Shown: positions 1 to 64,000 of the stretch, piece after piece
Layout of the letters: every line of letters starts with the position of its first letter
Numbering within the stretch: position 1 is the stretch's first letter
The notes under the pieces: model-generated
Seen by the model: the letters and a program-made list of their open reading frames with translations, nothing else
Database searches by the model: none
Told to the model about the DNA's origin: nothing
Made by a program: the position numbers and the translations under genes
From: an uncultured Oscillibacter sp.
Lineage (GTDB): Bacteria > Bacillota > Clostridia > Oscillospirales > Oscillospiraceae
Length of the DNA stretch: 64,000 nucleotides
NCBI GenBank assembly: GCA_900544615.1
Contig: UQVS01000001.1
Coordinates: 22,998 to 86,997 of the forward strand
Reading direction: 5' to 3'

Positions 1-1116
1 ATCCAGCACGGACTCCGCCTTCACCACGTCCTCCAGTACTGGCCGGGTGGCGGGATGGCGGGGGGTAAATACGGTGCAGCAGTCCTCATAGGGCAGGATG
101 GAGGTTTCGTAGGTGCCGATCTCGCGGGCCATGCGGATGATCTCCACCTTGTCAGTGCCGATAAGAGGACGCAGGACGGGCAGCTTCGTCACGTCCTCTG
201 TGACCCCCAGCGCCTTGATGGTCTGGCTGGCCACCTGCCCCAGAGATTCGCCTGTGACCAGCGCGGAGGCATGGGACTTCCGGGCTACCGCCTCTGCCAG
301 CCGCATCATGAAGCGGCGCATGATGAGTGTGAAATACTCCTCAGGACACTGGCGGCGGATCTCCTCCTGAATTTCCGTGAAGGGGATGATGTGAACGATC
401 ATCCGGCCGCAGTACACCGTCAGCAGGCGGGCCAGCTCCAGCACCTTGTCCTGCGCCAGCTGGGAGGTGTACGGAGGAGAGACGAAATGCACCATTTCCA
501 GCTCCACGCCCCGGCGGGCGATCATGTAGGAGGAAACGGGGCTGTCCAGACCGCCGGAGAGCAGGCTCACCGCCCGACCACCCATGCCAATGGGCAGTCC
601 GCCGGCGCCGGGGACGGAGGGCGCATGGACATAGGCGTGCTTTTCCCGGATCTCCACATACACGGTCAGGTCAGGATGGTGCATATCCGCCTTGACCTGG
701 AAAAACTCGCCCAGCTCGCCGCCTACATACTGGGAGATCTGAATGGAGTTCATGGGGAACTGCTTATCCGCCCGGCGGCTTTCCACCTTGAAGGTTCTGG
801 CTCTGGCAAACTCATCCGCCAGATAGGCCTTGGCAGTCTCCACAATAGCGTCCATGGTCTTGTCGCAGGGGACGGCTCTGGCCACCGTCACCACGCCGAA
901 GATCTGGCGGGCTGCCTTGTAGGCAGCCTCCATGTCGCAGGTTTCCGTCTGCGGCTCCACATAGATGGTACTCTGGCGAATGTAGATCTGGAAGCTGCCG
1001 CAGGGCTTCATCCGGCGGCGGACGTTGCTGACCAGCTTATCCTCAAAGCTGCGGCGGTTCAGGCCCTTCAGCACCACCTCGCCCAGCTTCAGCAGCAGCA
1101 TTTCGTTCTGATTCAT
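1..1116 (-). CDS. thiI: tRNA 4-thiouridine(8) synthase ThiI, C-terminus outside window
   Basis: Reverse-strand translation from the ATG at 1116-1114 (RBS GGAGGAAACGCT upstream) begins MNQNEMLLLKLGEVVLKG. It shows a THUMP-like N-terminal domain and the PP-loop SLLSGGLDSPV, and the ORF runs off the left edge. It is absent from the ORF track because no stop lies in the window. Confidence 0.8.
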   Translation of the reverse strand, partial: MNQNEMLLLKLGEVVLKGLNRRSFEDKLVSNVRRRMKPCGSFQIYIRQSTIYVEPQTETCDMEAAYKAARQIFGVVTVARAVPCDKTMDAIVETAKAYLADEFARARTFKVESRRADKQFPMNSIQISQYVGGELGEFFQVKADMHHPDLTVYVEIREKHAYVHAPSVPGAGGLPIGMGGRAVSLLSGGLDSPVSSYMIARRGVELEMVHFVSPPYTSQLAQDKVLELARLLTVYCGRMIVHIIPFTEIQEEIRRQCPEEYFTLIMRRFMMRLAEAVARKSHASALVTGESLGQVASQTIKALGVTEDVTKLPVLRPLIGTDKVEIIRMAREIGTYETSILPYEDCCTVFTPRHPATRPVLEDVVKAESVLD

Positions 1117-1236
1117 AGCGTTTCCTCCAATAAGAGATTATCCACAGCATAGCACATTTTGCCGGTCAGGAAAAGGGGAGATCCCGCTTTTTCCCGTGGC
1201 TTTCTTTCCAAAGATCCCTGGTCCGATCCGCCGGAT

Positions 1237-1265
1237 TTGACGGGAAGTCCGAAATCTGGTAAAAT
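1237..1265 (+). promoter_or_regulatory. sigma-A-like promoter for the SLH protein gene (TTGACG-17-TAAAAT with TG-extended -10)
   Basis: TTGACG at ~1237, a 17-nt spacer and TAAAAT at ~1260, about 75 nt upstream of the ATG at 1342. Confidence 0.5.
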
Positions 1266-1341
1266 GTATGGGAATTTTGCCCGAAAGCGGGAATAAAATC
1301 CGCAAAAAGGATCACCCTTTTTCCAAGGAGGACGATAGACG

Positions 1342-2814
1342 ATGCGAAAATTTGTGCAGAAGCTGACGGCGTGTCTCTGCCTGTGCGCCCTGCTGGGGAG
1401 CAGTCTGACGGTACCGGCACGGGCCGCCGGGTTTACGGACGTATCCTCCGGCCACTGGGCAGCGGAGGCCATCAGCCAGTGCGTGACCCATGGCTGGTTT
1501 CAGGGAAAGAATGCCGCCACCTTTGGGGTGGGGCAGCCCATGACCCGCGCGGCGTTTGCCGTGGTGCTGTGCCGGTTTTTCGGCTGGCAGGATCAGGGCG
1601 CTTCCTATCAGATTTTTTCCGATGTTCCTCAGGGCGCATGGTACGAGCCGGCTCTCCGGGCCTGTTATGAGCATGGAGCCGTCACCCGGCAGACGGATTC
1701 CTTCCGCCCGGCGTCTGCCATTACCCGTGAAGAGCTGGCCGTCATGCTGATCCGGGCCTTGGGATACGGCTCCATGGCCGGGCTGTTCAGCGAAACCTCT
1801 CTGCCCTTCCGGGATGTGACCACCAACCGGGGCTACATTGCCATGGCCTATGAGATGGGGCTGGTGAACGGGCTGGGCAGCAGCCTGTTTATGCCGCAGC
1901 GCGCCGCTACGCGGGAGCAGGCTGCCGTGATCCTCAGCCGTCTCTACGGAAAGCTGCATCCCGTCCGGCAGGAAACCATAGCCATGGTACGTTCCGTGGA
2001 AACGCTTCCCGACTTTACCGGCTGCCAGACGGCGGTGCTGATGGCCGGTACGCTTACCGGCAGCCAGAGTCCCCGCTTTGCCCCCTCCGGCAGTGAAAAG
2101 GAGTGGGAACAGGCGGCGAAGGCTGCCCGCGCGGCAGGCTGTAAGGTCTTGCTGGGCGTGTCCGGGCAGGCCGGTACCCTTGCGGCCGGAAGCGCTGCCG
2201 CAGCGCCGCTGGCGCAGGCGCTGACGGACAGCGGCTATGACGGGCTTTATCTGGACATTGCCCAGCGGGAATGGGCGGACGGTGCCCGCCTTACCCAACT
2301 GGTACAGGCGATCCGGAGCCTGACCGGCAGTGACAAGCTGCTCTGTGTATCAACGGATGCGCCGGTTCGCGGCGAACCGGCCCCGGATTATGCCGCCCTC
2401 AGCAAAACGGCGGATCGACTGGTACTGCGGGTCTCCGCCTACACGGATACGGAGTCGGCGGTGCCGGTGTGCGCCATGGAGCCGCTGGAAAACATCTGTT
2501 ATGCGCTGAGCGTTCTGAACGATCAGGTATTCGCCGGAAAGCTCTCCCTGCTGCTGACCGCTTCCGGGCAGGCCCGGAAGAGCGGCGGCCGATTCTCCGG
2601 CATTGACGAAACCGCCCTGAACGCTCTGCTTCAGAAAGGCACGGCCTACTACTCTGACCGCTACGCCTGCGCCTATGTGGAAGCAGGGGACACCACAGCA
2701 TGGTATCTGGATGGCCGCGCTCTTGACGCCCGCCGCCAGCTGCTGAACTGTTTCGGCGTGAATTCCCTGTGCCTGAGTACTCTGAACGGAACCCTGAATC
2801 CGACAGAAAACTGA
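1342..2814 (+). CDS. S-layer homology (3x SLH) domain protein with C-terminal GH18-like (chitinase-like/YaaH-like, probably non-catalytic) domain
   Basis: RBS AAGGAGG 8 nt before the ATG and a signal peptide. There are three repeats of the FxDVxxxxWxxxAI SLH motif, and the C-terminal region has a GYDGLYLDI GH18-like signature. Confidence 0.7.
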   Translation: MRKFVQKLTACLCLCALLGSSLTVPARAAGFTDVSSGHWAAEAISQCVTHGWFQGKNAATFGVGQPMTRAAFAVVLCRFFGWQDQGASYQIFSDVPQGAWYEPALRACYEHGAVTRQTDSFRPASAITREELAVMLIRALGYGSMAGLFSETSLPFRDVTTNRGYIAMAYEMGLVNGLGSSLFMPQRAATREQAAVILSRLYGKLHPVRQETIAMVRSVETLPDFTGCQTAVLMAGTLTGSQSPRFAPSGSEKEWEQAAKAARAAGCKVLLGVSGQAGTLAAGSAAAAPLAQALTDSGYDGLYLDIAQREWADGARLTQLVQAIRSLTGSDKLLCVSTDAPVRGEPAPDYAALSKTADRLVLRVSAYTDTESAVPVCAMEPLENICYALSVLNDQVFAGKLSLLLTASGQARKSGGRFSGIDETALNALLQKGTAYYSDRYACAYVEAGDTTAWYLDGRALDARRQLLNCFGVNSLCLSTLNGTLNPTEN

Positions 2815-2819
2815 AAAAG

Positions 2820-2863
2820 AACCGCCCCGTTCCATTTGGATGGAACGGGGCGGTATTTTATCC
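2820..2863 (+). terminator. rho-independent terminator of the SLH gene
   Basis: Hairpin CCGCCCCGTTCCAT-TTGG-ATGGAACGGGGCGG followed by TATTTTAT. Confidence 0.8.
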
Positions 2864-2889
2864 TGAATTCCAGCTGCGGCCTGTATTTC

Positions 2890-3125
2890 ACACGCACAGC
2901 GCTGGCCCGCCGCTCTGCGGCGGGCAGGAAGACTCGTCCAGCTTCAGGACGGCCAGGAATGCCTCCGTGGGCATCTGCACCTCGTCGTCGCAAAGTCCGC
3001 TGCATTCCGTTTCTGCCTTACGGCAAAAACTTCATCTGCTCCCTTGCTCCTCCGTTTCCCACCGAAACCGCTTGCGCTGAGTTTCGGCGGGAACCCTGTT
3101 ATGCGCGCATCTTCTTTTTGCCTTT
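2890..3125 (-). repeat. degenerate tandem pseudo-copy of the lepA 3' end plus ~45 nt of downstream flank, interrupted by a 119-bp hairpin-containing insert
   Basis: 2938-2980 is 42/43 identical to 3224-3266 (lepA last codons). 3101-3124 matches 3277-3300. 2893-2937 is ~80% identical to 3166-3212. Confidence 0.75.
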
Positions 3126-3215
3126 TGAAAACGCTCCGCGTTTCAAAAGCTGATTGAAATAACGGCGCACAGCGCCGGCTCGCCGCTTTGCGGCTCGTAG
3201 GAAGGCAAAAAGAGA

Positions 3216-5021
<1,806 letters not shown>

Positions 5022-5089
5022 ACAGATAAAACCTCCGTAGGCAGATCCACGCGAATCCCGCATGGCGCAAATTTCAATTGGATCGCGGC

Positions 5090-6169
5090 TTATGACGCCG
5101 CGGTATGGAACTGAATCCAGTAGTTTTCGTCCCAGAATTTATCATAGTCGTAGTTTACCACAAAATCCCGCCAGTTGGCGAGAATTTCCTGATAATTTTC
5201 CGCCGTCAGCAGGTCTGCGCCGGAGCGGATCTTGTCCAGCACCAGTTCTCCCGCCTCGGCAGAGTGATGCACATAGTCGCAGTAGTAATCCAGCTGTTCG
5301 ATGATCTCCCGGTCAAAGAGCAGCCCGTGGAGGGTGATATTCTCATAGGGCAGCAGCGTCTCGCAGGCCAGCTTCAGTGCGGCAAATACCGCGTCCGTCT
5401 CGCCCGTGCGGCCGATCTTGTCCCAGTAGAGAATACTGTAGGGGGAGAGGAAGAGATCAAACTCCACATCCGGGTACGTCTCCGCCCAGCGGGTCACTAC
5501 CGCCAGATTCTTCGCGGTATCCGCCAGCAGGCCGTCCTCCGGCATCTTCTCTGCCGCAATGTCGGGACGCTGATACTCCTCCAGCGCCGTCATGTGATTC
5601 CACCAGACGGTGTTATCCCAGGAAAACCCCTCATCCAGCGTTTCCCCCTGCCCCCAGCGCTGGCACATGAGGGCATAGAGGCTGTAGTAAAGAACGTCCT
5701 TATTCAGCAGGTATTTCGCATCGTTGACGGGGTTCGCGTCATAGAGATAGCCGGGCATAGCCCCGGTCACGCCGTCCGGCGAGCGGGTGAAAATGTTGGT
5801 ATCCATGGCGAAGATGACCCGCTTGGGCCTGTGCGTCCGCATGAGAAGCCCCATCACCTGATCGAACTCGCTGAAGTAGCCGTCCGGGATGGTAAGGCGC
5901 AGGCCGGTTCCGCCGAATACCTCGCCGATCTCGCTGCCCCGGTAGTTGGCCGCCATGGAGGAACCGATAAGAACCACGTCCGCCGGGTTGTTTCGGACGA
6001 TTCCGGCCGTCTGATAACGCTCGCTGAAAAAGACCGGCTTGCGGTCTGCGGGCATCCGATAGTAAAAGCAGGGATCTACCCGCCAGACAAAGGCGGCGCA
6101 GGCCACCAGCACCAGAATCAGCCCCAGAAGCAGGCCCAAAGTCCATTTACGATAGGTATGCTGTTCCAC
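5090..6169 (-). CDS. DHHW/DltD-like (SGNH-fold) partner protein of the MBOAT acyltransferase
   Basis: N-terminal TM anchor and a 359-aa extracytoplasmic domain, sitting immediately downstream of the MBOAT gene (16-nt gap). GTG start with RBS GAGAGGAGA. The family assignment rests on synteny and general composition, not on a strict motif. Confidence 0.6.
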
Positions 6170-6185
6170 GGCAGGGTCTCCTCTC

Positions 6186-7595
6186 TCAGAAATTGGAATA
6201 GATAAACGTCACCACGCCGGTGAAGGACAGAATGGACCACGCCGCCAGCACCAGCACATACAATCCACTGCGCCAGTTAGGGCGGAATGCATCCATCTGC
6301 CGGATCACATTCCGGGGCCACAGCGCCGCCAGCAAACTGATACCCAGCACGGCCCCCACCCGGAGATACACAGTGTACGGCTCGATTTTTGGGATCAGGA
6401 TCAGCAGGGCGCTCAGCTCCCGCGCAAACAGCCCCTTGGCCAGCCACAGCGGGATCCCGCCGATGCCGCCTGCCACCGCCGTTTTCAGCAGTGCAAAGGC
6501 CGCAGAAAGATCCGGCGCACGGAAAAAGACCCACGCGACGTTGATAAACAGGAACGTCACCGCCCAGCGCAGCCATTTGGGGAGGGCGTCCCGGCCCTTG
6601 CCCCACAGCCGTTCCAGCACCTGCGCCAGACCGTGGAGCATTCCCCAGAGGATAAACGTCCAGCCCGCGCCGTGCCAGATCCCGCTGACGAGGTATACCA
6701 GCAGAATGTTCAGGTAAGTCCGGCCCTTTCCCTTTCGGCTGCCGCCCAGCGGGAAATAGACGTTTTCCCGGAGGAAAGAGGTCAGGGTCATGTGCCAGCG
6801 CTTCCAGAACTCCGTCACCGACAGGCTGCGGTAGGGGGAGTCGAAGTTCACCGGCAGCCGCAGTCCCAGCAGCCGCGCACAGCCGGAAGCAATATCGCAG
6901 TAACCGGAAAAATCGAAGTACAGCTGGAGGGTATAGCCCAGAATGACGCACCACGCCGTCGGCGCCGTCAGTCCGGCCAGATTACCCCAGCCGTTATTGA
7001 CCAGCACGCCCAGATTGTCCGCCAGCAGCACCTTTTTGGCAAGCCCCAGACCGAGGGCGTACAGTCCGGCCGCCGTATCCCTGGGCTGGGGAGACGCTTC
7101 CCGCAGCTGGGGGAAGAAATTCTGCGGCTTCAGGATGGGGCCGGAGGACACCGTAGGGAAGAAGAAACTGTAAGTCAGGTATTCCGCCGGAGCAGGCGCG
7201 TCAGGAAACGCGCCGGTGTATACCTCATGCAGATACCAGATCTGCTGAAAGGTGAAAAAGCTGATGCCCAGCGGCACAAACGGCGTCTGCACTGCGCCGC
7301 CGGTGAGAAAGCCGGTGTACTTGAAAATTCCCAGCACCGCGACATGATAGCAAACGGCGGCCAGAAACACGCCCCGGCGGCGCTGCCGCCGCAGGGAATT
7401 GCCTGCCAGCAGGCTGACGGCAGAGGACGCCGCCAGCAGGCCGCAGCTCCACCAGACCCCGGCGGCGCCGTTCCAGAGATAGAACACCAGACTGGCCGCC
7501 AGCAGCGCCCAGACCTGCCGTTTCTGACCCAGCAGGCGGCAGGCGCAGACCGTGACGGTGAGAAAGGCCAGAAAGGCCAGCGACTGTACGTTCAT
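6186..7595 (-). CDS. MBOAT family membrane-bound O-acyltransferase (AlgI/DltB-like)
   Basis: Polytopic membrane protein with the conserved MBOAT His region SGIWHGAGWTFILWGMLHG and the FTFQQIWYLHEVY segment. Confidence 0.85.
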   Translation of the reverse strand: MNVQSLAFLAFLTVTVCACRLLGQKRQVWALLAASLVFYLWNGAAGVWWSCGLLAASSAVSLLAGNSLRRQRRRGVFLAAVCYHVAVLGIFKYTGFLTGGAVQTPFVPLGISFFTFQQIWYLHEVYTGAFPDAPAPAEYLTYSFFFPTVSSGPILKPQNFFPQLREASPQPRDTAAGLYALGLGLAKKVLLADNLGVLVNNGWGNLAGLTAPTAWCVILGYTLQLYFDFSGYCDIASGCARLLGLRLPVNFDSPYRSLSVTEFWKRWHMTLTSFLRENVYFPLGGSRKGKGRTYLNILLVYLVSGIWHGAGWTFILWGMLHGLAQVLERLWGKGRDALPKWLRWAVTFLFINVAWVFFRAPDLSAAFALLKTAVAGGIGGIPLWLAKGLFARELSALLILIPKIEPYTVYLRVGAVLGISLLAALWPRNVIRQMDAFRPNWRSGLYVLVLAAWSILSFTGVVTFIYSNF

Positions 7596-8281
7596 CCGTT
7601 CCGCTCCATCTGGTTCAGACGGTTCAGCTGGCCGTCCGCCGTGCTGAGTACCTGTACGAAGCCCTGACTCCGGCCGGGATAGGCATTGTTCACCGCCTCA
7701 TGGGACAGATCCGGGAAGTTGGCCTTTTCCCGCGCCAGATTCCGAATGGCCCGCGCATAGTCCGCCTGCGCCAGAGACGCCCCAGCAGAGGCAGTACCGG
7801 AGGCGCAGTCCTCCTCCGGCAGAGCAAAGTATTCTGGGCTGCCGCCTGCGGCCCGGTGAAGCATCCGGTACAGCAGATAGATCTGACAGCCCAGACTGTC
7901 TGCCGCCGCATTGATGGCGGCCTTGTCGCCCAGCTTTCCCAGCAGGCCGAACAGCACGCCGCAGGCGCTGGTAAGGAGCTTGCCCCGCAGCGTAGCCAGC
8001 ACGCTGCCCTGTAATACATTGCCCGGCTCCGCCATGTCCAGAACCTCTTCCGGCGTCAGCATACTGCCGTCGCGGGCCAGCGTGCGGCCCAGCATATAGT
8101 CGGCGGAGACGTGATAATAGTCGCAGGCCTTGACCACAAAGGCCAGACCCGGTTCCCGGATACCGTTTTCATAGTGACTCAGCAGCGCCTGAGAAACGCC
8201 CAGATCTGCGGCGGCCATCCGCTGGGAAACGCCCCGCTCCTTACGCAGCAGGGAGAGCGTCCTGGAAAATTCTGTTGACAT
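7592..8281 (-). CDS. XRE-family HTH transcriptional regulator with ~160-aa C-terminal extension, translationally coupled to MBOAT
   Basis: LSLLRKERGVSQRMAAADLGVSQALLSHYENGIREP is a Cro/C1-type HTH. Start chosen at MSTEF (RBS GGAGGG, 7 nt). Its stop overlaps the MBOAT ATG (ATGA-type overlap). Confidence 0.75.
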   Translation of the reverse strand: MSTEFSRTLSLLRKERGVSQRMAAADLGVSQALLSHYENGIREPGLAFVVKACDYYHVSADYMLGRTLARDGSMLTPEEVLDMAEPGNVLQGSVLATLRGKLLTSACGVLFGLLGKLGDKAAINAAADSLGCQIYLLYRMLHRAAGGSPEYFALPEEDCASGTASAGASLAQADYARAIRNLAREKANFPDLSHEAVNNAYPGRSQGFVQVLSTADGQLNRLNQMERNG

Positions 8282-8394
8282 GGATTTCCCTCCGTGAAAC
8301 AGCCGGGGCATTGCCCCGGCCGAAATGATTCAATACACAACGTATAGTTTACCAGAGGCGATACAATAAGTAAAGAGAAATTCTGCCTGAAATC

Positions 8395-8427
8395 AGAAAA
8401 ACCGGTGCATGATGCACCGGTTTTTTC
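8395..8427. terminator. bidirectional terminator (A-run/palindrome/T-run)
   Basis: AAAAACCGGTGCATGATGCACCGGTTTTTT. Confidence 0.8.
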
Positions 8428-8436
8428 CGAAAAGTC

Positions 8437-9318
8437 TCAGAACAGCCCCACCTGATCCGGCAGCTCACTTTTGCCGATGCTGCGGAGCTGGCGGGTATTG
8501 GCCTCCAGCAGCCGGTCGGTGATGGTCATTTTCCGCAGGATATCCCGCACGGTACGATCCAGCTCCGTATCCGCCCGGTAGTCCGCCGGGAAGATGAAAT
8601 CCACCCGTCCGTCCCCCAGCAGCTTTTCCACACCCTGCCGGTTGGTGGACTGGTAAACGGCAATGGCCTGCCCGCCGTAGGCCCGCATCATCTTCATGCA
8701 GGGGACATCCGACAGGCCGTCGCCGATGTAGATCATGTTGGTGAAGGGGATTCGCTTGGAGTTATCCGGCATGGAGTCGTTCAGCTCCTTATCCCGCGAG
8801 ACATCCAGAATCCCCTTGTTGATGCGGTAGACAAACTGGGTCTTGTTGGTGAAATTCACGTCCAGCTTGGGCCAGCAGGCGTCGCCGTGTTCATTGTAGT
8901 AGAATTCGCAGGCATAGATCTCCCGGAACTCATGGGCAATGCCGCTGCCCTCAATGATCTCCCGCAGGCCGGAGGAGATGACATAATGCTCCACCTGCAC
9001 CCCCAGCGTTTCACCAAAAGCGTTAATCCGGGCAAACCAGTCCCGCACGCCGGGGAACAGCTGGATGGACTGGCCGCAGCGGTTCAGGAACGCCCGGTTC
9101 AACTGGATGCCCTGCGCGGCACACTCCTGAATCATGGTGTACATATAGGCCAGCAGGCCGTCCATGCGGTTCTCCCAGCCAAATGCATTGGCTTTTCCCC
9201 AGAATTCCGCCGGGGTATAGCCCAGGGAGGGGATGAAGGCGTAATCCTCCATATCCGTGGTACACAGGGTCTTATCAAAGTCGTACAAAAAGGCAATGAT
9301 CGGCGCTTGCTTGTCCAT
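8437..9318 (-). CDS. HAD-superfamily hydrolase
   Basis: YDFDKTL (motif I) and a GDGLSD motif. RBS AGGAGGAA. Confidence 0.7.
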   Translation of the reverse strand: MDKQAPIIAFLYDFDKTLCTTDMEDYAFIPSLGYTPAEFWGKANAFGWENRMDGLLAYMYTMIQECAAQGIQLNRAFLNRCGQSIQLFPGVRDWFARINAFGETLGVQVEHYVISSGLREIIEGSGIAHEFREIYACEFYYNEHGDACWPKLDVNFTNKTQFVYRINKGILDVSRDKELNDSMPDNSKRIPFTNMIYIGDGLSDVPCMKMMRAYGGQAIAVYQSTNRQGVEKLLGDGRVDFIFPADYRADTELDRTVRDILRKMTITDRLLEANTRQLRSIGKSELPDQVGLF

Positions 9319-9338
9319 GGTGTTCCTCCTGAAAGAGC

Positions 9339-9366
9339 AAAAAGCGGCCCCATGGGCCGCTTTTTG
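9339..9366. terminator. bidirectional terminator between divIVA and the HAD gene
   Basis: AAAAAGCGGCCCC-ATGG-GGCCGCTTTTTG. Confidence 0.75.
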
Positions 9367-10086
9367 TCAGCTATTGTAATTGCGGCCGAATTTCAGCTCG
9401 TCCAGATTGATCTGGCGGGTTGCGGAAAGATCCGGGAAATCCGCAAAGGGATCACCGGTCTCCGCGGCTGCATCTGCCTGTCCGGCAGGCTCTTCAACCG
9501 CTTCCGCGGCAGGCTCCGCCGTCCCGGAAGCATCCTGCTCCGCAGCGGCAGGCTCCGCGTTGAACGCGGCCATGACGTGATCTTCGATCTCCTGAACGGG
9601 GGAGTCCTCCTCCGCTTCCTCCACCGGCAGCTCCACGGGCCGCTGGGGCAGCTCCGTCAGGAGCTGGATCTCCTTGTCGCACACGGCCCGGATGGCGGCG
9701 GAGAACTTCTCCAGCTCCGCCTGACTCTGGCGCAGGCGCTCCTCGTTGGCGGCCGTCTCGTTTTTCAGCCGGGTGATCTTCATCTTGGCGTCGATTTCCG
9801 CCTGGGTCATCATCTGATCCCGCTTCTGCTCGGCTTCCTTCACAATGGAGTCCGCCATCCGCTGGGCGGTCAGCAGGGTAGCCCGCATGGAATCCTCGGT
9901 AGCGCGGTATTCCTCCACCTTTTCCACCAGAACCTTCAGCTTGGCCTTCAGGGCCGCGTTTTCTTTATAGAGGGCCGTGTAATCATCGGTCAGCTCATCC
10001 AGAAATTCGTCCACCATGGCCATGTTGTAGCCGCCGAAGGACGCCTTGGAAAAGGAATGAGTAGAAACCTCCTGAGGTGTCAGCAT
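9367..10086 (-). CDS. divIVA: DivIVA domain cell-division protein
   Basis: MLTPQEVSTHSFSKASFGGYNMAMVDEFLDEL N-terminal DivIVA domain with coiled-coil and an acidic tail. ATG at the third residue of the track ORF, with GGGAGGA 8 nt upstream. Confidence 0.85.
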   Translation of the reverse strand: MLTPQEVSTHSFSKASFGGYNMAMVDEFLDELTDDYTALYKENAALKAKLKVLVEKVEEYRATEDSMRATLLTAQRMADSIVKEAEQKRDQMMTQAEIDAKMKITRLKNETAANEERLRQSQAELEKFSAAIRAVCDKEIQLLTELPQRPVELPVEEAEEDSPVQEIEDHVMAAFNAEPAAAEQDASGTAEPAAEAVEEPAGQADAAAETGDPFADFPDLSATRQINLDELKFGRNYNS

Positions 10087-10104
10087 ATCCAATATCCTCC
10101 CTGC

Positions 10105-10536
10105 TTAGAAATACAAGCCGTTGCTTTCCAGCTCGTCAATGAGGTCGCCCTCCAGCTCCACATGGTAGGGGGTGATGATGTAGGTGTTGGCCGCCACTTT
10201 CTTGATCTTGCCCTCGCCGGCATAGGCCACGCCGGACAAAAAGTCCACCAGACGCCGGGCCACATCCTTGTTGGTGGATTCCAGATTCAGCACCACGGTC
10301 CGCTTGTCCTTCAGCTGGTCGGCGATCTCCGAGGCGTTTTCAAAGCGGTCGGGCTTTACCAGCACCACCTTCAGCTGGGTGGTGGCGTGGATATTCACCA
10401 CCTTGTTCCGGCGGTCCTCCGCCTTGTTGCGGCGATCTTCAAAAGAGCGCTCCCGCGGCTCTTCAAAATCCTCGTATTCCTCATCCTCGTCGTCGTAGGG
10501 ATGGGTCAGCTTTTTCAGCTCGTCAAAAATGCCCAT
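10105..10536 (-). CDS. sepF: cell division protein SepF
   Basis: Begins MGIFDELKKL with an acidic linker and a C-terminal SepF domain (KVVLVKPDRFENASEIADQLKDKRTVVLNLE). RBS AGGAGG 7 nt upstream. Confidence 0.85.
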   Translation of the reverse strand: MGIFDELKKLTHPYDDEDEEYEDFEEPRERSFEDRRNKAEDRRNKVVNIHATTQLKVVLVKPDRFENASEIADQLKDKRTVVLNLESTNKDVARRLVDFLSGVAYAGEGKIKKVAANTYIITPYHVELEGDLIDELESNGLYF

Positions 10537-10553
10537 GCCAGAACCTCCTGCAA

Positions 10554-11249
10554 TCAAGTGGGATAATGCCGGGCGCCGAAAATCGCGGTGCCCACGCGAA
10601 CCATGGTGGCGCCGTTCCGAATGGCATCCTCGAAATCGCCGCTCATACCCATGGAGAGACATTCTAACTCATTATGGAACAATTTCTCATTGATGTCAAC
10701 ATAAAGTGCCCGGACTTCCTGAAAATAGTGAATATTTTCCTCCCGGCTGCAATCCGCAGGGGGGATGGTCATCAGGCCGTGTACCCGGACATGCTCCATG
10801 TCAAGCGCCGCCCTGGCGGCGTCCTCCAGTTCGGCGGGGGCGAAGCCGCTTTTGGCCTCCTCGCCGCCGATGTTGACCTCCAGCAGAATGTCCTGCACGA
10901 TGCCCTGCTTCTCCGCCTCTTTTTCAATGGCTTCCAGCAGGGGAAGGGACCCCACGGACTGGATCAGAGCCACCTTGCCCACCACCTGTTTGACCTTGTT
11001 ACGCTGGAGGTGGCCGATAAAGTGCAGGGGCGCGCCATCATAGGCGTGCTGCGCCAGCTTTTCCGTCATCTCCTGTACCCGGTTCTCGCCCAGTACGTCG
11101 ATGCCGGCGGCAATGGCCTCCCGGCAGGCGGCGGCGTCATTCATCTTGCTGGCGCCCACCAGCGTGATCTCTCCGGCCTCCCGGCCGCTTTCGGCACAGG
11201 CGGCGGCAATGCGGCTGCGGATCTCGGCAATGTTGGTCTGGATTGACAT
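10554..11249 (-). CDS. yggS: YggS/YlmE family pyridoxal-phosphate homeostasis protein
   Basis: 231 aa with the VGASKMND PLP-lysine region, in the conserved ylmE-sepF-divIVA order. Confidence 0.85.
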   Translation of the reverse strand: MSIQTNIAEIRSRIAAACAESGREAGEITLVGASKMNDAAACREAIAAGIDVLGENRVQEMTEKLAQHAYDGAPLHFIGHLQRNKVKQVVGKVALIQSVGSLPLLEAIEKEAEKQGIVQDILLEVNIGGEEAKSGFAPAELEDAARAALDMEHVRVHGLMTIPPADCSREENIHYFQEVRALYVDINEKLFHNELECLSMGMSGDFEDAIRNGATMVRVGTAIFGARHYPT

Positions 11250-11266
11250 ATCAATTCCTTCTTTCT

Positions 11267-12538
11267 CTATGAAATAACTTTCCCATCGTACAGATTTCTG
11301 GCTACGGCAATGACGGTATCGCCGGACCGCAGCCGGGTCTTTTCCGAACTGCCGGACGAACGCACCACGGCGTATTCCTCACCGGTGTACAGCACATCCA
11401 CCGGCTTGAACACGGCTTTCGCGCCGGATACGCAGTACACGCCGGTGACGCTGACTTCCTTCGTGATCTCCTCGCCGGTGTCCTCGTCCTTCTCCGTCGC
11501 CGTCTGAGTGGTGACCCGGAGAGCCTCCCGCGGCACCCGGATGCCCTCGATGGCGTCCAGAATGATCTCTGCGCTCTGGCGGCGTAGCAGGGTCAGCTCC
11601 TGCAAGTAGGTGTTTCCCTGAAATACCACCACGCAGCGGCCGTTTTCCTCGGCGCTGACAGACGCCAGCGTGACCTCCAGATCCCGGTCTACATTTTTGG
11701 TGAACCGCAGATGCAGGCTTCCGCTCTTACTGTTTTGCAGGGTCTGCGCTTCCGCAGCGGACACAACGCCGACATAGTACCAGTTTTCCCCAAGGATCAG
11801 CTTCCCGGTATTGGCGGGAATGTCGGCGGGAGCCAGCTTGTCCAGCGCGCTGGGAGTCAGGGTGGAGAGCAGATCCGGCGTCAGCACGGTCTCATAGCCG
11901 TCCACCACGGCGGAAAACAGGCCGGAACGGGGCGAACGGATGGTTTTCACGGAGTTGGCCGCCTGGGATCTCAGGCTTTTCAACTGATCCCGCAGCTCCT
12001 GAAGCTGTCCGCTGAGATCCTCCGTGCCGGAGTAGGTGTAGTCCCGTTTCAGCACCAGCGCCCGCAGCTCCTGCCCGTGATTCTCCGCCGTGTCCATCCG
12101 TCCGGCGGCTGCGGCAGAGCGGTAGTCCAGCAGTGCTTTGGAAATCTGGCTGTCCAGCTTCAGCGTCACCTCCGCCCCCAGCATGGACTCCTGGGCGTAT
12201 TCCAGCTGGTCGATGCGGTTATTCAGCGTTTCGATCTCGTTCTGCCGGTCCAGCGAAGCCTGATCGGCATAGACGGTGGCCACGGCGCCGCCGCTGCTGA
12301 CCCGCTCGCCCTCGCTGCGGCGCAGCTGCATCAATCCGCCGCCGTCGCCCTCCAGCACCTGCTCCTGACGCACCATGCTGCCGCTGATCTCCACGGTGTT
12401 TTCCACCTGATAGGTATAGGCCATCGTGGTCACCATGGGGTCGTTGGCATAGTGGTAGATCTGCACGCCGAAATAGGTCAGGATCCCCAGCGTGACCGCC
12501 GCTATAAGTATTTTACTGATGAGAGAACTGTTTTTCAT
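11267..12538 (-). CDS. HlyD-family membrane-fusion-like protein (N-terminal TM, coiled coil, beta-barrel)
   Basis: Single N-terminal TM, a long coiled-coil segment and C-terminal beta-rich domains. This is a composition-level call. Confidence 0.5.
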   Translation of the reverse strand: MKNSSLISKILIAAVTLGILTYFGVQIYHYANDPMVTTMAYTYQVENTVEISGSMVRQEQVLEGDGGGLMQLRRSEGERVSSGGAVATVYADQASLDRQNEIETLNNRIDQLEYAQESMLGAEVTLKLDSQISKALLDYRSAAAAGRMDTAENHGQELRALVLKRDYTYSGTEDLSGQLQELRDQLKSLRSQAANSVKTIRSPRSGLFSAVVDGYETVLTPDLLSTLTPSALDKLAPADIPANTGKLILGENWYYVGVVSAAEAQTLQNSKSGSLHLRFTKNVDRDLEVTLASVSAEENGRCVVVFQGNTYLQELTLLRRQSAEIILDAIEGIRVPREALRVTTQTATEKDEDTGEEITKEVSVTGVYCVSGAKAVFKPVDVLYTGEEYAVVRSSGSSEKTRLRSGDTVIAVARNLYDGKVIS

Positions 12539-12553
12539 AGAGCCTCGTATGTA

Positions 12554-12796
12554 TTACAGTGCGGAACCCTCCTCCATTTCCCGCAGCTCCACCGGCCGGA
12601 TGGGTACAATGGTGGAGATTGCGTGCTTGTAGATGACCTGCTGGCGTCCATCGCTGTCCAGCACCACCACAAAGGGGTCATACCCCGTGACGATGCCCCG
12701 CATCTGGAAGCCGTTCATCAAAAACAGGGTGACGGGAAGGCGATCCTGCCGGATTCGCAGGAGGAAGAGATCCTGTAGATTTGTTTTTTTCTGCAT
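12554..12796 (-). CDS. hfq: RNA chaperone Hfq
   Basis: [41 protein letters not shown]...[10 protein letters not shown] is the Sm1/Sm2 motif. Confidence 0.92.
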
Positions 12797-12844
12797 ATGT
12801 ACCCGCTCCTTCTTTATTTACGGAGCGGTCATCCGCTCCTGCGC

Positions 12845-13789
12845 TTATCCTAAGCCAGAAGCGGAGAGAATTTCCGTCGAAATCTGTAAGGCGCGGGCAA
12901 AATCCCGGTCTTTTTCCCAGAAGATCCAGTGGATATCGGGATTCCGCCGCAGCCAGGTCAGCTGGCGCTTGGCGTACTGCCGGGAACGGAGCTTCACCAG
13001 TTCAATGGCCTCCGGCTCTGTCAGAGCGCCGTCCAGCACCCCCAGAAACTCCTTGTAGCCGATGGCCTGCATAGCGGTGGCATTCCGGGGCAGTCCCATG
13101 GCCAGCAGGGCACGAACCTCGTCCAGCAGCCCCTCCTGCACCATCTTGTCCACCCGGCGGTCGATGAGGGCCTTCATGTCGGCCCGGTCGGCGAACTGCA
13201 AGCCGATCCATACCGCGTCATACCGGGGCGGGATCATTCTGGTGGCGGCATTGTGAGCGGAGATGGTGCTGCCGGTTTCCCGGTAGACCTCCAGCGCCCG
13301 GAGGATCCGCTTTGTGTCGGCAGGGTGGAGGCGCTCAGCGCTTTCAGGATCTACCTGCCGCAGCTCTTCCAGCAGGGGGGCGATGCCCTCCCGCTCAAGC
13401 CGGGTCTCCAGCTCCCGGCGGATCGCGCCGCCGGCGTGACCCTTGGCAAAGCCGTGTCCCCGGATCAGGGCGTCCATCCACAGCCCGGTTCCGCCTACCA
13501 GAACGGGCAGCTTGCCCCGCGCCAGAATATCGTCCACCACTGGGGTGGCTCTGGACACATATTCCGCGGCGCTCCACTGCTCCGCCGGATCCGCCACGGC
13601 GATCATGTGGTGCGGGACACCCTGCATCTCCTCCGCCGTGGGCGCGGCAGTCCCCACCGTCATGCCCCGGTAGATCTGCATGGAGTCCACAGACACCACT
13701 TCACCGCAAAACCTCTGTGCCAGCAACACGCCCAGCGTGGTTTTTCCGCAGGCGGTAGGCCCTGCGATACAGACAATTTTCGGCGCCAT
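12845..13789 (-). CDS. miaA: tRNA dimethylallyltransferase MiaA
   Basis: KIVCIAGPTACGKTTLGVLLAQRF P-loop and the classic miaA-hfq order. Confidence 0.92.
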   Translation of the reverse strand: MAPKIVCIAGPTACGKTTLGVLLAQRFCGEVVSVDSMQIYRGMTVGTAAPTAEEMQGVPHHMIAVADPAEQWSAAEYVSRATPVVDDILARGKLPVLVGGTGLWMDALIRGHGFAKGHAGGAIRRELETRLEREGIAPLLEELRQVDPESAERLHPADTKRILRALEVYRETGSTISAHNAATRMIPPRYDAVWIGLQFADRADMKALIDRRVDKMVQEGLLDEVRALLAMGLPRNATAMQAIGYKEFLGVLDGALTEPEAIELVKLRSRQYAKRQLTWLRRNPDIHWIFWEKDRDFARALQISTEILSASGLG

Positions 13790-13812
13790 CCGCGTCCTCC
13801 TCTCCCGTGGTT

Positions 13813-14406
13813 TTACAGCGTTTTCGCCAATGCGCCCGCCAGCGTGCAGGCCGCTGTCAGCGTGTCTCCCGCCGTATCCGGGCGGGCATCCAGCCCGCCG
13901 GCAAATACATAGTCAAACTGCGGGATGCCAAACATGGCGGCCAGCTGCCGCCAGTGGATCACGCCTACGCTGTCCTCCCGCTCCACATCGCCGCAGCTGG
14001 TGAGGTATACCAGATGTCCGGCCGCGCAGTCCCCGTGGCAGCCCGCCGCGTCGTAATGATAGGTCAGGCCGTTGGCGGAAATGTATTCGATGTACGTCCG
14101 CAGCGCCGCGGGGTAGCTGAGATCCCAGAAGGGGGCCGCCACCGCAACGGCGTCCGCCGCCCGGAACTGCCGGGCCAGCGCGTACACCGGCGCGTCAAAG
14201 GCATTCTCCGCCGCCAGCGCGTCCCGCCGGTTCAGCATCTCCGCGTTGAAGGGCTTCAGCGCCAGCAGCGCTTCCGGGGTGACCTCCTCCACTTCCGCGC
14301 CGGGATGGGATGCCCGAAACGCGGTGAGAAAGGCGTCGGCCAGCGCCTTCGTGCGGGAAGCCCCGCCTCGCTGGCTGATGCAGCAGTTTACAAACAGCAG
14401 TTTCAT
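13813..14406 (-). CDS. flavodoxin-fold FMN-dependent NAD(P)H oxidoreductase (azoreductase AzoR-like)
   Basis: VAVAAPFWDLSYPAALRTYIEYIS matches the AzoR/NAD(P)H-quinone oxidoreductase signature. Start taken at MKLLF. Confidence 0.65.
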   Translation of the reverse strand: MKLLFVNCCISQRGGASRTKALADAFLTAFRASHPGAEVEEVTPEALLALKPFNAEMLNRRDALAAENAFDAPVYALARQFRAADAVAVAAPFWDLSYPAALRTYIEYISANGLTYHYDAAGCHGDCAAGHLVYLTSCGDVEREDSVGVIHWRQLAAMFGIPQFDYVFAGGLDARPDTAGDTLTAACTLAGALAKTL

Positions 14407-14481
14407 CATGGTTCCTTCTTTCTCGGAAAATGGGGTGCCTCCTTGCGGCGTTTCACGTCTTTTGATCGTTGGAGCAGGCGG

Positions 14482-16497
14482 TCACGCCCGCTTGAACAGC
14501 TTTTCCAGCTCGTATTTCCGGATCTTCACCACCACCGGCCGGCCATGTGGGCAGTATCGGACTTCTCCGCTCTGCACCTTCTCCACCAGCACCTTCAGCT
14601 CGGCGGGGTCGCTGGTCCAGCCGCCCTTGATCGAAGCCTTGCAGGCCATGGTGTGAAGCAGCGCCTCCCGCTTCTCGTCCAGACTGCGGCCTGTGCGGAG
14701 CTTCTGGGCAAATTCCTCCAGCGTAGCAGCGGTGTCCGCCGCGTCCAGATCTGCGGGAACCTCCCGCACCAGAACGGCACCGTCGCCGAAATCCTCACAG
14801 CCGAAGCCGAACTGCTCCAGCAGCTCCAGATTTTCCAGCAGCAGCGCGGCGTCCTCTTTTCCCGGCTCCACAGCCACCGGCTGCATCAGGGTCTGCCGCA
14901 TGGGCGGCTCCTTGGCAGCCATCAGGCGGTCGAAATTGATCCGCTCGTGGGCCGCGTGCTTGTCGATGAGCCAGAGGTTTTCGCTGCCATCCTCGCAGAT
15001 GATGTAGGTATGGAACACCTCTCCGGCGATGCGCCACGGCGCTTCCGCGGGCATGACCGTCTCCTGTCCCGGCAGTTCCATGGCCGTCTGCTGAGCCGGG
15101 ATGGCAGGCACAAAGGGCTTGGGCGCAGGGGCCGTTGCAGTGGCCGTCTCCGGTCTTGCAGTCACGGACGCAGGCGCTTTGCCCAGCGCCGAGGGCTGCG
15201 CCGCCTTCACGGCGCCCCGCGGCGGCCAGATGGGCTGCACGCTGTCCGCCACCTTTGCCGTAGAGCGCCATTCCGTATTCCAGACCGGCCGGGCAGGCTC
15301 CGCCGGTTTTACCGGCGGAGGGTTGAATACCGGCTGTACGTCCGCCTTGGGCGGCTGCGGCGTAAAAACGGGTCTGACCGGCGCGGAGGGCGCGGCAGCG
15401 GGCTTTGCGCCCTGCTCCCGATAGCTTTTGGCATCCATGGACTGGAAAAAGTCCTGCCGGGGATTCTGAACCGGCTGATTTGCCGGTTTTACCGGCGATA
15501 CCGCGCCGCCGCGGGCATCCAGCGCGTCCATGACCGTGTGGAACACCGCCTCGAACACATCATGCTCCCGCGCAAATTTCACCTGGGTTTTGGCAGGGTG
15601 TACGTTGACGTCCACCGCCGTAACCGGCAGCGTCACTTCCAGCACACAGCCGGGGAAGCGGCCTTTCAGAAGCTGATTCCGATAGCCCTCTTCCAGCGCC
15701 GCCGTCAGCACCTGGGACTTGATGAACCGCCCGTTGACGAAGAACACCTGCATGGAGCGGGAACCTCGGCCGTTCACCGGGGCCGTCACAAAGCCACGCA
15801 CGGTGATGTCGCCGCCCCGGCCGTCCACCGGCACCAGCGTTCTGGCAAATTCCCGGCCCAGCGCGGCATAGACGGCGGATTCCAGCTTTCCATCGCCGGG
15901 GGTATGGAGGGCTTCCTGCCCATCCTTGATGAATTTGAAGGAAACGTCCGGGTGGCTCAGGGCCAGATGCTGCATCAGCCCCGCCACGGCGGCCGTCTCG
16001 GCGCTGTCCTTTTTCATAAATTTCAGTCGGGCGGGGGTGTTATAGAAGAGGTCTGCCACCCGGATGGTGGTTCCCTCCGGCGCGCCCTCCTCCCGGACAG
16101 GCTCCATATGTCCGCCCTCGCCGTGGAGGGCCGCGCCCACGGCGTCCTCCGGGCGGCGGGTCAGCACGTCCACCCGGCTGACGGCGGAAATGGCCGCCAG
16201 AGCTTCCCCCCGGAAGCCCAGCGTGCCGATTCTGGCAAGATCCTCCGCCGTGCGGAGCTTGCTGGTAGCATGGCGCAGAAACGCGGTGGGCAGCTCCTCC
16301 GGCGCGATACCGCAGCCGTTGTCCGTCACCCGGATCAGGCTCATGCCGCCCCGCTGGATCTCCACCACAATGGCGGAGGAACCGGCGTCAATGGCGTTTT
16401 CCACCAGCTCCTTGACCACGGAAGCAGGGCGCTCGACCACCTCGCCGGCGGCGATGAGATCGGCGACATGAGAGGATAATTGTTGAATATGCGGCAT
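14482..16497 (-). CDS. mutL: DNA mismatch repair protein MutL
   Basis: MPHIQQLSSHVADLIAAGEVVERPASVVKELVENAIDAG is the GHKL ATPase region. Start moved to MPHIQ (RBS AAGGAG, 6 nt). Confidence 0.95.
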   Translation of the reverse strand: MPHIQQLSSHVADLIAAGEVVERPASVVKELVENAIDAGSSAIVVEIQRGGMSLIRVTDNGCGIAPEELPTAFLRHATSKLRTAEDLARIGTLGFRGEALAAISAVSRVDVLTRRPEDAVGAALHGEGGHMEPVREEGAPEGTTIRVADLFYNTPARLKFMKKDSAETAAVAGLMQHLALSHPDVSFKFIKDGQEALHTPGDGKLESAVYAALGREFARTLVPVDGRGGDITVRGFVTAPVNGRGSRSMQVFFVNGRFIKSQVLTAALEEGYRNQLLKGRFPGCVLEVTLPVTAVDVNVHPAKTQVKFAREHDVFEAVFHTVMDALDARGGAVSPVKPANQPVQNPRQDFFQSMDAKSYREQGAKPAAAPSAPVRPVFTPQPPKADVQPVFNPPPVKPAEPARPVWNTEWRSTAKVADSVQPIWPPRGAVKAAQPSALGKAPASVTARPETATATAPAPKPFVPAIPAQQTAMELPGQETVMPAEAPWRIAGEVFHTYIICEDGSENLWLIDKHAAHERINFDRLMAAKEPPMRQTLMQPVAVEPGKEDAALLLENLELLEQFGFGCEDFGDGAVLVREVPADLDAADTAATLEEFAQKLRTGRSLDEKREALLHTMACKASIKGGWTSDPAELKVLVEKVQSGEVRYCPHGRPVVVKIRKYELEKLFKRA

Positions 16498-16507
16498 ATT
16501 TTTCTCC

Positions 16508-17215
16508 TTATACGGATGCCCAGACACTCAGGGCATTGGCGGCAGTGTGGAGCAGAATGGAACTCCACAGGGTGCCTGTGTGATCATAGGCCCAGGCCAG
16601 CACCAGCCCCGGCACCAGATACTGCACCATCAGCAGAAAGTAGGTGATGTCCCGCTGCACCACGGCGAACTGCCACACATGGAGCAGGGCGAACAGCAGG
16701 CAGCTGACAAGATACGCCACCACCCGGCTTTTGCTTTTCAGATTTCCAAATACCAGTCCCCGGAACAGGACTTCTTCCACAAAGGGCGCCAGAAAAATGA
16801 CGATCAGCAGCGTGACCCTCGGCGCGTCGTGGATCTGGGCGGAGATGGCGGTATCGTTCAGATTCGTGTGGTTATTCACCAGCAGACGGGTCAGGCGGTA
16901 CATCAGCTCGTTGAGGCCGTACAGGGCGATCAGCCCTACTGCGACGGCTTTGCAGGCGTTGCCCAGATTGTCCGCAAAGTTCCGGGTCGTGCGGCCAAGG
17001 AAGCTGTGGAAAATGACCAGCGTCACGGCAAAGAGGACGTAGTAGTAAATGGCGTTTTTCAGGGATGGGGAAATTGCGGTACCCAGCAGCCGCTCCGCAA
17101 GGCGGAACAGGGGAGCGGTGGCAAAGGGCAGCACTACCAGATAGATCACGAAGAAAACCGTTCCGGCGATCTGTTCGCCGGGGGACATATAGGGTGCGGA
17201 TTTATGTTTGGCCAT
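16508..17215 (-). CDS. CPBP-family (CAAX protease/bacteriocin-processing) intramembrane metalloprotease
   Basis: Polytopic with the EEVLFRG motif, conserved His in LFALLHVW and a later HTAAN motif. Confidence 0.8.
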   Translation of the reverse strand: MAKHKSAPYMSPGEQIAGTVFFVIYLVVLPFATAPLFRLAERLLGTAISPSLKNAIYYYVLFAVTLVIFHSFLGRTTRNFADNLGNACKAVAVGLIALYGLNELMYRLTRLLVNNHTNLNDTAISAQIHDAPRVTLLIVIFLAPFVEEVLFRGLVFGNLKSKSRVVAYLVSCLLFALLHVWQFAVVQRDITYFLLMVQYLVPGLVLAWAYDHTGTLWSSILLHTAANALSVWASV

Positions 17216-17347
17216 TCTAAGGCTCCTTTGTGTGGTTTCAGTGCGCGGAAAAACAGACGCCTGACCGGCAGACTCATGATCTCTCTGCGCCCGCAGGCCG
17301 GCGCTGCCCGTGCTTCGGCAAGAAGCTCTCTGCGGAAACGGAGCGTG

Positions 17348-19957
17348 TTACCGGCTCAGCTTCTGCTTCAGCTCATACAGCAGGCTCATGGCCTCAATGG
17401 GCGTCAGCGTATCCGGCTGACAGCGGCGGATGGCGTCCAGCACCTCGCCCTCGCTCATGGCGTCCAGCGAGACCTGATCGGTCTCTTTCCGGGCGGCCAC
17501 GTACTGTACGCCGTTTTCGTCCTCCAGCTCCTTCAGAATGACCTTGGCCCGCTGAACCACTTTCTCCGGCAGTCCCGCCAGCTTGGCCACCTCAATGCCG
17601 TAGCTGCGGTCGGCTCCGCCGGGGACGATCTTCCGCAGGAAGATGATGTCCTCCCCCCGGCGCTTGACGGCAATATTATAATTCACGGTGCCGGGGAGGG
17701 TGTTTTCCATCTCTGTCAGCTCATGGTAATGGGTGGCGAACAGGGTCTTGGCCCCCAGCGTCTTTTTGTCGGCGCAGTATTCCAGAACGGCGCGGGCAAT
17801 GGCCATACCGTCAAAGGTGGAGGTTCCCCGGCCGATCTCGTCGAGGATCAGGAGGGAATTTTTGGTGGCCTGATGGAGAATGTCGGAGACCTCCGTCATC
17901 TCCACCATAAAGGTGGACTGCCCGGCGGAAAGATCGTCGCTGGCGCCGATGCGGGTAAAGATCCGGTCCACCACGCCGATATGGGCGTATTTGGCGGGGA
18001 CGAAGCTGCCCATCTGGGCCATGAGGACGATCAGCGCCACCTGCCGCATATAGGTGGATTTACCAGCCATGTTGGGGCCGGTGATGATGGCCACCCGCTC
18101 CTCCTTTTCCCCCATAAACGTATCGTTGGGGACAAACAGGCTGTCCTTCAGCACTTTTTCCACCACGGGGTGACGGCCCTCCCGGATCTCGATGACCCCG
18201 GATTCGTCCACCTCCGGACGGCAGAAGTTATTGTGTACCGCCACGGCGGCAAAGGAGCAGAGAGCGTCGCACTCCGCCACGGCGGCAGCCGTTTTCTGAA
18301 CGCGGGCGGCGTTGTCCGCGATCCGCTGGCGCAAGGCGGAGAACAGCTCAAATTCCAGTGCCACCACCCGCTCGGAAGCCGTCAGGATCTCATGCTCCAG
18401 ATCCTTCAATTCCTGGGTGATGAACCGCTCGCCGTTGACCAGCGTCTGCTTGCGGATATAGGTCTCCGGCACCAGCTCCTTGAAGGCGTTGGAAACTTCA
18501 ATGTAGTAGCCGAACACCTTGTTGTAGCCGATTTTCAGCGTGCGGATGCCGGTTTTTTCCTTTTCCTTGGCCTCCATCTCCGCAATGACGCCCTTGCCGC
18601 TTTTCAAAATGTGCCGCAGGCGGTCCACCTCTTCGTTGAAGCCGTCCCGGATGATGCCGCCCTCCCGGACGGAAAACGGCGGCTCGTCGCAGATGGCGGC
18701 GGCGATGTCATGGCTGATATCGTCCAGCGTGTCCAGCTCCGCCGTCAGCTCGGTGATGCGGCGGTCGGAGAAAGCGGCAAGCTGCTCTTTCAGGTTGGGC
18801 AGCTTTTCCATGGCCGCCCGGAGGGAGGTCAGATCCCGGCCGCCAGCAGTGCCGTAGACAATGCGGCCGATGAGGCGCTCCATGTCGCCAAGGCCGGTCA
18901 TGCCGGCGATCAGCTCCTCCCTGCGGATGGTGTCGTTCACCAGCGCCGCCACGGCGCTGGAACGGCGGTCAATATCCGTGACGGACAGCAGGGGCCGCTC
19001 CAGCCAGCTCCGCAGCATCCGGCCGCCCATGGGGGTTTTCGTTTTGTCCAGCACCCACAGAAGGCTGCCCTTTTTCTCCTTGCCCCGGAGGGTCTCCGTC
19101 AGCTCCAGATTCCGGCGGGCGGCCAGATCCAGCTCCATGAACCGGCCTTGACGGTAGTAATCCAGCTCCCGGATGTGGGAGAGGTCGGTTTTCTGGGTTT
19201 CATAGAGGTAATTCAGCAGGCCGCCCAGCGCCATGGCCGCCGCAGGCTCCCCGGCGGGCAGCTTGGCAAAGGCCTCCTCGCCGAACTGGGCGCGGATGTT
19301 CTTCTCCGCCTCCGTCAGACGGAAGCGCCGCTCCCCGCCGTTTTCGTACCGGCAGTGGAATTTGTCGGCCAGCACGTCCGTCAGCACCTTTTCGCTGAAA
19401 GCGCCGTCGCTGAGGATGGCCTCAGCGGGGTTGAACCGCCCCAGCTCATTGATGATGTGGGTCAGGGCGTCCTTACCGGAAAAGGCGGTGAGGTGGGTCT
19501 CGCCGGTGGAGAGGTCGCAGAAGGCCACGCCGCCTCCCTGACTATCCAGATAAATACCGCAGAGGTAGTTGCCGGACTTGTCGTCAAGGCACGCGGCGTC
19601 AATGACGGTGCCGGGAGTCACCACCCGGATGATGTCCCGCTTCACCAGCCCCTTGGCGGTGGCGGGGTCCTCCATCTGCTCGCAGATGGCCACCTTGTAG
19701 CCCTTGGCGATGAGCCGGGCGATGTAGGATTCGCTGGCGTGGTAGGGAATCCCGCACATGGGTACCCGCTCCTCCTCCGGCTTGGCGTGCTTGCCGTGAT
19801 CGCGGGAGGTGAGGGTCAGATCCAGCTCTTTGGAGGCAAGCTTTGCGTCGTCGGCGAACATTTCATAGAAGTCCCCCAGGCGGAAAAACAAAATGGAATC
19901 CGGGTGATCCTTCTTGATTTCCAGATACTGCTTCATCATGGGGGTCAGTTCCGCCAT
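17348..19957 (-). CDS. mutS: DNA mismatch repair protein MutS
   Basis: MAELTPMMKQYLEIKKDHPDSILFFRLGDFYEMF N-terminal mismatch-binding domain and a Walker A GPNMAGKST. Confidence 0.97.
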   Translation of the reverse strand: MAELTPMMKQYLEIKKDHPDSILFFRLGDFYEMFADDAKLASKELDLTLTSRDHGKHAKPEEERVPMCGIPYHASESYIARLIAKGYKVAICEQMEDPATAKGLVKRDIIRVVTPGTVIDAACLDDKSGNYLCGIYLDSQGGGVAFCDLSTGETHLTAFSGKDALTHIINELGRFNPAEAILSDGAFSEKVLTDVLADKFHCRYENGGERRFRLTEAEKNIRAQFGEEAFAKLPAGEPAAAMALGGLLNYLYETQKTDLSHIRELDYYRQGRFMELDLAARRNLELTETLRGKEKKGSLLWVLDKTKTPMGGRMLRSWLERPLLSVTDIDRRSSAVAALVNDTIRREELIAGMTGLGDMERLIGRIVYGTAGGRDLTSLRAAMEKLPNLKEQLAAFSDRRITELTAELDTLDDISHDIAAAICDEPPFSVREGGIIRDGFNEEVDRLRHILKSGKGVIAEMEAKEKEKTGIRTLKIGYNKVFGYYIEVSNAFKELVPETYIRKQTLVNGERFITQELKDLEHEILTASERVVALEFELFSALRQRIADNAARVQKTAAAVAECDALCSFAAVAVHNNFCRPEVDESGVIEIREGRHPVVEKVLKDSLFVPNDTFMGEKEERVAIITGPNMAGKSTYMRQVALIVLMAQMGSFVPAKYAHIGVVDRIFTRIGASDDLSAGQSTFMVEMTEVSDILHQATKNSLLILDEIGRGTSTFDGMAIARAVLEYCADKKTLGAKTLFATHYHELTEMENTLPGTVNYNIAVKRRGEDIIFLRKIVPGGADRSYGIEVAKLAGLPEKVVQRAKVILKELEDENGVQYVAARKETDQVSLDAMSEGEVLDAIRRCQPDTLTPIEAMSLLYELKQKLSR

Positions 19958-20058
19958 AAAAATACCTCTTTCTATGTCTCGTAATCTTGTGTGTCTTTTT
20001 GCGCCGTGCGGAGCGAGTCCGCGCTATTTCATTGATGTCTCGCCTGAAAGGGAATAAT

Positions 20059-21471
20059 TTATACCGGCTCGCCGTACAGCGCCCAGGTGTTGCTGTCCGT
20101 GATCATCACGTCGATAAACTGCCCGATCAGCTCTCTGCCGCCTTTGAGCCGCACCAGCCGGTTGCCCTCGGTGCGGGAGGCGAGGGGAAATGCCTCGTCG
20201 TCGCTTTCGCCGTCCACCAGCACCCGGACCGTTTTGCCCACATAGGCGGCGTGGAGCCGGGCGGAGTTGGCGTTCTGCACTTCCAGGAGCTTATCGAACC
20301 ACTTCTGCTTTTCCGCGCGGGTGGCGGGATCCGGCATGGAGGCCGCTTTCGTACCGGGACGGGGGGAGTAAATGAAGGTAAAGAGGGCGTCAAAGCCCAC
20401 CTCCTCCACCAGAGACACGGTGTCCATGGCCTCTTCCTCCGTCTCGCCGGGGAAGCCGATGATCACGTCGCTGGTCAGCACCAGACCGGGCATAACCTTT
20501 TTCGCATAGTTGATTTCCGCCAGATACTGCGCCCGCGTATAACGGCGGTTCATCTCCTTCAGCACCCGGTCGTTGCCGGACTGGAAGGGGAGATGGAGCT
20601 GCTTTGCCACATGGGGGCAGTTTGCCATCACGTCGAAAAGACGGTTTGTGGCGTCCTTGGGATGGCTGGACATAAAGCGGATCAGGTACTCACCGGGAAT
20701 TTTGTCGATGTCCTCCAGCAAGTCGGGGAAGTGGTAATCCAGCCCCAGATCGTTGCCGTAGGAGTTGACGTTCTGGCCCAGCAGGGTGATGTCCTTATAC
20801 CCGGCTTCTACCAGCTCCCGCACCTCCTGCAAAACGCACCGGGGATCCCGGCTCCGCTCCCGGCCCCGGACGTAGGGTACGATGCAGTAGGAGCAGAAGT
20901 TGTTGCAGCCGTACATAATGCTGACCCACGCTTTTACGCCCTTTTCCCGCACCACGGGGATGCCCTCGGCGATGGTGCCGTCCTCATTGTCCACAGCAAA
21001 GACCCGCTTCCGGGTCTCGTACACCTGCCACAAAAGCTCCGGGAATTTCCACAGGGCATGGGGGCCGAACACCAGATCCACGTGGCGGTAGGACTCCTTC
21101 ACCCGTTTGGACACCCGCTCCTCCTGCGCCATGCAGCCGCAGAGGCAGATGACCTGCTCCGGGTTTTCCTTTTTCGTGTGGGTCAGGATGCCCAGATTGC
21201 CGAACACCCGCTGCTCCGCGTGTTCCCGGACGGCGCAGGTATTCAGGATCACCAGATCCGCCTCTTTGGCATCCTCGGTAAAGGTAAAGCCGCAGTCCGC
21301 CAGCATTCCCATAAGCTTCTGGCCGTCCGCCACATTCTGCTGACAGCCGAAGGTATCCACACAGGCCACAGGATGGGCTTCCCGCGCGTTGAACATCTCT
21401 TTGATCTTTGCTTCAAAATCCCGCTGACGCGCCAGAGCGTCCTCAGGCACCAGTACGTTTTCCCGCTTCAA
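20059..21471 (-). CDS. miaB: tRNA-i6A37 methylthiotransferase MiaB (radical SAM)
   Basis: TFGCQQNVADGQ N-terminal UPF0004 cysteines, the radical-SAM CNNFCSYC motif and a TRAM domain. TTG start with GGAGGAG RBS. Confidence 0.9.
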   Translation of the reverse strand: MKRENVLVPEDALARQRDFEAKIKEMFNAREAHPVACVDTFGCQQNVADGQKLMGMLADCGFTFTEDAKEADLVILNTCAVREHAEQRVFGNLGILTHTKKENPEQVICLCGCMAQEERVSKRVKESYRHVDLVFGPHALWKFPELLWQVYETRKRVFAVDNEDGTIAEGIPVVREKGVKAWVSIMYGCNNFCSYCIVPYVRGRERSRDPRCVLQEVRELVEAGYKDITLLGQNVNSYGNDLGLDYHFPDLLEDIDKIPGEYLIRFMSSHPKDATNRLFDVMANCPHVAKQLHLPFQSGNDRVLKEMNRRYTRAQYLAEINYAKKVMPGLVLTSDVIIGFPGETEEEAMDTVSLVEEVGFDALFTFIYSPRPGTKAASMPDPATRAEKQKWFDKLLEVQNANSARLHAAYVGKTVRVLVDGESDDEAFPLASRTEGNRLVRLKGGRELIGQFIDVMITDSNTWALYGEPV

Positions 21472-21489
21472 ATGGTAACTCCTCCAAAA

Positions 21490-22116
21490 TTATCTGATAA
21501 AATGCGTGGCGATCCGCGTTTCCTTTTCCGGCAGGCCGAACCGTTCTTTTCCCAGGGCGATGCTCCGCATCAGGAAGGTCATGTTCCGCGCCAGCGTCCG
21601 CATGGTCTGACGGCCCTCACCGTCGGCCTCCGCCTCTCCCGGCTCACGGCCATGGATGCTGTTCCAGTACTGGCTGGAAGCCACCGGCATCCCGGAAATG
21701 GTAAAATACTTGTTCAGCTCGTCAAAGGTGGCGGAGCAGCCGCCCCGGCGGGCGCAGGCCACGCTGGCGCCCACCTTCATGGTTTTGTCAAAGGGCGTGC
21801 TGAAAAACAGCCGATCCAGACAGGCGATGAGGGTGGCGTTGGCGGAAGCATAATACACCGGGCTGGCGATCACCAGACCGTCCGCCGCCTCAAATTTGGG
21901 GGCCAGCTCGTTCACAGCGTCATCAAACACGCACTTACCGGTCTTTGCACAGGAGCCACAGGCCACACATCCCCGGATATCCCGGTTTCCCAGAAGCACC
22001 GTTTCCGTTTCCACACCGCTTTCGTGAAAAATCGTTTCCATTTCCCGCAGCGCCACAGCCGTGTTGCCGTTGGCGTGGGGACTGCCGTTCAGCATAAGGA
22101 CCTTCAGCTTTTCCAT
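21490..22116 (-). CDS. flavodoxin-family protein (NADPH-dependent FMN reductase/iron-sulfur flavoprotein-like)
   Basis: KVLMLNGSPHANGNT flavodoxin-like nucleotide loop and a CVACGSCAKTGKC cysteine cluster. ATG at the third residue of the track ORF, with AGGAGGG RBS. Confidence 0.65.
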   Translation of the reverse strand: MEKLKVLMLNGSPHANGNTAVALREMETIFHESGVETETVLLGNRDIRGCVACGSCAKTGKCVFDDAVNELAPKFEAADGLVIASPVYYASANATLIACLDRLFFSTPFDKTMKVGASVACARRGGCSATFDELNKYFTISGMPVASSQYWNSIHGREPGEAEADGEGRQTMRTLARNMTFLMRSIALGKERFGLPEKETRIATHFIR

Positions 22117-22219
22117 GATCAACCCTCCTGTGATCCTCTTTTCCAGATCCGCCCGTTTGGGGAATGGGCGGACATACCTTAACTAAGTTATCATAGCATA
22201 AAATACTGCCGGATACAAG

Positions 22220-22247
22220 AAAAAGGAGGGCTTTGCCCTCCTTTTCC
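22220..22247. terminator. bidirectional terminator
   Basis: AAAAAGGAGGGCTTTGCCCTCCTTTTCC. Confidence 0.75.
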
Positions 22248-22258
22248 GAAATTTTTTG

Positions 22259-23953
22259 CTATGACAGATAGTTCAGCGGGTTTTTCGCCACGCCGTTATA
22301 CCGCACCTCAAAGTGACAGTGATTGCCGGTGGAATTTCCGGTAGAACCGGCCCGCGCTATCTGCTGGCCCTTATAGACGTGCTGCCCCACTCTGACGGTC
22401 AGGCTGGAATTGTGGCCGTACCGGGTAACGTAGCCGTTGCCGTGGTTGATCTCCACCAGGTAGCCGTAGCCGCTCATCCAGCCGGCGTAAGTCACCGTAC
22501 CGCCGTCGGCGGCATAGATAGGCGTTCCTCTGGGAACGGCGATATCGATGCCCTTATGGTTGGTGGAGCCGATGCCGCCGGGGGATCTCCGCCCGCCGAA
22601 GTAGGACGTGATCCGCCCACTGGTGGGCCAGCGGAAGCTGCCGGTGGGGAGCCATGTGGGCCGCACCTTGGTGCCTCGGAGCCGGTATTCCGTCACCGGC
22701 TCTTTCAGCGTCACGGAGGACAGAATGGTACGCTCCGTTTCCTCGCCGTTGACATAGGTGGTCTTGGCCAGCACATCCGCCTTGCCGTATTCTCCCTTGG
22801 AGGTAACTTTGTAGTCGCCCTGATAGAGACTGGCGTCGTCGGTATACTCAATGTTGTAAGCCACATCGTCCAGATACCGCTCCTGCTTTTCCACCGTCAT
22901 GGTCAGGTAGGGGACGGAGGCGGACAGGGTCAGCACCTCGCCGATCTGAAGCTTATTGATGTTGTAGCCGGGGTTCAGCGCCAGCAGCTCGCTGGAGGTC
23001 ATGTTGTTCTGCGCGGCGATCTGGGACCATGTATCGCCTTTTTTCACCTCATAGGTGACTTCAGCGGTTTTGGTGCTGTAGAGCAGTTCCGCAATATAGC
23101 CCAGATTCATGATGGCGTCTGTGGGGACGTATTCCTGCCGGATCTCCACATCCTCCTCGAATTTGCAGGAAATGGTATCCTCATCGGAAGCGGCCTTCTG
23201 AAGCTGCTCCAGCAGCTCGTCCAGAGCGCCCTCATAGGGGGTGGTGCCGATGCGCTCGCCGTTGACATACAGGCAGTAGGCGGAAGTCACCAGACCGATC
23301 TCATCGGACAGCTCCTCCTCATAGGCGGCCTTATCCTCAACGTCCTGCCGGAGCGTCCAGCCGGAATCATATTGCAGCAGGGAGGTGTCCAGCGTATAGG
23401 TCTCTCCCAGCGTTTCGGAGGTGATGGCTTCCAATTCATGCCGGACGCTCTCAGCCTCCGACTTGGAGGCCACCGTACCCAGCACATGGCCGTCATAGGT
23501 GACGGTGGTTCCCACTGTGAAAAAGGAGAAGAACAGGACGACGCCTGCCAGCACGCAGCTGCCGCCCAGAAATACCACGGCGTGCAGCCGCTTTTCCTTT
23601 TCAAACCACGTGCCGAATTTGCCGGAACGGTGGATTCGCTCCTTCCGTTTGCCCAGCAGGCGCTCCCGCAAACGGCTCGCCGCGGCAGGCAGCAGCCCCC
23701 AGAGCATCAGCAGCGCCTGCAGCGGCCCCCGGTTGGACTCCGGGAACCGGTTGGCCTTGGCCTCCCGGATCACCCGGCGGCAGCGGCGGCCGAACCAGCG
23801 GCTCTTCTTTCCGGCCCGGAACCGAAGCCGGCCCCAGAAATCCTCCGGCTCCGCCAGCACTCTGCGCTTCCGGCGGGGCTGCACGGCATTCTCCGTTTCA
23901 GAGACGCCGGTGCGCTCCGCCCGGTTATATTTTTTTTCGGTATTCTGACTCAT
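22259..23953 (-). CDS. LysM-domain M23-family peptidoglycan metalloendopeptidase
   Basis: Basic N-terminal tail, TM segment, LysM (GDTWSQIAAQNNMTSSELLALNPGY...IGEVL) and C-terminal M23 motifs (HKGIDIAVPRGTPIYAADGGTV...GHNS...GNSTGNHCHFEV). Confidence 0.88.
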   Translation of the reverse strand: MSQNTEKKYNRAERTGVSETENAVQPRRKRRVLAEPEDFWGRLRFRAGKKSRWFGRRCRRVIREAKANRFPESNRGPLQALLMLWGLLPAAASRLRERLLGKRKERIHRSGKFGTWFEKEKRLHAVVFLGGSCVLAGVVLFFSFFTVGTTVTYDGHVLGTVASKSEAESVRHELEAITSETLGETYTLDTSLLQYDSGWTLRQDVEDKAAYEEELSDEIGLVTSAYCLYVNGERIGTTPYEGALDELLEQLQKAASDEDTISCKFEEDVEIRQEYVPTDAIMNLGYIAELLYSTKTAEVTYEVKKGDTWSQIAAQNNMTSSELLALNPGYNINKLQIGEVLTLSASVPYLTMTVEKQERYLDDVAYNIEYTDDASLYQGDYKVTSKGEYGKADVLAKTTYVNGEETERTILSSVTLKEPVTEYRLRGTKVRPTWLPTGSFRWPTSGRITSYFGGRRSPGGIGSTNHKGIDIAVPRGTPIYAADGGTVTYAGWMSGYGYLVEINHGNGYVTRYGHNSSLTVRVGQHVYKGQQIARAGSTGNSTGNHCHFEVRYNGVAKNPLNYLS

Positions 23954-24099
23954 AGTCCTCCCGGAATGATCAAGCGATCAAAATAGTAACAATTTGTTAC
24001 CGTTTATTGTAGCGCCTTTTGCCGTATTCGTCAAGCGGCTTATCCAAAAAGCGCAGTTTTTTAACATATTGGCAACAATTTTCCCCCCTTACAGGTGTA

Positions 24100-24130
24100 A
24101 AAAAGCCCCGGAAGGCAAAACCTTCCGGGG
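24100..24130 (-). terminator. terminator of the ABC transporter operon
   Basis: Read on the minus strand: CCCCGGAAGGTTTTGCCTTCCGGGGCTTTTTT. Confidence 0.8.
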
Positions 24131-24147
24131 CGTCTGCGTACAGTTTC

Positions 24148-24942
24148 TCAGGACAGGAGCATCTTGTCGTTGGCCTCGTCGGAACCGCTGGCGCGGCTGA
24201 ACAGGGCCAGCAGATCGGGAACCGTCAGCTTCTTCTTGTCCTCGCCGGAGATGTCCACCACCACGCGGCCTGCGTCCATCATAATGAGCCGGTTGCCGTG
24301 GGCAATGGCGTCTTTCATGTTGTGGGTGATCATCAGGGTGGTCAGGCTGTTCTCCTGCACGATCTGGTCGGACAGCTCCAGCACCTTGGCGGCGGTCTTG
24401 GGATCCAGCGCGGCGGTGTGTTCGTCCAGCAGCAGCAGCTTGGGCTTCTTCAGGGACGCCATCAGCAGCGTCAGCGCCTGACGCTGGCCGCCGGAGAGGA
24501 GGCCCACCTTGGCGGTGAGACGATTCTCAAGGCCCAGATCCAGCTTTCGGAGCAGTTCCCTGTAATCCGCCCGTTCTGCGGCGGTAATGCCCCACTTCAG
24601 GCCGCGGGGCTGACCCCGGCGGGCCGCCAGCGCCAGATTTTCCTCGATCTGCATGGTGGGGGCCGTACCCATCATGGGGTCCTGAAACACGCGGCCCAGA
24701 AACGCCGCCCGCTTATGCTCCGGCAGCTTGGTAACGTCCTGTCCGTCAATGGTGATAGTGCCTTCGTCCACCTGAAACACGCCGGCAATGGCGTTGAGCA
24801 TGGTGGACTTGCCTGCGCCGTTGCCGCCGATGACGGTGACAAAATCGCCGTCGTTCAGGGTCAGGTTCAGGTGGTTCAGAGCTACCTTGGCGTTGATGGT
24901 ATTGGGGTTAAAGGTTTTGCAGATACCTTTCAGCTCAAGCAT
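24148..24942 (-). CDS. ABC transporter ATP-binding protein (COG1101-type, with C-terminal extension)
   Basis: Walker A GGNGAGKST, signature LSGGQRQ and Walker B LLLLDE. Start moved to MLELKGI (RBS GGGAGG). Confidence 0.88.
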   Translation of the reverse strand: MLELKGICKTFNPNTINAKVALNHLNLTLNDGDFVTVIGGNGAGKSTMLNAIAGVFQVDEGTITIDGQDVTKLPEHKRAAFLGRVFQDPMMGTAPTMQIEENLALAARRGQPRGLKWGITAAERADYRELLRKLDLGLENRLTAKVGLLSGGQRQALTLLMASLKKPKLLLLDEHTAALDPKTAAKVLELSDQIVQENSLTTLMITHNMKDAIAHGNRLIMMDAGRVVVDISGEDKKKLTVPDLLALFSRASGSDEANDKMLLS

Positions 24943-25855
24943 GGACGCTGCCTCCCTTCTTGGTGTGGATGTGGCTCTTCCAGTAAGGAATGGCAAGGAA
25001 CACAGCCACGATCAGGGCAGACACCAGCTTCAGGTCGTTGGTGTTCAGGCCCAGCTGCAAAACGATTTGCAGAACGATGTAGTAGATCACAGCGCCGATG
25101 GCCACGCCCAGCAGCTTCAGGGCGAAGTTGCCGAACAGCTTGCCGAAGGCCACCTCGCCGATGATGACGGCGGCAAGGCCGATGACGATGGCGCCGCGGC
25201 CCATGTTGATATCAGAAGAACCCTGGAACTGAGCCAGCAGGCCGCCGGCCAGAGCCACCAGACCATTGGAGACCATCAGACCCAGCACCACATTGGCGTT
25301 GGTGTTGATGCCCTGCGCCCGCGCCATGTTGGGGTTGGCGCCGGTGGCGCGGAGGGAGCAGCCCTTTTCCGTGCCGAAGAACCAGTACAGAATGGCAATG
25401 AGCGCCACCGTGAACACCACCAGCAGCGGCAGGGGATTGTCCAGACTGACTGTCCGCACATACCGCTGGGACACCAGCAGGTCGTATTTATCCACGCCTA
25501 CTGCCTGATTGGCCTTGCCGCCCATGATCCGCAGGTTGATGGAATACAGGGACAGCTGGGTGAGAATACCGGCCAGAATGGCAGGGATGCCGCATTTCGT
25601 GTGGAACACGCCGGTGACAAGACCCGCCAGCATACCGGCCGCAAAGGCGCACAGCAGGGCGGCCCACGGATTCACTCCCGCCCGGATCAGCATAACTGCC
25701 ACGGCGCCGCCGGTGGCCAGAGAGCCGTCCACTGTCAGGTCGGCCACGTCCAGAATTCGGAACGTGATGTAGACGCCGATGGCCATCAGGCCCCAGATCA
25801 GGCCCTGTGCCACCGCGCCCGGCAGCGCGTTGAAAAGGGAGGATAGAAAGCTCAT
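24935..25855 (-). CDS. ABC transporter permease (COG4120-type single permease)
   Basis: 306 aa and polytopic. It overlaps the ATPase start by 8 nt. Confidence 0.8.
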   Translation of the reverse strand: MSFLSSLFNALPGAVAQGLIWGLMAIGVYITFRILDVADLTVDGSLATGGAVAVMLIRAGVNPWAALLCAFAAGMLAGLVTGVFHTKCGIPAILAGILTQLSLYSINLRIMGGKANQAVGVDKYDLLVSQRYVRTVSLDNPLPLLVVFTVALIAILYWFFGTEKGCSLRATGANPNMARAQGINTNANVVLGLMVSNGLVALAGGLLAQFQGSSDINMGRGAIVIGLAAVIIGEVAFGKLFGNFALKLLGVAIGAVIYYIVLQIVLQLGLNTNDLKLVSALIVAVFLAIPYWKSHIHTKKGGSVHA

Positions 25856-25932
25856 AGCAATTCTCCTTGTTCACGGCAAGAGGAGGGGTCTCCCCCTCCT
25901 GCCTGATTTTACTGTGAAATTAGCGGTTGGGA

Positions 25933-26946
25933 TCAGCCCTCGATGGCGGTGTAGCCGTCCAGCGGGGTGATGCCCAGAGTATCGCAGATGGTGGGGTTGT
26001 ACTTGGGGGTTGCATCGGTGTACTCAATGGGCATGGTGGAGATGTCCGCCTCGCCGGTGAGAATCTTGGCAGCCATCTTGCCGGTGGTCACGCCCAGATC
26101 ATAGTAGCTGATGGACAGGGTTGCCACGCCGCAGCCGGAGCAGATGCCCTCTTCGCCGCAGATGGCGGGAACGCCGGCGGGAACCAGAATGTTGGCAATG
26201 GCCTCGGTGTTGGAAGCGGCGGCGTTGTCGGTGGGGATGTACACCACGTCGGAGTAGTCAGCGGCGGACTGGGTCACGGAAGCAACGTCGTTGGTATCGG
26301 TGAAGGCGAACTCCTGGGTCTCAATGCCCTTGTTGGCCAGGCAGGTGGCAACTTCCTCGATCTGATAGCGGGAGTTAGGCTCGCCAGAGCAGAACAGCAG
26401 GCCCACCTTCTTGGCATCGGGGAACCACTCGGTGATCATGTCGGCCTGCTTGCTCAGGTCGGCCAGATCGGAGGTGCCGGAGATGTTGCCGCCCACGGTG
26501 CCGTTGAAGTCATCAATGTCCAGAGCCACGCCATAAGCGGTGATGGAGGTACCCAGAATGGGGATATCGGCAGTTGCGGAAGCAGCGGCGGTCAGGGCTG
26601 CGGTGGCGTTGGCCATGATCAGATCCACGCCCTCGGACACATAGCCGTTGACAATGGTGGCGCAGTTGGTGGCGTCGCCGGAGGCGTTATTGTTCTCGAT
26701 CTCCACCTGACCGGGCAGTGCTTCGTTCAGGGCGTCAATGAACCCCTGCGTTGCAGCGTCCAGAGCTTCGTGCTGAACCAGCTGGCAGATGCCGACCTTG
26801 TATACGGTAGCGTCCGCAGAGGTGTCGGCGTCAGCAGGGGCGTCGGTGGAGGTGTCGGCGGGAGCATCGGTCTTGGAACCGCCGCAGGCGGCCAGAGACA
26901 GCATCATGGCCGCAGCCAGAGCAAGTGCAAGCATTTTCTTCTTCAT
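25933..26946 (-). CDS. ABC transporter substrate-binding lipoprotein (COG2984-type)
   Basis: MKKKMLALALAAAMMLSLAACGG lipobox followed by a ~300-aa periplasmic binding domain. Start moved to the second in-frame ATG, 9 nt after AAAGGAG. Confidence 0.8.
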   Translation of the reverse strand: MKKKMLALALAAAMMLSLAACGGSKTDAPADTSTDAPADADTSADATVYKVGICQLVQHEALDAATQGFIDALNEALPGQVEIENNNASGDATNCATIVNGYVSEGVDLIMANATAALTAAASATADIPILGTSITAYGVALDIDDFNGTVGGNISGTSDLADLSKQADMITEWFPDAKKVGLLFCSGEPNSRYQIEEVATCLANKGIETQEFAFTDTNDVASVTQSAADYSDVVYIPTDNAAASNTEAIANILVPAGVPAICGEEGICSGCGVATLSISYYDLGVTTGKMAAKILTGEADISTMPIEYTDATPKYNPTICDTLGITPLDGYTAIEG

Positions 26947-27001
26947 AATCATCTTCTCCTTTGAGTCCGTATCCGGAACAATGAACAGAATGCGTGACGG
27001 T

Positions 27002-27230
27002 AAAAAGAAAAGGGGCCTGTCCGCGGAACAGAACCCCCTCACATCCAACAGGCAAGTACCTTATGCCTGACAGGTCGTCTGTTCCTTTTCTGCATTGCGA
27101 AAGAAGCCCGCAAAAGAGCGTGCGTAACGGTAATAGGACGTAAACATTCCGTAACGCATGAGGGACTCCTTTCCGCCGTGTCCGGCCGGTTGATGGTATT
27201 ACAATACAGCTTTAAACGACTAAAGTCAAC
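27002..27230 (-). promoter_or_regulatory. regulatory leader of the ABC operon: promoter, 34-codon Tyr/Phe-rich leader ORF, intrinsic terminator
   Basis: On the minus strand: TTGACT-17-TATTGT at ~27222-27194, SD AAAGGAG and ATG at 27159. The ORF is MRYGMFTSYYRYARSFAGFFRNAEKEQTTCQA with its stop at 27058. A hairpin GGGG(TT)CTGT...ACAG(G)CCCC plus TTTTCTTTTT lies at ~27039-27002, about 60 nt before the SBP gene SD. Confidence 0.5.
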
Positions 27231-27368
27231 TGTAAATTTTGACAAAACGGAAAGAAAATTCACGGGAAGTTGAAACACTTTGACAAGTTCCTCCATTTCT
27301 GCTACACTACCAGCCACAGGAGGGACGTTTTCCCGCCCCCTGATCATTCTGGAAAAGAGGAATCTCAG

Positions 27369-28442
27369 ATGAACCATTTCAAGCAGATCGCCGCCGGGCT
27401 GGAGGCGCATCATCTGGACGCCGTGCTGCTGACCTGCGAGGCCAACCGCTTCTACGCCTGCGGCTTCCATTCCGCCGGAAGCGACGGCATTGCCGTAGTG
27501 ACCCGGCATCACAATTATTATTTTACCGACAGCCGCTATACCGAGGCCGCCGGGCGCTATGTGCAGGACGCGGAGATCCGGGAGGCCAACCGGGAGCATC
27601 CCTATTCCGCCCTCATCAATGAGGTGATCCAGCGGGAGCACATCACCCGCATGGGCTATGAGGATGAGTACATGACCGTGGCGGACTTCCGCCGGTTTTC
27701 GGAAAAGCTCTCCTGCGAACTGGTTCCCGCCACGCAGCTCCTGTGGGATCTCCGGGCCGTGAAGGACAGCGAGGAGCTGAACTGCATGATTCAGGCGCAG
27801 CGGATCACGGAAAAGGCCTTCGACGATATCCTAAAGGAGATCCGCCCCGGCGTCAGCGAAAAGGAGATCGCCGCCCGCATCCTCTACCTCATGCTGCACT
27901 ACGGCGCGGAGGACAAGTCCTTCGACCCCATCGTGGTGTCCGGCCCTAACGGCAGCCTGCCCCACGGCGTCCCCAGCGAAAAGCTGATTCAGGATGGGGA
28001 ATTCGTCACCATGGACATCGGCTGCAAGTTCGGCGGCTACTGCTCCGATATGACCCGCACCGTGGCGGTGGGCCATGTGACCGATGAAATGCGGACTGTT
28101 TACGAAACGGTGCTTCAGGCCCAGCTGGCAGGCATCGGCGCCGCCAAGGGCGGCATCACCGGTCACGATCTGGACGCCGCCGCCCGGCAGGTCATTGAGG
28201 ATGCCGGCTACGGCCCCTATTTCGGCCACAGCTTCGGCCACAGCGTAGGCGTGGAGATTCACGAAAACCCCAACGCCACCCCCTCCAACCACCAGCCTCT
28301 GCCGGTGGGGACCGTCATCAGCGAGGAGCCGGGGATCTACCTTCCGGGGAAGCTGGGGGTGCGGATCGAGGATGTCGTCATTTTGACGGAAAACGGCTGT
28401 CAGAACATCACGCTGTCTCCCAAAAATCTCATTATTTTATGA
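27369..28442 (+). CDS. M24-family Xaa-Pro aminopeptidase/dipeptidase
   Basis: Creatinase-like N-terminal domain and M24 metal ligands (HGVGVEIHE, EEPGIY, IEDVV). Start at MNHFK (RBS AAGAGGA). Confidence 0.85.
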   Translation: MNHFKQIAAGLEAHHLDAVLLTCEANRFYACGFHSAGSDGIAVVTRHHNYYFTDSRYTEAAGRYVQDAEIREANREHPYSALINEVIQREHITRMGYEDEYMTVADFRRFSEKLSCELVPATQLLWDLRAVKDSEELNCMIQAQRITEKAFDDILKEIRPGVSEKEIAARILYLMLHYGAEDKSFDPIVVSGPNGSLPHGVPSEKLIQDGEFVTMDIGCKFGGYCSDMTRTVAVGHVTDEMRTVYETVLQAQLAGIGAAKGGITGHDLDAAARQVIEDAGYGPYFGHSFGHSVGVEIHENPNATPSNHQPLPVGTVISEEPGIYLPGKLGVRIEDVVILTENGCQNITLSPKNLIIL

Positions 28443-28578
28443 CGATTATGCAAAATAGGGTGCGAAAACGATTGTTTTCGCACCCTATTTGTCAAAAGTA
28501 CCGTTGACAAAAAAGAGCGTCCATCGTATCATCTATATTCGGAATTTTTACCCTCCACGTCAGAAAGGGAAGTGTCAC

Positions 28579-30192
28579 ATGGACAAAGTATACATCACAG
28601 GCCACCGCAACCCGGATACCGACTCCATCGTATCCGCCATAGCCTATGCCGCATTGAAAAACGCGCTGGGCCAGCGGCAGTACTGCGCCGCCCGTCTGGG
28701 GGAGATCAGCGATGAGACGCAGGCTGTTCTGGACCGGTTTGACGCCAAAGCGCCGGAGCTGATCAACAACGTCCGCACGCAGGTGCGGGATCTGGACTTC
28801 GATACCCCCCCCACCCTGTCCGCCGCCGCCACCATCAGCCGGGCATGGCAGACCATGCAGGCCGACCGGATCTCCGTGCTGCCGGTGGCCAACGAGGACG
28901 GCACCCTGTACGGAATGCTCTCCGCCGGGGACGTGGCCAGCTACGATATGCTGGCCGTCCGCAATGCACTGGTGGAACACGTGCCGGTATACAATCTGCT
29001 GTCCGTTCTGGAAGGCCGGGTGCTGAATGCAGGCGGTCAGGTTCGGGACGAGGTTTCCGGCGAAGTGACCATTGCCCTGCCTGCCGGGCGGGAAAACCTG
29101 CTGTTCTCCTCTTCGGAATCCATCGTTGTCTGCGGCGACCAGCCGGATATGATCCGCCGGGCCATTGAGCTGCATGCCGCCTGCGTCATCGTCTGTCAGG
29201 CGGAGGTGCAGCAGGAGCTGCTGGATATGGACACGGATACCTGCATCATCTCCACCCCCTATGACGCCTACCGGGCCGTGCATCTGATCTGCCACGCCCT
29301 GCCCATTGCGCGCATCTGCAAGAGCCACGATCTGGTGTGCTTCCATCTGGACGACTACATTGACGACGTACGGAACGCCGTGCTGGAAAGCCGGTTCCGG
29401 GCCTACCCCATTCTGGACGAGCATGAGCACGTGGTGGGAACGCTGTCCCGGTTCCACCTGCTGCGTCCCCGCCGGAAGCAGGTGATTCTGGTGGATCACA
29501 ACGAAAAGGCCCAGTCCGTGGCCGGTCTGGATCAGGCGGACATTCTGGAAATCGTGGATCACCACCGTCTGGCGGACATCGAGACCACCAACCCCATCTA
29601 CGTCCGCAACGAGCCGGTGGGCAGCTCCGCCACCATCGTGGCGGATATGTATCAGGAAAAGGGACTGATGCCCACGGCGAAAATGGCAGGTCTTATGGCT
29701 TCCGCCATTGTCTCCGACACGGTCATGTTCAAGTCTCCCACCTGCACGCAGCGGGACATTGACATTGCCAACCGCATGGCCCGCATTGCCAACGTCTCTC
29801 TGGAGGATCTGGGAAAAACTGTATTCTCCGCCTCTGTCAGCGACGATAAGAGCGCCGAGATGATCATCGGAACCGACTATAAGGAGTTCCACATCGCAGG
29901 CCACAATCTGGCGGTCAGTCAGGTCACCTGCATGGACGCCGAGCGTCTCACGGAGCGGACGGAGGAGTTTCTTGACTGTATGCGCGGGATCCGTCATGAT
30001 TATGGTCTGGACACCGTACTGCTGATGATCACCGACGTGCTGAAGGAAGGCTCCTATCTCCTGTATGTAGGCGATGAGGACACGATTCGTCAGGCGTTCA
30101 ATATCTCCGGTGAAAAGAACCCGGTGTTCCTGCCGGAAGTCATGAGCCGGAAAAAGCAGATCATTCCCGTGCTGTCCGCCCTCTGGGGCTGA
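28579..30192 (+). CDS. CBS-domain-containing family II (Mn-dependent, DHH/DHHA2) inorganic pyrophosphatase
   Basis: MDKVYITGHRNPDTDSIVSAIAYAAL DHH N-terminus, an internal CBS pair, a DHH motif (VDHHRLADIET) and a DHHA2 C-terminus. Start at MDKVY. Confidence 0.8.
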   Translation: MDKVYITGHRNPDTDSIVSAIAYAALKNALGQRQYCAARLGEISDETQAVLDRFDAKAPELINNVRTQVRDLDFDTPPTLSAAATISRAWQTMQADRISVLPVANEDGTLYGMLSAGDVASYDMLAVRNALVEHVPVYNLLSVLEGRVLNAGGQVRDEVSGEVTIALPAGRENLLFSSSESIVVCGDQPDMIRRAIELHAACVIVCQAEVQQELLDMDTDTCIISTPYDAYRAVHLICHALPIARICKSHDLVCFHLDDYIDDVRNAVLESRFRAYPILDEHEHVVGTLSRFHLLRPRRKQVILVDHNEKAQSVAGLDQADILEIVDHHRLADIETTNPIYVRNEPVGSSATIVADMYQEKGLMPTAKMAGLMASAIVSDTVMFKSPTCTQRDIDIANRMARIANVSLEDLGKTVFSASVSDDKSAEMIIGTDYKEFHIAGHNLAVSQVTCMDAERLTERTEEFLDCMRGIRHDYGLDTVLLMITDVLKEGSYLLYVGDEDTIRQAFNISGEKNPVFLPEVMSRKKQIIPVLSALWG

Positions 30193-30209
30193 GCTGCCGG
30201 ACAACGTGC

Positions 30210-30258
30210 AGACCGCCGCCGTATGGATTTCATACGGCGGCGGTTTTTCGTTTTTCTG
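30210..30258 (+). terminator. rho-independent terminator
   Basis: GACCGCCGCCGTATG-GATTTC-ATACGGCGGCGGT followed by TTTTCGTTTTT. Confidence 0.85.
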
Positions 30259-30339
30259 TCAGCGCGCTTTGCCGGCATCTCCGCAAAACAAAAGAGAGCT
30301 GCTTCCCAAAGGAAACAGCCCCCTTTTCAGGCAGCGGCT

Positions 30340-32223
30340 TTATTTCATCAGCTCGCACACCAGATCCGTGTAGCCGGAGGGATCGTCCAGCGGCAGACCG
30401 GCGATCAGCAGTGCCTGATTGTACAGCAGCCTGGCGTACTTCTTCGCCTTTTCCGGGTCGGCAGTGACGGCGGCTTCCAGCGCCGCGAACACAGGATGCT
30501 CCGTGTTCAGTTCCAGAATCCGCTGGGCCTTGATGCCGCTTTCCGGCTGCATCATCTGGAAATACTTTTCCATCTCAAAGCTGAGACCTTCCCCAGCCGT
30601 CAGGCACACGGGATGGGACTTCAGCCGGACAGCGGGCTTCACCTCGCTTACGGCGTCTCCCAGCGTCTCCTTCACGAAGGAGAACACGTCCTTGTGGGCG
30701 TCGGCGGCTTCCTTGGCCTTTTCCTGAGCGGATTCTTCCGCCGCACCGTCCATGGCGGAGCGGAATTCCTTATCCTTGTAGGTACGGAGGATCTGGGCGG
30801 CGAATTCGTCCACCTCCTCCGTGAAGTACAGGATCTCCATGCCCTGATCCTTCAGGGCTTCCAGCTGGGGCAGCTTGTCGATCTTGTCTACTGTCTCACC
30901 GGCGGCGTAGTAAATGACCTTCTGATCCTCCTTCATCCGGGAAACGTACTCGTCCAGCGTCACCAGCTTCTTCTCCGTGGAGGAATAGAACAGCAGCAGA
31001 TCCTGCAAAAGCTCCTTGTGAGCGCCATAGTCTGCGGTGACGCCGTATTTGATCTGGCGGCCGAAGTTCTTCCAGAAGATCTCATAGCTCTCCCGCTCGT
31101 CCTTGAGCATCTTGCCAAGCTCGCTCTTGATCTTCTTTTCCAGATTGGCGGCAATGACTTTCAGCTGCCGGTCATGCTGCAGCAGCTCCCGCGAGATATT
31201 CAGGCTCAGGTCGGGGGAGTCCACCACGCCCCGGACGAACCGGAAATGCTCCGGCAGCAGGTCGGCGCATTTGTCCATGATGAGAACGCCGCTGGAATAG
31301 AGCTGCAATCCCTTTTCGTACTCCTTGGTGTAGTAGTCGAAGGGAGTCTCGCCGGGGATGAACAGCAGCGCCTTATAGGTCACAGCGCCTTCAGCAGACA
31401 CGGTAATGACCCGCTGGGGGTCCTGATATTCATGGAACTTGTCCCGGTAGAACTTGTTGTACTCCTCCGGCTTTACGCTGGACTTCTTCCGCTGCCAGAT
31501 CGGCACCATGGAGTTCAGGGTCTCCACCTCGGAATAAGACTCATACTCCGGCTTGTCGTCGGGGCTGCCCTCCTTTTTCCGGGTCTTGGTGACGGCCATG
31601 CGGATGGGGAAGCGGATATAGTCGGAGTACTTGGTCACAAGCTCCTTCAGCTTCCACTCGTCCAGAAATTCGCTGTAATGCTCGTCCTCGGTGTCGTCCT
31701 TCAGGTGCATAATGACCTCGGTGCCGGCGCTCTCCTTGTCACATTCCGTAATGGTGTAGCCGTCCGCCCCGGAGGACTGCCACTGGTAAGCGGTGTCGCT
31801 GCCGAACTTCCGGGTGCGGACCGTCACCTGATCGCAGACCATGAAGGCAGAATAAAAGCCCACGCCGAACTGGCCGATGACGTCGGTATCCTTGGCGTCG
31901 TCGCCCACTTCCTGCTTGAAGCGGTAGGAGCCGGAGGAGGCGATGACGCCCAGATTGTTCTCCAGATCCTCCTTATCCATACCGATGCCGTTATCCGCCA
32001 CGGTGATGGTGCGGGCATCCTTGTCGGCGCTCAGCTCGATCTTGAAATCTTTCCGGGTCATCTTCACGCTGTCGTCCGTCAGCGCCTGATAGCACAGCTT
32101 GTCGCAGGCGTCGCTGGCGTTGGAAATGATCTCCCGGAGGAAGATCTCCTTGTGGGTGTAGATGGAGTTGATCATCAGATCCAGCAGGCGCTTGGATTCC
32201 GCCTTGAATTGTTTTTTCGCCAT
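30340..32223 (-). CDS. htpG: molecular chaperone HtpG (Hsp90)
   Basis: FKAESKRLLDLMINSIYTHKEIFLREIISNASDA GHKL N-terminus. The ATG is 2 codons inside the track ORF, whose listed start is a TTG. Confidence 0.95.
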   Translation of the reverse strand: MAKKQFKAESKRLLDLMINSIYTHKEIFLREIISNASDACDKLCYQALTDDSVKMTRKDFKIELSADKDARTITVADNGIGMDKEDLENNLGVIASSGSYRFKQEVGDDAKDTDVIGQFGVGFYSAFMVCDQVTVRTRKFGSDTAYQWQSSGADGYTITECDKESAGTEVIMHLKDDTEDEHYSEFLDEWKLKELVTKYSDYIRFPIRMAVTKTRKKEGSPDDKPEYESYSEVETLNSMVPIWQRKKSSVKPEEYNKFYRDKFHEYQDPQRVITVSAEGAVTYKALLFIPGETPFDYYTKEYEKGLQLYSSGVLIMDKCADLLPEHFRFVRGVVDSPDLSLNISRELLQHDRQLKVIAANLEKKIKSELGKMLKDERESYEIFWKNFGRQIKYGVTADYGAHKELLQDLLLFYSSTEKKLVTLDEYVSRMKEDQKVIYYAAGETVDKIDKLPQLEALKDQGMEILYFTEEVDEFAAQILRTYKDKEFRSAMDGAAEESAQEKAKEAADAHKDVFSFVKETLGDAVSEVKPAVRLKSHPVCLTAGEGLSFEMEKYFQMMQPESGIKAQRILELNTEHPVFAALEAAVTADPEKAKKYARLLYNQALLIAGLPLDDPSGYTDLVCELMK

Positions 32224-32410
32224 GAACAAAACACTTCCTTTTTGTTTTTTCTTATCGAATATGATTTTAGCACGGAAGTTCCCGGAAAGAAATTACTTTT
32301 TTGTAAACTTCACACCCGAACCGTTGCCTTTCCCTGACCTTTCCGTTAAAATGTGAAGGTAAACAGTTTTGGTATCCTGACGGATGCCAGTGGAAAGAGG
32401 CAGCAGACGT

Positions 32411-32833
32411 ATGTTTTATAAATTCAGATGCGCCATGGCGCGGTTTATGTACGGGCGGAACGGCATGGATCAGATGAATCAGGCGCTCCTGCGGGGCTAC
32501 ATCGGGATCCTTCTGGCCGAGATTCTCTTTAATCTCCTGCGGCTGCGGATGCCTGCCATCGCCTGTGAAGCACTGCTCTGGGTGCTGATGGTTTTCATTC
32601 TCTTCCGAATGTTCTCCAAGAACCTGCCCAAGCGGCGGGAGGAGAACCAGAAGTTCATGAACTGGTTCTGGAAGATCAAAAGCAACGCCGCCGGAGCCAA
32701 GGCCCGCCGGGCGGACAGGGATCACAAGTACTTCACCTGCAAGTGCGGCGCCGTGTGCCGTGTGCCGGTGGGCAAGGGAAAAATCGTCATCACCTGCCCC
32801 AAGTGTGGGGAGAAGATCCACGCGAAAACGTAA
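32411..32833 (+). CDS. small membrane protein with C-terminal CxxC...CxxC zinc ribbon
   Basis: Two TM helices then CKCGAVC...CPKCGEKIH. RBS GGAAAGAGG 10 nt before the chosen ATG. Confidence 0.55.
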   Translation: MFYKFRCAMARFMYGRNGMDQMNQALLRGYIGILLAEILFNLLRLRMPAIACEALLWVLMVFILFRMFSKNLPKRREENQKFMNWFWKIKSNAAGAKARRADRDHKYFTCKCGAVCRVPVGKGKIVITCPKCGEKIHAKT

Positions 32834-32875
32834 GAAGAAGCCCGGAGGATGCAGCATCCTCCGGGCTTCTTTTTG
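32834..32875. terminator. bidirectional terminator
   Basis: GAAGCCCGGAGGATGC-AGC-ATCCTCCGGGCTTC followed by TTTTTG. Confidence 0.85.
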
Positions 32876-32899
32876 ATGTTGGATCCGCGCCGCGCACTT

Positions 32900-34855
32900 T
32901 TATTCCACGGTCTGGTATTTCAGCTTGTAATAACTCCAGCAGCGCCACTTGTGTACGGCGTCCTTCAGCGCTGCTGCGGCCTCGTCGGTCTGCTCGTTCA
33001 GGATCCGCTGGGGCAGCACGGTGCCGTCCGCCAGAATGTAGGTTTTTTTCTGCACCACCGGCGCTGTCCGCCGCAGGGAACCCAGAAAGTCGAACCACGG
33101 ATCTTCCCCGGTGCGGCCGGTGAGATCCAGCAGGGTACTGCCAAGGAAGGCGGCGGAGATGACCCCGTCCTCCGGCAGCTCCAGAGAAGCCACAGCGCTG
33201 TCCCAGTCCAGTGTCTCCGCCGCGGCGCTGTTGGCCCAGATCACATAGGGCGTCTTATAGGAGCAGAGAATGTCCGTTCGGTCGTTTTCGGCAGCCGCCA
33301 CCTCGGAACCAAGCTCCGCGTAGCCCTTCTGGTTATCCCCCAGATAGGGCAGATGGTCGCCGTAGAACACCAGCACCACCGGCTCGCCGCGCTCCTCAAA
33401 ATAGGCGGTCAGGCGTCCCAGCATGGCGTCGGCGTCCCGGACGCCCTCCGTATAGACCTCCAGCATGGTGCGGGTCTCGTCGGAGATGTCCGCCGTGGTG
33501 GAAATGGGCGCAAAGGTGTGGCCCTCGCCGTACTTGTCGGCGGTGTAGCTCATGTGGTTCTGGATGGTGGTGGTGTAATTGAAGAGGGGGCGTCCCTCCG
33601 CCACGGCGGTTTCAAATTCCTGCTCGATCTGGCCCGCCATATAGTCGTCCGTGACCCAGCGGCCCTTGTATTCCAGGTTTTCCATATCTCTGGAAAAGGC
33701 CTCATATTCCGCCCCCAGCCAGCGGTAGACATTTTCCCGGTTGTAGAACCAGGCGTCGCCGGGGTGATAGAACGAAGTGCGGTAGCCGTCGGCGCCGAAC
33801 ACCCGGAACAGGCTGTCCAGATTCCGATTCACCACCCGCATGGCGGAGGTGGTGGTGGCGGAGAGGGCATTGGTCTGCATACCCGTCAGTACGTCAAACT
33901 CCGTGTTGGCAGTGCCGCCGGCAAAGCCGGGAACCACGATATGTCCGGAAACGGCGTGAGGATCGTTTTGCAGCGCGTGGAGGTTGGGCAGGGGATCAGT
34001 CTCCTCCGTCCAGTCGAACATGGGCTGATCCGTGATGTCGGAGAACGCCTCGTTCATCACCATGATGATGCTGACGTCCTGCCCCAGTCCCGTCTGCTCC
34101 CCGGTTTCCCACCCGGCGGCTTCTGATTTGGAGAAGCCCTCCGGCCTGTCCACAGGGTAGGTGGTGAACTGGTGGCAGAAGCAGTAGGGAAAGCCCAGCT
34201 CGTTGAATACGGAGGGGACATAGTAGGCGTTGCTGACATGGAAAGAGTTATAGAGATCGTTGCTGGCATACACCGTAAAGATCAGGGCCGTCAGCACGCC
34301 GAAGCTGAGGACTGCACCGATGATCCGTTCCGGCCAGCAGCGGCCGGGGAGCACGGCTGCGGCATCCTTTTTTACCTTTGCTTTCAGCACGGCAAACGAC
34401 ACCGGACGACTGGTAACAAACACCCCCAGCGCCGCCAGCAGCGCCGTGGTCAGGACCACAAGGGCAATGGCCGTCACCGGGTAGCGGATGTCGTAGGTCT
34501 GCATGGCGCTGCCCACTTCCCGCACCAGCGCAAAGTCCCGCGGGAACACCGGCTCGTCCCGCACCTCGATTTTGACCCGGTTGAAAAGGGAGAGGGCGCA
34601 GACGAAAAAGTTCACCAGTGCTGCGCCGTAAAAGACATTTTTGAATAGAAACGCAAAGGTCAGCAGCAAAAGCCCCACCGGCAGGGCGTTCAGCACGATC
34701 AGCAGAGGCTGGGATCTGAAAATGACCAGCACCGTCCGCAGCGCGTTGGGCTGGCACCACAGGGCCAGCAGGGTGATACAGCCTGCCAACAGCACGGCCA
34801 GCAGCAGACTGCCCCACAGGGGAAGGGTAAATTTATGAATCCGCTTTTCTTTCAA
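32900..34855 (-). CDS. LTA synthase family protein (LtaS-like sulfatase-domain phosphoglycerol transferase)
   Basis: Five N-terminal TM helices plus an extracellular alkaline-phosphatase/sulfatase-like domain. TTG start. Confidence 0.8.
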   Translation of the reverse strand: MKEKRIHKFTLPLWGSLLLAVLLAGCITLLALWCQPNALRTVLVIFRSQPLLIVLNALPVGLLLLTFAFLFKNVFYGAALVNFFVCALSLFNRVKIEVRDEPVFPRDFALVREVGSAMQTYDIRYPVTAIALVVLTTALLAALGVFVTSRPVSFAVLKAKVKKDAAAVLPGRCWPERIIGAVLSFGVLTALIFTVYASNDLYNSFHVSNAYYVPSVFNELGFPYCFCHQFTTYPVDRPEGFSKSEAAGWETGEQTGLGQDVSIIMVMNEAFSDITDQPMFDWTEETDPLPNLHALQNDPHAVSGHIVVPGFAGGTANTEFDVLTGMQTNALSATTTSAMRVVNRNLDSLFRVFGADGYRTSFYHPGDAWFYNRENVYRWLGAEYEAFSRDMENLEYKGRWVTDDYMAGQIEQEFETAVAEGRPLFNYTTTIQNHMSYTADKYGEGHTFAPISTTADISDETRTMLEVYTEGVRDADAMLGRLTAYFEERGEPVVLVFYGDHLPYLGDNQKGYAELGSEVAAAENDRTDILCSYKTPYVIWANSAAAETLDWDSAVASLELPEDGVISAAFLGSTLLDLTGRTGEDPWFDFLGSLRRTAPVVQKKTYILADGTVLPQRILNEQTDEAAAALKDAVHKWRCWSYYKLKYQTVE

Positions 34856-34969
34856 AATGACAAATCCTTTCCGAAAAAATCATATCCCTATTATATGAAT
34901 TCGGCGGAAAATTGCAAGTGTGACGCAGGACATCCCCTGCAAACGGCTGTTTCCGCAGGTGGAAAGGGA

Positions 34970-34998
34970 TTGACTTCCCTTCGGGAAGATGCTACACT
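34970..34998 (+). promoter_or_regulatory. promoter TTGACT-17-TACACT for the cysK leader
   Basis: A near-consensus -35 and -10 with an exact 17-nt spacer. Confidence 0.6.
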
Positions 34999-35007
34999 GA
35001 ATATATT

Positions 35008-35158
35008 ATGAAACAGAATGAGTGGAAAACCTGTTGTTGTAAGACACAGGACGGCTGAACTGCCAGAAGCAGACACAGGCGTCCGTTTTCGTGTGCCTGT
35101 GTCTTGCATGAGGAGCTTTCAAAAGCGGTGTGCAAGAAAACGCACACCGCTCTTTTTA
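35008..35158 (+). promoter_or_regulatory. candidate cysteine-responsive attenuator: 16-codon leader ORF MKQNEWKTCCCKTQDG (three consecutive TGT codons), alternative stems, intrinsic terminator
   Basis: ATG at 35008, TGT TGT TGT at 35032-35040, stop at 35056. AAGACACAGG (35041-50) and AGACACAGGC (35072-81) are both complementary to GCCTGTGTCTT (35096-35106). The terminator AGCGGTGTGC-AAGAAAAC-GCACACCGCT plus CTTTTTAT is at 35124-35158, ~60 nt before cysK. Confidence 0.55.
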
Positions 35159-35217
35159 TCTATGCGGCGTCCAAATCTCATCATCCATCTTATCGATCAT
35201 ATTGAGGAGAATGTGCT

Positions 35218-36186
35218 ATGAACTTTACGCATCTGGTTGGAAACACCCCCATGATCCGCATCCGCTACAGGCTGGACGGACAGGAGCAGTCCGTCTGGGC
35301 CAAGCTGGAGGCCTATAACCTCTCCGGCAGCATCAAGGATCGGCTGGCGGCCCATGTGATTGCCAAATCCACCGCCAACGGCACGCTGAAGCCGGGGCAG
35401 CCCATTGTGGAGATGACCAGCGGCAACACCGGCATTGCATTTGCCGCGCTGGGCGCGCTGACAAAGCACCCCGTTCATATCTTCATGCCGGACTGGGCCA
35501 GCGAGGAGCGGAAAAAGCTGATGGCCATGTACGGGGCCGTGCTGCATCTGGTTTCCCGCAAGGAGGGCGGCTTCAATGCCGCCTTGCAGGGCGCGAAAGA
35601 CATGGCGGAGGAGATCGGCGCGTTCCAACCCCGTCAGTTTGAAAATCAGGACAATCCGGAGGCCCACTATCTCACCACCGGCGTGGAGATTCTGCGGCAG
35701 CTGCCCGGCGTCACGGACTTCGTGGCAGGCGTCGGCTCCGGCGGTACCCTGATGGGCACCGCCCGGCGGCTGAAAGAGGCCGGACAGTGCCGGGCCGTTG
35801 CCGTGGAGCCGGATGCAGCCGCGCTGCTTACCGGCGGCACTGTTACCGGGCCGCACCGCATTGAGGGCATCGGAGACGATTTCATCCCCGCCGTAGTAGA
35901 CCCCACCCTGATCGACCATATAGCGGACATCAACGATCTGGACGCCATCGCCATGGCTGCCAAGATCGGCCGGGTGCTGGGTCTGGGTGTGGGGATCTCC
36001 TCCGGCGCAAACTTTCTGGGTGCGGTTCTTCAGAACCGGCAGCCGGGACGGCAGGTGGCCACCGTGTTTGCCGACGACAGCAAGAAGTACCTTACCACCC
36101 TGCTGGCCACGCCGCCGGCAGAAACGTCGGGGATGGTGACCTCCCGCATCGAACTGCTGGGCTATGAGCCGGTGGAGACCCGGTAA
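35218..36186 (+). CDS. cysK: PLP-dependent cysteine synthase (O-acetylserine sulfhydrylase, CysK/CysM family)
   Basis: PLP-lysine in GSIKDRLA and the glycine-rich GVGSGGT loop. RBS GAGGAG. Confidence 0.88.
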   Translation: MNFTHLVGNTPMIRIRYRLDGQEQSVWAKLEAYNLSGSIKDRLAAHVIAKSTANGTLKPGQPIVEMTSGNTGIAFAALGALTKHPVHIFMPDWASEERKKLMAMYGAVLHLVSRKEGGFNAALQGAKDMAEEIGAFQPRQFENQDNPEAHYLTTGVEILRQLPGVTDFVAGVGSGGTLMGTARRLKEAGQCRAVAVEPDAAALLTGGTVTGPHRIEGIGDDFIPAVVDPTLIDHIADINDLDAIAMAAKIGRVLGLGVGISSGANFLGAVLQNRQPGRQVATVFADDSKKYLTTLLATPPAETSGMVTSRIELLGYEPVETR

Positions 36187-36288
36187 GGCTTTTTCCACGC
36201 TGAGGTGTTTCTCCTCTTGCGGGGGCGGAGAAAGCGTGTTAAAATCTCCTTTGATATAACAAAATCAGACAGAGGAGCGCAGCGCATG

Positions 36289-36942
36289 ATTCGTACCGTT
36301 TTATTTGATCTGGACGGCACCTTGACGGACTCACGCGAGGGGATCGTCAACTCCGTAAAATACACTGTGGAAAAGCTGGGCGGCCCCATGCCGGATCCGC
36401 AAACCCTGCTGAAATTCATCGGCCCTCCTTTACAGGAATCCTTTATGGAGTACTGCGGCTACAGCCGGGAAAAGGCTGTGGAGGGCGTGCAGGTGTTCCG
36501 GGAGCAGTATGTGCCGGTGGGGCAGTATGAAAACGCAGCGGTGGCCGGCGGCAGGGAGCTGCTGGAACGGCTGAAAGCCAAAGGATACACGCTGGCGCTG
36601 GCCTCCTCCAAGCCGGAGGAGCTGTGCGTCAGCATCTGCGCCCGGTTCGGTTTCACCCCCTCGCTTGCCGCCGTCACCGGCAGCCCTGCCGGTGCGGACT
36701 GGGGAAAGGCCGACGTGATCCGGGAGGCCATGCGCCGTCTGGGACTGACGGATGCGGATAAGCCTGCGATTCTGATGGTAGGCGACCGGAAATACGATGT
36801 GCTGGGCGCTGCGGAATGCGGCATTGCCTGCGTAGGCGTGGAGTTCTTCGGCTACGCCGCCCCCGGCGAACTGGCGGAGGCCGGCGCGGCAGCGGTGGTT
36901 CAAACGCCGGAGGAACTGGAAGATTACATTCTGAATCACTGA
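36289..36942 (+). CDS. HAD-IA family hydrolase (phosphatase)
   Basis: LFDLDGTLTDS motif I and GD(R)xYD motif IV. Start at MIRTV (RBS GAGGAG). It is co-directional with cysK and follows it closely. Confidence 0.75.
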   Translation: MRTVLFDLDGTLTDSREGIVNSVKYTVEKLGGPMPDPQTLLKFIGPPLQESFMEYCGYSREKAVEGVQVFREQYVPVGQYENAAVAGGRELLERLKAKGYTLALASSKPEELCVSICARFGFTPSLAAVTGSPAGADWGKADVIREAMRRLGLTDADKPAILMVGDRKYDVLGAAECGIACVGVEFFGYAAPGELAEAGAAAVVQTPEELEDYILNH

Positions 36943-36947
36943 AACCC

Positions 36948-36978
36948 GCAGGACAGGCCAGACAGCCTGTCCTGTTTT
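36948..36978 (+). terminator. rho-independent terminator
   Basis: CAGGACAGGC-CAGACA-GCCTGTCCTG followed by TTTTAT. Confidence 0.8.
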
Positions 36979-37108
36979 ATACGGAAAATTCCACATTTCT
37001 CCCCAAAATCAGAAAAGGTTGTTTACAATCCGCAGGGAAATTACTATAATGTAAGGACATTTGCTCCAGGAGCAAGACACCTCAAAAAAGACCCGTCTGG
37101 AGGCAGCC

Positions 37109-37500
37109 ATGCCCGATATCCGATCTATTGAGCCGCTGCGGCGGCGCATCTGTTCCATCATCGACATCGGAACAGCGGATGATTTCATCAGCCGCGCCTA
37201 CGATATCTTCTACACGCTGGTGATTCTGGTAAACCTTGCCGTCACCATCGCCTACACATTCGATGGGGCGGAAGCCCGCTGCGGCGGGCTGCTGCTGGAC
37301 ATTGAGGCCGCTACGGTGGCCTTTTTTGCGGCGGACTGCGCCCTGCGTATCTGGACATTTCCCGGCAGACCGTCATCGTCATGATTCGCCGCCGGGGACG
37401 GATGCTGATCCCCCGCGGCAGTCTGGTTCTGCTGGAGGGCGATCAGGTCATTTTCTATTCGCAATCCCATCTGCCCCACGGGCAGGATATTTCAATTTAA
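37109..37500 (+). pseudogene. remnant of a K+ channel/ion-transport protein gene with large internal deletion and frameshift (N-terminal TM helices fused to the last ~35 aa of an RCK_C/TrkA_C domain)
   Basis: Frame A encodes MPDIRSIEPLRRRICSIIDIGT...FYTLVILVNLAVTIAYTF...VAFFAADCALRIW then stops. Frame B continues ...RQTVIVMIRRRGRMLIPRGSLVLLEGDQVIFYSQSHL with its stop at 37498-37500. A strong promoter TTTACA-17-TATAAT at 37023-37051 is retained. Confidence 0.55.
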
Positions 37501-37512
37501 GGAGGCCTCTTT

Positions 37513-38124
37513 ATGGCTGACGATATGCGAACCCTGGGCTATATCTGCCCCCAATGCGGTGCACCAGTCATGGGCGCCCGCTCCATTTTTGCTCTGGAAG
37601 CGTCTGATGCGGAAATCGAGTGTTCCTGCGGCGGCAGCGTTCTGCACACAAGATACGACGGGCAGAATTACCGGCTGCTGGTTCCCTGCGGCGTCTGCGG
37701 CAAAACTCATGAGGCCGTCTGTCCGCCGGAGCGGATGCTCCGGGGCGCTACTGCTCTCAGCTGCCCGGACAGCAGGCAGTTCTGCTGCTTTATCGGGGAG
37801 GAAGGCACTGTGGAGCATCATCTCCGGGAGGCCGACATCGCCATCTCCAAGGAAAAGGCGCAGGAGAGTAATGGTGAAGCGGAGGCGTTTACAGACAATG
37901 TGATCATGTACGAATTTCTCTCGGAGCTGAAGGATATCGCCGCCCGGCCGGACGGCATTACGTGCAGTTGCGGCAGCCGCCGCTACAGCATGGAGATCCG
38001 CCGGGATGCGGTGGAGCTGGTGTGCAGGGACTGTGGCGCCCGGCTGCGGCTCAGCGCCGCAACTGACCGGGATCTGGACGATCTCTGCTGCCACATGAAG
38101 CTGGTCATTCCGGGGAAGCAGTAA
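37513..38124 (+). CDS. cysteine-rich hypothetical protein with two tandem multi-CxxC zinc-ribbon modules
   Basis: RBS AGGAGG 8 nt upstream. Paired motifs CPQCG, CSCGG, CGVCG, and CSCGS, CRDCG. 203 aa with no TM segment. Confidence 0.6.
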   Translation: MADDMRTLGYICPQCGAPVMGARSIFALEASDAEIECSCGGSVLHTRYDGQNYRLLVPCGVCGKTHEAVCPPERMLRGATALSCPDSRQFCCFIGEEGTVEHHLREADIAISKEKAQESNGEAEAFTDNVIMYEFLSELKDIAARPDGITCSCGSRRYSMEIRRDAVELVCRDCGARLRLSAATDRDLDDLCCHMKLVIPGKQ

Positions 38125-38196
38125 CCGGCTCATCCCGCCCGCTCCGCCTGCGGAACAGCAAGTGGAACGGGCCATGAACAGAAAGGGGTACGCTGC

Positions 38197-39360
38197 ATGA
38201 TCTCATTTTTAGCGCGTTTTTTCTGCAAGCCGGAGGGCAGGACTCCCTCTCAGCTGCGGACTGCTTACGGTATTCTCTGCGGTGCGGTGGGGATCGGCCT
38301 GAATCTACTGCTCTTTGCCGGGAAGTTCTTTGCCGGAACCCTCTCCGGCTCCATTGCCATCACAGCGGACGCATTCAACAACCTGTCCGACGCCGGTTCC
38401 TCCGTGGTGACGCTGCTGGGCTTCCGCATCGCCGCCAAAATGCCGGATCCAGACCACCCCTTCGGCCACGGCCGAGCGGAATATCTCTCCGGGCTGGCGG
38501 TCTCCATGCTGATCCTGCTGATGGGCGTGGAGCTGGCCAAGGAGTCCGTCGGGAAGATCCTGCACCCCACGCTGGTGGATTTCAGCTGGCTGGTGATTGG
38601 GATTCTGGCGGTGTCCATCTGCGTGAAACTGTATATGGCAGTATACAACCGCTCCATCGGCAAACGGCTGAACGCCCCGGTTCTGCTGGCCGCTGCCACG
38701 GACTCGCTCAGCGACTGCGTGTCCACCCTTGCCGTGTTGCTCGCCACACTGGTGGGGCATTTCTCCGGCATCGCCATTGACGGCTGGGTGGGTATTCTGG
38801 TGGCGCTGTTTATCCTCAAGGGCGGGATCGACGCCGCAAAGGATACCATCGATCCCCTGCTTGGCACGCCGCCTACGCCGGAATTCGTCAGGGAGGTGCA
38901 GGAGCTGGTGCTGGCGCACAGGGAAGTCTCCGGGATCCACGATCTGGTGGTACACGACTACGGCCCAGGCCGGGTGATGATCTCCCTCCATGCGGAGGTG
39001 CCTGCTTCCGGCAGCGTCATGGAACTGCATGACACCATTGACAACATTGAGCAGGAGCTGCATCGGAAGCTGGGCTGTGAGGCCGTGATTCACATGGATC
39101 CCATTGTGGACGATGACGGCGCTACCGCTGCCGTCCGGGCGCAGGTGGAAGAACTGGTCAACTGTATCGACCCGGTTATGACCCTTCACGATTTTCGTAT
39201 GGTTCCCGGCCCAACCCACACCAATCTGATTTTTGATGTTGCGGCCCCCTTCGGGTTCCGCCTCAGCGATCAGGAGATTGTCCGGCAGATCTGCGCTCTG
39301 GTGCAGTCGCTGGACAGCCGCTACAACGCCGTGGTCCACGTGGATCACATCTACAGCTGA
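38197..39360 (+). CDS. cation diffusion facilitator (CDF) family divalent metal efflux transporter
   Basis: Six TM helices with D-rich metal sites (ITADAFNNLSDAGSS; DHPFGHGRAEY) and a C-terminal cytoplasmic domain. Confidence 0.85.
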   Translation: MISFLARFFCKPEGRTPSQLRTAYGILCGAVGIGLNLLLFAGKFFAGTLSGSIAITADAFNNLSDAGSSVVTLLGFRIAAKMPDPDHPFGHGRAEYLSGLAVSMLILLMGVELAKESVGKILHPTLVDFSWLVIGILAVSICVKLYMAVYNRSIGKRLNAPVLLAAATDSLSDCVSTLAVLLATLVGHFSGIAIDGWVGILVALFILKGGIDAAKDTIDPLLGTPPTPEFVREVQELVLAHREVSGIHDLVVHDYGPGRVMISLHAEVPASGSVMELHDTIDNIEQELHRKLGCEAVIHMDPIVDDDGATAAVRAQVEELVNCIDPVMTLHDFRMVPGPTHTNLIFDVAAPFGFRLSDQEIVRQICALVQSLDSRYNAVVHVDHIYS

Positions 39361-39487
39361 CAAAACGGCGGCCCGGAAACGGGCCGTCGTTTCTGCTGCC
39401 GGAGGGAATTTGAACAGCTACAGGCCGCGCGGAGAACAGATTTTCCCGCTGTCTGCCCTGCAAATTGGAATTTTGCAAAAATGGCAC

Positions 39488-39516
39488 TTTACAATTTCCG
39501 AAAAGGTTGCTATAAT
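39488..39516 (+). promoter_or_regulatory. strong promoter TTTACA-17-TATAAT driving the tRNA locus
   Basis: Exact 17-nt spacer and a consensus -10, ~14 nt before the tRNA-like fragment. Confidence 0.65.
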
Positions 39517-39529
39517 AAAAAAGCTGTTT

Positions 39530-39579
39530 GGGCCCGTAGCTCAGTTGGGAGAGCAAGCTATCCGCAGAGCAGGCCCACC
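39530..39579 (+). other. truncated tRNA-like element (acceptor 5' arm + D-arm joined directly to acceptor 3' arm + CC; anticodon and T arms absent)
   Basis: GGGCCCGTAGCTCAGTTGGGAGAGCA followed by AGCTATCCGCAGAGCAGGCCCACC. The 5' and 3' acceptor halves pair at 6 of 7 positions, but there are only 50 nt in total. Confidence 0.5.
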
Positions 39580-39632
39580 GCTTTTGGTATCTTGCATAAT
39601 GCAAGACCTAAAATTGTATATTTCCACAATTT

Positions 39633-39708
39633 GGGGGCGTAGCTCAGCTGGGAGAGCGTACGGTTCGCATCCGTAAGGTCGAGAGTTCGATCCTCTTCGT
39701 CTCCACCA
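39633..39708 (+). tRNA. tRNA-Ala (anticodon CGC), 76 nt with encoded CCA
   Basis: Cloverleaf folded by hand: acceptor GGGGGCG/CGTCTCC with the G3:U70 Ala identity pair, D-arm GCTC-AGCTGGGA-GAGC, anticodon loop TTCGCAT (C34 G35 C36), T-arm GAGAG-TTCGATC-CTCTT, A73 and CCA. Confidence 0.85.
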
Positions 39709-39748
39709 CGTCGGAGCAAGCTTTATATTGCTTGCTCCGACTTTTTAT
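39709..39748 (+). terminator. terminator after tRNA-Ala
   Basis: TCGGAGCAAGC-TTTATATT-GCTTGCTCCGA followed by CTTTTTAT. Confidence 0.8.
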
Positions 39749-39871
39749 ACAAAAGTCAGTGTACGCTCATGCCGCTGCTTCTTCTTTCCAAACCACAACC
39801 TCTGTGCCAAGTACTTTGAGCGTAGCCCTGAAAGCAGCGGCGTCTGTCACTGTTGCGGCGTTACAAACAGA

Positions 39872-39904
39872 ACTGCCACCCTGATGGGTGGCAGTTTTTA
39901 TTTT
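39872..39904 (+). terminator. second intrinsic terminator ~120 nt downstream of the tRNA terminator
   Basis: ACTGCCACCC-TGAT-GGGTGGCAGT followed by TTTTATTTT. Confidence 0.75.
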
Positions 39905-40050
39905 GTGCGCTTCGGCCCGCTGTGCGAACCGCCCGCCTGCGGCGTTTTGCCTCCGTCCAGCTTTCGTCCGCTTTGAAATACGTCCCGGAATTAGGTTTCA
40001 ATTTTCCCCCGCTTTATGGTATACTATTGTCAATCTGACAGGAGGTGCCT

Positions 40051-41268
40051 ATGAAACGAATTTTGGCCGTGGTTTTGGCGGCGCTGACACTATTCTCTCT
40101 GACAGAATGCGGGCAAACACCACCGAAACCGGTGACGCCGGATCAGCAGGTGGAACCCGCGCCCACTGTGCCTCAGGAGCCGGTACTGACGCCGGAGGAA
40201 CAGGCAGAGCAGGAGCGGCTGGCGGCGGAACAGGCCCGCGAGAAACGTCTGCAAACCCTGCTGGACTCCATGACGCTGGAAGAAAAGGTGGGGCAGCTGT
40301 TTTTCGTCCGCTGCCCGGAAACCAATGCCGTAGAGGACATTTCCACCTATCATTTAGGGGGCTATCTGCTGTTCAGCCGGGATTTCAAGGACGGAGACAA
40401 CTGGCTGACAAAGGAACAGTTTCTTGAAAAAATTCAGAGCTATCAGGACGCGGCGGAGATTCCCCTTTTCATCGGCAGCGACGAGGAGGGCGGCACCGTG
40501 ACCCGTGCCAGCCGGAACCCCAACCTCTTCTCTGAAACCTTCAAATCTCCTCAGAAGCTGAACTACATCGGCGGCATTGAAGAAATTCTCCGGGATACGG
40601 ACACCCGAAGCCGGGAACTGCGGGCACTGGGGATCAACGTGAATTTCGCGCCGGTGTGCGACGTGTCCACCGACCCTAAGGATTTCATCTATGACCGGAC
40701 GCTGGGGCAGGACGCAAACATGACGGCGGATTATGTGAGGCTGGTGGTGCCGGCCATGACGGAGGGCGGCACGCTGCCGGTGCTGAAGCACTTCCCCGGC
40801 TACGGAAATAATGTGGATACCCACACCGGCATCGCCGTGGATCAGCGGCCCATGGAGACCTTCGAGAACTCCGACCTGCTGCCCTTTCAGGCGGGGATTG
40901 ATGCGGGCGCGCCCTTTGTGCTGGTGAGCCATAACATCGTAACCTGCATGGATGCCGATCTCCCCGCATCTCTGTCTCCCGCTGTCCACAGGGTTCTGCG
41001 GGAAACGTGCGGCTTTGAGGGCATTGCCATCACCGACGATCTGGCTATGGACGCCGTACAGGCCTATGCCAAGAACGGCGCTGTGGCGGTAATGGCCCTT
41101 CAGGCCGGAAATGACATGATCATCACCACCGATTATCGCACCCAGATCCCCGCTGTCATCGCGGCGGTTCAGGACGGCACGCTGGATGAGAGCGTCATCG
41201 ATGACGCATGTCTCCGGGTACTGCGGTGCAAGGACACCTTTTTGAGAATCCCCGAAAACAATCCCTGA
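40051..41268 (+). CDS. GH3-family beta-N-acetylhexosaminidase-like lipoprotein (NagZ-like)
   Basis: Lipobox LTLFSLTEC, then a GH3 domain with KHFPGYG and FVLVSHNIV and a catalytic-region D. ATG is 2 codons inside the track ORF, with RBS GGAGG. Confidence 0.78.
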   Translation: MKRILAVVLAALTLFSLTECGQTPPKPVTPDQQVEPAPTVPQEPVLTPEEQAEQERLAAEQAREKRLQTLLDSMTLEEKVGQLFFVRCPETNAVEDISTYHLGGYLLFSRDFKDGDNWLTKEQFLEKIQSYQDAAEIPLFIGSDEEGGTVTRASRNPNLFSETFKSPQKLNYIGGIEEILRDTDTRSRELRALGINVNFAPVCDVSTDPKDFIYDRTLGQDANMTADYVRLVVPAMTEGGTLPVLKHFPGYGNNVDTHTGIAVDQRPMETFENSDLLPFQAGIDAGAPFVLVSHNIVTCMDADLPASLSPAVHRVLRETCGFEGIAITDDLAMDAVQAYAKNGAVAVMALQAGNDMIITTDYRTQIPAVIAAVQDGTLDESVIDDACLRVLRCKDTFLRIPENNP

Positions 41269-41397
41269 TTGGATATTCCATGAAAACAGCCTGATTTGCT
41301 GCATTTTTTTGAAAATGTGCAACCAAAACGCCACTTTTTTCGTCTTTCCTTGTGAACAGCTATTGGAAAGACCGGTCTATGGGAAAGGAGCATTTCT

Positions 41398-42312
41398 ATG
41401 AAAAAGTCTCTGCGTTTTTGCGCTTTGCTGGCTTTAGCCGCCGCATTGCTGACGGTCTCTGCCTTTGCGGACACGGGGCCGAAGGCGCAGTTAAAGGTGC
41501 TGGTGAAAAATGCCCCGGAGGAGCCATACTACCTCGATCTTTTGGAAAAAGGGGATTATCAGGGGCACACCTATGGCTCCGGAGACGGGGATGACACATA
41601 CAGCGGGCTGGATTGGAGCTACTCCGAGGAGGAGATCGCTGCACTGGACAGCGAGCTGCTGGACGCGCTGCGGGCGGCGGTGCCGGAGGGCTGGCACGCC
41701 TGCACCGCGCAGGGCACCAACGGTGCGCCCATGTGGGGCGACCTGATCGGCAGCGACGCAGGCGGGGTGCGGCTCCATTCCTTCCGTTACCATGGCGTAC
41801 CGGATACGTATCGGATCATTCTCGTAACAAAAAGCGGCGAAAGCTGGGTATCCGGAGTCCTGCACCGGGCAACGCTGCAATCCAGTGCGACGGTGGACTG
41901 GGCGGCAAGGACTGCCAACGCGCCCAGTCCGGCCATGGCCTATGCGCTGCAATTCCTGTGCACCCTCCTCCCTACCCTGCTGATCGAGGGGCTTTTGCTG
42001 TTTGTCTTCGGCTACCGGAGCAAGAGAAGCTGGCTGGTATTTCTGCTGGTGAATCTGGTGACACAGGGCGGCTTCGCCGTCTATCTCGCCGTAACGGTGT
42101 TGAATCACGGTGTAAGCGGCTGGTCTTTGATCTTCTATATTCCCATTGAGGTCATCATCACACTGGTCGAATTGCTGCTGTACCGCCGTCTGCTGACGGA
42201 AAAAAACAAGGCGCGAGCCGCCGTGTACGCCATCGCTGCCAACCTCTGCTCGGCCGTGTTTGGGCTCTGGCTCATTGACCCGCTGTGGCATTTTATCGTG
42301 TCGATCTCTTAA
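41398..42312 (+). CDS. hypothetical secreted protein with C-terminal 4-TM membrane domain
   Basis: Signal peptide MKKSLRFCALLALAAALLTVSAFA, a ~170-aa extracytoplasmic domain and four predicted TM helices. RBS AAGGAG. Confidence 0.55.
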   Translation: MKKSLRFCALLALAAALLTVSAFADTGPKAQLKVLVKNAPEEPYYLDLLEKGDYQGHTYGSGDGDDTYSGLDWSYSEEEIAALDSELLDALRAAVPEGWHACTAQGTNGAPMWGDLIGSDAGGVRLHSFRYHGVPDTYRIILVTKSGESWVSGVLHRATLQSSATVDWAARTANAPSPAMAYALQFLCTLLPTLLIEGLLLFVFGYRSKRSWLVFLLVNLVTQGGFAVYLAVTVLNHGVSGWSLIFYIPIEVIITLVELLLYRRLLTEKNKARAAVYAIAANLCSAVFGLWLIDPLWHFIVSIS

Positions 42313-42332
42313 AAATGAAAGGAATGTTCCCC

Positions 42333-43484
42333 ATGGAAACTGAAAAGCTATACTACGCGGACCCGTTTTTGACGGACTTTACCGCCACGGTGCTGGACTG
42401 CCAGGCGGGAAAAAACGGCTATACAGTCACGCTGGACCGCACTGCCTTTTACCCGGAGGGCGGCGGACAGCCTGCCGACCACGGCACGCTGGACGATGCG
42501 GCGGTGACGGACGTCCATGAAAAAAACGGCGTGATTTTCCACAATGTGGATCGCGCCGTGGAAATTGGGAAAACTGTCTCTGGCTCCATCGACTGGGCGC
42601 AGCGGTTTGACCATATGCAGCAGCACTCCGGCGAGCATATCTGCTCAGGGCTGATCTGCGGCCAGTATGGCTGCGACAATGTGGGCTTCCACATGGGAAC
42701 GGACATCGTGACCATCGACTTCAACGCCGACATTCCTTGGGAAGAGCTGCTGGAGATTGAAGGGCAGGCCAACCGCTACATTCAGGAGGATCACCCCATC
42801 GACATTCAGTTCCACCGGGGCGCGGAGCTGGACGCTATCGACTACCGCAGCAAAAAGCCGCTGGAGGGGGATGTACGGATTGTGGTCTTCCCCGGCGCGG
42901 ACTGCTGCGCCTGCTGCGGCACCCATGTGCTGCGGAGCGGGCAGGTGGGGTTGGTAAAGTTCCTGTCCGTGCAGAAATTCCGGGAGGGCGTGCGGATTGA
43001 GCTGCTGTGCGGGCAGCGGGCGCTGGATTACCTGTCCCGGACGTGGGAGCAGGCCAAAACCATCGGTCAGCATCTCAGCGTGAAGCCGGTGGACGCGGCG
43101 GCCGCTGTAGAGCGGCTGGAGGGTGAGCTGTCCGCCCTGAAAATGCGGTGTGCCGGTCTGGAGGAGGCGGTCTTTGCGGGGATCGCGGCGGAGCAGGCAG
43201 GGAAGGGGAACGTGCTGCTGTTCCAGCCCCCCATGAAGCCTGACAGCGTTCGGAAGCTGGCGGACGCCGTATCAAAGGCCTGCGGCGGTCTGGCGGCAGT
43301 GTTTGCCGGAGAAGGCTCCCATTATGCCTACGCTCTGGGCCGCGCCGATGGGCAGGACATCAGCGCCGCGGTAAAGGCGCTGAACGGTGCCCTCCATGGC
43401 CGGGGCGGCGGCCGGAACGGCTTTGCTCAGGGCAGCGTGGAAGCGGCGCAGAGCGCCATTGAAGCTTTTTTCAAGGAGGTCTGA
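42333..43484 (+). CDS. AlaX-L-like alanyl-tRNA editing protein (AlaRS editing/second-additional-domain homolog)
   Basis: N-terminal beta-barrel, an editing domain with HSGEHICSG and CGTHV zinc motifs, and a C-terminal extension. Start at METEK. Confidence 0.75.
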   Translation: METEKLYYADPFLTDFTATVLDCQAGKNGYTVTLDRTAFYPEGGGQPADHGTLDDAAVTDVHEKNGVIFHNVDRAVEIGKTVSGSIDWAQRFDHMQQHSGEHICSGLICGQYGCDNVGFHMGTDIVTIDFNADIPWEELLEIEGQANRYIQEDHPIDIQFHRGAELDAIDYRSKKPLEGDVRIVVFPGADCCACCGTHVLRSGQVGLVKFLSVQKFREGVRIELLCGQRALDYLSRTWEQAKTIGQHLSVKPVDAAAAVERLEGELSALKMRCAGLEEAVFAGIAAEQAGKGNVLLFQPPMKPDSVRKLADAVSKACGGLAAVFAGEGSHYAYALGRADGQDISAAVKALNGALHGRGGGRNGFAQGSVEAAQSAIEAFFKEV

Positions 43485-43486
43485 CC

Positions 43487-43795
43487 ATGGAATATATTGT
43501 CAAGGAACTGCATCTGCCGGAGGAGGACGACGAGCCGAATTTTGTCTATTCCGAGCTGGACAGCGGACGGCTGGAAACCCGGCGGGTGGAATTCTATCCC
43601 AACGGCATCTGCTTCGCCTACGGCGGCGATATGGGACATGAGGAAGTGCTGAACCCGGAACCGTTCCCGGAAAATCTGCGGGAGCTGAACCGCCCCGGCG
43701 AGGTGGAAGTCCGCAGTATCCCCCGCCAAATGTTCGTTGAGGTGTGGACGCAGGCCCAGGAGCGGCCCGACGGCTTTATGGGGATGTTCTTTTAA
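43487..43795 (+). CDS. hypothetical 102-aa acidic cytoplasmic protein
   Basis: RBS GGAGG 7 nt before the ATG. Start abuts the stop of the AlaX-like gene 3 nt upstream. Confidence 0.5.
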   Translation: MEYIVKELHLPEEDDEPNFVYSELDSGRLETRRVEFYPNGICFAYGGDMGHEEVLNPEPFPENLRELNRPGEVEVRSIPRQMFVEVWTQAQERPDGFMGMFF

Positions 43796-43889
43796 GGCTG
43801 TTCCCGGAGGAAAACGCCTTTTCCGAAGAAGAGGTGCTTTCCGGCACTGCGGAATCAGGCAAATCGGAATTTGGAGGGAGAGCAGGTAT

Positions 43890-44192
43890 ATGAACGTCTT
43901 GCTATATTTAGGTATATTTTGGACGATCTATGGCCTTGCTGGATTATTAGGTTGGCAACGCATAAACAATAAATACAAGGGATACGATTGGACAAAGAAG
44001 TATATTAGATGTCTTGGTATATCATGGTTGATGCTTGGAATCCCATGTCTTATTTTTTCAAGACTATATGAGGCAGGCTACAATACAAGGAGTATGTTTG
44101 TATTGATGTGTTTTTGTATGTTGCCATCGCTTATTTTCACAATAGTAGTTGAAAAAAAGTTTAATGCTAAAATCAAAGACACGCAGAGATAA
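43890..44192 (+). CDS. low-GC small (100 aa) 3-TM membrane protein, probably horizontally acquired
   Basis: The internal ATG of the track ORF is preceded by GGAGGGAG. GC content drops sharply, by eye from the ~60% surroundings to roughly the mid-30s. Three hydrophobic helices. Confidence 0.55.
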   Translation: MNVLLYLGIFWTIYGLAGLLGWQRINNKYKGYDWTKKYIRCLGISWLMLGIPCLIFSRLYEAGYNTRSMFVLMCFCMLPSLIFTIVVEKKFNAKIKDTQR

Positions 44193-44291
44193 ATTTCAGT
44201 TTGTAGAACTGCCGAAACTCCGGAGCAAAAATGGTTTCCATTTGTTCTGCCTCGTTCTGCAGTCTGCCGACCAGCGAAGCAAATATGCAAA

Positions 44292-44334
44292 ACTTCTCCG
44301 TATAGCTTGCCATACGGAGAAGTTTCTGCTTTAT
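44292..44334. terminator. bidirectional terminator
   Basis: CTTCTCCGTAT-AGCTTGCC-ATACGGAGAAG followed by TTTCTGCTTT. Confidence 0.75.
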
Positions 44335-44364
44335 GTACGGAACTGAGAGCTTTGTACCCGGAGG

Positions 44365-45801
44365 TTACACCACCGCGAAGAACTTGATGAGGAACAGGAT
44401 GGAGATGACATAGGTCAGCACGCTGACCTCCTTGCCCTTGCCGGAGAACAGCTTGATGACGGTGTAGGAGATCATGCCAAGGCCGATGGCGTGGCCAATG
44501 GAGCCGGAGATAGGCATACCAATCAGCATCAGCGCCACGGGAACCATTTGATCCATGTCGCCGAAGTCCACGTTCTTCAGACCCTGAAGCATCAGGATGC
44601 CCACATAGATCAGCGCGGCAGAGGTGGCTGCGGCGGGGATAATGGCGGCAATGGGGGCAATGAAGATGCAGGCAAGGAACAGGATGCCGGTGGTCAGGGC
44701 GGTCAGGCCGGTGCGGCCGCCGGCCTCCACGCCGGAAGCGGACTCGATAAAGGTGGTCACGGTGGAGGTGCCTGTGCAGGCGCCCACAACGGTACCCACC
44801 GCGTCGGACAGCAGGGCTTCCTTCATGTTGGGCATCTCGCCCTTTTCATTCACCATGCCCGCGCGGGAGGCGGTGCCTACCAGCGTGCCGATGGTATCGA
44901 ACATATCGATCATGCAGAAGGTCAGGATCAGGGTGATGGCGGTAAACCAGCCCAGCTGGAAGAATCCGGCAAAGTCGAACTTGAAGAAGGTCAGGTTCAT
45001 CATGTCGGCGAACGGCGGGACAAAGGAAGCGCCGGACAGGGACGCGAAGGGATTCACGCCCATGAAGATGGCCTCGCCGGCCCAGTAGATCACGGACGCC
45101 ACCAGCATTCCCAGCAGCACGGCGGCCTTGACGCCCTTCTTGGCCAGAAGGATGATGACAAACAGGCCGATGAAGGCGGTGGCCACCGTCAGCACCATCT
45201 GGGTATAGCCCTCAGCGCCCATATAATCCCGGATAACGGAGGGGGTCAGTGCGCCGAAAAAGTCCCGCATCATGAAGAAGGGGGTGGTAAAATCGTTGCC
45301 GGCGGCGTAAACGCCCACGTTGGAGCCAAGGCCGATATTCATCAGCATCAGTCCGATGGCGGGGGCAATGCCGTACCGCACGCCCAGAGGGATGGCCTCC
45401 ACGATTTTTTCCCGGATATTCAGAATGGAGAGGATGAAAAAGATAATGCCCTCAATGAGAATGATGACCAGCGCGGACTGGAAGGACTCCACATAGGTCA
45501 TGCCGGTAAGACCGGCAATGTTGGCCACCACCACGGCGAAAAAGCTGTTCAGGCCCATGCCGGGAGCCATAGCAAAGGGTTTATTGGCCAGAAACGCCAT
45601 GCAGAAAATGCCGATGGCCGAAGCGATGCAGGTGGCCATGAATACGGCGTTCCAGAGATCCTGCCCGTTGGCGCCGAAGCCCGTCAGCAGGTTGGGGTTC
45701 AGAGCGATGATGTAGGCCATGGTCATAAATGTGGTCAGGCCCGCCAGAATCTCTGTTCGGACAGTGGTTCCGTTCTCCTTCAGCTTGAAAAATTTTTCCA
45801 T
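44365..45801 (-). CDS. NCS2-family nucleobase:cation symporter (AzgA-like purine/hypoxanthine-guanine permease)
   Basis: About 12 TM helices with NCS2 motifs. Start at MEKFFKLKENGTTVRTE (RBS AAGGAAGGGAG). Promoter TTGCAA-17-TATAGT at ~45884-45857. Confidence 0.8.
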   Translation of the reverse strand: MEKFFKLKENGTTVRTEILAGLTTFMTMAYIIALNPNLLTGFGANGQDLWNAVFMATCIASAIGIFCMAFLANKPFAMAPGMGLNSFFAVVVANIAGLTGMTYVESFQSALVIILIEGIIFFILSILNIREKIVEAIPLGVRYGIAPAIGLMLMNIGLGSNVGVYAAGNDFTTPFFMMRDFFGALTPSVIRDYMGAEGYTQMVLTVATAFIGLFVIILLAKKGVKAAVLLGMLVASVIYWAGEAIFMGVNPFASLSGASFVPPFADMMNLTFFKFDFAGFFQLGWFTAITLILTFCMIDMFDTIGTLVGTASRAGMVNEKGEMPNMKEALLSDAVGTVVGACTGTSTVTTFIESASGVEAGGRTGLTALTTGILFLACIFIAPIAAIIPAAATSAALIYVGILMLQGLKNVDFGDMDQMVPVALMLIGMPISGSIGHAIGLGMISYTVIKLFSGKGKEVSVLTYVISILFLIKFFAVV

Positions 45802-45981
45802 GTTTTTCTCCCTTCCTTTTTTCAACACAGATTTTGCAGAGACAGCGACCTTTCAACTATATAAAATTTTAACATAAATTGCAACGCATGACTATCTCTG
45901 AGTTTTGCCGAAAAAATAGGTAGATCTTTGGGAAAAGACACAAATGACCCGGTTTTTTCGGTCGCAGGCAGTTCCGCGTCC

Positions 45982-46653
45982 TTATGCCAGCTTTTCCCCC
46001 ATCGCCTGCCGGATGCGGACATCCCGCCGCTGCCAGAGCAGGGCAAGGGCCGCCGGGATCAGAGCGCCCAGAATCGTCCAGTGTCCAAGGCCCAGCCACC
46101 ACAGGATACAGACGGCGACAGCCCCGCCGTGGAAGGACAGGAGCGTTCCGCCGTAAAGGTGCATCCGGGGGGTGTGATCCGCATCCCGGTTCAGATGCAC
46201 CTGCACCCACGCATCCACAAACTGGCGGAGATTGTTGGTGGAAAAAATGGTGGAGCAGGGATAGCCGTGCTTGCTGGCAAAGGTAGCCCACTGAAAGGCC
46301 ATGGCAAACAGGCTGAAATAAACGGCGTATTCCCGATCCGCCGGGATCAGGCTCAGGATCGCCGCAGCCGCCATATCAATAAGAATGGCCCAGCGCCGCA
46401 GATCGCTGTGCGTCCGCCTGGGCAGCCATGCCGTCAGGAAAATAGCGGCAATATAGACCAGGATTCCCCCCAGCCGCAGCAGTGCCAGCAGCCAGTTTTC
46501 CTGCGCCGCGCCGGTCAGCATTTCCAGCAGATTCACGGTGGCCGCCGAGGCAAAATGCCCGAACCGCAGCACCATATACGCGCCGAACCAGCCGCCGATC
46601 ACCGCCATGCAGAAATGCAGCCGCTGTTTTGATTGTTCCAACTGTTCTTCCAT
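45982..46653 (-). CDS. YoaK-family (DUF1275) membrane protein
   Basis: 223 aa and polytopic, with a YoaK-like pattern. Confidence 0.65.
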   Translation of the reverse strand: MEEQLEQSKQRLHFCMAVIGGWFGAYMVLRFGHFASAATVNLLEMLTGAAQENWLLALLRLGGILVYIAAIFLTAWLPRRTHSDLRRWAILIDMAAAAILSLIPADREYAVYFSLFAMAFQWATFASKHGYPCSTIFSTNNLRQFVDAWVQVHLNRDADHTPRMHLYGGTLLSFHGGAVAVCILWWLGLGHWTILGALIPAALALLWQRRDVRIRQAMGEKLA

Positions 46654-46718
46654 GATTTCCGTATCCTTTTCGCAAGAGAAGCGGAGAGCCTGACGGCTCT
46701 CCGCCCGATTGATTTGTT

Positions 46719-46783
46719 ATTTTCTCAGAACCTGACCTTCTCGGCAAGGTAGCTCTTTACCTGATCGATAGGAATCCGCACCT
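46719..46783 (-). repeat. second copy (63/65 identical) of the last 63 nt + stop of glyQS, 212 bp downstream of the real 3' end
   Basis: 46719-46783 matches 46931-46995. Between the copies are 148 bp with two strong stem-loops. A further hairpin GCGGAGAGCC-TGAC-GGCTCTCCGC lies at 46683-46706. Confidence 0.8.
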
Positions 46784-46934
46784 GTTTTCCCGCCAAACAG
46801 GTTTGGCGGGAGCCCTTTTATTCTACCTGTGCAGGGTGAAGTGAATCCACCCTGCACCAAGGTTTTTCTTCGCAAAACGCTTGTACGCCGCACTGGCGGC
46901 GATGGTCGCAGGTGCGTTCAGGCCGTTTCTTTTC

Positions 46935-48377
46935 TCAGAACCTGACCTTTTCGGCAAGATAGCTCTTTACCTGATCGATAGGAATCCGCACCTGCTCCAT
47001 GGTGTCGCGCTCCCGGATGGTAACGCAGTGGTCGGCAGGGGTGTTCTCATCACCCACGGTGTTGAAGTCCAGCGTGATGCAGAACGGAGTGCCGATCTCG
47101 TCCTGACGGCGATAGCGCTTGCCGATGGAGCCGGTCTCGTCGTAGTCCACCATGAAGTCCTTGGACAACTCGTTGTACAGCTCCATGGCAGGGCCGGCCA
47201 GAACCTCCTTCTTGCTCAGGGGCAGGATGGCCGCCTTGAAGGGCGCCAGCGCGGGGTGGAAGTGCATGACCACGCGGACATCGTCCTTGCCGTTCTTATC
47301 CTGACCCACGACTTCTTCATCGTAAGCGTCGCACAGGACGGCCAGCACGCTGCGCTCTACGCCCAGAGAAGGCTCGATGACATAGGGGATATACTCCACC
47401 ATATCCTTGCCCTCGCCCTCGCGGTAGACCAGCTTCTGGCCGCTGACGTTGGAGTGCTGGGTCAGGTCGTAGTCGGTACGGTCGGCCACGCCCCACAGCT
47501 CGCCCCAGCCAAAGGGGAACAGGAACTCAAAGTCCGTGGTGGCCTTGGAATAGAAGCACAGCTCCTCAGGATCGTGGTCACGGAGCCGGAGATTCTCATC
47601 CTTCAGGCCGATGGACAGCAGCCAGTTGTGGCAGAAGGTGCGCCAGTAGTTGAACCACTCCAGATCAGTGCCGGGCTTGCAGAAGAATTCCAGCTCCATC
47701 TGCTCGAATTCCCGGACGCGGAAGATGAAGTTGCCCGGCGTGATCTCGTTGCGGAAGGACTTACCGATCTGGCCGATGCCGAAGGGCAGCTTCTTCCGGG
47801 TGGTACGCTGGACGTTGTTGAAGTTCACGAAAATACCCTGAGCCGTTTCAGGACGGAGGTACACCGTGTTCTTGGCATCCTCGGTAACGCCCTGGAAAGT
47901 CTTGAACATCAGGTTGAACTGGCGGATGTCGGTGAAGTTGTGCTTGCCGCAGGTGGGGCAGGGAATGTTGTGCTCTTCGATGAAGTCCTTCATCTCCTGC
48001 TGGGAGAAAGCGTCCACCGCCTTGGGCAGCTCAAACCCCGTCTCAGCGCACCAGTCCTCAATCAGCTTATCGGCCCGGAACCGCTCATGGCACTCCCGGC
48101 AGTCCATCAGAGGATCGGAGAAACCGCTGAGGTGGCCGCTGGCCACCCACGTCTGGGGATTCATGAGGATGGCGGCGTCCAGACCCACGTTGTAGGGGTT
48201 CTCCTGCACGAATTTCTTCCACCATGCGTTCTTGATGTTCTTTTTCAGCTCCGCGCCGAGAGGGCCGTAGTCCCAGGTGTTGGCGAGGCCGCCGTAGATT
48301 TCGCTGCCGGGGAATACAAAGCCCCGGTTTTTGCACAGGGCAACAATTTTGTCCATGGTCTTTTCCGTGTTGTTCAT
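46935..48377 (-). CDS. glyQS: glycine--tRNA ligase (dimeric GlyQS type)
   Basis: [41 protein letters not shown] with class II aaRS motifs. RBS GAAGGAG. Confidence 0.93.
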
Positions 48378-48397
48378 GATCCGATCTCCTTCTGTCC

Positions 48398-48672
48398 TGA
48401 AATAGACTTTTTCTGGCTCAGACGCGTCGTATCAAAGCAAAAAAACGCCCTGAGCCGCTTTCCGGCTCAGGGCGAGTTACGCATAACCCGTGGTTCCACC
48501 TGAATTCCCCGTTGGAGGCGGGGCACTTCGTTCCCGATAACGGCGAGGTCCGGCGCAGCATTTCCGCCGCGCAGCTCCAGAGCGCCATCCCGTTTTTCCC
48601 GGAGGAGCTTTCACCGGCCGCTCCCTCTCTGTGCCTTTTGAAAACGGAACTTCTCTGTCACAGCTTTTACTC
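48398..48672 (-). ncRNA. T-box riboswitch leader of glyQS (probable GGC glycine specifier)
   Basis: On the minus strand: promoter TTGACA-17-TACAGT (plus coordinates ~48705-48677), a stem I with an AGAGA GA-motif, the T-box sequence AATTCAGGTGGAACCACGGG (plus 48487-48506), and the terminator GCCCTGAGCCGG-AAAG-CGGCTCAGGGC plus GTTTTTTT (plus 48473-48440). Confidence 0.85.
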
Positions 48673-48828
48673 GGTCACTGTAGCACGGTTTTTTACCATT
48701 GTCAAGGAAAACCCCGCAAAAGAGCAGAAATTTGCATGGAACCGCAGAAAAAGGGCCGCGTTTTTCCACAATGTTGAAACAAATTGGGAAAACCGGAATC
48801 ATTTGTCTGAATGTCCTCTTTCCGAAAG

Positions 48829-48863
48829 AAAACCGCCCTGCCGAAACGACAGAGCGGTTTTTT
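48829..48863. terminator. bidirectional terminator downstream of jag
   Basis: AACCGC...GCGGTT stem followed by TTTTTT on the plus strand and T-rich on the minus strand. Confidence 0.6.
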
Positions 48864-48870
48864 ATGCAAT

Positions 48871-49710
48871 TTACTTGCTTTCCCGGTCAAAGGCCACAAT
48901 CACCCGGCGATTGGGGTCCACGCCGGTGGAATAGGTGGTGACGCCGGGAACATCCTGCAATGCCGTGTGGATCACATGGCGCTCATAGGCGTTCATCGGC
49001 TCCAGTGTGACGCTGCGGCGGTACTTGACCACCTTGGCCGCCACCTTGTTGGCCAGCCGTTCCAGACTCTGCTCCCGCTTGGCCCGGTAATTTTCCGCGT
49101 CCAGCTGGACACGGACCCGGCTGCCGGTGCGGTTGACAGAGTAGCTGGTGAGCTGCTGGATGGCGTCCAGCGTCTCGCCCCGGCGGCCGATGATGGCCCC
49201 AAGGCCCTGTCCTTCCAGAATGACCTTATAGCGGCCCCTTTCCGGGAGGTACACCTTCACCTCGGCGGTGACCTCCATCTGCTGAAGAAGGCCGGAGAGG
49301 AACTTTTTGATCTCCTGTGCGCGGTCGTCGTTGACTTCCTCGCCCAGATCCGCCGGTGCGGCAGGAGCTTCCGCCGTCTGGGGAACTTCCTTCTTCACCG
49401 GCGCTTCCCGGCGCTGAGGCTTTTCCACCGGTTTCTTTTCCGTCCGGGGCTTGTCCGCCTTCGGCCTTTCAGCCCTGGGCTTTTCCTCCCGGATCTTTTC
49501 CACAACCTTGGGCTGCTCCGGGGCGGGTTCATCATCTTCGCCGTAGCTGACGCGAACCTTGGCGGGACAGCTGCCCAGACCCAGGAAGCCGGCCTTGGCC
49601 CGCTCCAGAATCTCCACAGACACATCGTCCCGATCCAGCTTCAGCTGCTCCAGCGCGCGGCTGATGGCCTCGTCCTCGGTTTTGCCCGTTACATCGATAA
49701 ACTGTCTCAT
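48871..49710 (-). CDS. jag: RNA-binding protein KhpB/Jag (Jag_N, KH, R3H domains)
   Basis: MRQFIDVTGKTEDEAISRALEQL Jag_N domain, a K/E/P-rich linker and a C-terminal R3H. Conserved position next to yidC. Confidence 0.88.
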   Translation of the reverse strand: MRQFIDVTGKTEDEAISRALEQLKLDRDDVSVEILERAKAGFLGLGSCPAKVRVSYGEDDEPAPEQPKVVEKIREEKPRAERPKADKPRTEKKPVEKPQRREAPVKKEVPQTAEAPAAPADLGEEVNDDRAQEIKKFLSGLLQQMEVTAEVKVYLPERGRYKVILEGQGLGAIIGRRGETLDAIQQLTSYSVNRTGSRVRVQLDAENYRAKREQSLERLANKVAAKVVKYRRSVTLEPMNAYERHVIHTALQDVPGVTTYSTGVDPNRRVIVAFDRESK

Positions 49711-49719
49711 AACGGCTCC

Positions 49720-50877
49720 TTATTTCGTTTCGTCATAGCGGTCCGCCTTGTAGGACCGGCCGCGGGCATAGGGGCGGTCACCCACCCGTCCGGCCTCGGT
49801 GGTGCTGGTGGCAGCCTTGGCGGCCTTGGCGGCTTTGGCATCCTGTGCAGCCTGCTGCTTTTCCCGCAGGGTCTTTTTCTTCTGCTCTTCCTGCTTTTGC
49901 AGCTCCTGCTGACGGCGGCCTTCCTCCATGCGCTTCTGGCGTTCCGCCTGCCGCGCCTGGAAACGGGCCTCTTCCTCAGCTTCCATCTTGGCGTTGAGGG
50001 TCTTATTCAGAACAAGCTCCTGAATCAGAGAGAACACGCTCTGGGCGATCCAGTACACGCCCAATGCTGCGGGCATGATGAAAGCAATGTACACGCTCAT
50101 CAGAGGCATCATGTACATCATGGACTTCATGGAGGCGGCGCTGGCGTCAGCCTGCTGGGGCTGGGCGCTCATGGTGATCTTGCTGAGGATGAACTGGGAC
50201 AGGCCGGACAGAATGGGGATCAGGATCACGCCGATCACTGCCCATGTGAACGTAAAGTTCTTGATGAACTCCCAGGGCGTGGCCGTCAGGTCAAGACCAA
50301 GGAAGTTGTAGTTCACGTTGAACCAGCCGTCCGGCGTGGCAAGACCCATCTCCTGCACGGCCTTCACCAGATTGATCTGGCCGTAGGAGGCCAGCTGGGT
50401 GAAGCCGTTTTTCACGATGGCTTCGCCAGCCTTATCAAACTGGACAATGTTGGCCATGTTGACGCCGGCCTTGGTGGCAGTCTGGATCAGGGTCTCCACC
50501 GCAGATGCCGGCAGCATCATGAAATGGGTGATGGGCTGACGGATGATGGAGTACAGAGCAATGAGGATGGGGAAGGGGATCATTGTCCAGAGACAGCCGC
50601 TCATGGGATTGATCCCCTCTTCGGCGTAGAGCTTCTGCATCTCCTCATTCATTTTTACCTGGTTGTTGGCATAGCGCTTCTGGATATCCTTCATCTGCCC
50701 GCTGAGACGGTTCATCCGCAGCATGCTCTTCTTGGACTTCATCTGGAAGGGCAGCATGATGAGCTTGATCACCAGCGTAAACAGGATCAGGGCCACGCCG
50801 TAGGAACCCGTCAGGTTATAGAACAGACGGACCAGCCAGGCAAAGGGTACGCAAATGTAGTAGCCAATGGTGGACAT
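49720..50877 (-). CDS. yidC: membrane protein insertase YidC/Oxa1 family
   Basis: GVALILFTLVIKLIMLPF core with a conserved Lys/Arg in TM1 and a C-terminal basic tail. Confidence 0.92.
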   Translation of the reverse strand: MSTIGYYICVPFAWLVRLFYNLTGSYGVALILFTLVIKLIMLPFQMKSKKSMLRMNRLSGQMKDIQKRYANNQVKMNEEMQKLYAEEGINPMSGCLWTMIPFPILIALYSIIRQPITHFMMLPASAVETLIQTATKAGVNMANIVQFDKAGEAIVKNGFTQLASYGQINLVKAVQEMGLATPDGWFNVNYNFLGLDLTATPWEFIKNFTFTWAVIGVILIPILSGLSQFILSKITMSAQPQQADASAASMKSMMYMMPLMSVYIAFIMPAALGVYWIAQSVFSLIQELVLNKTLNAKMEAEEEARFQARQAERQKRMEEGRRQQELQKQEEQKKKTLREKQQAAQDAKAAKAAKAATSTTEAGRVGDRPYARGRSYKADRYDETK

Positions 50878-50906
50878 TCTTGTTTTTCCTCCGATATTCT
50901 TTTGAA

Positions 50907-51116
50907 TCAGGGAACAGGATCGTAACCGCCTTTGTGGAAGGGATTGCAGCGCAGAATACGGCGGAAAGCCAGCCAGCCGCCCTTCAGGGCGCCGTACTTT
51001 TCAATGGCCTCCAGCGCGTATTGGGAGCAGGTGGGGGTAAAACGGCAGCAGGGGGGACGGAAAGGGGAAATGGCAGCGCGGTAAAACCGCACCAGCGCCA
51101 GCAGGATCTGCTTCAT
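50907..51116 (-). CDS. yidD: membrane protein insertion efficiency factor YidD
   Basis: [42 protein letters not shown]. Start at the internal M (about 22 codons into the track ORF). Confidence 0.9.
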
Positions 51117-51457
51117 TGCGCTTCCTCCAGCAGATCCAGCTTCCGGCAGAGCTTGAGAAACTGCTTCTGGATCTCCGGCCACGGGGCGTGGGCCGTTCGT
51201 ACCCGCGCCACCAGAATGATATCATAGCCCTGCTTCAATTCCGGCGTATGGAGACGGTAGACCTCTCGCAGACGGCGGCGGCAGCGGTTGCGTACCACAG
51301 CGTGGCCCAGCTTGGTGGAGGATACCAGCCCCAAACGGTTGTGTCCCAGACGGTTTTTCCGGCAGTACAGCACCATGGTAGGACAGACTGCCGACGCGCC
51401 TTTCTGATACAGCCGCCGGAATTCATAGTTTTCTTTCAGCGTCACCGCTGCTTTCAT
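51113..51457 (-). CDS. rnpA: ribonuclease P protein component RnpA
   Basis: [20 protein letters not shown]...[13 protein letters not shown] (RNR motif). It overlaps the yidD start by 4 nt. Confidence 0.9.
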
Positions 51458-51602
51458 GGTCTTTTCCCTGTCCTTTCCGCCTGAAGCAACGTCCTGTCTG
51501 TTCCGTAAATTTTCCCGGATACAATTCCAGGGACGGAGGACGCTTGCTGTCCCACCGTCCCTAAAGGACATTGTTCAGGTGTCTCCCGCGCATGAACCCT
51601 TC

Positions 51603-51743
51603 TTAGTAGCTCAGGCGGGCACGGCCCTTGGCGCGGCGGCGAGCCAGGACCTTACGGCCGTTGGCGGTAGCCATTCTCTTGCGGAAGCCGTGGACCTTCT
51701 GGCCGTGGAGCTTCTTGGGCTGATAGGTACGTTTCGTTGCCAT
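51603..51743 (-). CDS. rpmH: 50S ribosomal protein L34
   Basis: [46 protein letters not shown]. Confidence 0.97.
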
Positions 51744-51789
51744 GTTGAGACACCTCCTGTCAGATTTCCGTCCGCCTTGCGGCGGCATT

Positions 51790-52100
51790 TACTCGACACC
51801 GCTGCATAGCAGCGGAGCAGTAAGCATAGTATATGCGTATTTGCAACGCACCGATTAGTATACAGACTTTTTCAATTTCTGTCAAGAAAAAGTTGCCCTT
51901 TTTTCAGAAAATCTCATCATTTTCACCTTCTTCCTTCGGTTTTATACAGATATGGTATGTTTTCTGTGTAGGATTCCCATATTTTGTTACAGACATCTTC
52001 AAAAAATTGATCTTTATAATTAGAATAAGTGTTGCCTGCGGTCTGAATTTTTGGTATAATATATTGCACGATTTTGACCTTTAATCTACAAGAGAGGTGT
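51790..52100. other. AT-rich rpmH-dnaA intergenic region (origin-proximal) containing the dnaA promoter region
   Basis: GC drops strongly. Candidate TTGCCT-17-(TG)TATAAT at ~52032-52061. No canonical DnaA boxes were found here by eye. Confidence 0.5.
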
Positions 52101-52106
52101 TTCCAT

Positions 52107-53426
52107 TTGAATTCTGTCGCTGACGTATGGATCAACGTCCTTCAGCAGCTGAAGAAGGATCTCTCGGAAACCACCATCACCACATGGTTCGATGAACTAA
52201 CGGCGGTGGACATCCGGGACAATACCTTCTATCTATACTGCCCCAACGACTTCAAAAAACGATATATTGAATCCCTGTTCGTCAAAAACATCAAGGCCGT
52301 ACTTCTGGATGTGTTTTCCGTGGAGTTTGAGGTGAAGATCCTGGATGCGGACGAACTGGCTGAGTTCAACGGGAAGGTGGTCACCGCGCACATCAGCGAG
52401 CGGTTCACCTCCGCAGAGTTCACCTTCGATACCTTCGTGGTAGGCCCCAGCAACAAGCTGGCCTACGCCGCCTCCATGGCAGTGGCGGAGCATCCTGCCA
52501 AGAACTACAACCCCCTGCTGATCTACGGCGACTCCGGCTTGGGCAAGACGCACCTGCTGTACGCCATTGCCAACGTCATCCGGAAAAACGACCGCAACGC
52601 CAAGATCGTCTACATCAAGGGCGACGACTTCATCAACGAATTCATCGAGCTGATCCGGGCTGGCCGGGGCAGCGAATTCCGGGCCAAGTACCGGGAAGCC
52701 GACCTGCTGCTGGTGGACGACGTGCAGTTTGTGGCCGGCAAGGAGCAGGTGCAGAACGAGTTCTTCCATACTTTCAATAACCTGTACGAATCCGGCAAGC
52801 AGATCGTACTGACCTCGGATCGTCCGCCCTCTGAGATGACGCTGCTGGACGACCGTCTCCGCACCCGGTTCGAGTGGGGCCTGCTGGCAGACGTAACACC
52901 TCCTGATTTTGAGACCCGTCTGGCCATCGTAAAGAACAAGGCCGTGGCGCTGGGAATGGATCTGCCGGACAAGATCGCCAGCTACATTGCGGAAAACGTC
53001 ACCGCCAACGTCCGGCAGCTGGAAGGCACCGTCAACAAGATCCTTGCCTACAAGGATCTGTTGGGCAACGAGGCCGACGAGGCCACCGTTACCCGCGCCA
53101 TGCAGGATATTCTGAAAAAGAGCAACGAGTACATTCCCACCCCGGACAACATCCTCGATTACATCAGCAAATACTACGGGATTGAAAAAGAAATCATCTG
53201 CGGCCAGCAGCGGGTAAAGGACGCCGTGGCCGCCCGGCAGATCGCCATGTATCTGATCCGCAGCATGACCAATCTGCCGGTGGTGGAAATCGGCAAGGTA
53301 TTCGACAACCGGGATCACTCCACTGTACTCTATTCTCTGAAGCAGGTCGAAAAGCAGATGAAGAAGGATCCCTCTTTTGCCGAGACGGTGAAAGAGATCA
53401 AAACCAATATCAACAACCGGCATTAA
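52107..53426 (+). CDS. dnaA: chromosomal replication initiator DnaA
   Basis: AAA+ Walker A GDSGLGKTHLL, Walker B LLLVDDVQF and C-terminal HTH domain IV. Start placed at the in-frame TTG (RBS AGAGAGG 8 nt upstream), giving MNSVADVWINVLQQLKKDLS, which aligns with typical DnaA N-termini. Confidence 0.92.
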   Translation: MNSVADVWINVLQQLKKDLSETTITTWFDELTAVDIRDNTFYLYCPNDFKKRYIESLFVKNIKAVLLDVFSVEFEVKILDADELAEFNGKVVTAHISERFTSAEFTFDTFVVGPSNKLAYAASMAVAEHPAKNYNPLLIYGDSGLGKTHLLYAIANVIRKNDRNAKIVYIKGDDFINEFIELIRAGRGSEFRAKYREADLLLVDDVQFVAGKEQVQNEFFHTFNNLYESGKQIVLTSDRPPSEMTLLDDRLRTRFEWGLLADVTPPDFETRLAIVKNKAVALGMDLPDKIASYIAENVTANVRQLEGTVNKILAYKDLLGNEADEATVTRAMQDILKKSNEYIPTPDNILDYISKYYGIEKEIICGQQRVKDAVAARQIAMYLIRSMTNLPVVEIGKVFDNRDHSTVLYSLKQVEKQMKKDPSFAETVKEIKTNINNRH

Positions 53427-53459
53427 AGGGGTCTGCCTGCACCGTTTTTATACAATTCG

Positions 53460-53690
53460 TATACTTTCTTTTTCCACATTTTCCGTTTAAAAGGAAAACT
53501 GTTCCTGTGGAAAAAGAAGCCGGTGGAAAAACCATCCCTTTCTACCATTTTTTCTCCACAAGCTGCGTGGAAGCTTTTTTCCTTGCACTGTAAGGAATTT
53601 TTCGGCTTTTCCACATTTTTTTACACTACGAATACTTACTGCTAAAAACTTTTATGTTTCTTTTTTTAGAGAAAACAGAGAGCATCAGGA
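53460..53690. promoter_or_regulatory. oriC: cluster of >=5 DnaA-box-like TTTTCCACA repeats (both orientations) followed by an AT-rich unwinding element
   Basis: TTTTTCCACA at ~53470, TGTGGAAAAA at ~53506, GGTGGAAAAA at ~53522, TTTCTCCACA at ~53551, TTTTCCACA at ~53607, then GCTAAAAACTTTTATGTTTCTTTTTTTAGAGAAAAC. Confidence 0.75.
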
Positions 53691-53830
53691 AAAAGATACG
53701 GAATCTGGCAGAACCCTGTCTGCATGACGCCTGATTACGCGCTCCGGCCCCTCTAAATACACGGCAGCTGTTGAAAAATTTTCAACAGGCTGGCTAACCC
53801 TCCATATGAAATAGAAAGGAAGCGGCTCTT

Positions 53831-54946
53831 ATGATCAAATTTTCCTGTGAAAAGGTTTTTCTGCAAAACGCCATCGCTGTCACCAGCCGCGCCGTGGCTC
53901 AGAAAAGCTCCATTCCGGCTCTGGAGGGCCTGCTGCTCCATGCGGATCAGCAACTGACCATCTCCGGCTACAATATGCAGACCGGCATCCGCACCAACGT
54001 GTTTGCCAACGTGGTGGAGGGCGGCGACATTGTGTTGAACGCCCGCCTGTTTGGCGACATCATCCGCCGGATGCCCGACGACATGATCACCTTTACGGCA
54101 GACGAGAAGATGATGGTTCACGTCTCCTGCGGCGATGCGGACTTCGACATTCTGGGCCTGTCCGCCGCAGATTACCCGGATCTTCCTGAAGTGGAAGATG
54201 AGTATGCCGTTTCCATGCAGCAAAAGGTGCTGCGGAGCATGATTGAAGAGGTGGCATTTGCTGTCTCCACCAATGAGAGCCGCCCGGTCCACACCGGCGC
54301 CCTCTTTGAGATCGCCGATATGTGCCTGAACATGGTAGCGGTGGACGGGTTCCGTCTGGCATTCCGGCGGGAGAAGCTGGAAAAGCTGGAGGGCGGCGCG
54401 TTTTCCTTCGTCTGCCCCGGCTCCGCTCTCAACGAGGTCAAGAGCATCTGCGGCGACACGGAGGATCTGGTGACCATCACGCTGGGCAAGCGGCACATCC
54501 TCTTTGAGATCGGCGACACCCAGCTGATCTGCCGCCGTCTGGAAGGCGAATTCCTGGACTACAAGAACGCTATCCCCCGGAAGAATCCCATTCAGATCAC
54601 GGTGGAGACCAAGGCCCTGATCGAGAGCATTGACCGTGTGTCCGTGGTGATCTCCGACAAGCTGAAAAGCCCGGTGCGGTGCCTCTTTGACCATGATAAG
54701 GTGATGCTCTCCGCTAAAACCGGCAACGGCGAGGCCAAGGACGTGTGTCGTGTCATCGGCGACGGCAACAAGCTGGAGATCGGCTTCAACAACCGCTATC
54801 TCATGGAAGCCCTGCGGTATGCCCCGGCAGAAAAGGTGAAGATTGAGCTGAACACCGGCGTTTCCCCGGCCATCATCGTCCCCGTGGAGGGGGATGAGAA
54901 CTTCCTTTATATGGTGCTGCCGGTGCGGCTGAAAAGTGCGGAGTAA
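53831..54946 (+). CDS. dnaN: DNA polymerase III beta sliding clamp
   Basis: MIKFSCEKVFLQNAIAVTSRAVAQKSSIPALEGLLL and a three-domain clamp of 371 aa. Confidence 0.95.
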   Translation: MIKFSCEKVFLQNAIAVTSRAVAQKSSIPALEGLLLHADQQLTISGYNMQTGIRTNVFANVVEGGDIVLNARLFGDIIRRMPDDMITFTADEKMMVHVSCGDADFDILGLSAADYPDLPEVEDEYAVSMQQKVLRSMIEEVAFAVSTNESRPVHTGALFEIADMCLNMVAVDGFRLAFRREKLEKLEGGAFSFVCPGSALNEVKSICGDTEDLVTITLGKRHILFEIGDTQLICRRLEGEFLDYKNAIPRKNPIQITVETKALIESIDRVSVVISDKLKSPVRCLFDHDKVMLSAKTGNGEAKDVCRVIGDGNKLEIGFNNRYLMEALRYAPAEKVKIELNTGVSPAIIVPVEGDENFLYMVLPVRLKSAE

Positions 54947-54958
54947 GGAGATTCAGAA

Positions 54959-55153
54959 ATGAAAAGAATCATCTATTATGTATGGGCGATTCTTGTACTT
55001 TTTTCTGTTGCTCTTGGTATTGTTGGCTTGGTCATGCAAAAGAATTACAATCCGGCAGGCGATACCGTATCAATCATCTCTGATGTGATCTTTTATGCTG
55101 CAATTATTTGCTATATAGCATGGAAAATCATAGGAAAGAAGAAACCGTCATGA
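54959..55153 (+). CDS. low-GC 64-aa two-TM membrane protein inserted between dnaN and yaaA
   Basis: RBS AAGGAG 7 nt upstream. Its stop overlaps the yaaA ATG. GC content is in the mid-30s by eye. Confidence 0.55.
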
Positions 55154-55365
55154 AAACAATGACCATTACAACGGAATACATCAAGCTTCAGGATCTTCTG
55201 AAGCTGGCCAACGCCGTGGAGACCGGCGGCGAAGCAAAGGAGTGCATCCAGAGCGGCGAGGTGCTGGTAAACGGCGAGGTCTGCACCATGCGGGGAAAGA
55301 AGATCCACCCCGGCGATACGGTGACCTTCCAAAATCAGGAATACGCGGCAGCTTATGCGGATTGA
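55150..55365 (+). CDS. yaaA: S4-domain RNA-binding protein YaaA (RlbA)
   Basis: A 71-aa S4-like sequence [55 protein letters not shown] in the conserved position between dnaN and recF. Confidence 0.8.
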
Positions 55366-56455
55366 CGCATTAAGTCTGGACTTCTTCCGCAATTACGTCC
55401 ATCTGGACGCCGCTTTTGATCCCAATATCAATGTAATCTATGGCGACAACGCCCAGGGAAAGACCAATCTGCTGGAAGCGGTGGCGTATCTTTCTGGCGT
55501 CAGCCACCGGGCAAGGTATGATAAGGAGCTGATCCAGTTCGGCGTAGACCACGCCTTTCTGAAAAGCAGTGTGTTTTCGCGGGAACGGACCTTTCTGCTG
55601 GAAGCGGAACTGCACAGGGGCGCCCGGCGGGTGCTGCGCTCCAACGGCGTGAAGCTGAAAAACAGCGGCGAACTCAGCGGTATTTTTCAAAGCGTGCTGT
55701 TCTGCCCGGAGGATCTGTACCTGATCCGGGAGGGGGCGGCGGCCCGGCGGGGCTTTCTGGACGACTGCATCTGCCAGCTGCGGCCCCGGTATGCGCTGGC
55801 GCTGGCGGAATACAGGCGGCTTCATGAGCATAAGACCCGCATCCTGCGGGACAGCGAAGAAAAACCCTCTCTGCTGGACACACTGGACGAATTTTCACTG
55901 GGCATGGCGAAGGCGGGAGCGCTGCTGATCCATTACCGCGCCCATTTCATCAAGCGGCTGTGTCAGGCGGCTCCTGCCATTCACGGAGATTTCTCCGGCG
56001 GCCGGGAGCAGCTGACGCTGAAATACGAAACCGTGTCTACGGTGACTGACCCGGAAGCGGGGCCGCAGGTGATTTTCCAGCAGCTTTTGCAGCATCAGGA
56101 GAGCCACCGGGCGGCGGAGATCGCCAGCCGGCAGTGTCTGTCCGGCCCTCACAAGGATGATTTGCTGGTGGAAATCGACGGACGGGCTGCCAAGAGCTTT
56201 GCATCTCAGGGGCAGACCCGGACTGCGGCGCTTTCCCTGAAGCTGGCGGCGCGGGAAATCTTTCAGCAGGATACCGGCGAGTACCCGGTATTGCTGCTGG
56301 ACGACGTGCTTTCCGAGCTGGACCCCCGGCGGCAGGAATTCGTGCTGAACCGCATTCGGGGCGGGCAGGTATTCATCACCTGCTGCGAGGATGACCGGCT
56401 GCCGCAGCTATTAGGCGGAAGAATTTTTCATATTAAGGATGGCACTGTTCGGTGA
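55355..56455 (+). CDS. recF: DNA replication/repair protein RecF
   Basis: Walker [14 protein letters not shown], an SMC-like signature and Walker B LLLLDD. Confidence 0.95.
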
Positions 56456-56520
56456 TGAATACCGCGACGGAGCGCAGCGAACGGAGCAGCGCGTTTTCAA
56501 TCGCCGCGCCGTTACGCGGC

Positions 56521-56604
56521 GCATCACCTGCTGTGAGAATGATTGTCTGCCAGCAGATGCTGGGCGGGAAAATCTTCCATATCAGGAATGACGCTGTACA
56601 ATGA
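56521..56604 (+). repeat. frameshifted pseudo-copy (~75% identity) of the last ~27 codons of recF
   Basis: CACCTGCTGTGAGAATGA...GGGCGGGAAAATCTTCCATATCAGGAATGACGCTGTACAATGA aligns with recF 56371-56455 ([26 protein letters not shown] versus ITCCEND...IFHIRNDAVQ, with a 1-nt indel). Confidence 0.75.
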
Positions 56605-56621
56605 GAGATGAGGTGTGCTGC

Positions 56622-56777
56622 ATGAAAAAACAGATGAATGGAATTGCCCTCCTGCTGCTGGGAATTCTGTTTGCCATGGCAGGCGGACAGCTGGATCTGC
56701 TGGGACTGACGGGTGTTGGGCTTCTCATGGGAATCTTCGGCGCCGGGTTCGTTTACTGGAACAGCGGAGAGACCTGA
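56622..56777 (+). CDS. 51-aa two-TM small membrane protein (below the ORF-track length cutoff)
   Basis: ATG preceded by GAGG ~9 nt upstream. Sequence MKKQMNGIALLLLGILFAMAGGQLDLLGLTGVGLLMGIFGAGFVYWNSGET. Confidence 0.45.
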   Translation: MKKQMNGIALLLLGILFAMAGGQLDLLGLTGVGLLMGIFGAGFVYWNSGET

Positions 56778-56806
56778 AATAACAGAACTGGAAAGGAAGA
56801 ACTGCT

Positions 56807-57217
56807 ATGGAACCCATTCAATACCTCTGGAAAGATCGGAAACGCCATCTGGGGCTGCCTCTTTCCTTTACCCGGTACAGTCTCAGTGAGGATCGTCTGT
56901 TCTGCGAAAAAGGGTTTCTGAATCTGAAATGCGACGAGGTGCTGCTTTACCGCGTCCGGGATTTGCAGCTGAATCTGTCTCTTGGCCAGCGGATTCTCGG
57001 CGTGGGGACGATCTGCGTTATTTCTTCCGACCAGAGCATCCCCCATCTGGATCTGGTGAACGTGAAGCATCCGCGGGAGGTCAAGGAGCTGATCCATAAA
57101 AACGTGGAAGCGGCCAAGGACAAGCGGCGGATGCGTACCACGGAGATCATGGGCGGTCCGGGGGACGATGAAGTGACCCACGATTTTGACGACGAAACGG
57201 AGTGCGGCGGCCGTTAA
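56807..57217 (+). CDS. bacterial PH-domain (bPH_2/YdbT-like) protein
   Basis: RBS AAAGGAAG. Core pattern YSLSEDRLFCEKGFLNLKCDEVLLYRVRDLQL...LGVGTICVISSDQS. Confidence 0.6.
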   Translation: MEPIQYLWKDRKRHLGLPLSFTRYSLSEDRLFCEKGFLNLKCDEVLLYRVRDLQLNLSLGQRILGVGTICVISSDQSIPHLDLVNVKHPREVKELIHKNVEAAKDKRRMRTTEIMGGPGDDEVTHDFDDETECGGR

Positions 57218-57235
57218 ACGCCGCAGGAGGAAGCT

Positions 57236-57553
57236 ATGTTTCATGTTTTATTGGCACTGCCGGCCATTGCCGTATTCGGCACGGTGGCCGGAACGGTTCT
57301 GAGCGTTCTGAGCGGCCTGCTGGTGCTGGCATTTATCGCGGAGCTGCTGTTCGGCTTTGTGTTCCGCATGGCAAAATGGCTCCTGTGGCTGCCCTGCGTG
57401 CTGGGCATGGCCGTTCTGGGAATTCTGGGCGCCGGGCTGGGCGTGGTTCCCCTGACGCTGATGCTGGTGTTCGGCCTTGTTTACGGCGTGGTGCTGCTGG
57501 TGGGGAAGTGCGCGGTACATCTGCTGCGGTGGCTGTTTGGCCTGTTTTTCTGA
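57236..57553 (+). CDS. hypothetical 105-aa polytopic membrane protein
   Basis: RBS AGGAGGAAGCT. Three or four hydrophobic helices, G/L/V-rich. Confidence 0.5.
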   Translation: MFHVLLALPAIAVFGTVAGTVLSVLSGLLVLAFIAELLFGFVFRMAKWLLWLPCVLGMAVLGILGAGLGVVPLTLMLVFGLVYGVVLLVGKCAVHLLRWLFGLFF

Positions 57554-57559
57554 GGGCCT

Positions 57560-57826
57560 ATGTATTTGCATCTGGGACAGAACGAGATCGTGCCGGATCA
57601 TCGGATCATCGGCATTTTTGATCTGGATAAATGCAGCTATGAAAAGCGTACCCGCGAATATCTCGCCAACGCGGAACAGGAGGGCGTGGTGCTGGACGTG
57701 TCCGGCGACCTGCCCAAGTCCTTTGTGGTGTGCGACCATCCGTACCACCCGCAGATCGTGTATCTGAGCCAGCTGAACACCTCCACCCTGAAAAACCGGG
57801 CGGAGAGCGACAGACTGGTGCTGTAG
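57560..57826 (+). CDS. remB: DUF370/RemB-like (YaaB) extracellular-matrix regulatory protein
   Basis: MYLHLGQNEIVPDHRIIGIFDLD matches the YaaB/RemB N-terminal signature, in the conserved slot between recF and gyrB. Confidence 0.7.
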   Translation: MYLHLGQNEIVPDHRIIGIFDLDKCSYEKRTREYLANAEQEGVVLDVSGDLPKSFVVCDHPYHPQIVYLSQLNTSTLKNRAESDRLVL

Positions 57827-57954
57827 TGAAAATCAGGCAGGCTGAAGAGCCTGCTGACTGAAAAGCAAAAACTGGAAATGATCGGGGCAAGGAGAAACGG
57901 GCCGGAAGCGGTCCGGCTTGGTTCTTCCTGCCCAGAGACGAAAGGAGAACCTAC

Positions 57955-59922
57955 ATGGCAGACAACGAAATTCTGCAATCCACGGCGGTGGACGCCGCCA
58001 ACGAGTATGACGCATCGGAAATTCAGGTTCTGGAAGGGCTGGAAGCCGTCCGAAAGCGTCCCGGTATGTATATCGGCTCCACTTCTACCTCCGGCCTTCA
58101 CCATCTGGTGTATGAGATCGTGGACAACGCCATCGACGAAGCGCTGGCGGGCTACTGCACGGAGATCTCCGTCACCATCAACGAGGGCGATACCATCACC
58201 GTGGTGGATAACGGCCGCGGCATCCCCGTGGACATTCAGGCCCAGACCGGCAAGCCCGCTCTGGAAGTGGTGTACACCGTGCTGCACGCCGGCGGCAAGT
58301 TCGGCGGCGGGGGCTACAAGGTATCCGGCGGCCTCCACGGCGTGGGCGCTTCCGTGGTGAACGCCCTGAGCGAATGGCTGGTGGTGCAGGTTCACCGGGA
58401 CGGCAAGATCCATGAGATGAAGTTTGCACGGGGCAAGGTCACGGAACCCATGACCGTGGTGGGTACCACGGATCACACCGGCACCACCGTCACGTTCAAG
58501 CCGGACCCCGAAATGTTTGAGGACACCATTTACAGCTATGACACCCTCCACACCCGGATGCGGGAGGAGGCTTTCCTGAACGCCGGTCTGCGGATCACCA
58601 TTGCCGATGAGCGGAATGCCTCTGCCGACAAGCCGGAGGAGGAGCGCTACCACTCCATGTGCTACGAGGGCGGTATCCGGGAGTTCGTCACCTACCTCAA
58701 CCGCACCAAGACCCCCCTCCACGAGCAGGTCATCTATGTGGCGGGGCAGAAGGGCGATTCCATGGCGGAGATCGCCATGCAGTATAACGACGGCTATAAT
58801 GAAACCACCCTGTCCTTTGCCAACAACGTCCACACCCCGGAGGGCGGTATGCATGAGGAGGGCTTCCGCCGTGCGCTGACCACGGTGCTGAATAATTACG
58901 GCCGGAAGATCAAAATGCTGAAAGACGATGAGAAGGTCTCCGGAGAGGACTGCCGGGAGGGTCTGACCTGCGTTATTTCCGTGAAGCTGACGGACGCGCA
59001 GTTTGAAGGCCAGACCAAGGCCAAGCTGGGCAACAGCGAGATCCGGACGCTGGTGAACAACATCGTTGCCGACAAGCTGGATACCTTCCTGGAGGAGAAT
59101 CCTCAGGTGGGCCGCATGATTCTGGACAAGGCCCTCACCGCCAACCGGGCGCGGGAGGCCGCCAAGAAGGCAAGAGAGTCCATCCGCCGCAAGACGGCGC
59201 TGGGCGGCGCGGCCATGCCGGATAAGCTGCGGGACTGCAACGAAAACAACCCGGAACTCACCGAGCTGTACATCGTGGAGGGCGACTCCGCAGGCGGCTC
59301 CGCCACGCAGGGCCGGGATTCCCGTTTTCAGGCCATCCTTCCCCTGTGGGGCAAGATGCTGAACGTGGAAAAGGCCCGTGCGGACAAGGTGTACGGCAAC
59401 GACAAGCTCCAGCCGGTGATCACGGCGCTGGGCGCGGGCATCGGCGACGAATTTGACGACGCCAAGCTCCGGTATCATAAAATCATCATCATGGCAGATG
59501 CCGATGTGGACGGCGCCCATATTCGCACCCTGCTGCTGACCTTCTTCTTCCGCTTCATGCGGCCGCTGATCGAGAAGGGCTATGTGTATTCCGCTGTGCC
59601 GCCCCTCTATAAGCTGACCCGCGGCAAGACCACGCGGGTGGCCTTCTCTGACGAGGAGCGGGACGCCGTGTCCGCCGAGCTGCGGGGCGGAAATCCCAAT
59701 GTCAAGATCGACATCTCCCGGTTCAAGGGTCTGGGCGAGATGAACCCCCATGAGCTGTGGGAGACCACCATGGATCCTGAAAAACGGACGCTGCGCCGCA
59801 TCACGCTGGACGACGCCGTTCTTGCGGACGCCACCTTCAACATCCTGATGGGTGAAAAGGTGGAGCCCCGGAAGGAGTTCATTGAGCGCAACGCCAAGTA
59901 CGCGGTGAATCTGGATTACTAA
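57955..59922 (+). CDS. gyrB: DNA gyrase subunit B
   Basis: GHKL ATPase ([17 protein letters not shown]) and TOPRIM EGDSAGG motifs, with a PLRGK-like region ([12 protein letters not shown]). Confidence 0.97.
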
Positions 59923-59981
59923 GATATGCGGATCAGAACGTTTCTGGTCTGTTATCTCCGCATGAGGAGGATGCAAAAGGA

Positions 59982-62528
59982 ATGAGTAAGAAACCCCAAT
60001 ACGATCCTGAGGAGATCCGATATCCGGACCAGCACATTGTGGAGTCCCCGCTGGTGCCGGAGATGGAGAAATCCTATATTGAATATGCCATGAGCGTCAT
60101 TGTGGGCCGCGCCCTGCCAGATGTGCGGGACGGCCTGAAGCCGGTGCATCGCCGGATCCTGTACGCCATGTATGAGGATAACCTCACAAGCGACAAGCCC
60201 TTCAAAAAGTCCGCCACCTGTGTGGGCGACGTGCTGGGCCGGTATCACCCCCACGGCGACGCCTCCGTGTACGACGCGCTGGTGCGTCTGGCACAGGACT
60301 TTTCCATGCGCTATATGCTGGTGGACGGCCACGGCAACTTCGGCAGCGTGGATGGCGATCCCCCGGCAGCCTACCGTTATACGGAAGCACGTTTGAGCAA
60401 GATCTCCGACGAGATGCTCCGGGATATCGAAAAGGACACCGTGGACTGGGACCCCAACTTCGATGAGAGCCGGAAAGAACCCCGCGTTCTCCCGGCCCGC
60501 TTCCCCAACCTGCTGGTAAACGGCTCCAGCGGCATCGCCGTGGGCATGGCTACCAACATCCCGCCCCACAATCTGCGGGAGGTGATCGGCGCCTGTATCT
60601 GCGTGCTGGATGATCCCAACGCGTCCCTGTCTGACCTGATGGAGCATATCAAGGGGCCGGACTTCCCTACAAGGGGCATTATCATGGGCCGCAGCGGTAT
60701 CCGGGCGGCCTACGCCACCGGCCGGGGCCGGATTATAGTCCGCGCCCGGCATGAATTTGAGGAGTTCGGTCACGACCGTACCCGTATTGTCATCACGGAG
60801 CTGCCCTATCAGGTGAACAAGCGGATGCTCATTAAGAGCCTTGCCGATCAGGTGGAGGACAAGCGTCTGGAGGGCATTTCCGACATCCGGGACGAGTCCG
60901 ACCGCAATGGTATGCGGATGGTCATTGAGCTGAAGCGGGATGCCAACCCGCAGGTGGTGCTGAACCGCCTGTTTAACCAGTCCCAGCTCCAGACCACCTT
61001 CGCCATCAATATGCTGGCGTTGGTACAGAACCAGTCCCAGCCCAAGATTCTGTCCCTGCGGCATATCATTGACGAGTATCTGGCATTTCAGGAGGAGATC
61101 ATCGTCCGCCGGACGAAGTTCGACCTGAAAAAAGCTCAGGAGCGCGCCCATCTGCTGGAGGGTCTGCTCATCGCGCAGGACAATATCGACGAGGTTATCA
61201 AGATCATCCGCACCAGCTACGATAATGCCAAGGAAAATCTGATGAACCGCTTCGGTCTGGACGATGTGCAGGCGCAGGCCATTCTGGATATGCGCCTGAA
61301 GGCCTTGCAGGGCCTCGACCGGGAGAAGCTGGAAAACGAATACAAGGAACTGGAGGAGAAGATTGCCTACTTCAACCGCGTCCTCTCCGACGATGCGCTG
61401 GTGCGCCAGATCCTGAAGGAAGAGCTGACCGCCATTGCCGACAAGTTCGGCGACGACCGCAAGACCGAGATTCAGGATGTGGAGGACGAGATCGACATTG
61501 AGGATCTCATTGAAGAGGAGCAGTGCGTCTTTACGCTGACGGAAGCCGGTTATATCAAGCGCACCCCTGTCAGCGAATATACCGCCCAGTCCAAGGGCGG
61601 CATGGGCAAGAAGGGGATCACCACGCGGGAAGAGGATACCGTGGTGGATGTGTTCACCGCCTCTACCCACGATTTCATCCTGTTCTTTACCGACACCGGC
61701 AAGGTCTATCGGAAGAAGGGCTATCAGATCCCCGAATCCGGCAAGACTGCCAAGGGTACCAACCTCATCAACATCCTGCAAATCGAGCAGGGCGAACGGG
61801 TGCAGACCATGCTCCACTTCCGGGAGATGGGCAACGACCACCTGTACCTCATGATGGTGACCCGGAACGGCACGGTGAAGCGCCTGCCGGTGGAAACCCT
61901 GAAGAACCTGCGGAACAACGGCATCCGCGCCCTGACCATGGACGAAGGCGACGAGCTGGTGTCTGTCCGGGAGACGGACGGCAATCAGAAGATCCTCATC
62001 GCCACCCATGACGGCATGGCCGTGGTGTTCGATGAGAACGATGTCCGTCCCATGGGCCGTACTGCCGTGGGCGTCCGGGGCATCAAGCTCCGGGACGGCG
62101 ACTATGTGGTGGGCGCTGCACGGGCGCAGGAAGGCAAGAGCGTGCTGACCATCACCGAAAAGGGCTACGGCAAGCGGACTCCCGTGGAGGAGTACCGCAT
62201 CACCAACCGCGGCGGCCTTGGTATCAAGAATTACCAGATCACGGAAAAAACCGGCAAGATCGTGGGTGTCAAGGTGGTGGACGGCAGCGAGGATCTGCTG
62301 CTGGTGACCCAGTCCGGCATCCTGATCCGCACCCCGGTGGAAAACATCAAGGAAACCGCCAACCGCGCTACGCAGGGCGTGATTGTCATGCGCTTCAAGG
62401 AGGAGGGCAATCAGGTCATCTCCATGGCGCTGGCAGACCACGAGGACACGGCAGAGCCGGTTTCCGACACACCTGCGGAGGGAACGGAGTCTGCTGCCCC
62501 GGCAGAGGATTCCCATCAGGAAAGCTGA
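59982..62528 (+). CDS. gyrA: DNA gyrase subunit A
   Basis: Active-site Tyr region [10 protein letters not shown], a QRDR ([19 protein letters not shown]) and a C-terminal beta-pinwheel with an acidic tail. Confidence 0.97.
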
Positions 62529-62550
62529 TTTGCCTTTTGAATCATGAGAA

Positions 62551-62590
62551 AGACAGAAGAACCGGCCATTTGGCCGGTTCTTCTGTCTTT
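62551..62590 (+). terminator. rho-independent terminator of gyrA
   Basis: AGAAGAACCGGCC-ATTT-GGCCGGTTCTTCT followed by GTCTTT. Confidence 0.8.
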
Positions 62591-62626
62591 GAGAACAACT
62601 CTGAGAAGATATCTCAGTGGATATTT

Positions 62627-62824
62627 TTATCGCGGCTGATTGCTCCGCTCCAGCAGATAATCCAACGAAACATTGAAGTAGTCGGCAATCCGAATCAATT
62701 CATCAATGCCGGGTTCCCGTTCGCCGTTTTCATAGCGGCTGATGGTATTCTGGCTCATGGAAAGTTCAATAGCCAAGCGCTGCTGTGACATTTTTCGTGC
62801 CAAGCGCAGTTCCCGTAATCTCAT
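62627..62824 (-). CDS. small XRE-family (Cro/C1-type) HTH regulator, low-GC
   Basis: LARKMSQQRLAIELSMSQNTISRYENGEREP HTH. RBS AAGGTGA. Confidence 0.8.
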   Translation of the reverse strand: MRLRELRLARKMSQQRLAIELSMSQNTISRYENGEREPGIDELIRIADYFNVSLDYLLERSNQPR

Positions 62825-62850
62825 AGCATCACCTTGACACTATTATGCCG

Positions 62851-63126
62851 TTAAAGAGAATCCATTTTCTGTTCTGGCTGCTCATAGTGCAGCAGATCTT
62901 CAACCCTGCAATCCAATACATAGCAGATTTTGGCTAAAAAATCCAGATCAACCAGAGCAATATCCTGCCCCTTGTAATAGCGGTCAATTACATCATATTT
63001 GATTCCCGTTAAAGTTCGCAGACGGTTGCGGGTGATTTTCCGCGCATCCATTACTTTGGAGAGAGTAACGATCACATGGCCGTATTCTGCTGTCTGATAG
63101 CTGACGATGCTTTTTGGCTCATTCAT
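62851..63126 (-). CDS. second small HTH (XRE-like) DNA-binding protein, low-GC
   Basis: KITRNRLRTLTGIKYDVIDRYYKGQ HTH-like segment. RBS AAGGAGGGG. Co-directional with the other regulator and 26 nt upstream of it. Confidence 0.65.
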   Translation of the reverse strand: MNEPKSIVSYQTAEYGHVIVTLSKVMDARKITRNRLRTLTGIKYDVIDRYYKGQDIALVDLDFLAKICYVLDCRVEDLLHYEQPEQKMDSL

Positions 63127-63156
63127 GCAACCCCTCCTTTGACAGAATCATTTTAA

Positions 63157-63170
63157 CAGGGATATCCCTG
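63157..63170. promoter_or_regulatory. perfect 14-bp palindrome CAGGGATATCCCTG (candidate operator) abutting a TTGACA -35 of the divergent promoter
   Basis: Lies between the divergently oriented XRE genes and the 61-aa ORF. TTGACA at ~63172. Confidence 0.5.
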
Positions 63171-63230
63171 ATTGACATTTACCATATTTAAGGTTATCCT
63201 TATATAAGGTAAACATAAGGAGGGGTTTCT

Positions 63231-63416
63231 ATGAAAGATGAGCAGGAATTTTACCGCTGCCTCGTGTCGGATGCAGCAGGGCGGGCGCTGTTGAGAATCC
63301 GGGATATTTTATCAGATGAAACGTTGAATGATACAGCCTGCTTTTATAAAATCGAAGCCATAATTTCCCTTTTGAACGACATGGGTATTTTCACTGGCAC
63401 CCGCCACGATTTTTGA
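63231..63416 (+). CDS. hypothetical 61-aa protein (low-GC)
   Basis: RBS AAGGAGG 8 nt before the ATG, with a terminator immediately downstream. Confidence 0.5.
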   Translation: MKDEQEFYRCLVSDAAGRALLRIRDILSDETLNDTACFYKIEAIISLLNDMGIFTGTRHDF

Positions 63417-63417
63417 T

Positions 63418-63454
63418 AAAAAAGCACACGGCGCAGCCGTGTGCTTTCTGTTTT
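63418..63454 (+). terminator. rho-independent terminator
   Basis: AAGCACACGGC-GCA-GCCGTGTGCTT followed by TCTGTTTT. Confidence 0.8.
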
Positions 63455-63593
63455 GGGGTGTTTCCAAAGAGGGGGATCGCAGTCCCCCTCTTTGTATCGT
63501 TTGGAATCCGGGGCGAATCGAAACGCCCTGGTGCTTTCCGATGAGGGTCAAAGGGGGAGGAGCCTTTTCAGAAAGACTTCTCCCCCTTATCGG

Positions 63594-64000
63594 TTATTCC
63601 TCGTGTGCCGTGACTTTGATATGCAGCTCGTCCAGCTGAGCCTGCGTGACCTCGCTGGGAGCGCTCATCATGACGTCCTGGGCGTTCTTGTTCATGGGGA
63701 AGGGAATGATCTCCCGGATGCTGTCCTCGCCAGCCAGCAGCATGACCATACGATCCACGCCGGGGGCAATACCGGCATGGGGGGGTGCGCCGTAGGTAAA
63801 GGCGTTGTACATGGCGGGGAACTTGGCTTTTACATCTTCCTCGCCCAGACGCACCAGCTCAAAGGCCTTGATCATGATCTCAGGATCGTGGTTCCGCACG
63901 GCGCCAGAGCTGAGCTCCACGCCGTTGCACACCAGATCGTACTGATCGGCGGTGATGCTCAGAGGATCGATCTCACCCCGCTCGGCCTTCAGCAGCACGT
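63594..64000 (-). CDS. aspS: aspartate--tRNA ligase, C-terminal part (N-terminus outside window)
   Basis: Class II aaRS motif 3 region [33 protein letters not shown]. The stop is at 63594 and the ORF continues past the right edge. Confidence 0.85.

Follow-up and report, generated by a model that had tools for sequence, protein, structure and literature searches.

A Tyr/Phe-rich leader ORF and terminator ahead of a predicted tyrosine-type ABC importer in Oscillibacter: a probable leader-peptide attenuator

INTRODUCTION

Among described regulatory systems, those closest to the locus studied here are pheL-pheA and pheM-pheST of Escherichia coli, in which, as in our locus, a short leader ORF rich in aromatic codons is followed by an intrinsic terminator, and in which stalling at the aromatic codons is taken to favor read-through (PMC11802643, PMC3082878). 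A mixed Phe/Tyr leader peptide on an aromatic amino acid gene also exists in Corynebacterium glutamicum, where the aroR leader peptide upstream of aroF carries three regulatory codons (Phe-Tyr-Phe) and acts by attenuation, with a response reported to Phe, not Tyr (PMC11802643). In Firmicutes, ribosome-mediated attenuation occurs alongside T-boxes, and lineages can swap one for the other; the leader-peptide attenuators described there, that is, ilv-leu of Staphylococcus aureus and predicted His attenuators of the Bacillus cereus group, Peptostreptococcaceae, and Erysipelotrichales, concern other amino acids (Leu and His) (PMC5794164, PMC9413887). For the transporter family considered here, the trpXYZ genes of Streptococcus suis are preceded by a Trp T-box, and the link between streptococcal members and tryptophan uptake given in an initial annotation of the present locus is correct (PMC9382623).

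Here, we analyze a leader region in a 64-kb stretch of DNA from an uncultured Oscillibacter sp. (the window, meaning the whole stretch) and propose, with a probability of roughly 0.7, that it works by ribosome-mediated (leader-peptide) attenuation of transcription and controls a tyrosine-type ABC importer. Compared to pheL and pheM, which belong to Proteobacteria and precede a biosynthetic or synthetase gene, this leader stands before an uptake ABC transporter in Clostridia, mixes Tyr and Phe codons, and has a longer ORF, whose stop lies 10 to 54 nt before the terminator across the leaders that we collected. It differs from aroR in phylum and target, in its 8 to 10 aromatic codons, and in that both the transporter and the T-boxes of orthologous operons point to Tyr. 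Neither a Firmicutes leader-peptide attenuator for Tyr/Phe or for this transporter nor a published account of the leader element was found in the literature searched, which omits most subscription journals.

RESULTS

Anatomy of the locus

The initial annotation had described a complete mini-gene on the minus strand, and its promoter, strong Shine-Dalgarno sequence, ORF, terminator, and downstream binding-protein gene are all in place. Its count of four Tyr and four Phe codons is correct, as is the terminator about 22 nt past the stop (the spacer in the window is 22 nt), but the ORF, given there as 34 codons, has 32 codons plus the stop when translated. The features are as follows.

27201 to 27229, minus strand: sigma-70-type promoter, TTGACT-17-TATTGT (promoter scan, 9/12 consensus matches)
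27216 to 27209, minus strand: TTTAAAGC in the promoter spacer, kept, together with the promoter, in diverged class A leaders
27166 to 27174, minus strand: Shine-Dalgarno sequence of the leader ORF, GGAAAGGAG, 6 nt 5' of the ATG at 27159
27061 to 27159, minus strand: leader ORF, 32 codons plus stop, MRYGMFTSYYRYARSFAGFFRNAEKEQTTCQA (translation; four Tyr, four Phe, no Trp)
27106 to 27123, minus strand: hairpin P1 within the ORF, GCACGC-TCTTTT-GCGGGC (codons 13 to 18, 'AR.FAG')
27099 to 27109, minus strand: GGGCTTCTTTC, codons Gly18-Phe19-Phe20-Arg21, complementary to the Shine-Dalgarno region GAAAGGAGTCC (27172-27162)
27078 to 27085, minus strand: GGAACAGA, codons 25 to 28, candidate antiterminator 5' strand (partner TCTGTTCC, 27032-27025)
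27069 to 27074, minus strand: CCTGTC, the antiterminator strand suggested by the initial annotation (partner GACAGG, 27021-27016)
27002 to 27038, minus strand: intrinsic terminator, GGGGGTTCTGTTC / CGC / GGACAGGCCCC, then TTTTCTTTTT (terminator scan and local fold)
25933 to 26952, minus strand: substrate-binding lipoprotein (PF04392; Pfam, 177 bits; lipobox LAAC)
24935 to 25855, minus strand: ABC permease (BPD_transp_2; Pfam, 100 bits)
24148 to 24942, minus strand: ABC ATPase (Pfam, 105 bits, and translation), its start overlapping the end of the permease gene by 8 nt

The terminator consists of a stem-loop (27038-27012) and a U-tract (TTTTCTTTTT, 27011-27002), with a local fold of -19 kcal/mol, and is followed by the GGAG (26959-26956) and the start (26952) of the binding-protein gene; the promoter scan found no promoter-like site between the two.

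The leader ORF is rare, linked to the transporter, and conserved in frame

This arrangement of leader ORF and terminator ahead of the importer is not due to chance. When the 413-nt spacer was shuffled with its dinucleotides preserved, only 9 of 3,000 shuffles yielded an ORF with Shine-Dalgarno sequence and ATG, at least 20 codons, and at least six aromatic residues within a 12-residue stretch. Neither strand of the 64-kb window holds a second such aromatic-rich ORF. Related loci totaling 665 kb hold 45 aromatic-rich ORFs with Shine-Dalgarno sequence and ATG, of which 43 lie directly upstream of the orthologous binding-protein gene and the remaining two are antisense within the same spacer. No further aromatic-rich leader was found in the flanks of the related loci either, and there is thus no evidence here of a wider regulon.

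The leader ORF is present at about 50 of 80 orthologous genome loci, where it travels with the transporter while the upstream neighbors vary between loci. The initial annotation had proposed a search for conservation of the mini-ORF upstream of orthologues; frame, ribosome-binding site, and richness in Tyr/Phe are indeed conserved, but the peptide sequence is not. Also kept are the position of the aromatic codons beside the in-ORF hairpin and the terminator; of 25 representative leaders tested, 24 have a terminator at the corresponding position. At least three sequence-unrelated versions of the ORF exist (class A, class B, and a YYYYY type), and in these three unrelated classes, unbroken frames of 23 to 49 codons (27 to 49 in classes A and B, 23 in leader L053) recur with an ATG and a well-spaced strong ribosome-binding site; in most class A leaders, (C)GGCRGAARGGAG is kept at the Shine-Dalgarno sequence. 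The window's own version is represented by 115 usable metagenomic copies, and every one of them has the 32-codon frame intact, with 8 to 10 Tyr/Phe codons. Across the leader ORFs, Tyr makes up 12.2% and Phe 10.3% of the residues, with no Trp, against a background of ∼2% Tyr and ∼4% Phe, and Tyr is dominant over Phe in class B and in L053. This enrichment of Tyr/Phe codons is confined to the leader's ORF frame, and the aromatic count stays at 8 to 10 while the positions turn over, as in a Ser/Tyr/Phe swap between leaders L009 and L010. Phe is encoded by TTT in 71% of cases in leader ORFs, compared to 75% TTC in neighboring genes (P = 9e-9), a bias for which AT-rich intergenic DNA or pairing of the RNA to the ribosome-binding site, instead of tuned sensitivity, could be responsible.

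Such a linked and recurrent ORF might encode a small protein with a function of its own, such as an accessory factor for the transporter, with the hairpin serving as a leaky terminator or processing site. Gene callers do predict these ORFs in many assemblies, as a leader-peptide profile search built with a 43-amino-acid member as first sequence gave 101 matches among predicted proteins (all unnamed or "hypothetical"), and linkage of the ORF to the transporter holds throughout. The residues nevertheless turn over fast, with no signature of purifying selection: variable columns number 53, 59, and 62 by codon position, and the lack of a third-position excess counts against a functional peptide, although it cannot prove translation. 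Unrelated peptide classes occupy the same position, the peptide has no Pfam match and, read by eye, no hydrophobic segment, and its sole conserved "motif," AR..FAG, is accounted for by an RNA hairpin whose compensatory changes alter the amino acids. We therefore regard a small-protein role as very unlikely.

The leader matches no known RNA family, and orthologous operons carry Tyr T-boxes

As the initial annotation had stated, the leader contains no T-box: RF00230 gave no match in 26900 to 27400 even at E values up to 10, although this model does detect T-boxes at other places in the window and at orthologous loci. Nor does the leader match a known riboswitch, the outcome that would have refuted the initial annotation: no Rfam family matches it (best hit, 16.7 bits with an E value of ∼1; best scores of 12 to 17 bits against cut-offs of 33 to 80), the amino acid leader families included. 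Seven other leaders were likewise free of Rfam matches at or near the gathering score, the sole match in their leader regions being BSnc119 in L054 (23.2 bits against a cut-off of 115). A hit to "cow-rumen-1" over the promoter and 5' untranslated region of the window (14.5 bits) was not reproduced in those seven leaders and is for that reason treated as chance.

In four orthologous operons (L041, L017, L019, and L020), the ORF is replaced by a T-box with a Tyr specifier, recognizable by the motifs GAA A UAC A (UAC being the Tyr codon) and UGGUAC. These T-boxes, like the Trp T-box of S. suis trpXYZ, share with the window leader its position, the transporter family, and, on the proposed reading, a terminator-based readout of tRNA charging; they differ in that a T-box binds uncharged tRNA directly, with no need for translation, and the window leader is without Stem I, specifier loop, and T-box sequence. 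That orthologues employ a T-box sensing tRNA-Tyr suggests tRNA charging as the signal. This bears on another conceivable mode of action, in which free tyrosine would be sensed by the nascent peptide inside the ribosome exit tunnel, in the way that TnaC responds to tryptophan. The aromatic-rich nascent chain would suit it, and nothing more specific speaks for it; the peptide varies in sequence, an importer would not be expected to be induced by a surplus of its own substrate, and the T-box of the orthologues induces on low charging. We consider exit-tunnel sensing highly improbable.

The transporter resembles tyrosine importers

An ABC_sub_bind binding protein, a BPD_transp_2 permease, and an ABC ATPase in one operon form the layout of an aromatic importer, and the closest solved relatives of the binding protein are binders of Tyr, Trp, and Phe. 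With 198.8 bits against a cut-off of 390 for the NCBIfam model TrpX, a tryptophan-specific equivalog, it is, by sequence, a relative of TrpX and not an equivalog. Its closest solved relative, at E = 2e-42 and 149 bits in a PDB search a remote match, is CD0873 of Clostridioides difficile (PDB 6HNI), for which Glu-263 and Tyr-279 are proposed to set Tyr selectivity (PMC6816091). Alignment to 6HNI shows that the window protein shares both selectivity residues, as Glu267 and Tyr283 ('CGEEG' aligned with 'AAESG' and 'SISYYD' with 'GINYEK'), and the Glu/Tyr pair of the pocket is present in all 85 of 85 orthologues. These comparisons support a tyrosine-type ABC importer. The aromatic amino acid importer predicted by the initial annotation is thus supported by the pocket, the solved relatives, and the T-boxes of orthologues, and the prediction can be sharpened to tyrosine. 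The signal, too, is more likely tyrosine first and phenylalanine second; the Tyr-specific look of the binding protein does not account for the Phe codons, which counts against the model.

Aromatic codons flank a covarying hairpin within the ORF

Hairpin P1 was followed through 26 distinct class A sequences. As MAFFT left arms of unequal loop length in different columns, the arms were extracted in register and the loops cut to 3 nt. In this set, 90.7% of the cells are paired, a fraction inflated by choosing the arms for best complementarity, and three of seven pairs show compensatory changes; none of 500 shuffles reached this level. The window's own P1 is weak (five of six pairs and one mismatch), and the hairpin is stronger in other subfamilies. 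The aromatic codons are placed around it: their frequency is 0.80, 0.50, 0.83, 0.47, and 0.37 at 2 to 6 codons upstream of the 5' arm and 0.67 and 0.63 at 1 and 2 codons after the 3' arm, compared to at most 0.20 anywhere more than 6 codons upstream and near zero further downstream, except for 0.21 and 0.26 at codons 6 and 8. A second pairing, between GGGCTTCTTTC and the Shine-Dalgarno region, is predicted by the single-sequence fold and again when 39 leaders from the window's subfamily are folded to a consensus; among these 39, no covariation was seen for GGGCTTCTTTC:GAAAGGAGTCC, whose pairs barely vary.

The region could then be a structured RNA, such as a small-molecule riboswitch or the target of an RNA-binding protein, sensing a signal unrelated to translation, with the frame a by-product of U-/A-rich sequence. 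The covariation of the in-ORF hairpin fits such an RNA, as do stretches of the ORF whose nucleotides are conserved even where changes would be synonymous (class A, TTTGCGGGC; class B, GTAAGAGCGATTTGTGATGCCCGT), the absence of a third-position excess, and a fold of the window leader better than that of shuffles (z = -3.15). It does not explain why an ATG, a strong ribosome-binding site, and a frame of 23 to 49 codons recur in three unrelated classes and in every metagenomic copy, or why Tyr/Phe enrichment is found in that frame only, with the number kept while positions shift; there is no Rfam match, and the tRNA-Tyr T-box of orthologues points to tRNA charging. On balance, we find a structured RNA of this kind unlikely and favor ribosome-mediated attenuation.

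Candidate antiterminator pairings

For the pairing that would compete with the terminator, the initial annotation had suggested CCTGTC with GACAGG. This complementarity exists, but in the window it is no better than that of shuffles (z = -1.1); it is significant in the L014/L024 and L007 groups only and not family-wide. CCTGTC is also part of a small local hairpin, with one compensatory pair (A-U in 7 sequences and G-C in 32). The predicted minimum-energy fold contains a longer pairing, of GGAACAGA with TCTGTTCC in the terminator 5' arm, and the pre-terminator region of the window pairs with that arm (GGAACAGA:UCUGUUCC) better than shuffles do (z = -2.8, P = 0.03). In the alignment, read by eye, complementarity of GGAACAGA is kept in 38 of 39 subfamily leaders, with no compensatory changes. 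Family-wide, the ORF end and spacer pair with either terminator arm no better than shuffles (mean z = -0.36 and -0.43); the P1 3' arm against the terminator 5' arm gives a mean z of -1.21, negative in 20 of 22 leaders. Taken together, these comparisons weakly support an antiterminator pairing.

Equilibrium folding with a ribosome footprint at each codon predicts that the terminator dominates at all positions in most leaders. For the window, the modeled probability of the full terminator goes from ∼0 to 0.1 with a stall at codons 13 to 24 to ∼0.2 to 0.3 near the ORF end, and in transcripts cut before the terminator 3' arm, sequestration of the 5' arm hardly varies with ribosome position. We read these equilibrium models, footprint and cut transcripts alike, as neither backing attenuation nor ruling it out; kinetics, too, govern classical attenuators.

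The models' lack of a clear codon-position-specific switch would also suit a ribosome-dependent attenuator that, like the bmrCD or erm/mef leaders, responds to the overall speed of translation or to stress such as antibiotics or global starvation. Ribosome-mediated attenuators responding to translation inhibitors have the same anatomy (PMC4191407, PMC4335068). Selection on the number and placement of Tyr/Phe codons, an operon encoding an amino acid importer with a Tyr-type pocket, and orthologues with a Tyr T-box all argue against so general a signal, to which we give little credence.

DISCUSSION

Our reading of the region as a tyrosine-responsive attenuator can be put as a sequence of steps. 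Transcription would start from the promoter at 27229-27201, and the strong ribosome-binding site would drive translation of the 32-codon ORF. With charged tRNA-Tyr (and probably tRNA-Phe) plentiful, the ribosome would pass the Tyr/Phe codons and reach the stop, where the hairpins in and after the ORF could re-form and the terminator (27038-27002) fold, and most transcripts would end ahead of the binding-protein gene. Under low charging, the ribosome would stall on the aromatic codons just upstream of and just past the in-ORF hairpin, holding this hairpin open, so that RNA further downstream could base pair with the 5' arm of the terminator; the pairing RNA would be GGAACAGA in the window and the hairpin 3' arm in other subfamilies. 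With its 5' arm occupied, the terminator would give way, and RNA polymerase would read into the importer genes.

A broader proposal, to which we give even odds, is that these leaders form an undescribed, widespread family of Tyr(/Phe)-codon leader-peptide attenuators in Oscillospiraceae of the human gut, built independently in at least three versions and replacing a Tyr T-box before a CD0873-type importer. If true, this would be the first leader-peptide attenuator with tRNA-Tyr charging as its main signal and an uptake system as its target, and its geometry would be unusual, with aromatic codons flanking an in-ORF hairpin and Phe codons doubling as an anti-Shine-Dalgarno strand. The mechanism itself is of a classical kind, and the conceptual surprise is accordingly modest. 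What the proposal offers is a substrate (tyrosine, perhaps phenylalanine) and a regulatory signal for an unannotated transporter operon, an account of some 100 small "hypothetical proteins" of public gene catalogues, which would be regulatory leader ORFs, and a natural example of a T-box and a leader peptide substituting for each other before the same genes in sister lineages. Gut Clostridia make phenolic metabolites such as p-cresol from tyrosine that they take up (PMC6816091), which gives the control of such an importer physiological interest. The operon is common in abundant Oscillospiraceae of the human gut, namely, Oscillibacter, Dysosmobacter, and Hominicoprocola.

Organization of the window leader

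The leader in front of the ABC importer operon is, with a probability that we put at roughly 0.7, a leader-peptide transcription attenuator. The initial annotation had read it as a Tyr/Phe-sensing leader, and comparative genomics supports that interpretation. Its description of the elements was correct apart from the length of the ORF (32 codons plus stop, not 34), and the presence of a leader ORF and a terminator upstream of the ABC operon is confirmed. A spacer of 413 nt separates the divergent M24 Xaa-Pro peptidase gene from the operon, with the following features.

27366-28442 (+): M24 Xaa-Pro aminopeptidase gene, divergent
27229-27201 (-): leader promoter TTGACT-17-TATTGT (promoter scan)
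27174-27166 (-): GGAAAGGAG, 3' end of the ~35-nt 5' UTR of the leader ORF
27159 (ATG) to 27063-27061 (stop) (-): leader ORF MRYGMFTSYYRYARSFAGFFRNAEKEQTTCQA, 32 codons (translation)
22 nt between ORF stop and terminator (-)
27038-27012 (-): GC-rich hairpin of the intrinsic terminator, then TTTTCTTTTT (terminator scan and local fold)
26952 (-): start of the lipoprotein gene, with its RBS, ~50 nt past the terminator
Operon genes, in order (-): ABC_sub_bind binding protein, BPD_transp_2 permease, ABC ATPase (Pfam)

Comparable ORFs—SD plus ATG, 20 codons or more, with no fewer than 6 aromatics in any 12 residues—arose in 9 of 3000 dinucleotide-preserving shuffles of the spacer, and the leader ORF is the sole one of this kind within the 64-kb window. 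Only one other small ORF in the window has 5 aromatics in 12 residues (53423-53548, minus strand, MVERDGFSTGFFFHRNSFPF..); it probably arose by chance, because its RBS is weak. The promoter scan detected no promoter-like site from the terminator to the binding-protein gene. An Rfam search of the leader with E up to 10 returned no family match, T-box included, and the leader matches no known riboswitch. One weak hit is to the orphan cow-rumen-1 (27168-27233, minus strand, 14.5 bits, E = 1.7), with which the leader has CCGGACACG..CG.A.AGG in common. Since none of seven other leaders reproduced this hit, it is probably due to chance. For the window leader and these seven, Rfam has no model of a Tyr/Phe leader.

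Leader ORFs at orthologous loci

Scanning one genome per species for the binding protein yielded 80 loci, all from Oscillospiraceae and relatives (Oscillibacter, Dysosmobacter, Hominicoprocola and, more distant, Faecalibacterium), and about 50 of the 80 carry aromatic-rich ORFs with a strong RBS upstream of the orthologous gene. Further, an unbiased six-frame scan of these loci in full (665 kb) found 45 aromatic-rich ORFs, 43 of them directly 5' of the binding-protein gene on the same strand and 2 antisense in the same spacer. The mini-ORF is thus conserved upstream of orthologous transporters, as the initial annotation had proposed to check. The leader ORFs sort into versions without mutual sequence relation.

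Class A (~27 loci including the window): ..[Y/F run]..AR..FAG[L/F/R][Y/F][Y/F]..
Class B (22 loci): ..YR[F/Y]YYYSYFYF.K.KV.AICDAR..
L053 version (one locus): MFGRTSYYYYYSS.., five Tyr codons in a row

At L053, from a MAG labelled Spirochaetales, the leader ORF MFGRTSYYYYYSSNPAVVCAGQA and a terminator (200-271, locus-internal) precede a binding protein of 64% identity; with its consecutive Tyr codons, this ORF looks like the most classical Tyr leader of the set.

The class A peptide profile retrieved 101 small proteins, unnamed or "hypothetical," among 5.8 billion searched. In three divergent members the ORF again lies directly 5' of the same three-gene operon, and in the two whose contigs reach upstream the 5' neighbour is ClpB or glycerate kinase, where the window has the M24 peptidase. 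Metagenomes scanned with a 24-nt pattern taken from the subfamily of the window leader gave 119 matches; all 115 usable copies have an intact 32-codon frame, and they comprise 11 peptide variants with 8-10 Tyr/Phe apiece. Two loci with a binding protein of 82% identity, L004 (~3107 upstream) and L006 (~3081 upstream), have a ~170-nt leader with GC-rich hairpins that contains neither an aromatic ORF nor a T-box and has no Rfam match reaching the gathering score, seemingly a fourth, unexplained leader type for the same transporter.

Aromatic codons and a hairpin inside the ORF

Purifying selection does not act on the leader peptide sequence. Alignment columns that vary are even across the three codon positions (53, 59 and 62), and single positions switch between Ser, Tyr, Phe and Ile—between the loci L009 and L010, for instance, Ser and an aromatic residue are exchanged between positions 6 and 8—while the aromatic count within subfamilies stays at 8-10. 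Regulatory codons would be expected to behave in this way, with a stable count in a changing sequence; a functional small protein would not. Tyr accounts for 12.2% and Phe for 10.3% of residues in 42 unique ORFs, and Trp is absent. Phe is encoded by TTT in 71% of cases in leader ORFs, against 75% TTC in neighbouring genes (p = 9e-9), a preference that fits slower wobble decoding or RNA/composition constraints alike.

An RNA hairpin (GGYCNGC, loop, GCNGGCC) accounts for AR..FAG, the only seeming peptide motif in class A. Across 26 distinct class A sequences 90.7% of cells pair, with arms picked by best complementarity and loops trimmed, both of which favour pairing; compensatory changes occur in three of the seven pairs (e.g., GGUCAGC/GCUGGCC, GGUCUGC/GCAGGCC and GGCCCA/UGGGCC). 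None of 500 shuffles matched these values, and sliding the partner columns gave 31-45% pairing. The window's own hairpin is weak (GCACGC/GCGGGC, 5 pairs plus a mismatch). Across 30 class A leaders, aromatic codons cluster around this hairpin instead of being scattered: their frequency is 0.80, 0.50, 0.83, 0.47 and 0.37 at 2-6 codons 5' of the 5' arm, 0.67 and 0.63 at the two codons past the 3' arm, at most 0.20 more than 6 codons upstream, and near zero farther downstream except for 0.21 and 0.26 at codons 6 and 8. If a ribosome paused on the upstream cluster, it would sit over the 5' arm and open it. For class B, pairing by eye gives an 11-bp hairpin whose 5' arm itself consists of Tyr/Phe codons (AUCGCUUUUAC/GUAAGAGCGAU).

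Tyrosine as the probable signal

Three independent lines—orthologue T-boxes, nearest structures and pocket residues—point to tyrosine. Four loci (L041, L017, L019 and L020), whose binding proteins are ~75-76% identical to the window's, have a T-box in front of the operon and lack the leader ORF. These T-boxes score 95.9, 88.8, 86.2 and 84.4 bits, respectively (gathering score, 93), with GAA-A-UAC-A as specifier loop and UGGUAC as T-box sequence. UAC codes for Tyr, while an A73 discriminator base is matched by the U in UGGUAC. Among solved structures, the nearest are the tyrosine-binding lipoprotein CD0873 of Clostridioides difficile with bound Tyr (6HNI), SP1069 with Trp (3LFT) and VC_1101 with Phe (3LKV). 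The Tyr hydroxyl is hydrogen-bonded in CD0873 by Glu-263, which is Ala in Phe and Trp binders, and Tyr-279 shuts out Trp and is Gln in the Trp binder (PMC6816091); Glu267 and Tyr283 of the window protein align with these residues and are the same in 85 of 85 orthologues. Structures, Tyr-type pocket and Tyr T-boxes all agree with the aromatic amino-acid importer predicted initially. The initial link of streptococcal members to tryptophan uptake also holds, since S. suis TrpXYZ takes up Trp, under control of a Trp T-box (PMC9382623). The window protein scores 198.8 bits against NCBIfam TrpX (cut-off, 390), which makes it a relative of the tryptophan binder rather than an equivalog. The many Phe codons of the leader are left unexplained by the pocket; they may be a second input, or a pyrimidine strand pairing with the RBS.

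The window also contains a T-box leader at 48465-48670 (minus strand, 106.6 bits), whose specifier loop aligns as GGC (Gly) and whose T-box sequence is UGGAACC; it is probably a glycine T-box with no relation to the Tyr/Phe leader. More T-box leaders lie near the transporter locus in L005 (6874-7113, 61 bits) and L014 (1223-1464, 94.5 bits).

Proposed attenuation mechanism

Of 25 representative leaders tested, 24 have a terminator, which lies 10-54 nt past the ORF stop, and attenuation is a plausible mechanism. The comparisons show the anatomy and how it is conserved, the codon-hairpin link and the tyrosine assignment, while translation of the ORF, stalling, the choice of antiterminator strands and the physiological response are inferred. 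As long as charged tRNA-Tyr (and tRNA-Phe) is abundant, the ribosome would pass the aromatic clusters and reach the stop, the in-ORF and post-ORF hairpins would re-form, the terminator would fold, and transcription would end at 27011-27002. At low charging, a ribosome pausing on the aromatic cluster would keep the in-ORF hairpin open; downstream RNA (GGAACAGA in the window) could then capture the emerging terminator 5' arm, and RNA polymerase would continue into the importer genes. GGAACAGA lies 15-22 nt beyond the last Phe codon and therefore outside a stalled ribosome.

Folding suggests candidate antiterminator strands, a less clear element than the terminator. The window's minimum-energy fold pairs GGAACAGA (27085-27078, codons 25-28) with UCUGUUCC in the terminator 5' arm (27032-27025), and pairing of the pre-terminator region with this arm beats shuffles (z = -2.8, p = 0.03); the CCTGTC:GACAGG antiterminator suggested initially is no better than shuffles (z = -1.1). 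Among 24 representative leaders, neither kind of terminator-arm pairing reaches significance (mean z = -0.36 and -0.43). The classical arrangement, in which the 3' arm of the in-ORF hairpin would pair with the terminator 5' arm, finds some support in the predicted pairing energies, with a mean z of -1.21, negative in 20 of 22 non-independent leaders and in the top 10% of all leader windows in ~10 of these 22. When a ribosome footprint was placed at each codon, terminator probability was barely position-dependent; the terminator is thermodynamically dominant, as it likewise is in classical attenuators. The consensus fold of the window subfamily (39 leaders, too alike for much covariation) comprises (i) a helix of the RBS with the Gly-Phe-Phe-Arg codons, GAAAGGAGUYC:GGGCUUCUUUC, (ii) a hairpin over the AUG, (iii) a small hairpin at codons 27-31 with one compensatory pair, and (iv) the terminator. 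The first of these could restrict the leader to one translation round.

Relation to known systems and flanking elements

The kind of attenuator proposed for the window leader is classical, with E. coli pheL and pheM as examples. The aroR leader of C. glutamicum has Phe-Tyr-Phe codons (PMC11802643), a leader-peptide attenuator has been demonstrated in Firmicutes for S. aureus ilv-leu (PMC5794164), and others are predicted for his operons of Firmicutes, where lineages differ in using them, T-boxes or a repressor (PMC9413887). In our literature searches, no account of a Tyr/Phe leader ORF turned up for this transporter or within Oscillospiraceae. What is notable here is that tyrosine is the probable main signal and an uptake system the target, and that three leader versions appear independently built, with a direct swap for a Tyr T-box in sister lineages.

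The M24 gene has its own promoter (TTGACA-17-TACACT, extended -10 TG, 27280-27308, plus strand), back to back with the leader promoter and ~50 nt from it. Between the -35 and -10 of the latter, TTTAAAGC (27209-27216, minus strand) is kept across otherwise diverged class A leaders and is also present in L068, a locus that has the promoter but lacks a leader ORF; the element may serve as an operator or a special part of the promoter, and so bring in another layer of control. In some relatives (L081-L083, 7178-7936; L086, 7126-7884) the three-gene operon is followed by a second ABC ATPase gene and by an opposite-strand LysE-family exporter gene; the window has a different gene there (22259-23953, minus strand), encoding a 564-aa protein whose C-terminus appears M23 peptidase-like by eye of the translation.

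What the first reader, a model, noticed from the sequence alone, without database searches (positions are those of the whole stretch)
34970..35217. Leader peptide with three consecutive Cys codons plus terminator upstream of cysteine synthase: candidate ribosome-mediated Cys attenuator
What the sequence shows:
- A near-consensus promoter TTGACT-17-TACACT places the transcription start ~3 nt before an ATG at 35008.
- That ATG opens a 16-codon ORF, MKQNEWKTCCCKTQDG, with TGT TGT TGT at 35032-35040.
- The ORF's 3' end (AAGACACAGG) and a downstream near-repeat of it (AGACACAGGC) are both complementary to GCCTGTGTCTT, giving mutually exclusive stems.
- A strong intrinsic terminator follows at 35124-35158, and cysK plus a HAD phosphatase lie immediately downstream.

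Why it matters: a run of regulatory codons in a short leader ORF before a terminator is the hallmark of trp/his/phe-type attenuation. Cysteine-specific leader-peptide attenuation of cysK in Clostridia is, to my knowledge, not an established mechanism.

Open questions: the leader ORF lacks a Shine-Dalgarno and would have to be translated as a leaderless or near-leaderless message. I could not draw a clean 1:2/2:3/3:4 scheme, so the exact switch logic is unresolved.
Basis: partly seen in the sequence, partly recalled or inferred. Interest (0 to 1): 0.68.

Follow-up and report, generated by a model that had tools for sequence, protein, structure and literature searches.

The report
Cysteine-sensing leader peptide attenuator
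A 16-codon upstream reading frame with three cysteine codons, conserved with competing RNA hairpins and a terminator ahead of a cysteine-synthase-like gene in many gut Clostridia, most likely lets a stalled ribosome turn the gene on when cysteine is scarce; I found no earlier description of this for cysteine in this bacterial group.

Summary

- **Conservation.** The same layout precedes orthologous genes in 28 further distinct leaders from Oscillospiraceae, Christensenellaceae, Anaerovoracaceae and unclassified Clostridia. Other Firmicutes carry differently built leaders that also hold Cys-codon runs.
- **Selection.** The leader is 81-84% identical among relatives whose third codon positions are only 57-70% identical.
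- **Known families.** No Rfam family matches.
- **Switch logic.** Five pairings are conserved, with compensatory changes. C (35091-35109) is complementary to the top of the terminator hairpin, so it is the candidate antiterminator. C can be locked by A5' (35038-50) or by B (35069-84). B can itself be held by S (35049-64), which contains the stop codon.
- **Inferred mechanism.** Only a ribosome parked on the Cys codons both covers A5' and leaves the S:B hairpin intact. That frees C and allows read-through.

This is ribosome-mediated attenuation, a known principle, in a form I found undescribed: cysteine-specific, mostly leaderless, ending in an intrinsic terminator, in Clostridia. The regulated enzyme's closest solved relative is the H2S-releasing Fn1055, so the leader implies a biosynthetic role here. 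Nothing has been tested experimentally.

The parts
34970..34998 (+). Sigma-70-type promoter: TTGACT, 17 nt, (TG)C TACACT
   Evidence: Found by the promoter scan. The -35 and -10 boxes sit at the same distance from the leader start codon in relatives.
35008..35058 (+). Leader ORF MKQNEWKTCCCKTQDG* (16 codons plus TGA), with no Shine-Dalgarno sequence; predicted leaderless or near-leaderless
   Evidence: Read. An in-frame ORF with a Cys run is conserved in 28 other leaders of this architecture. The residues outside the Cys run vary.
35032..35040 (+). Three consecutive Cys codons, TGT TGT TGT (codons 9-11): the sensing site
   Evidence: Nearly invariant across the family (alignments A1 and A5). 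TGT is the minor Cys codon in this window, 22.8% of Cys codons.
35038..35050 (+). Segment A5' (TGTAAGACACAGG): the first lock on strand C, covered by a ribosome stalled at the Cys codons
   Evidence: Forms 13 bp with 35096-35108. On A5, 95.7% of cells are paired and 3 pairs change on both sides. In L138 two A:U pairs are replaced by G:C.
35049..35064 (+). Segment S (GGACGGCTGAACTGCC), containing the stop codon TGA at 35056-58; pairs with B
   Evidence: The S:B hairpin is -18.5 kcal/mol. It forms in all 18 leaders tested, and in the 6 of 9 later ones completed, when the ribosome is placed on the first Cys codon. The stop codon lies inside the hairpin in 29/29 leaders. The outer helix is 96.1% paired, with 3 pairs changing on both sides.
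35069..35084 (+). Segment B (GCAGACACAGGCGTCC): the second lock on C, and alternatively the partner of S
   Evidence: The B:C hairpin is -23.1 kcal/mol. It is 95.2% paired, with 3 pairs changing on both sides. L135, L144 and L147 carry several compensatory exchanges.
35091..35109 (+). Segment C (GTGTGCCTGTGTCTTGCAT): candidate antiterminator strand and the most conserved RNA segment
   Evidence: TCTTGCAT (35102-09) pairs with GTGCAAGA (35130-37), and GTGTGC (35091-96) pairs with GCACAC (35142-47). The duplex is -20 kcal/mol, z = -4.3. C is the best partner of the terminator apex in 29/29 leaders. Compensatory U:A to C:G changes are seen.
35124..35158 (+). Intrinsic terminator: stem AGCGGTGTGC / GCACACCGCT, loop AAGAAAAC, then CTTTTTA
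   Evidence: Found by the terminator scan; about -19 kcal/mol. The stem is 96.9% paired with 5 pairs changing on both sides.
35218..36186 (+). Regulated gene: PLP-dependent protein of the cysteine synthase family (CysK/CysM-like, below the equivalog cut-offs)
   Evidence: NCBIfam cysKM scores 281 bits against a cut-off of 344. The closest solved structure is 5B53, which is Fn1055: 278 bits and 48% identity.
36280..36942 (+). HAD-family phosphatase, probably co-transcribed; conserved downstream only in the Dysosmobacter/Oscillibacter group
   Evidence: Family assignment. tblastn finds it downstream only in L001 and L003-L005 of the genome loci (plus metagenome contig L124). It is also called downstream in L138-L141.

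Best explanation
This is a cysteine-responsive, ribosome-mediated transcription attenuator. It controls a cysteine-synthase-family gene.

**Set-up.** Transcription starts at or 2-3 nt before the AUG at 35008. A ribosome therefore loads on the 5' end without a Shine-Dalgarno sequence and translates a 16-codon leader whose codons 9-11 are UGU UGU UGU. Downstream lie five interacting segments.
- C (35091-35109) is complementary to the upper stem and loop of the terminator hairpin (35130-35147). When C is free it can prevent the terminator (35124-35151) from forming.
- C has two alternative locks. One is A5' (35038-50), directly after and overlapping the last Cys codon. The other is B (35069-84), a near-repeat of A5'.
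- B can itself be held in a hairpin with S (35049-64), which contains the stop codon.

**Proposed logic (inferred).**
1. Cys-tRNA scarce. The ribosome parks on the Cys codons and covers A5' but not S. S:B forms as soon as it is transcribed, so both locks are disabled. C pairs with the emerging terminator apex, and RNA polymerase reads through into cysK.
2. Cys-tRNA plentiful. The ribosome runs to the stop codon inside S and melts S:B. B captures C, the terminator forms, and a transcript of about 150 nt is released.
3. No translation. A5':C plus S:B form, and the terminator forms.

**Shown versus inferred.**
- Shown here: the elements exist, they are conserved, and the pairings covary.
- Inferred: the transcription start, leaderless initiation, ribosome footprints, the kinetic order of folding, and the direction of the response.

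**Confidence.** About 0.8 that this is a Cys-codon leader-peptide attenuator. About 0.5 that the wiring is exactly as drawn.
For: **Conservation of the leader ORF**
- A promoter-proximal short ORF with a run of Cys codons precedes homologues of the gene in 22 of about 43 bacterial loci from one-genome-per-species data, and in none of 37 Methanobrevibacter loci.
- It is present in all 9 further metagenomic lineages that had enough upstream sequence.
- It is also present in the metagenome contigs found by DNA pattern alone, all of them upstream of the same gene.
- The start codon lies 6-9 nt after the -10 box in nearly all members.
- Peptide residues other than Cys are not conserved.
- Relatives with quite different, AT-rich leaders that do have a Shine-Dalgarno sequence still carry MTKCCC(CC) or similar before a terminator.

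**Selection**
- Leader identity is 0.81-0.84, against 0.57-0.70 at third codon positions and 0.46-0.66 in the flanks.
- TGT is the minor Cys codon, at 22.8%.

**Structure**
- All five pairings are present in each of the 19 leaders tested, mostly at -12 to -25 kcal/mol (weakest -9.8).
- On the 16-sequence alignment A5, B:C plus terminator is 95.9% paired with 8 pairs changing on both sides; 0 of 500 shuffles reach this, and slid controls give 22-60% paired.
- S:B plus C:apex is 88.6% paired with 7 such pairs, again 0 of 500.
- A5':C is 95.7% paired with 3 such pairs.
- The strongest partner of the terminator apex anywhere in the leader is segment C in 29/29 leaders. This includes L014 and L135, where both strands have changed.
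- With a ribosome placed on the first Cys codon, the nascent RNA folds into S:B at -18 to -25 kcal/mol in every leader tested. Placed on the stop codon, S:B cannot form.
- The stop codon lies inside S:B in 29/29 leaders.

**Specificity**
- No Rfam family matches.
- A covariance model built from the close relatives finds the divergent groups (E = 1e-7 to 6e-3) and gives only one hit in the window.
Against: - There is no experimental or transcriptomic evidence for the transcription start, for translation of the ORF, for premature termination, or for a response to cysteine.
- At equilibrium, B:C plus terminator remains the minimum-energy fold even with the stalled-ribosome mask. Read-through therefore depends on kinetic trapping of B by S, which I could not simulate convincingly.
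- The C:apex helix is implemented in different registers in different lineages. In the window's own register only 78-89% of its cells are paired on A5.
- The sequences are related, and the shuffle controls do not correct for phylogeny.
- Leaderless initiation is not known to me to be common in Clostridia. One close relative, L138, uses a leader with a Shine-Dalgarno sequence instead.
- The closest characterised enzyme, Fn1055, is described as degrading cysteine to H2S and serine. Taken at face value, that fits poorly with induction by cysteine starvation.
Confidence: 0.72

Rival explanations
1. The principle is the same (a Cys-codon leader-peptide attenuator) but the wiring is simpler or different. 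For example, A5':C against C:apex could be the whole switch. S:B would then be only an RNA-polymerase pause hairpin that synchronises translation with transcription, as 1:2 does in trp, and B a redundant back-up lock.
For: - A5':C, C:apex and the terminator alone would already make a trp-like 1:2 / 2:3 / 3:4 set.
- In the window's group S:B is followed by a U-rich stretch (GUCCGUUUUCG), which resembles a hairpin-dependent pause.
- I could not resolve the folding kinetics.
Against: - B:C is as conserved and as strongly covarying as any other helix. B would sequester C in the stalled state unless S held it.
- The stop codon lies inside S:B in 29/29 leaders, which suggests that ribosome position at the stop matters.
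Confidence: 0.2
2. The polarity is reversed. The gene encodes a cysteine-degrading, H2S-producing enzyme like Fn1055. The leader would shut it off when cysteine is scarce, so that ribosome stalling favours termination and cysteine abundance favours read-through.
For: - The closest solved and characterised relative (48% identity) is Fn1055, a cysteine (hydroxyl) lyase that makes H2S and serine.
- The equilibrium fold with a stalled-ribosome mask still contains B:C and the terminator.
Against: - No state other than the stalled one frees C. A ribosome at the stop codon covers only about 2 nt of B, and after release both A5' and B can lock C. Under this reading the conserved C:apex complementarity would have no purpose.
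- The Fn1055 reaction is a beta-replacement. By general PLP-enzyme chemistry (my own knowledge, not tested here) it should run in reverse, serine + H2S to cysteine, where sulfide is abundant.
Confidence: 0.06
3. The conserved RNA is a riboswitch or a protein-binding leader that senses a sulfur metabolite directly, and the short ORF is incidental.
For: - Strong primary-sequence conservation of GCCUGUGUC and ACACAGGCG, together with a terminator.
- Other cysteine and methionine genes in Firmicutes are commonly controlled by T-box or S-box RNAs or by CymR (PMC2566862).
Against: - No Rfam match at any threshold.
- The conserved sequences are fully accounted for as mutually complementary strands. 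C is invariant because it has three partners.
- The ORF keeps its start at the predicted 5' end, its frame and its Cys run across lineages. The Cys run is the only feature shared with the structurally unrelated AT-rich leaders.
Confidence: 0.05
4. The product matters rather than the act of translating it. Either the CCC peptide is a functional micropeptide (for example metal- or redox-active), or the terminated RNA of about 150 nt acts in trans as a small RNA.
For: - Small Cys-rich peptides exist.
- Terminated riboswitch and leader transcripts can act in trans in other bacteria (from my own knowledge).
Against: - Apart from the Cys run, the peptide sequence and length vary freely: MKQNEWKT-, MFNFAFET-, MMNFEVCF-, and 13-24 codons.
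- The conserved nucleotides downstream of the Cys codons are explained by RNA pairing.
- The element is always directly upstream of the same gene family.
Confidence: 0.04

Closest known systems
Classical leader-peptide transcription attenuators of amino-acid operons (trp, his, leu, thr, pheA, ilv in Enterobacteria; trp and ilvB in Actinobacteria)
   Same: A short leader ORF with a run of codons for the cognate amino acid, an intrinsic terminator before the biosynthetic gene, mutually exclusive hairpins, and ribosome position selecting between them. Without translation the default is termination.
   Different: - The amino acid sensed is cysteine.
- The ORF starts at or next to the 5' end without a Shine-Dalgarno sequence.
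- The antiterminator strand pairs with the apex and 3' side of the terminator hairpin rather than only with its 5' arm.
- An extra relay hairpin (S:B, containing the stop codon) reports that the ribosome has reached the stop, in place of the ribosome physically covering segment 2.
- There is no sequence similarity and no Rfam match.
- The host is Clostridia, where Naville and Gautheret noted that leader peptides are rare.
Mycobacterial polycysteine leaderless sORFs (Ms5788A and relatives; Canestrari et al., bioRxiv 10.1101/834739)
   Same: A leaderless short ORF with consecutive Cys codons as the first cistron, upstream of cysteine-metabolism genes. Ribosome stalling at the Cys codons relieves repression.
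   Different: - The mycobacterial system acts on translation. [quoted passage not shown]
- Here a strong intrinsic terminator lies 66 nt upstream of the cysK start codon, and the downstream GAGGAG is not part of the switch.
- The phylum differs and there is no sequence relationship.
uORFC-8-2 motif upstream of cysS in Rhodobacterales (Brewer et al. 2021, PMC8632094)
   Same: A predicted ribosome-mediated attenuator with tandem Cys codons in a uORF, followed by a terminator.
   Different: - It has two Cys codons, at positions 14-15, mostly UGC, lying inside the first of two stems.
- It regulates cysteinyl-tRNA synthetase in alpha-proteobacteria.
- It is not described as leaderless.
- It has a different structure, and it too has not been tested experimentally.
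Predicted Cys leader peptides of Actinobacteria (Seliverstov et al. 2005, PMC1262725)
   Same: Short ORFs with runs of Cys codons upstream of cys or cbs operons.
   Different: No terminator or conserved hairpins were found there, and the authors proposed Rho dependence. Here the terminator and the alternative hairpins are conserved.
Cysteine-specific T-box leaders of Firmicutes (for example the C. acetobutylicum ubiG operon, PMC2566862)
   Same: They read the same physiological signal, uncharged against charged tRNA-Cys, and control the same outcome, read-through of a terminator before cysteine genes in Clostridia.
   Different: A T-box binds the tRNA directly and is not translated. This leader has no T-box features. 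The one T-box in the window belongs to glycine-tRNA ligase.

Membership tests
Leader-peptide (ribosome-mediated) transcription attenuators | Short translatable ORF in the 5' leader | tested here: met
   A 16-codon ORF at 35008-35058. The in-frame ORF is conserved in 29 leaders. That it is actually translated is inferred.
Leader-peptide (ribosome-mediated) transcription attenuators | Run of codons for the amino acid made by the regulated genes | tested here: met
   TGT x3 at 35032-40. Two to five consecutive Cys codons are present in every member. The rare codon is used.
Leader-peptide (ribosome-mediated) transcription attenuators | Intrinsic terminator between the leader ORF and the structural gene | tested here: met
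   Stem at 35124-35151 plus a T tract. The stem covaries: 5 pairs change on both sides.
Leader-peptide (ribosome-mediated) transcription attenuators | Antiterminator structure mutually exclusive with the terminator | tested here: met
   C:apex duplex of -13 to -24 kcal/mol in all members, z = -1.8 to -4.9. C is the best apex partner in 29/29 leaders. Compensatory changes are seen. The register differs between lineages.
Leader-peptide (ribosome-mediated) transcription attenuators | Geometry by which a ribosome stalled at the regulatory codons selects the antiterminator and a ribosome at the stop codon selects the terminator | tested here: inconclusive
   Masked folding is consistent with this. 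It rests on assumed ribosome footprints and on kinetic trapping. The equilibrium fold keeps the terminator and my stepwise simulation was uninformative.
Leader-peptide (ribosome-mediated) transcription attenuators | Read-through rises when the cognate aminoacyl-tRNA is limiting | not testable with these tools
   This needs RNA-seq, Term-seq or reporter assays with and without cysteine.
Mycobacterial polycysteine leaderless sORF attenuators | Leaderless start (transcription start at the AUG or GUG) | tested here: inconclusive
   The spacing from the -10 box to the start codon is 6-7 nt in many members and 9 nt in the window. No transcription-start data are available. L138 has a Shine-Dalgarno sequence instead.
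Mycobacterial polycysteine leaderless sORF attenuators | The polyCys tract pairs with the Shine-Dalgarno region of the downstream gene; control is translational and no intrinsic terminator is involved | tested here: not met
   An intrinsic terminator lies between the ORF and cysK. The Cys-proximal segment pairs with C at 35096-35108, not with GAGGAG at 35204-09. The paper states that its mechanism is not transcription termination.
T-box leaders (RF00230) | Match to the T-box covariance model (specifier loop, T-box sequence) | tested here: not met
   No hit in 34850-35260 even at E <= 10. The window's only T-box is at 48465-48670 on the minus strand.
Any other curated RNA family (Rfam 15: SAM and other riboswitches, known leaders) | Score at or above the gathering threshold | tested here: not met
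   The best sub-threshold hits are unrelated families with E-values of 0.1 or higher.
uORFC-8-2 (Rhodobacterales cysS uORF motif) | Located upstream of cysS in Rhodobacterales, with two Cys codons at uORF positions 14-15 inside the first stem | tested here: not met
   The gene, the taxon, the codon position (9-11) and the architecture all differ. No model of that motif was available for a direct scan.

The most novel reading that the evidence does not exclude
This may be a previously undescribed and widespread family of cysteine-specific leader-peptide transcription attenuators in gut Firmicutes. Its features would be initiation mostly at the 5' end without a Shine-Dalgarno sequence, and a two-lock relay design in which a stop-codon hairpin reports that the ribosome has arrived. 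Its presence would also re-label the Fn1055/CysK2-type enzymes of these anaerobes. They are currently counted as H2S-producing cysteine degraders, and would instead be enzymes induced by cysteine starvation, acting as cysteine synthases (serine or an activated serine plus sulfide).
Probability: 0.5. Interest if true: 0.68.

Novelty: new variant of a known kind. Interest (0 to 1): 0.6.

Why it matters
- **A gap in the list of attenuators.** Leader-peptide attenuation is a textbook mechanism, but I found almost no cysteine versions. The only tested one (mycobacteria) acts on translation, and the authors stated in 2020 that they knew of no uORF-mediated cysteine attenuation. A cysteine-specific version ending in an intrinsic terminator, in Clostridia, would fill that gap. 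Leader peptides have been considered rare in Firmicutes.
- **Leaderless translation in regulation.** It would be an example of leaderless translation used for regulation outside Actinobacteria.
- **Abundant organisms.** The element occurs in common human-gut and animal-gut lineages: Dysosmobacter/Oscillibacter, other Oscillospiraceae, Christensenellaceae, and RF39-like Bacilli in a variant form. Its 99%-identical protein cluster holds 953 member sequences.
- **A reading of enzyme function.** The regulated enzyme's closest characterised relative, Fn1055, is listed among the gut's cysteine-degrading H2S producers. A switch induced by starvation argues that in these organisms the enzyme makes cysteine.
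- **Annotation and engineering.** The motif gives a compact, sequence-defined cysteine sensor. It would also improve annotation of these short ORFs, which were not called as genes on any of the contigs examined.

Tried and rejected
- **Stepwise co-transcriptional folding.** A greedy simulation that froze earlier pairs locked in spurious local hairpins and gave inconsistent outcomes. I discarded it. ViennaRNA equilibrium folds with ribosome masks always keep the terminator, so thermodynamics alone cannot show the switch.
- **A small hairpin before the terminator.** GCTT/AAGC (35117-20 with 35123-26) was considered as an antiterminator. Only 3 of 4 pairs form and it is not conserved.
- **Direct pairing of A5' or B with the terminator's 5' arm.** Only 4 bp are possible (reading). 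Rejected.
- **The DNA-pattern scan of metagenomes.** It returned 51 loci, but most were chance matches, including a repeat family with TGT microsatellites (L082, L097, L108, L121). Only 13 were true leaders, and most of those were identical to the window.
- **The covariance-model alignment of divergent groups.** It placed S and B of groups ii and iv in insert columns and mis-assigned two terminators. I therefore used MAFFT alignments of the better-behaved extended group (A5), plus per-sequence energy calculations.
- **Automatic detection of the C strand.** It failed in 8 of 29 leaders. The overlap with C was confirmed there by reading the printed windows.
- **The T-box in the window.** It belongs to glycine-tRNA ligase, not to a cysteine gene.
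- **The HAD phosphatase as a conserved operon partner, possibly supplying serine.** It is conserved downstream only in the closest relatives.
- **Homologue loci without a Cys run (20 loci).** They have no Rfam element upstream either. Some share an AGCAC...AGGAGGTGCT hairpin over the Shine-Dalgarno sequence, which I did not pursue.
Full report
**1. What is in the window**

- **Promoter.** TTGACT (34970-75), 17 nt, then TACACT (34993-98), preceded by TG. The scan also reports it.
- **Leader ORF.** ATG at 35008, with no purine-rich Shine-Dalgarno sequence before it. It encodes MKQNEWKTCCCKTQDG. The TGT TGT TGT run is at 35032-40 and the TGA at 35056-58.
- **Repeated segments.** AAGACACAGG and AGACACAGGC are both complementary to GCCTGTGTCTT.
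- **Terminator.** A 10-bp stem at 35124-35151 followed by CTTTTTAT.
- **Downstream gene.** GAGGAG lies 8 nt before the ATG at 35218, which opens a 322-aa PLP enzyme of the cysteine-synthase family. NCBIfam cysKM scores 281 bits, below the cut-off of 344.
- **Second gene.** A HAD hydrolase follows.

The leader RNA folds better than all 200 shuffles (z = -3.4). The organism is a Dysosmobacter/Oscillibacter species: the best genome hit is 93% identical at protein level.

**2. It is not a known RNA family**

Rfam 15 gives no hit in the leader at gathering thresholds, and nothing meaningful at E <= 10. The window's only T-box (48465-48670, minus strand) precedes glycine-tRNA ligase.

**3. The mini-ORF is conserved**

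- **Genome loci.** I fetched 80 loci encoding relatives of the enzyme, one genome per species. A short ORF holding three or more consecutive Cys codons lies within 450 nt upstream in 22 of about 43 bacterial loci and in none of 37 Methanobrevibacter loci. L017 has two adjacent Cys codons plus a third nearby.
- **GC-rich members.** In Oscillospiraceae, Christensenellaceae, Anaerovoracaceae and unclassified Clostridia the layout matches the window: a -35/-10 promoter, a start codon 6-9 nt after the -10 box (11 nt in L012), about 8 variable codons, the Cys run, a few more codons, hairpins and a terminator.
- **Metagenome pattern scan.** A scan that ignored the downstream gene recovered only this gene's leaders as true hits. 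Eight human-gut contigs were identical to the window, and four variants also appeared.
- **Intermediate lineages.** Nine more lineages at 63-81% protein identity, reached through a protein search and contig look-ups, all have such a leader. They include members with two Cys codons (L135, L136, L138) and a GTG start 7 nt after the -10 box (L143). One close relative has a Shine-Dalgarno sequence and a longer 5' UTR instead of a leaderless start (L138).
- **AT-rich relatives.** RF39-like Bacilli (labelled Mycoplasma sp. CAG:776) and other AT-rich relatives have unrelated leader sequences that do carry a Shine-Dalgarno sequence. They still encode MTKCCC(CC)... followed by a hairpin and a U run.

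The Cys run in a short translated frame is therefore the one feature shared by otherwise different leaders. Outside the Cys run the peptide sequence is free to vary.

**4. Selection**

Between the window and its five closest species the leader is 81-84% identical. Third codon positions of the adjacent gene are 57-70% identical, and the flanking non-coding DNA is 46-66% identical.

TGT is the minor Cys codon in this 59% G+C window (64 TGT against 217 TGC). Yet TGT dominates the run in all GC-rich members. By general decoding rules (my own knowledge), tRNA-Cys(GCA) reads UGU through a G:U wobble, which should make the pause more sensitive to charging.

**5. The pairings** (leader position + 35007 = window coordinate)

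- A5' = 35038-50 (TGTAAGACACAGG)
- S = 35049-64 (holds the stop codon)
- B = 35069-84
- C = 35091-35109
- D and E = the terminator arms, 35124-33 and 35142-51

Five pairings are possible in the window:

| Pairing | Size or energy |
|---|---|
| A5':C | 13 bp |
| S:B hairpin | -18.5 kcal/mol |
| B:C hairpin | -23.1 kcal/mol |
| D:E terminator | about -19 kcal/mol |
| C with the terminator apex | -20 kcal/mol, z = -4.3 |

The last pairing is the new one. TCTTGCAT (35102-09) pairs with GTGCAAGA (35130-37, the top of the 5' arm plus the loop). GTGTGC (35091-96) pairs with GCACAC (35142-47).

All five pairings are present, mostly at -12 to -25 kcal/mol (weakest -9.8), in each of 19 leaders from five sub-groups.

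**6. Covariation**

Pair counts on the 16-sequence alignment A5:

| Conformation | Cells paired | Pairs changed on both sides | Shuffles reaching this |
|---|---|---|---|
| B:C + terminator | 95.9% | 8 | 0 of 500 |
| S:B (outer) + C:apex | 88.6% | 7 | 0 of 500 |
| A5':C | 95.7% | 3 | 5-10 of 500 on the cell-based measures |

The same structures slid by 1-3 columns pair only 20-64% of cells.

Instructive cases:
- **L138.** C changes from GCCUGUGUC to GCCCGCGUC, and A5' follows from GACACAGG to GACGCGGG, giving two A:U to G:C exchanges.
- **L135, L144 and L147.** These carry multiple compensatory exchanges in B:C.
- **L001 and L103.** U to C at position 97 of C is matched by A to G in the apex, and in L001 also in A5'. 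L005 holds the U:G intermediate.
- **L014 against L017.** Both C and the apex are changed, with a U:A to C:G exchange, and 10 bp are kept.

Every single-sided change in A5' and B among close relatives is a transition that keeps a wobble pair with C. This fits C being nearly invariant because it must serve three partners.

As an unbiased test, I slid a 16-nt window along each whole leader and asked which stretch pairs best with the terminator apex. The answer is segment C in 29 of 29 leaders, where the chance of an overlap is about 0.29 per leader. This holds in L135, whose terminator sequence is entirely different.

A caveat applies to all of this. The sequences are related, the shuffle controls ignore phylogeny, and the register of C:apex differs between lineages.

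**7. Ribosome geometry**

- With the first Cys codon in the A site and 14 nt downstream masked, the RNA made before C emerges folds into the S:B hairpin at -18 to -25 kcal/mol. This holds in all 18 leaders tested, and at -18 to -32 kcal/mol in the 6 newer ones for which completed (the script stopped before L144, L143 and L147).
- With the ribosome on the stop codon, S is covered and S:B cannot form.
- The stop codon lies inside S:B in 29/29 leaders.

The inferred logic follows from this. C, the antiterminator strand, is free only when A5' is covered by a ribosome stalled on the Cys codons and B is held by S. That state leads to read-through. A ribosome that reaches the stop melts S:B and releases B onto C. 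An untranslated leader forms A5':C plus S:B. Both of those states allow the terminator to form.

In effect this is the trp scheme with one added relay. The terminating ribosome cannot reach the antiterminator strand, so it sends B instead.

The weak point is kinetics. At equilibrium B:C plus terminator wins even with the stalled-ribosome mask, as is also true of several classical attenuators (my own knowledge). My stepwise simulation was not informative.

**8. Comparison with what is known**

The literature searches found four related descriptions.
- **Mycobacteria.** Leaderless polycysteine sORFs that attenuate translation by sequestering the Shine-Dalgarno sequence, explicitly not by termination. 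The authors knew of no earlier uORF-mediated cysteine attenuation (10.1101/834739).
- **Actinobacteria.** Predicted Cys leader peptides without terminators (PMC1262725).
- **Rhodobacterales.** A predicted uORF with two Cys codons plus a terminator, upstream of cysS (PMC8632094).
- **Firmicutes in general.** Leader peptides are rare there (PMC2965389).

I found nothing describing a cysteine leader-peptide attenuator in Clostridia. The library lacks many subscription papers, so prior description cannot be excluded.

My classification is that the element works like a classical attenuator but is not a member of any described family. It is a new variant of a known kind.

**9. The regulated enzyme**

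The closest solved structure is 5B53 (278 bits, 48% identity over 293 residues). That structure is Fusobacterium nucleatum Fn1055/CysK2, described as a cysteine (hydroxyl) lyase that converts cysteine and water to H2S and serine. A survey of gut genomes counts fn1055 homologues as cysteine-degrading H2S producers.

A leader that turns the gene on when Cys-tRNA is scarce argues that in these bacteria the enzyme works in the biosynthetic direction. This is an inference from the regulatory architecture, and I give the opposite polarity a probability of about 0.06.

**10. Verdict**

- The mechanism is proposed with moderate confidence: about 0.8 for the principle and about 0.5 for the exact wiring.
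- Everything still awaits experiment.

Noticed in passing
window 48465-48670 (-) and 46935-48377 (-): A T-box leader (107 bits, above the gathering score) lies directly upstream of a glycine-tRNA ligase gene (NF003211, 680 bits). This organism therefore uses a T-box for glyS and a leader peptide for the cysK-like gene.
   Followed up: partly
L009, L029, L030, L035, L053, L067, L075 (about 200-220 nt upstream of the cysK homologue): AT-rich RF39-like or 'Mycoplasma sp. CAG:776' relatives have a leader ORF with a Shine-Dalgarno sequence, MTKCCC(CC).... Its start region (AUAUGACUAAA) is complementary to the region at its stop codon (UUUAGUCAUAU). A long AU-rich hairpin plus a U run follows, and its 3' arm holds AGGAGG. 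A second conserved small ORF (MF..QVN.IRC...) then runs up to the cysK start. This looks like a differently wired Cys attenuator, possibly acting on translation.
   Followed up: partly
L138-L140 (leader about 264 nt upstream of the gene): A relative whose enzyme is 81% identical has the same hairpin architecture. Its leader ORF (MNYDAFKTCCKTRDS, two Cys codons) starts 28 nt after the -10 box, behind a GAGGG Shine-Dalgarno-like sequence. Leaderless and Shine-Dalgarno-led versions therefore interconvert within the family.
   Followed up: partly
L147/L148 leader: In this divergent member the Cys codons themselves (AUUGUUGUUGU) are complementary to ACAACAAU just 3' of the C core. The A5':C lock has moved onto the sensing codons.
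   Followed up: no
L010, L011, L016, L018, L020, L024, L027, L028, L037, L040, L072 (upstream of the cysK homologue): These Bacilli-type homologue loci lack a Cys run. They share the conserved motif ATTAGACAAAATA...AGCACTTTTT...ATAATTATAGGAGGTGCTTTTATG, in which AGCAC can pair with GTGCT over the Shine-Dalgarno sequence. No Rfam family matches.
   Followed up: no
window 37513-38124 (+): A 203-aa protein with 16 Cys codons arranged in CxxC-like pairs has no NCBIfam match. It lies two genes downstream of the cysK-like gene.
   Followed up: no
L082, L097, L108, L121 (metagenome Ga0224511): Chance hits of the DNA pattern turned out to be copies of a dispersed repeat, TAGTGCCTGTGTGGCGGCTGTAAAA(A)GTCGCC...GGTCCTCAGGGATCATGGAGTG. 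It sits next to TGT microsatellites, looks eukaryotic, and is unrelated to the finding.
   Followed up: no
P0026-P0028: Three 481-aa database proteins combine Toprim/topoisomerase Pfam domains with the PALP domain at 73-74% identity to the query. These may be gene-calling fusions across the leader region, or real fusions.
   Followed up: no
window 34856-35007: The 152-nt intergenic region also holds a divergent promoter-like site (TTGCAA-16-TATAAT, 34917-34890, minus strand) for the LtaS-like membrane protein at 32900-34855. The two promoters are back to back, about 50 nt apart.
   Followed up: no
L132/L133, L142, L136/L137 (downstream of the cysK homologue): In several lineages the gene next to the regulated enzyme encodes a flavin reductase-rubredoxin fusion, rubrerythrin or Fur-family proteins. 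This hints at a link between this enzyme and redox or iron-sulfur metabolism.
   Followed up: no
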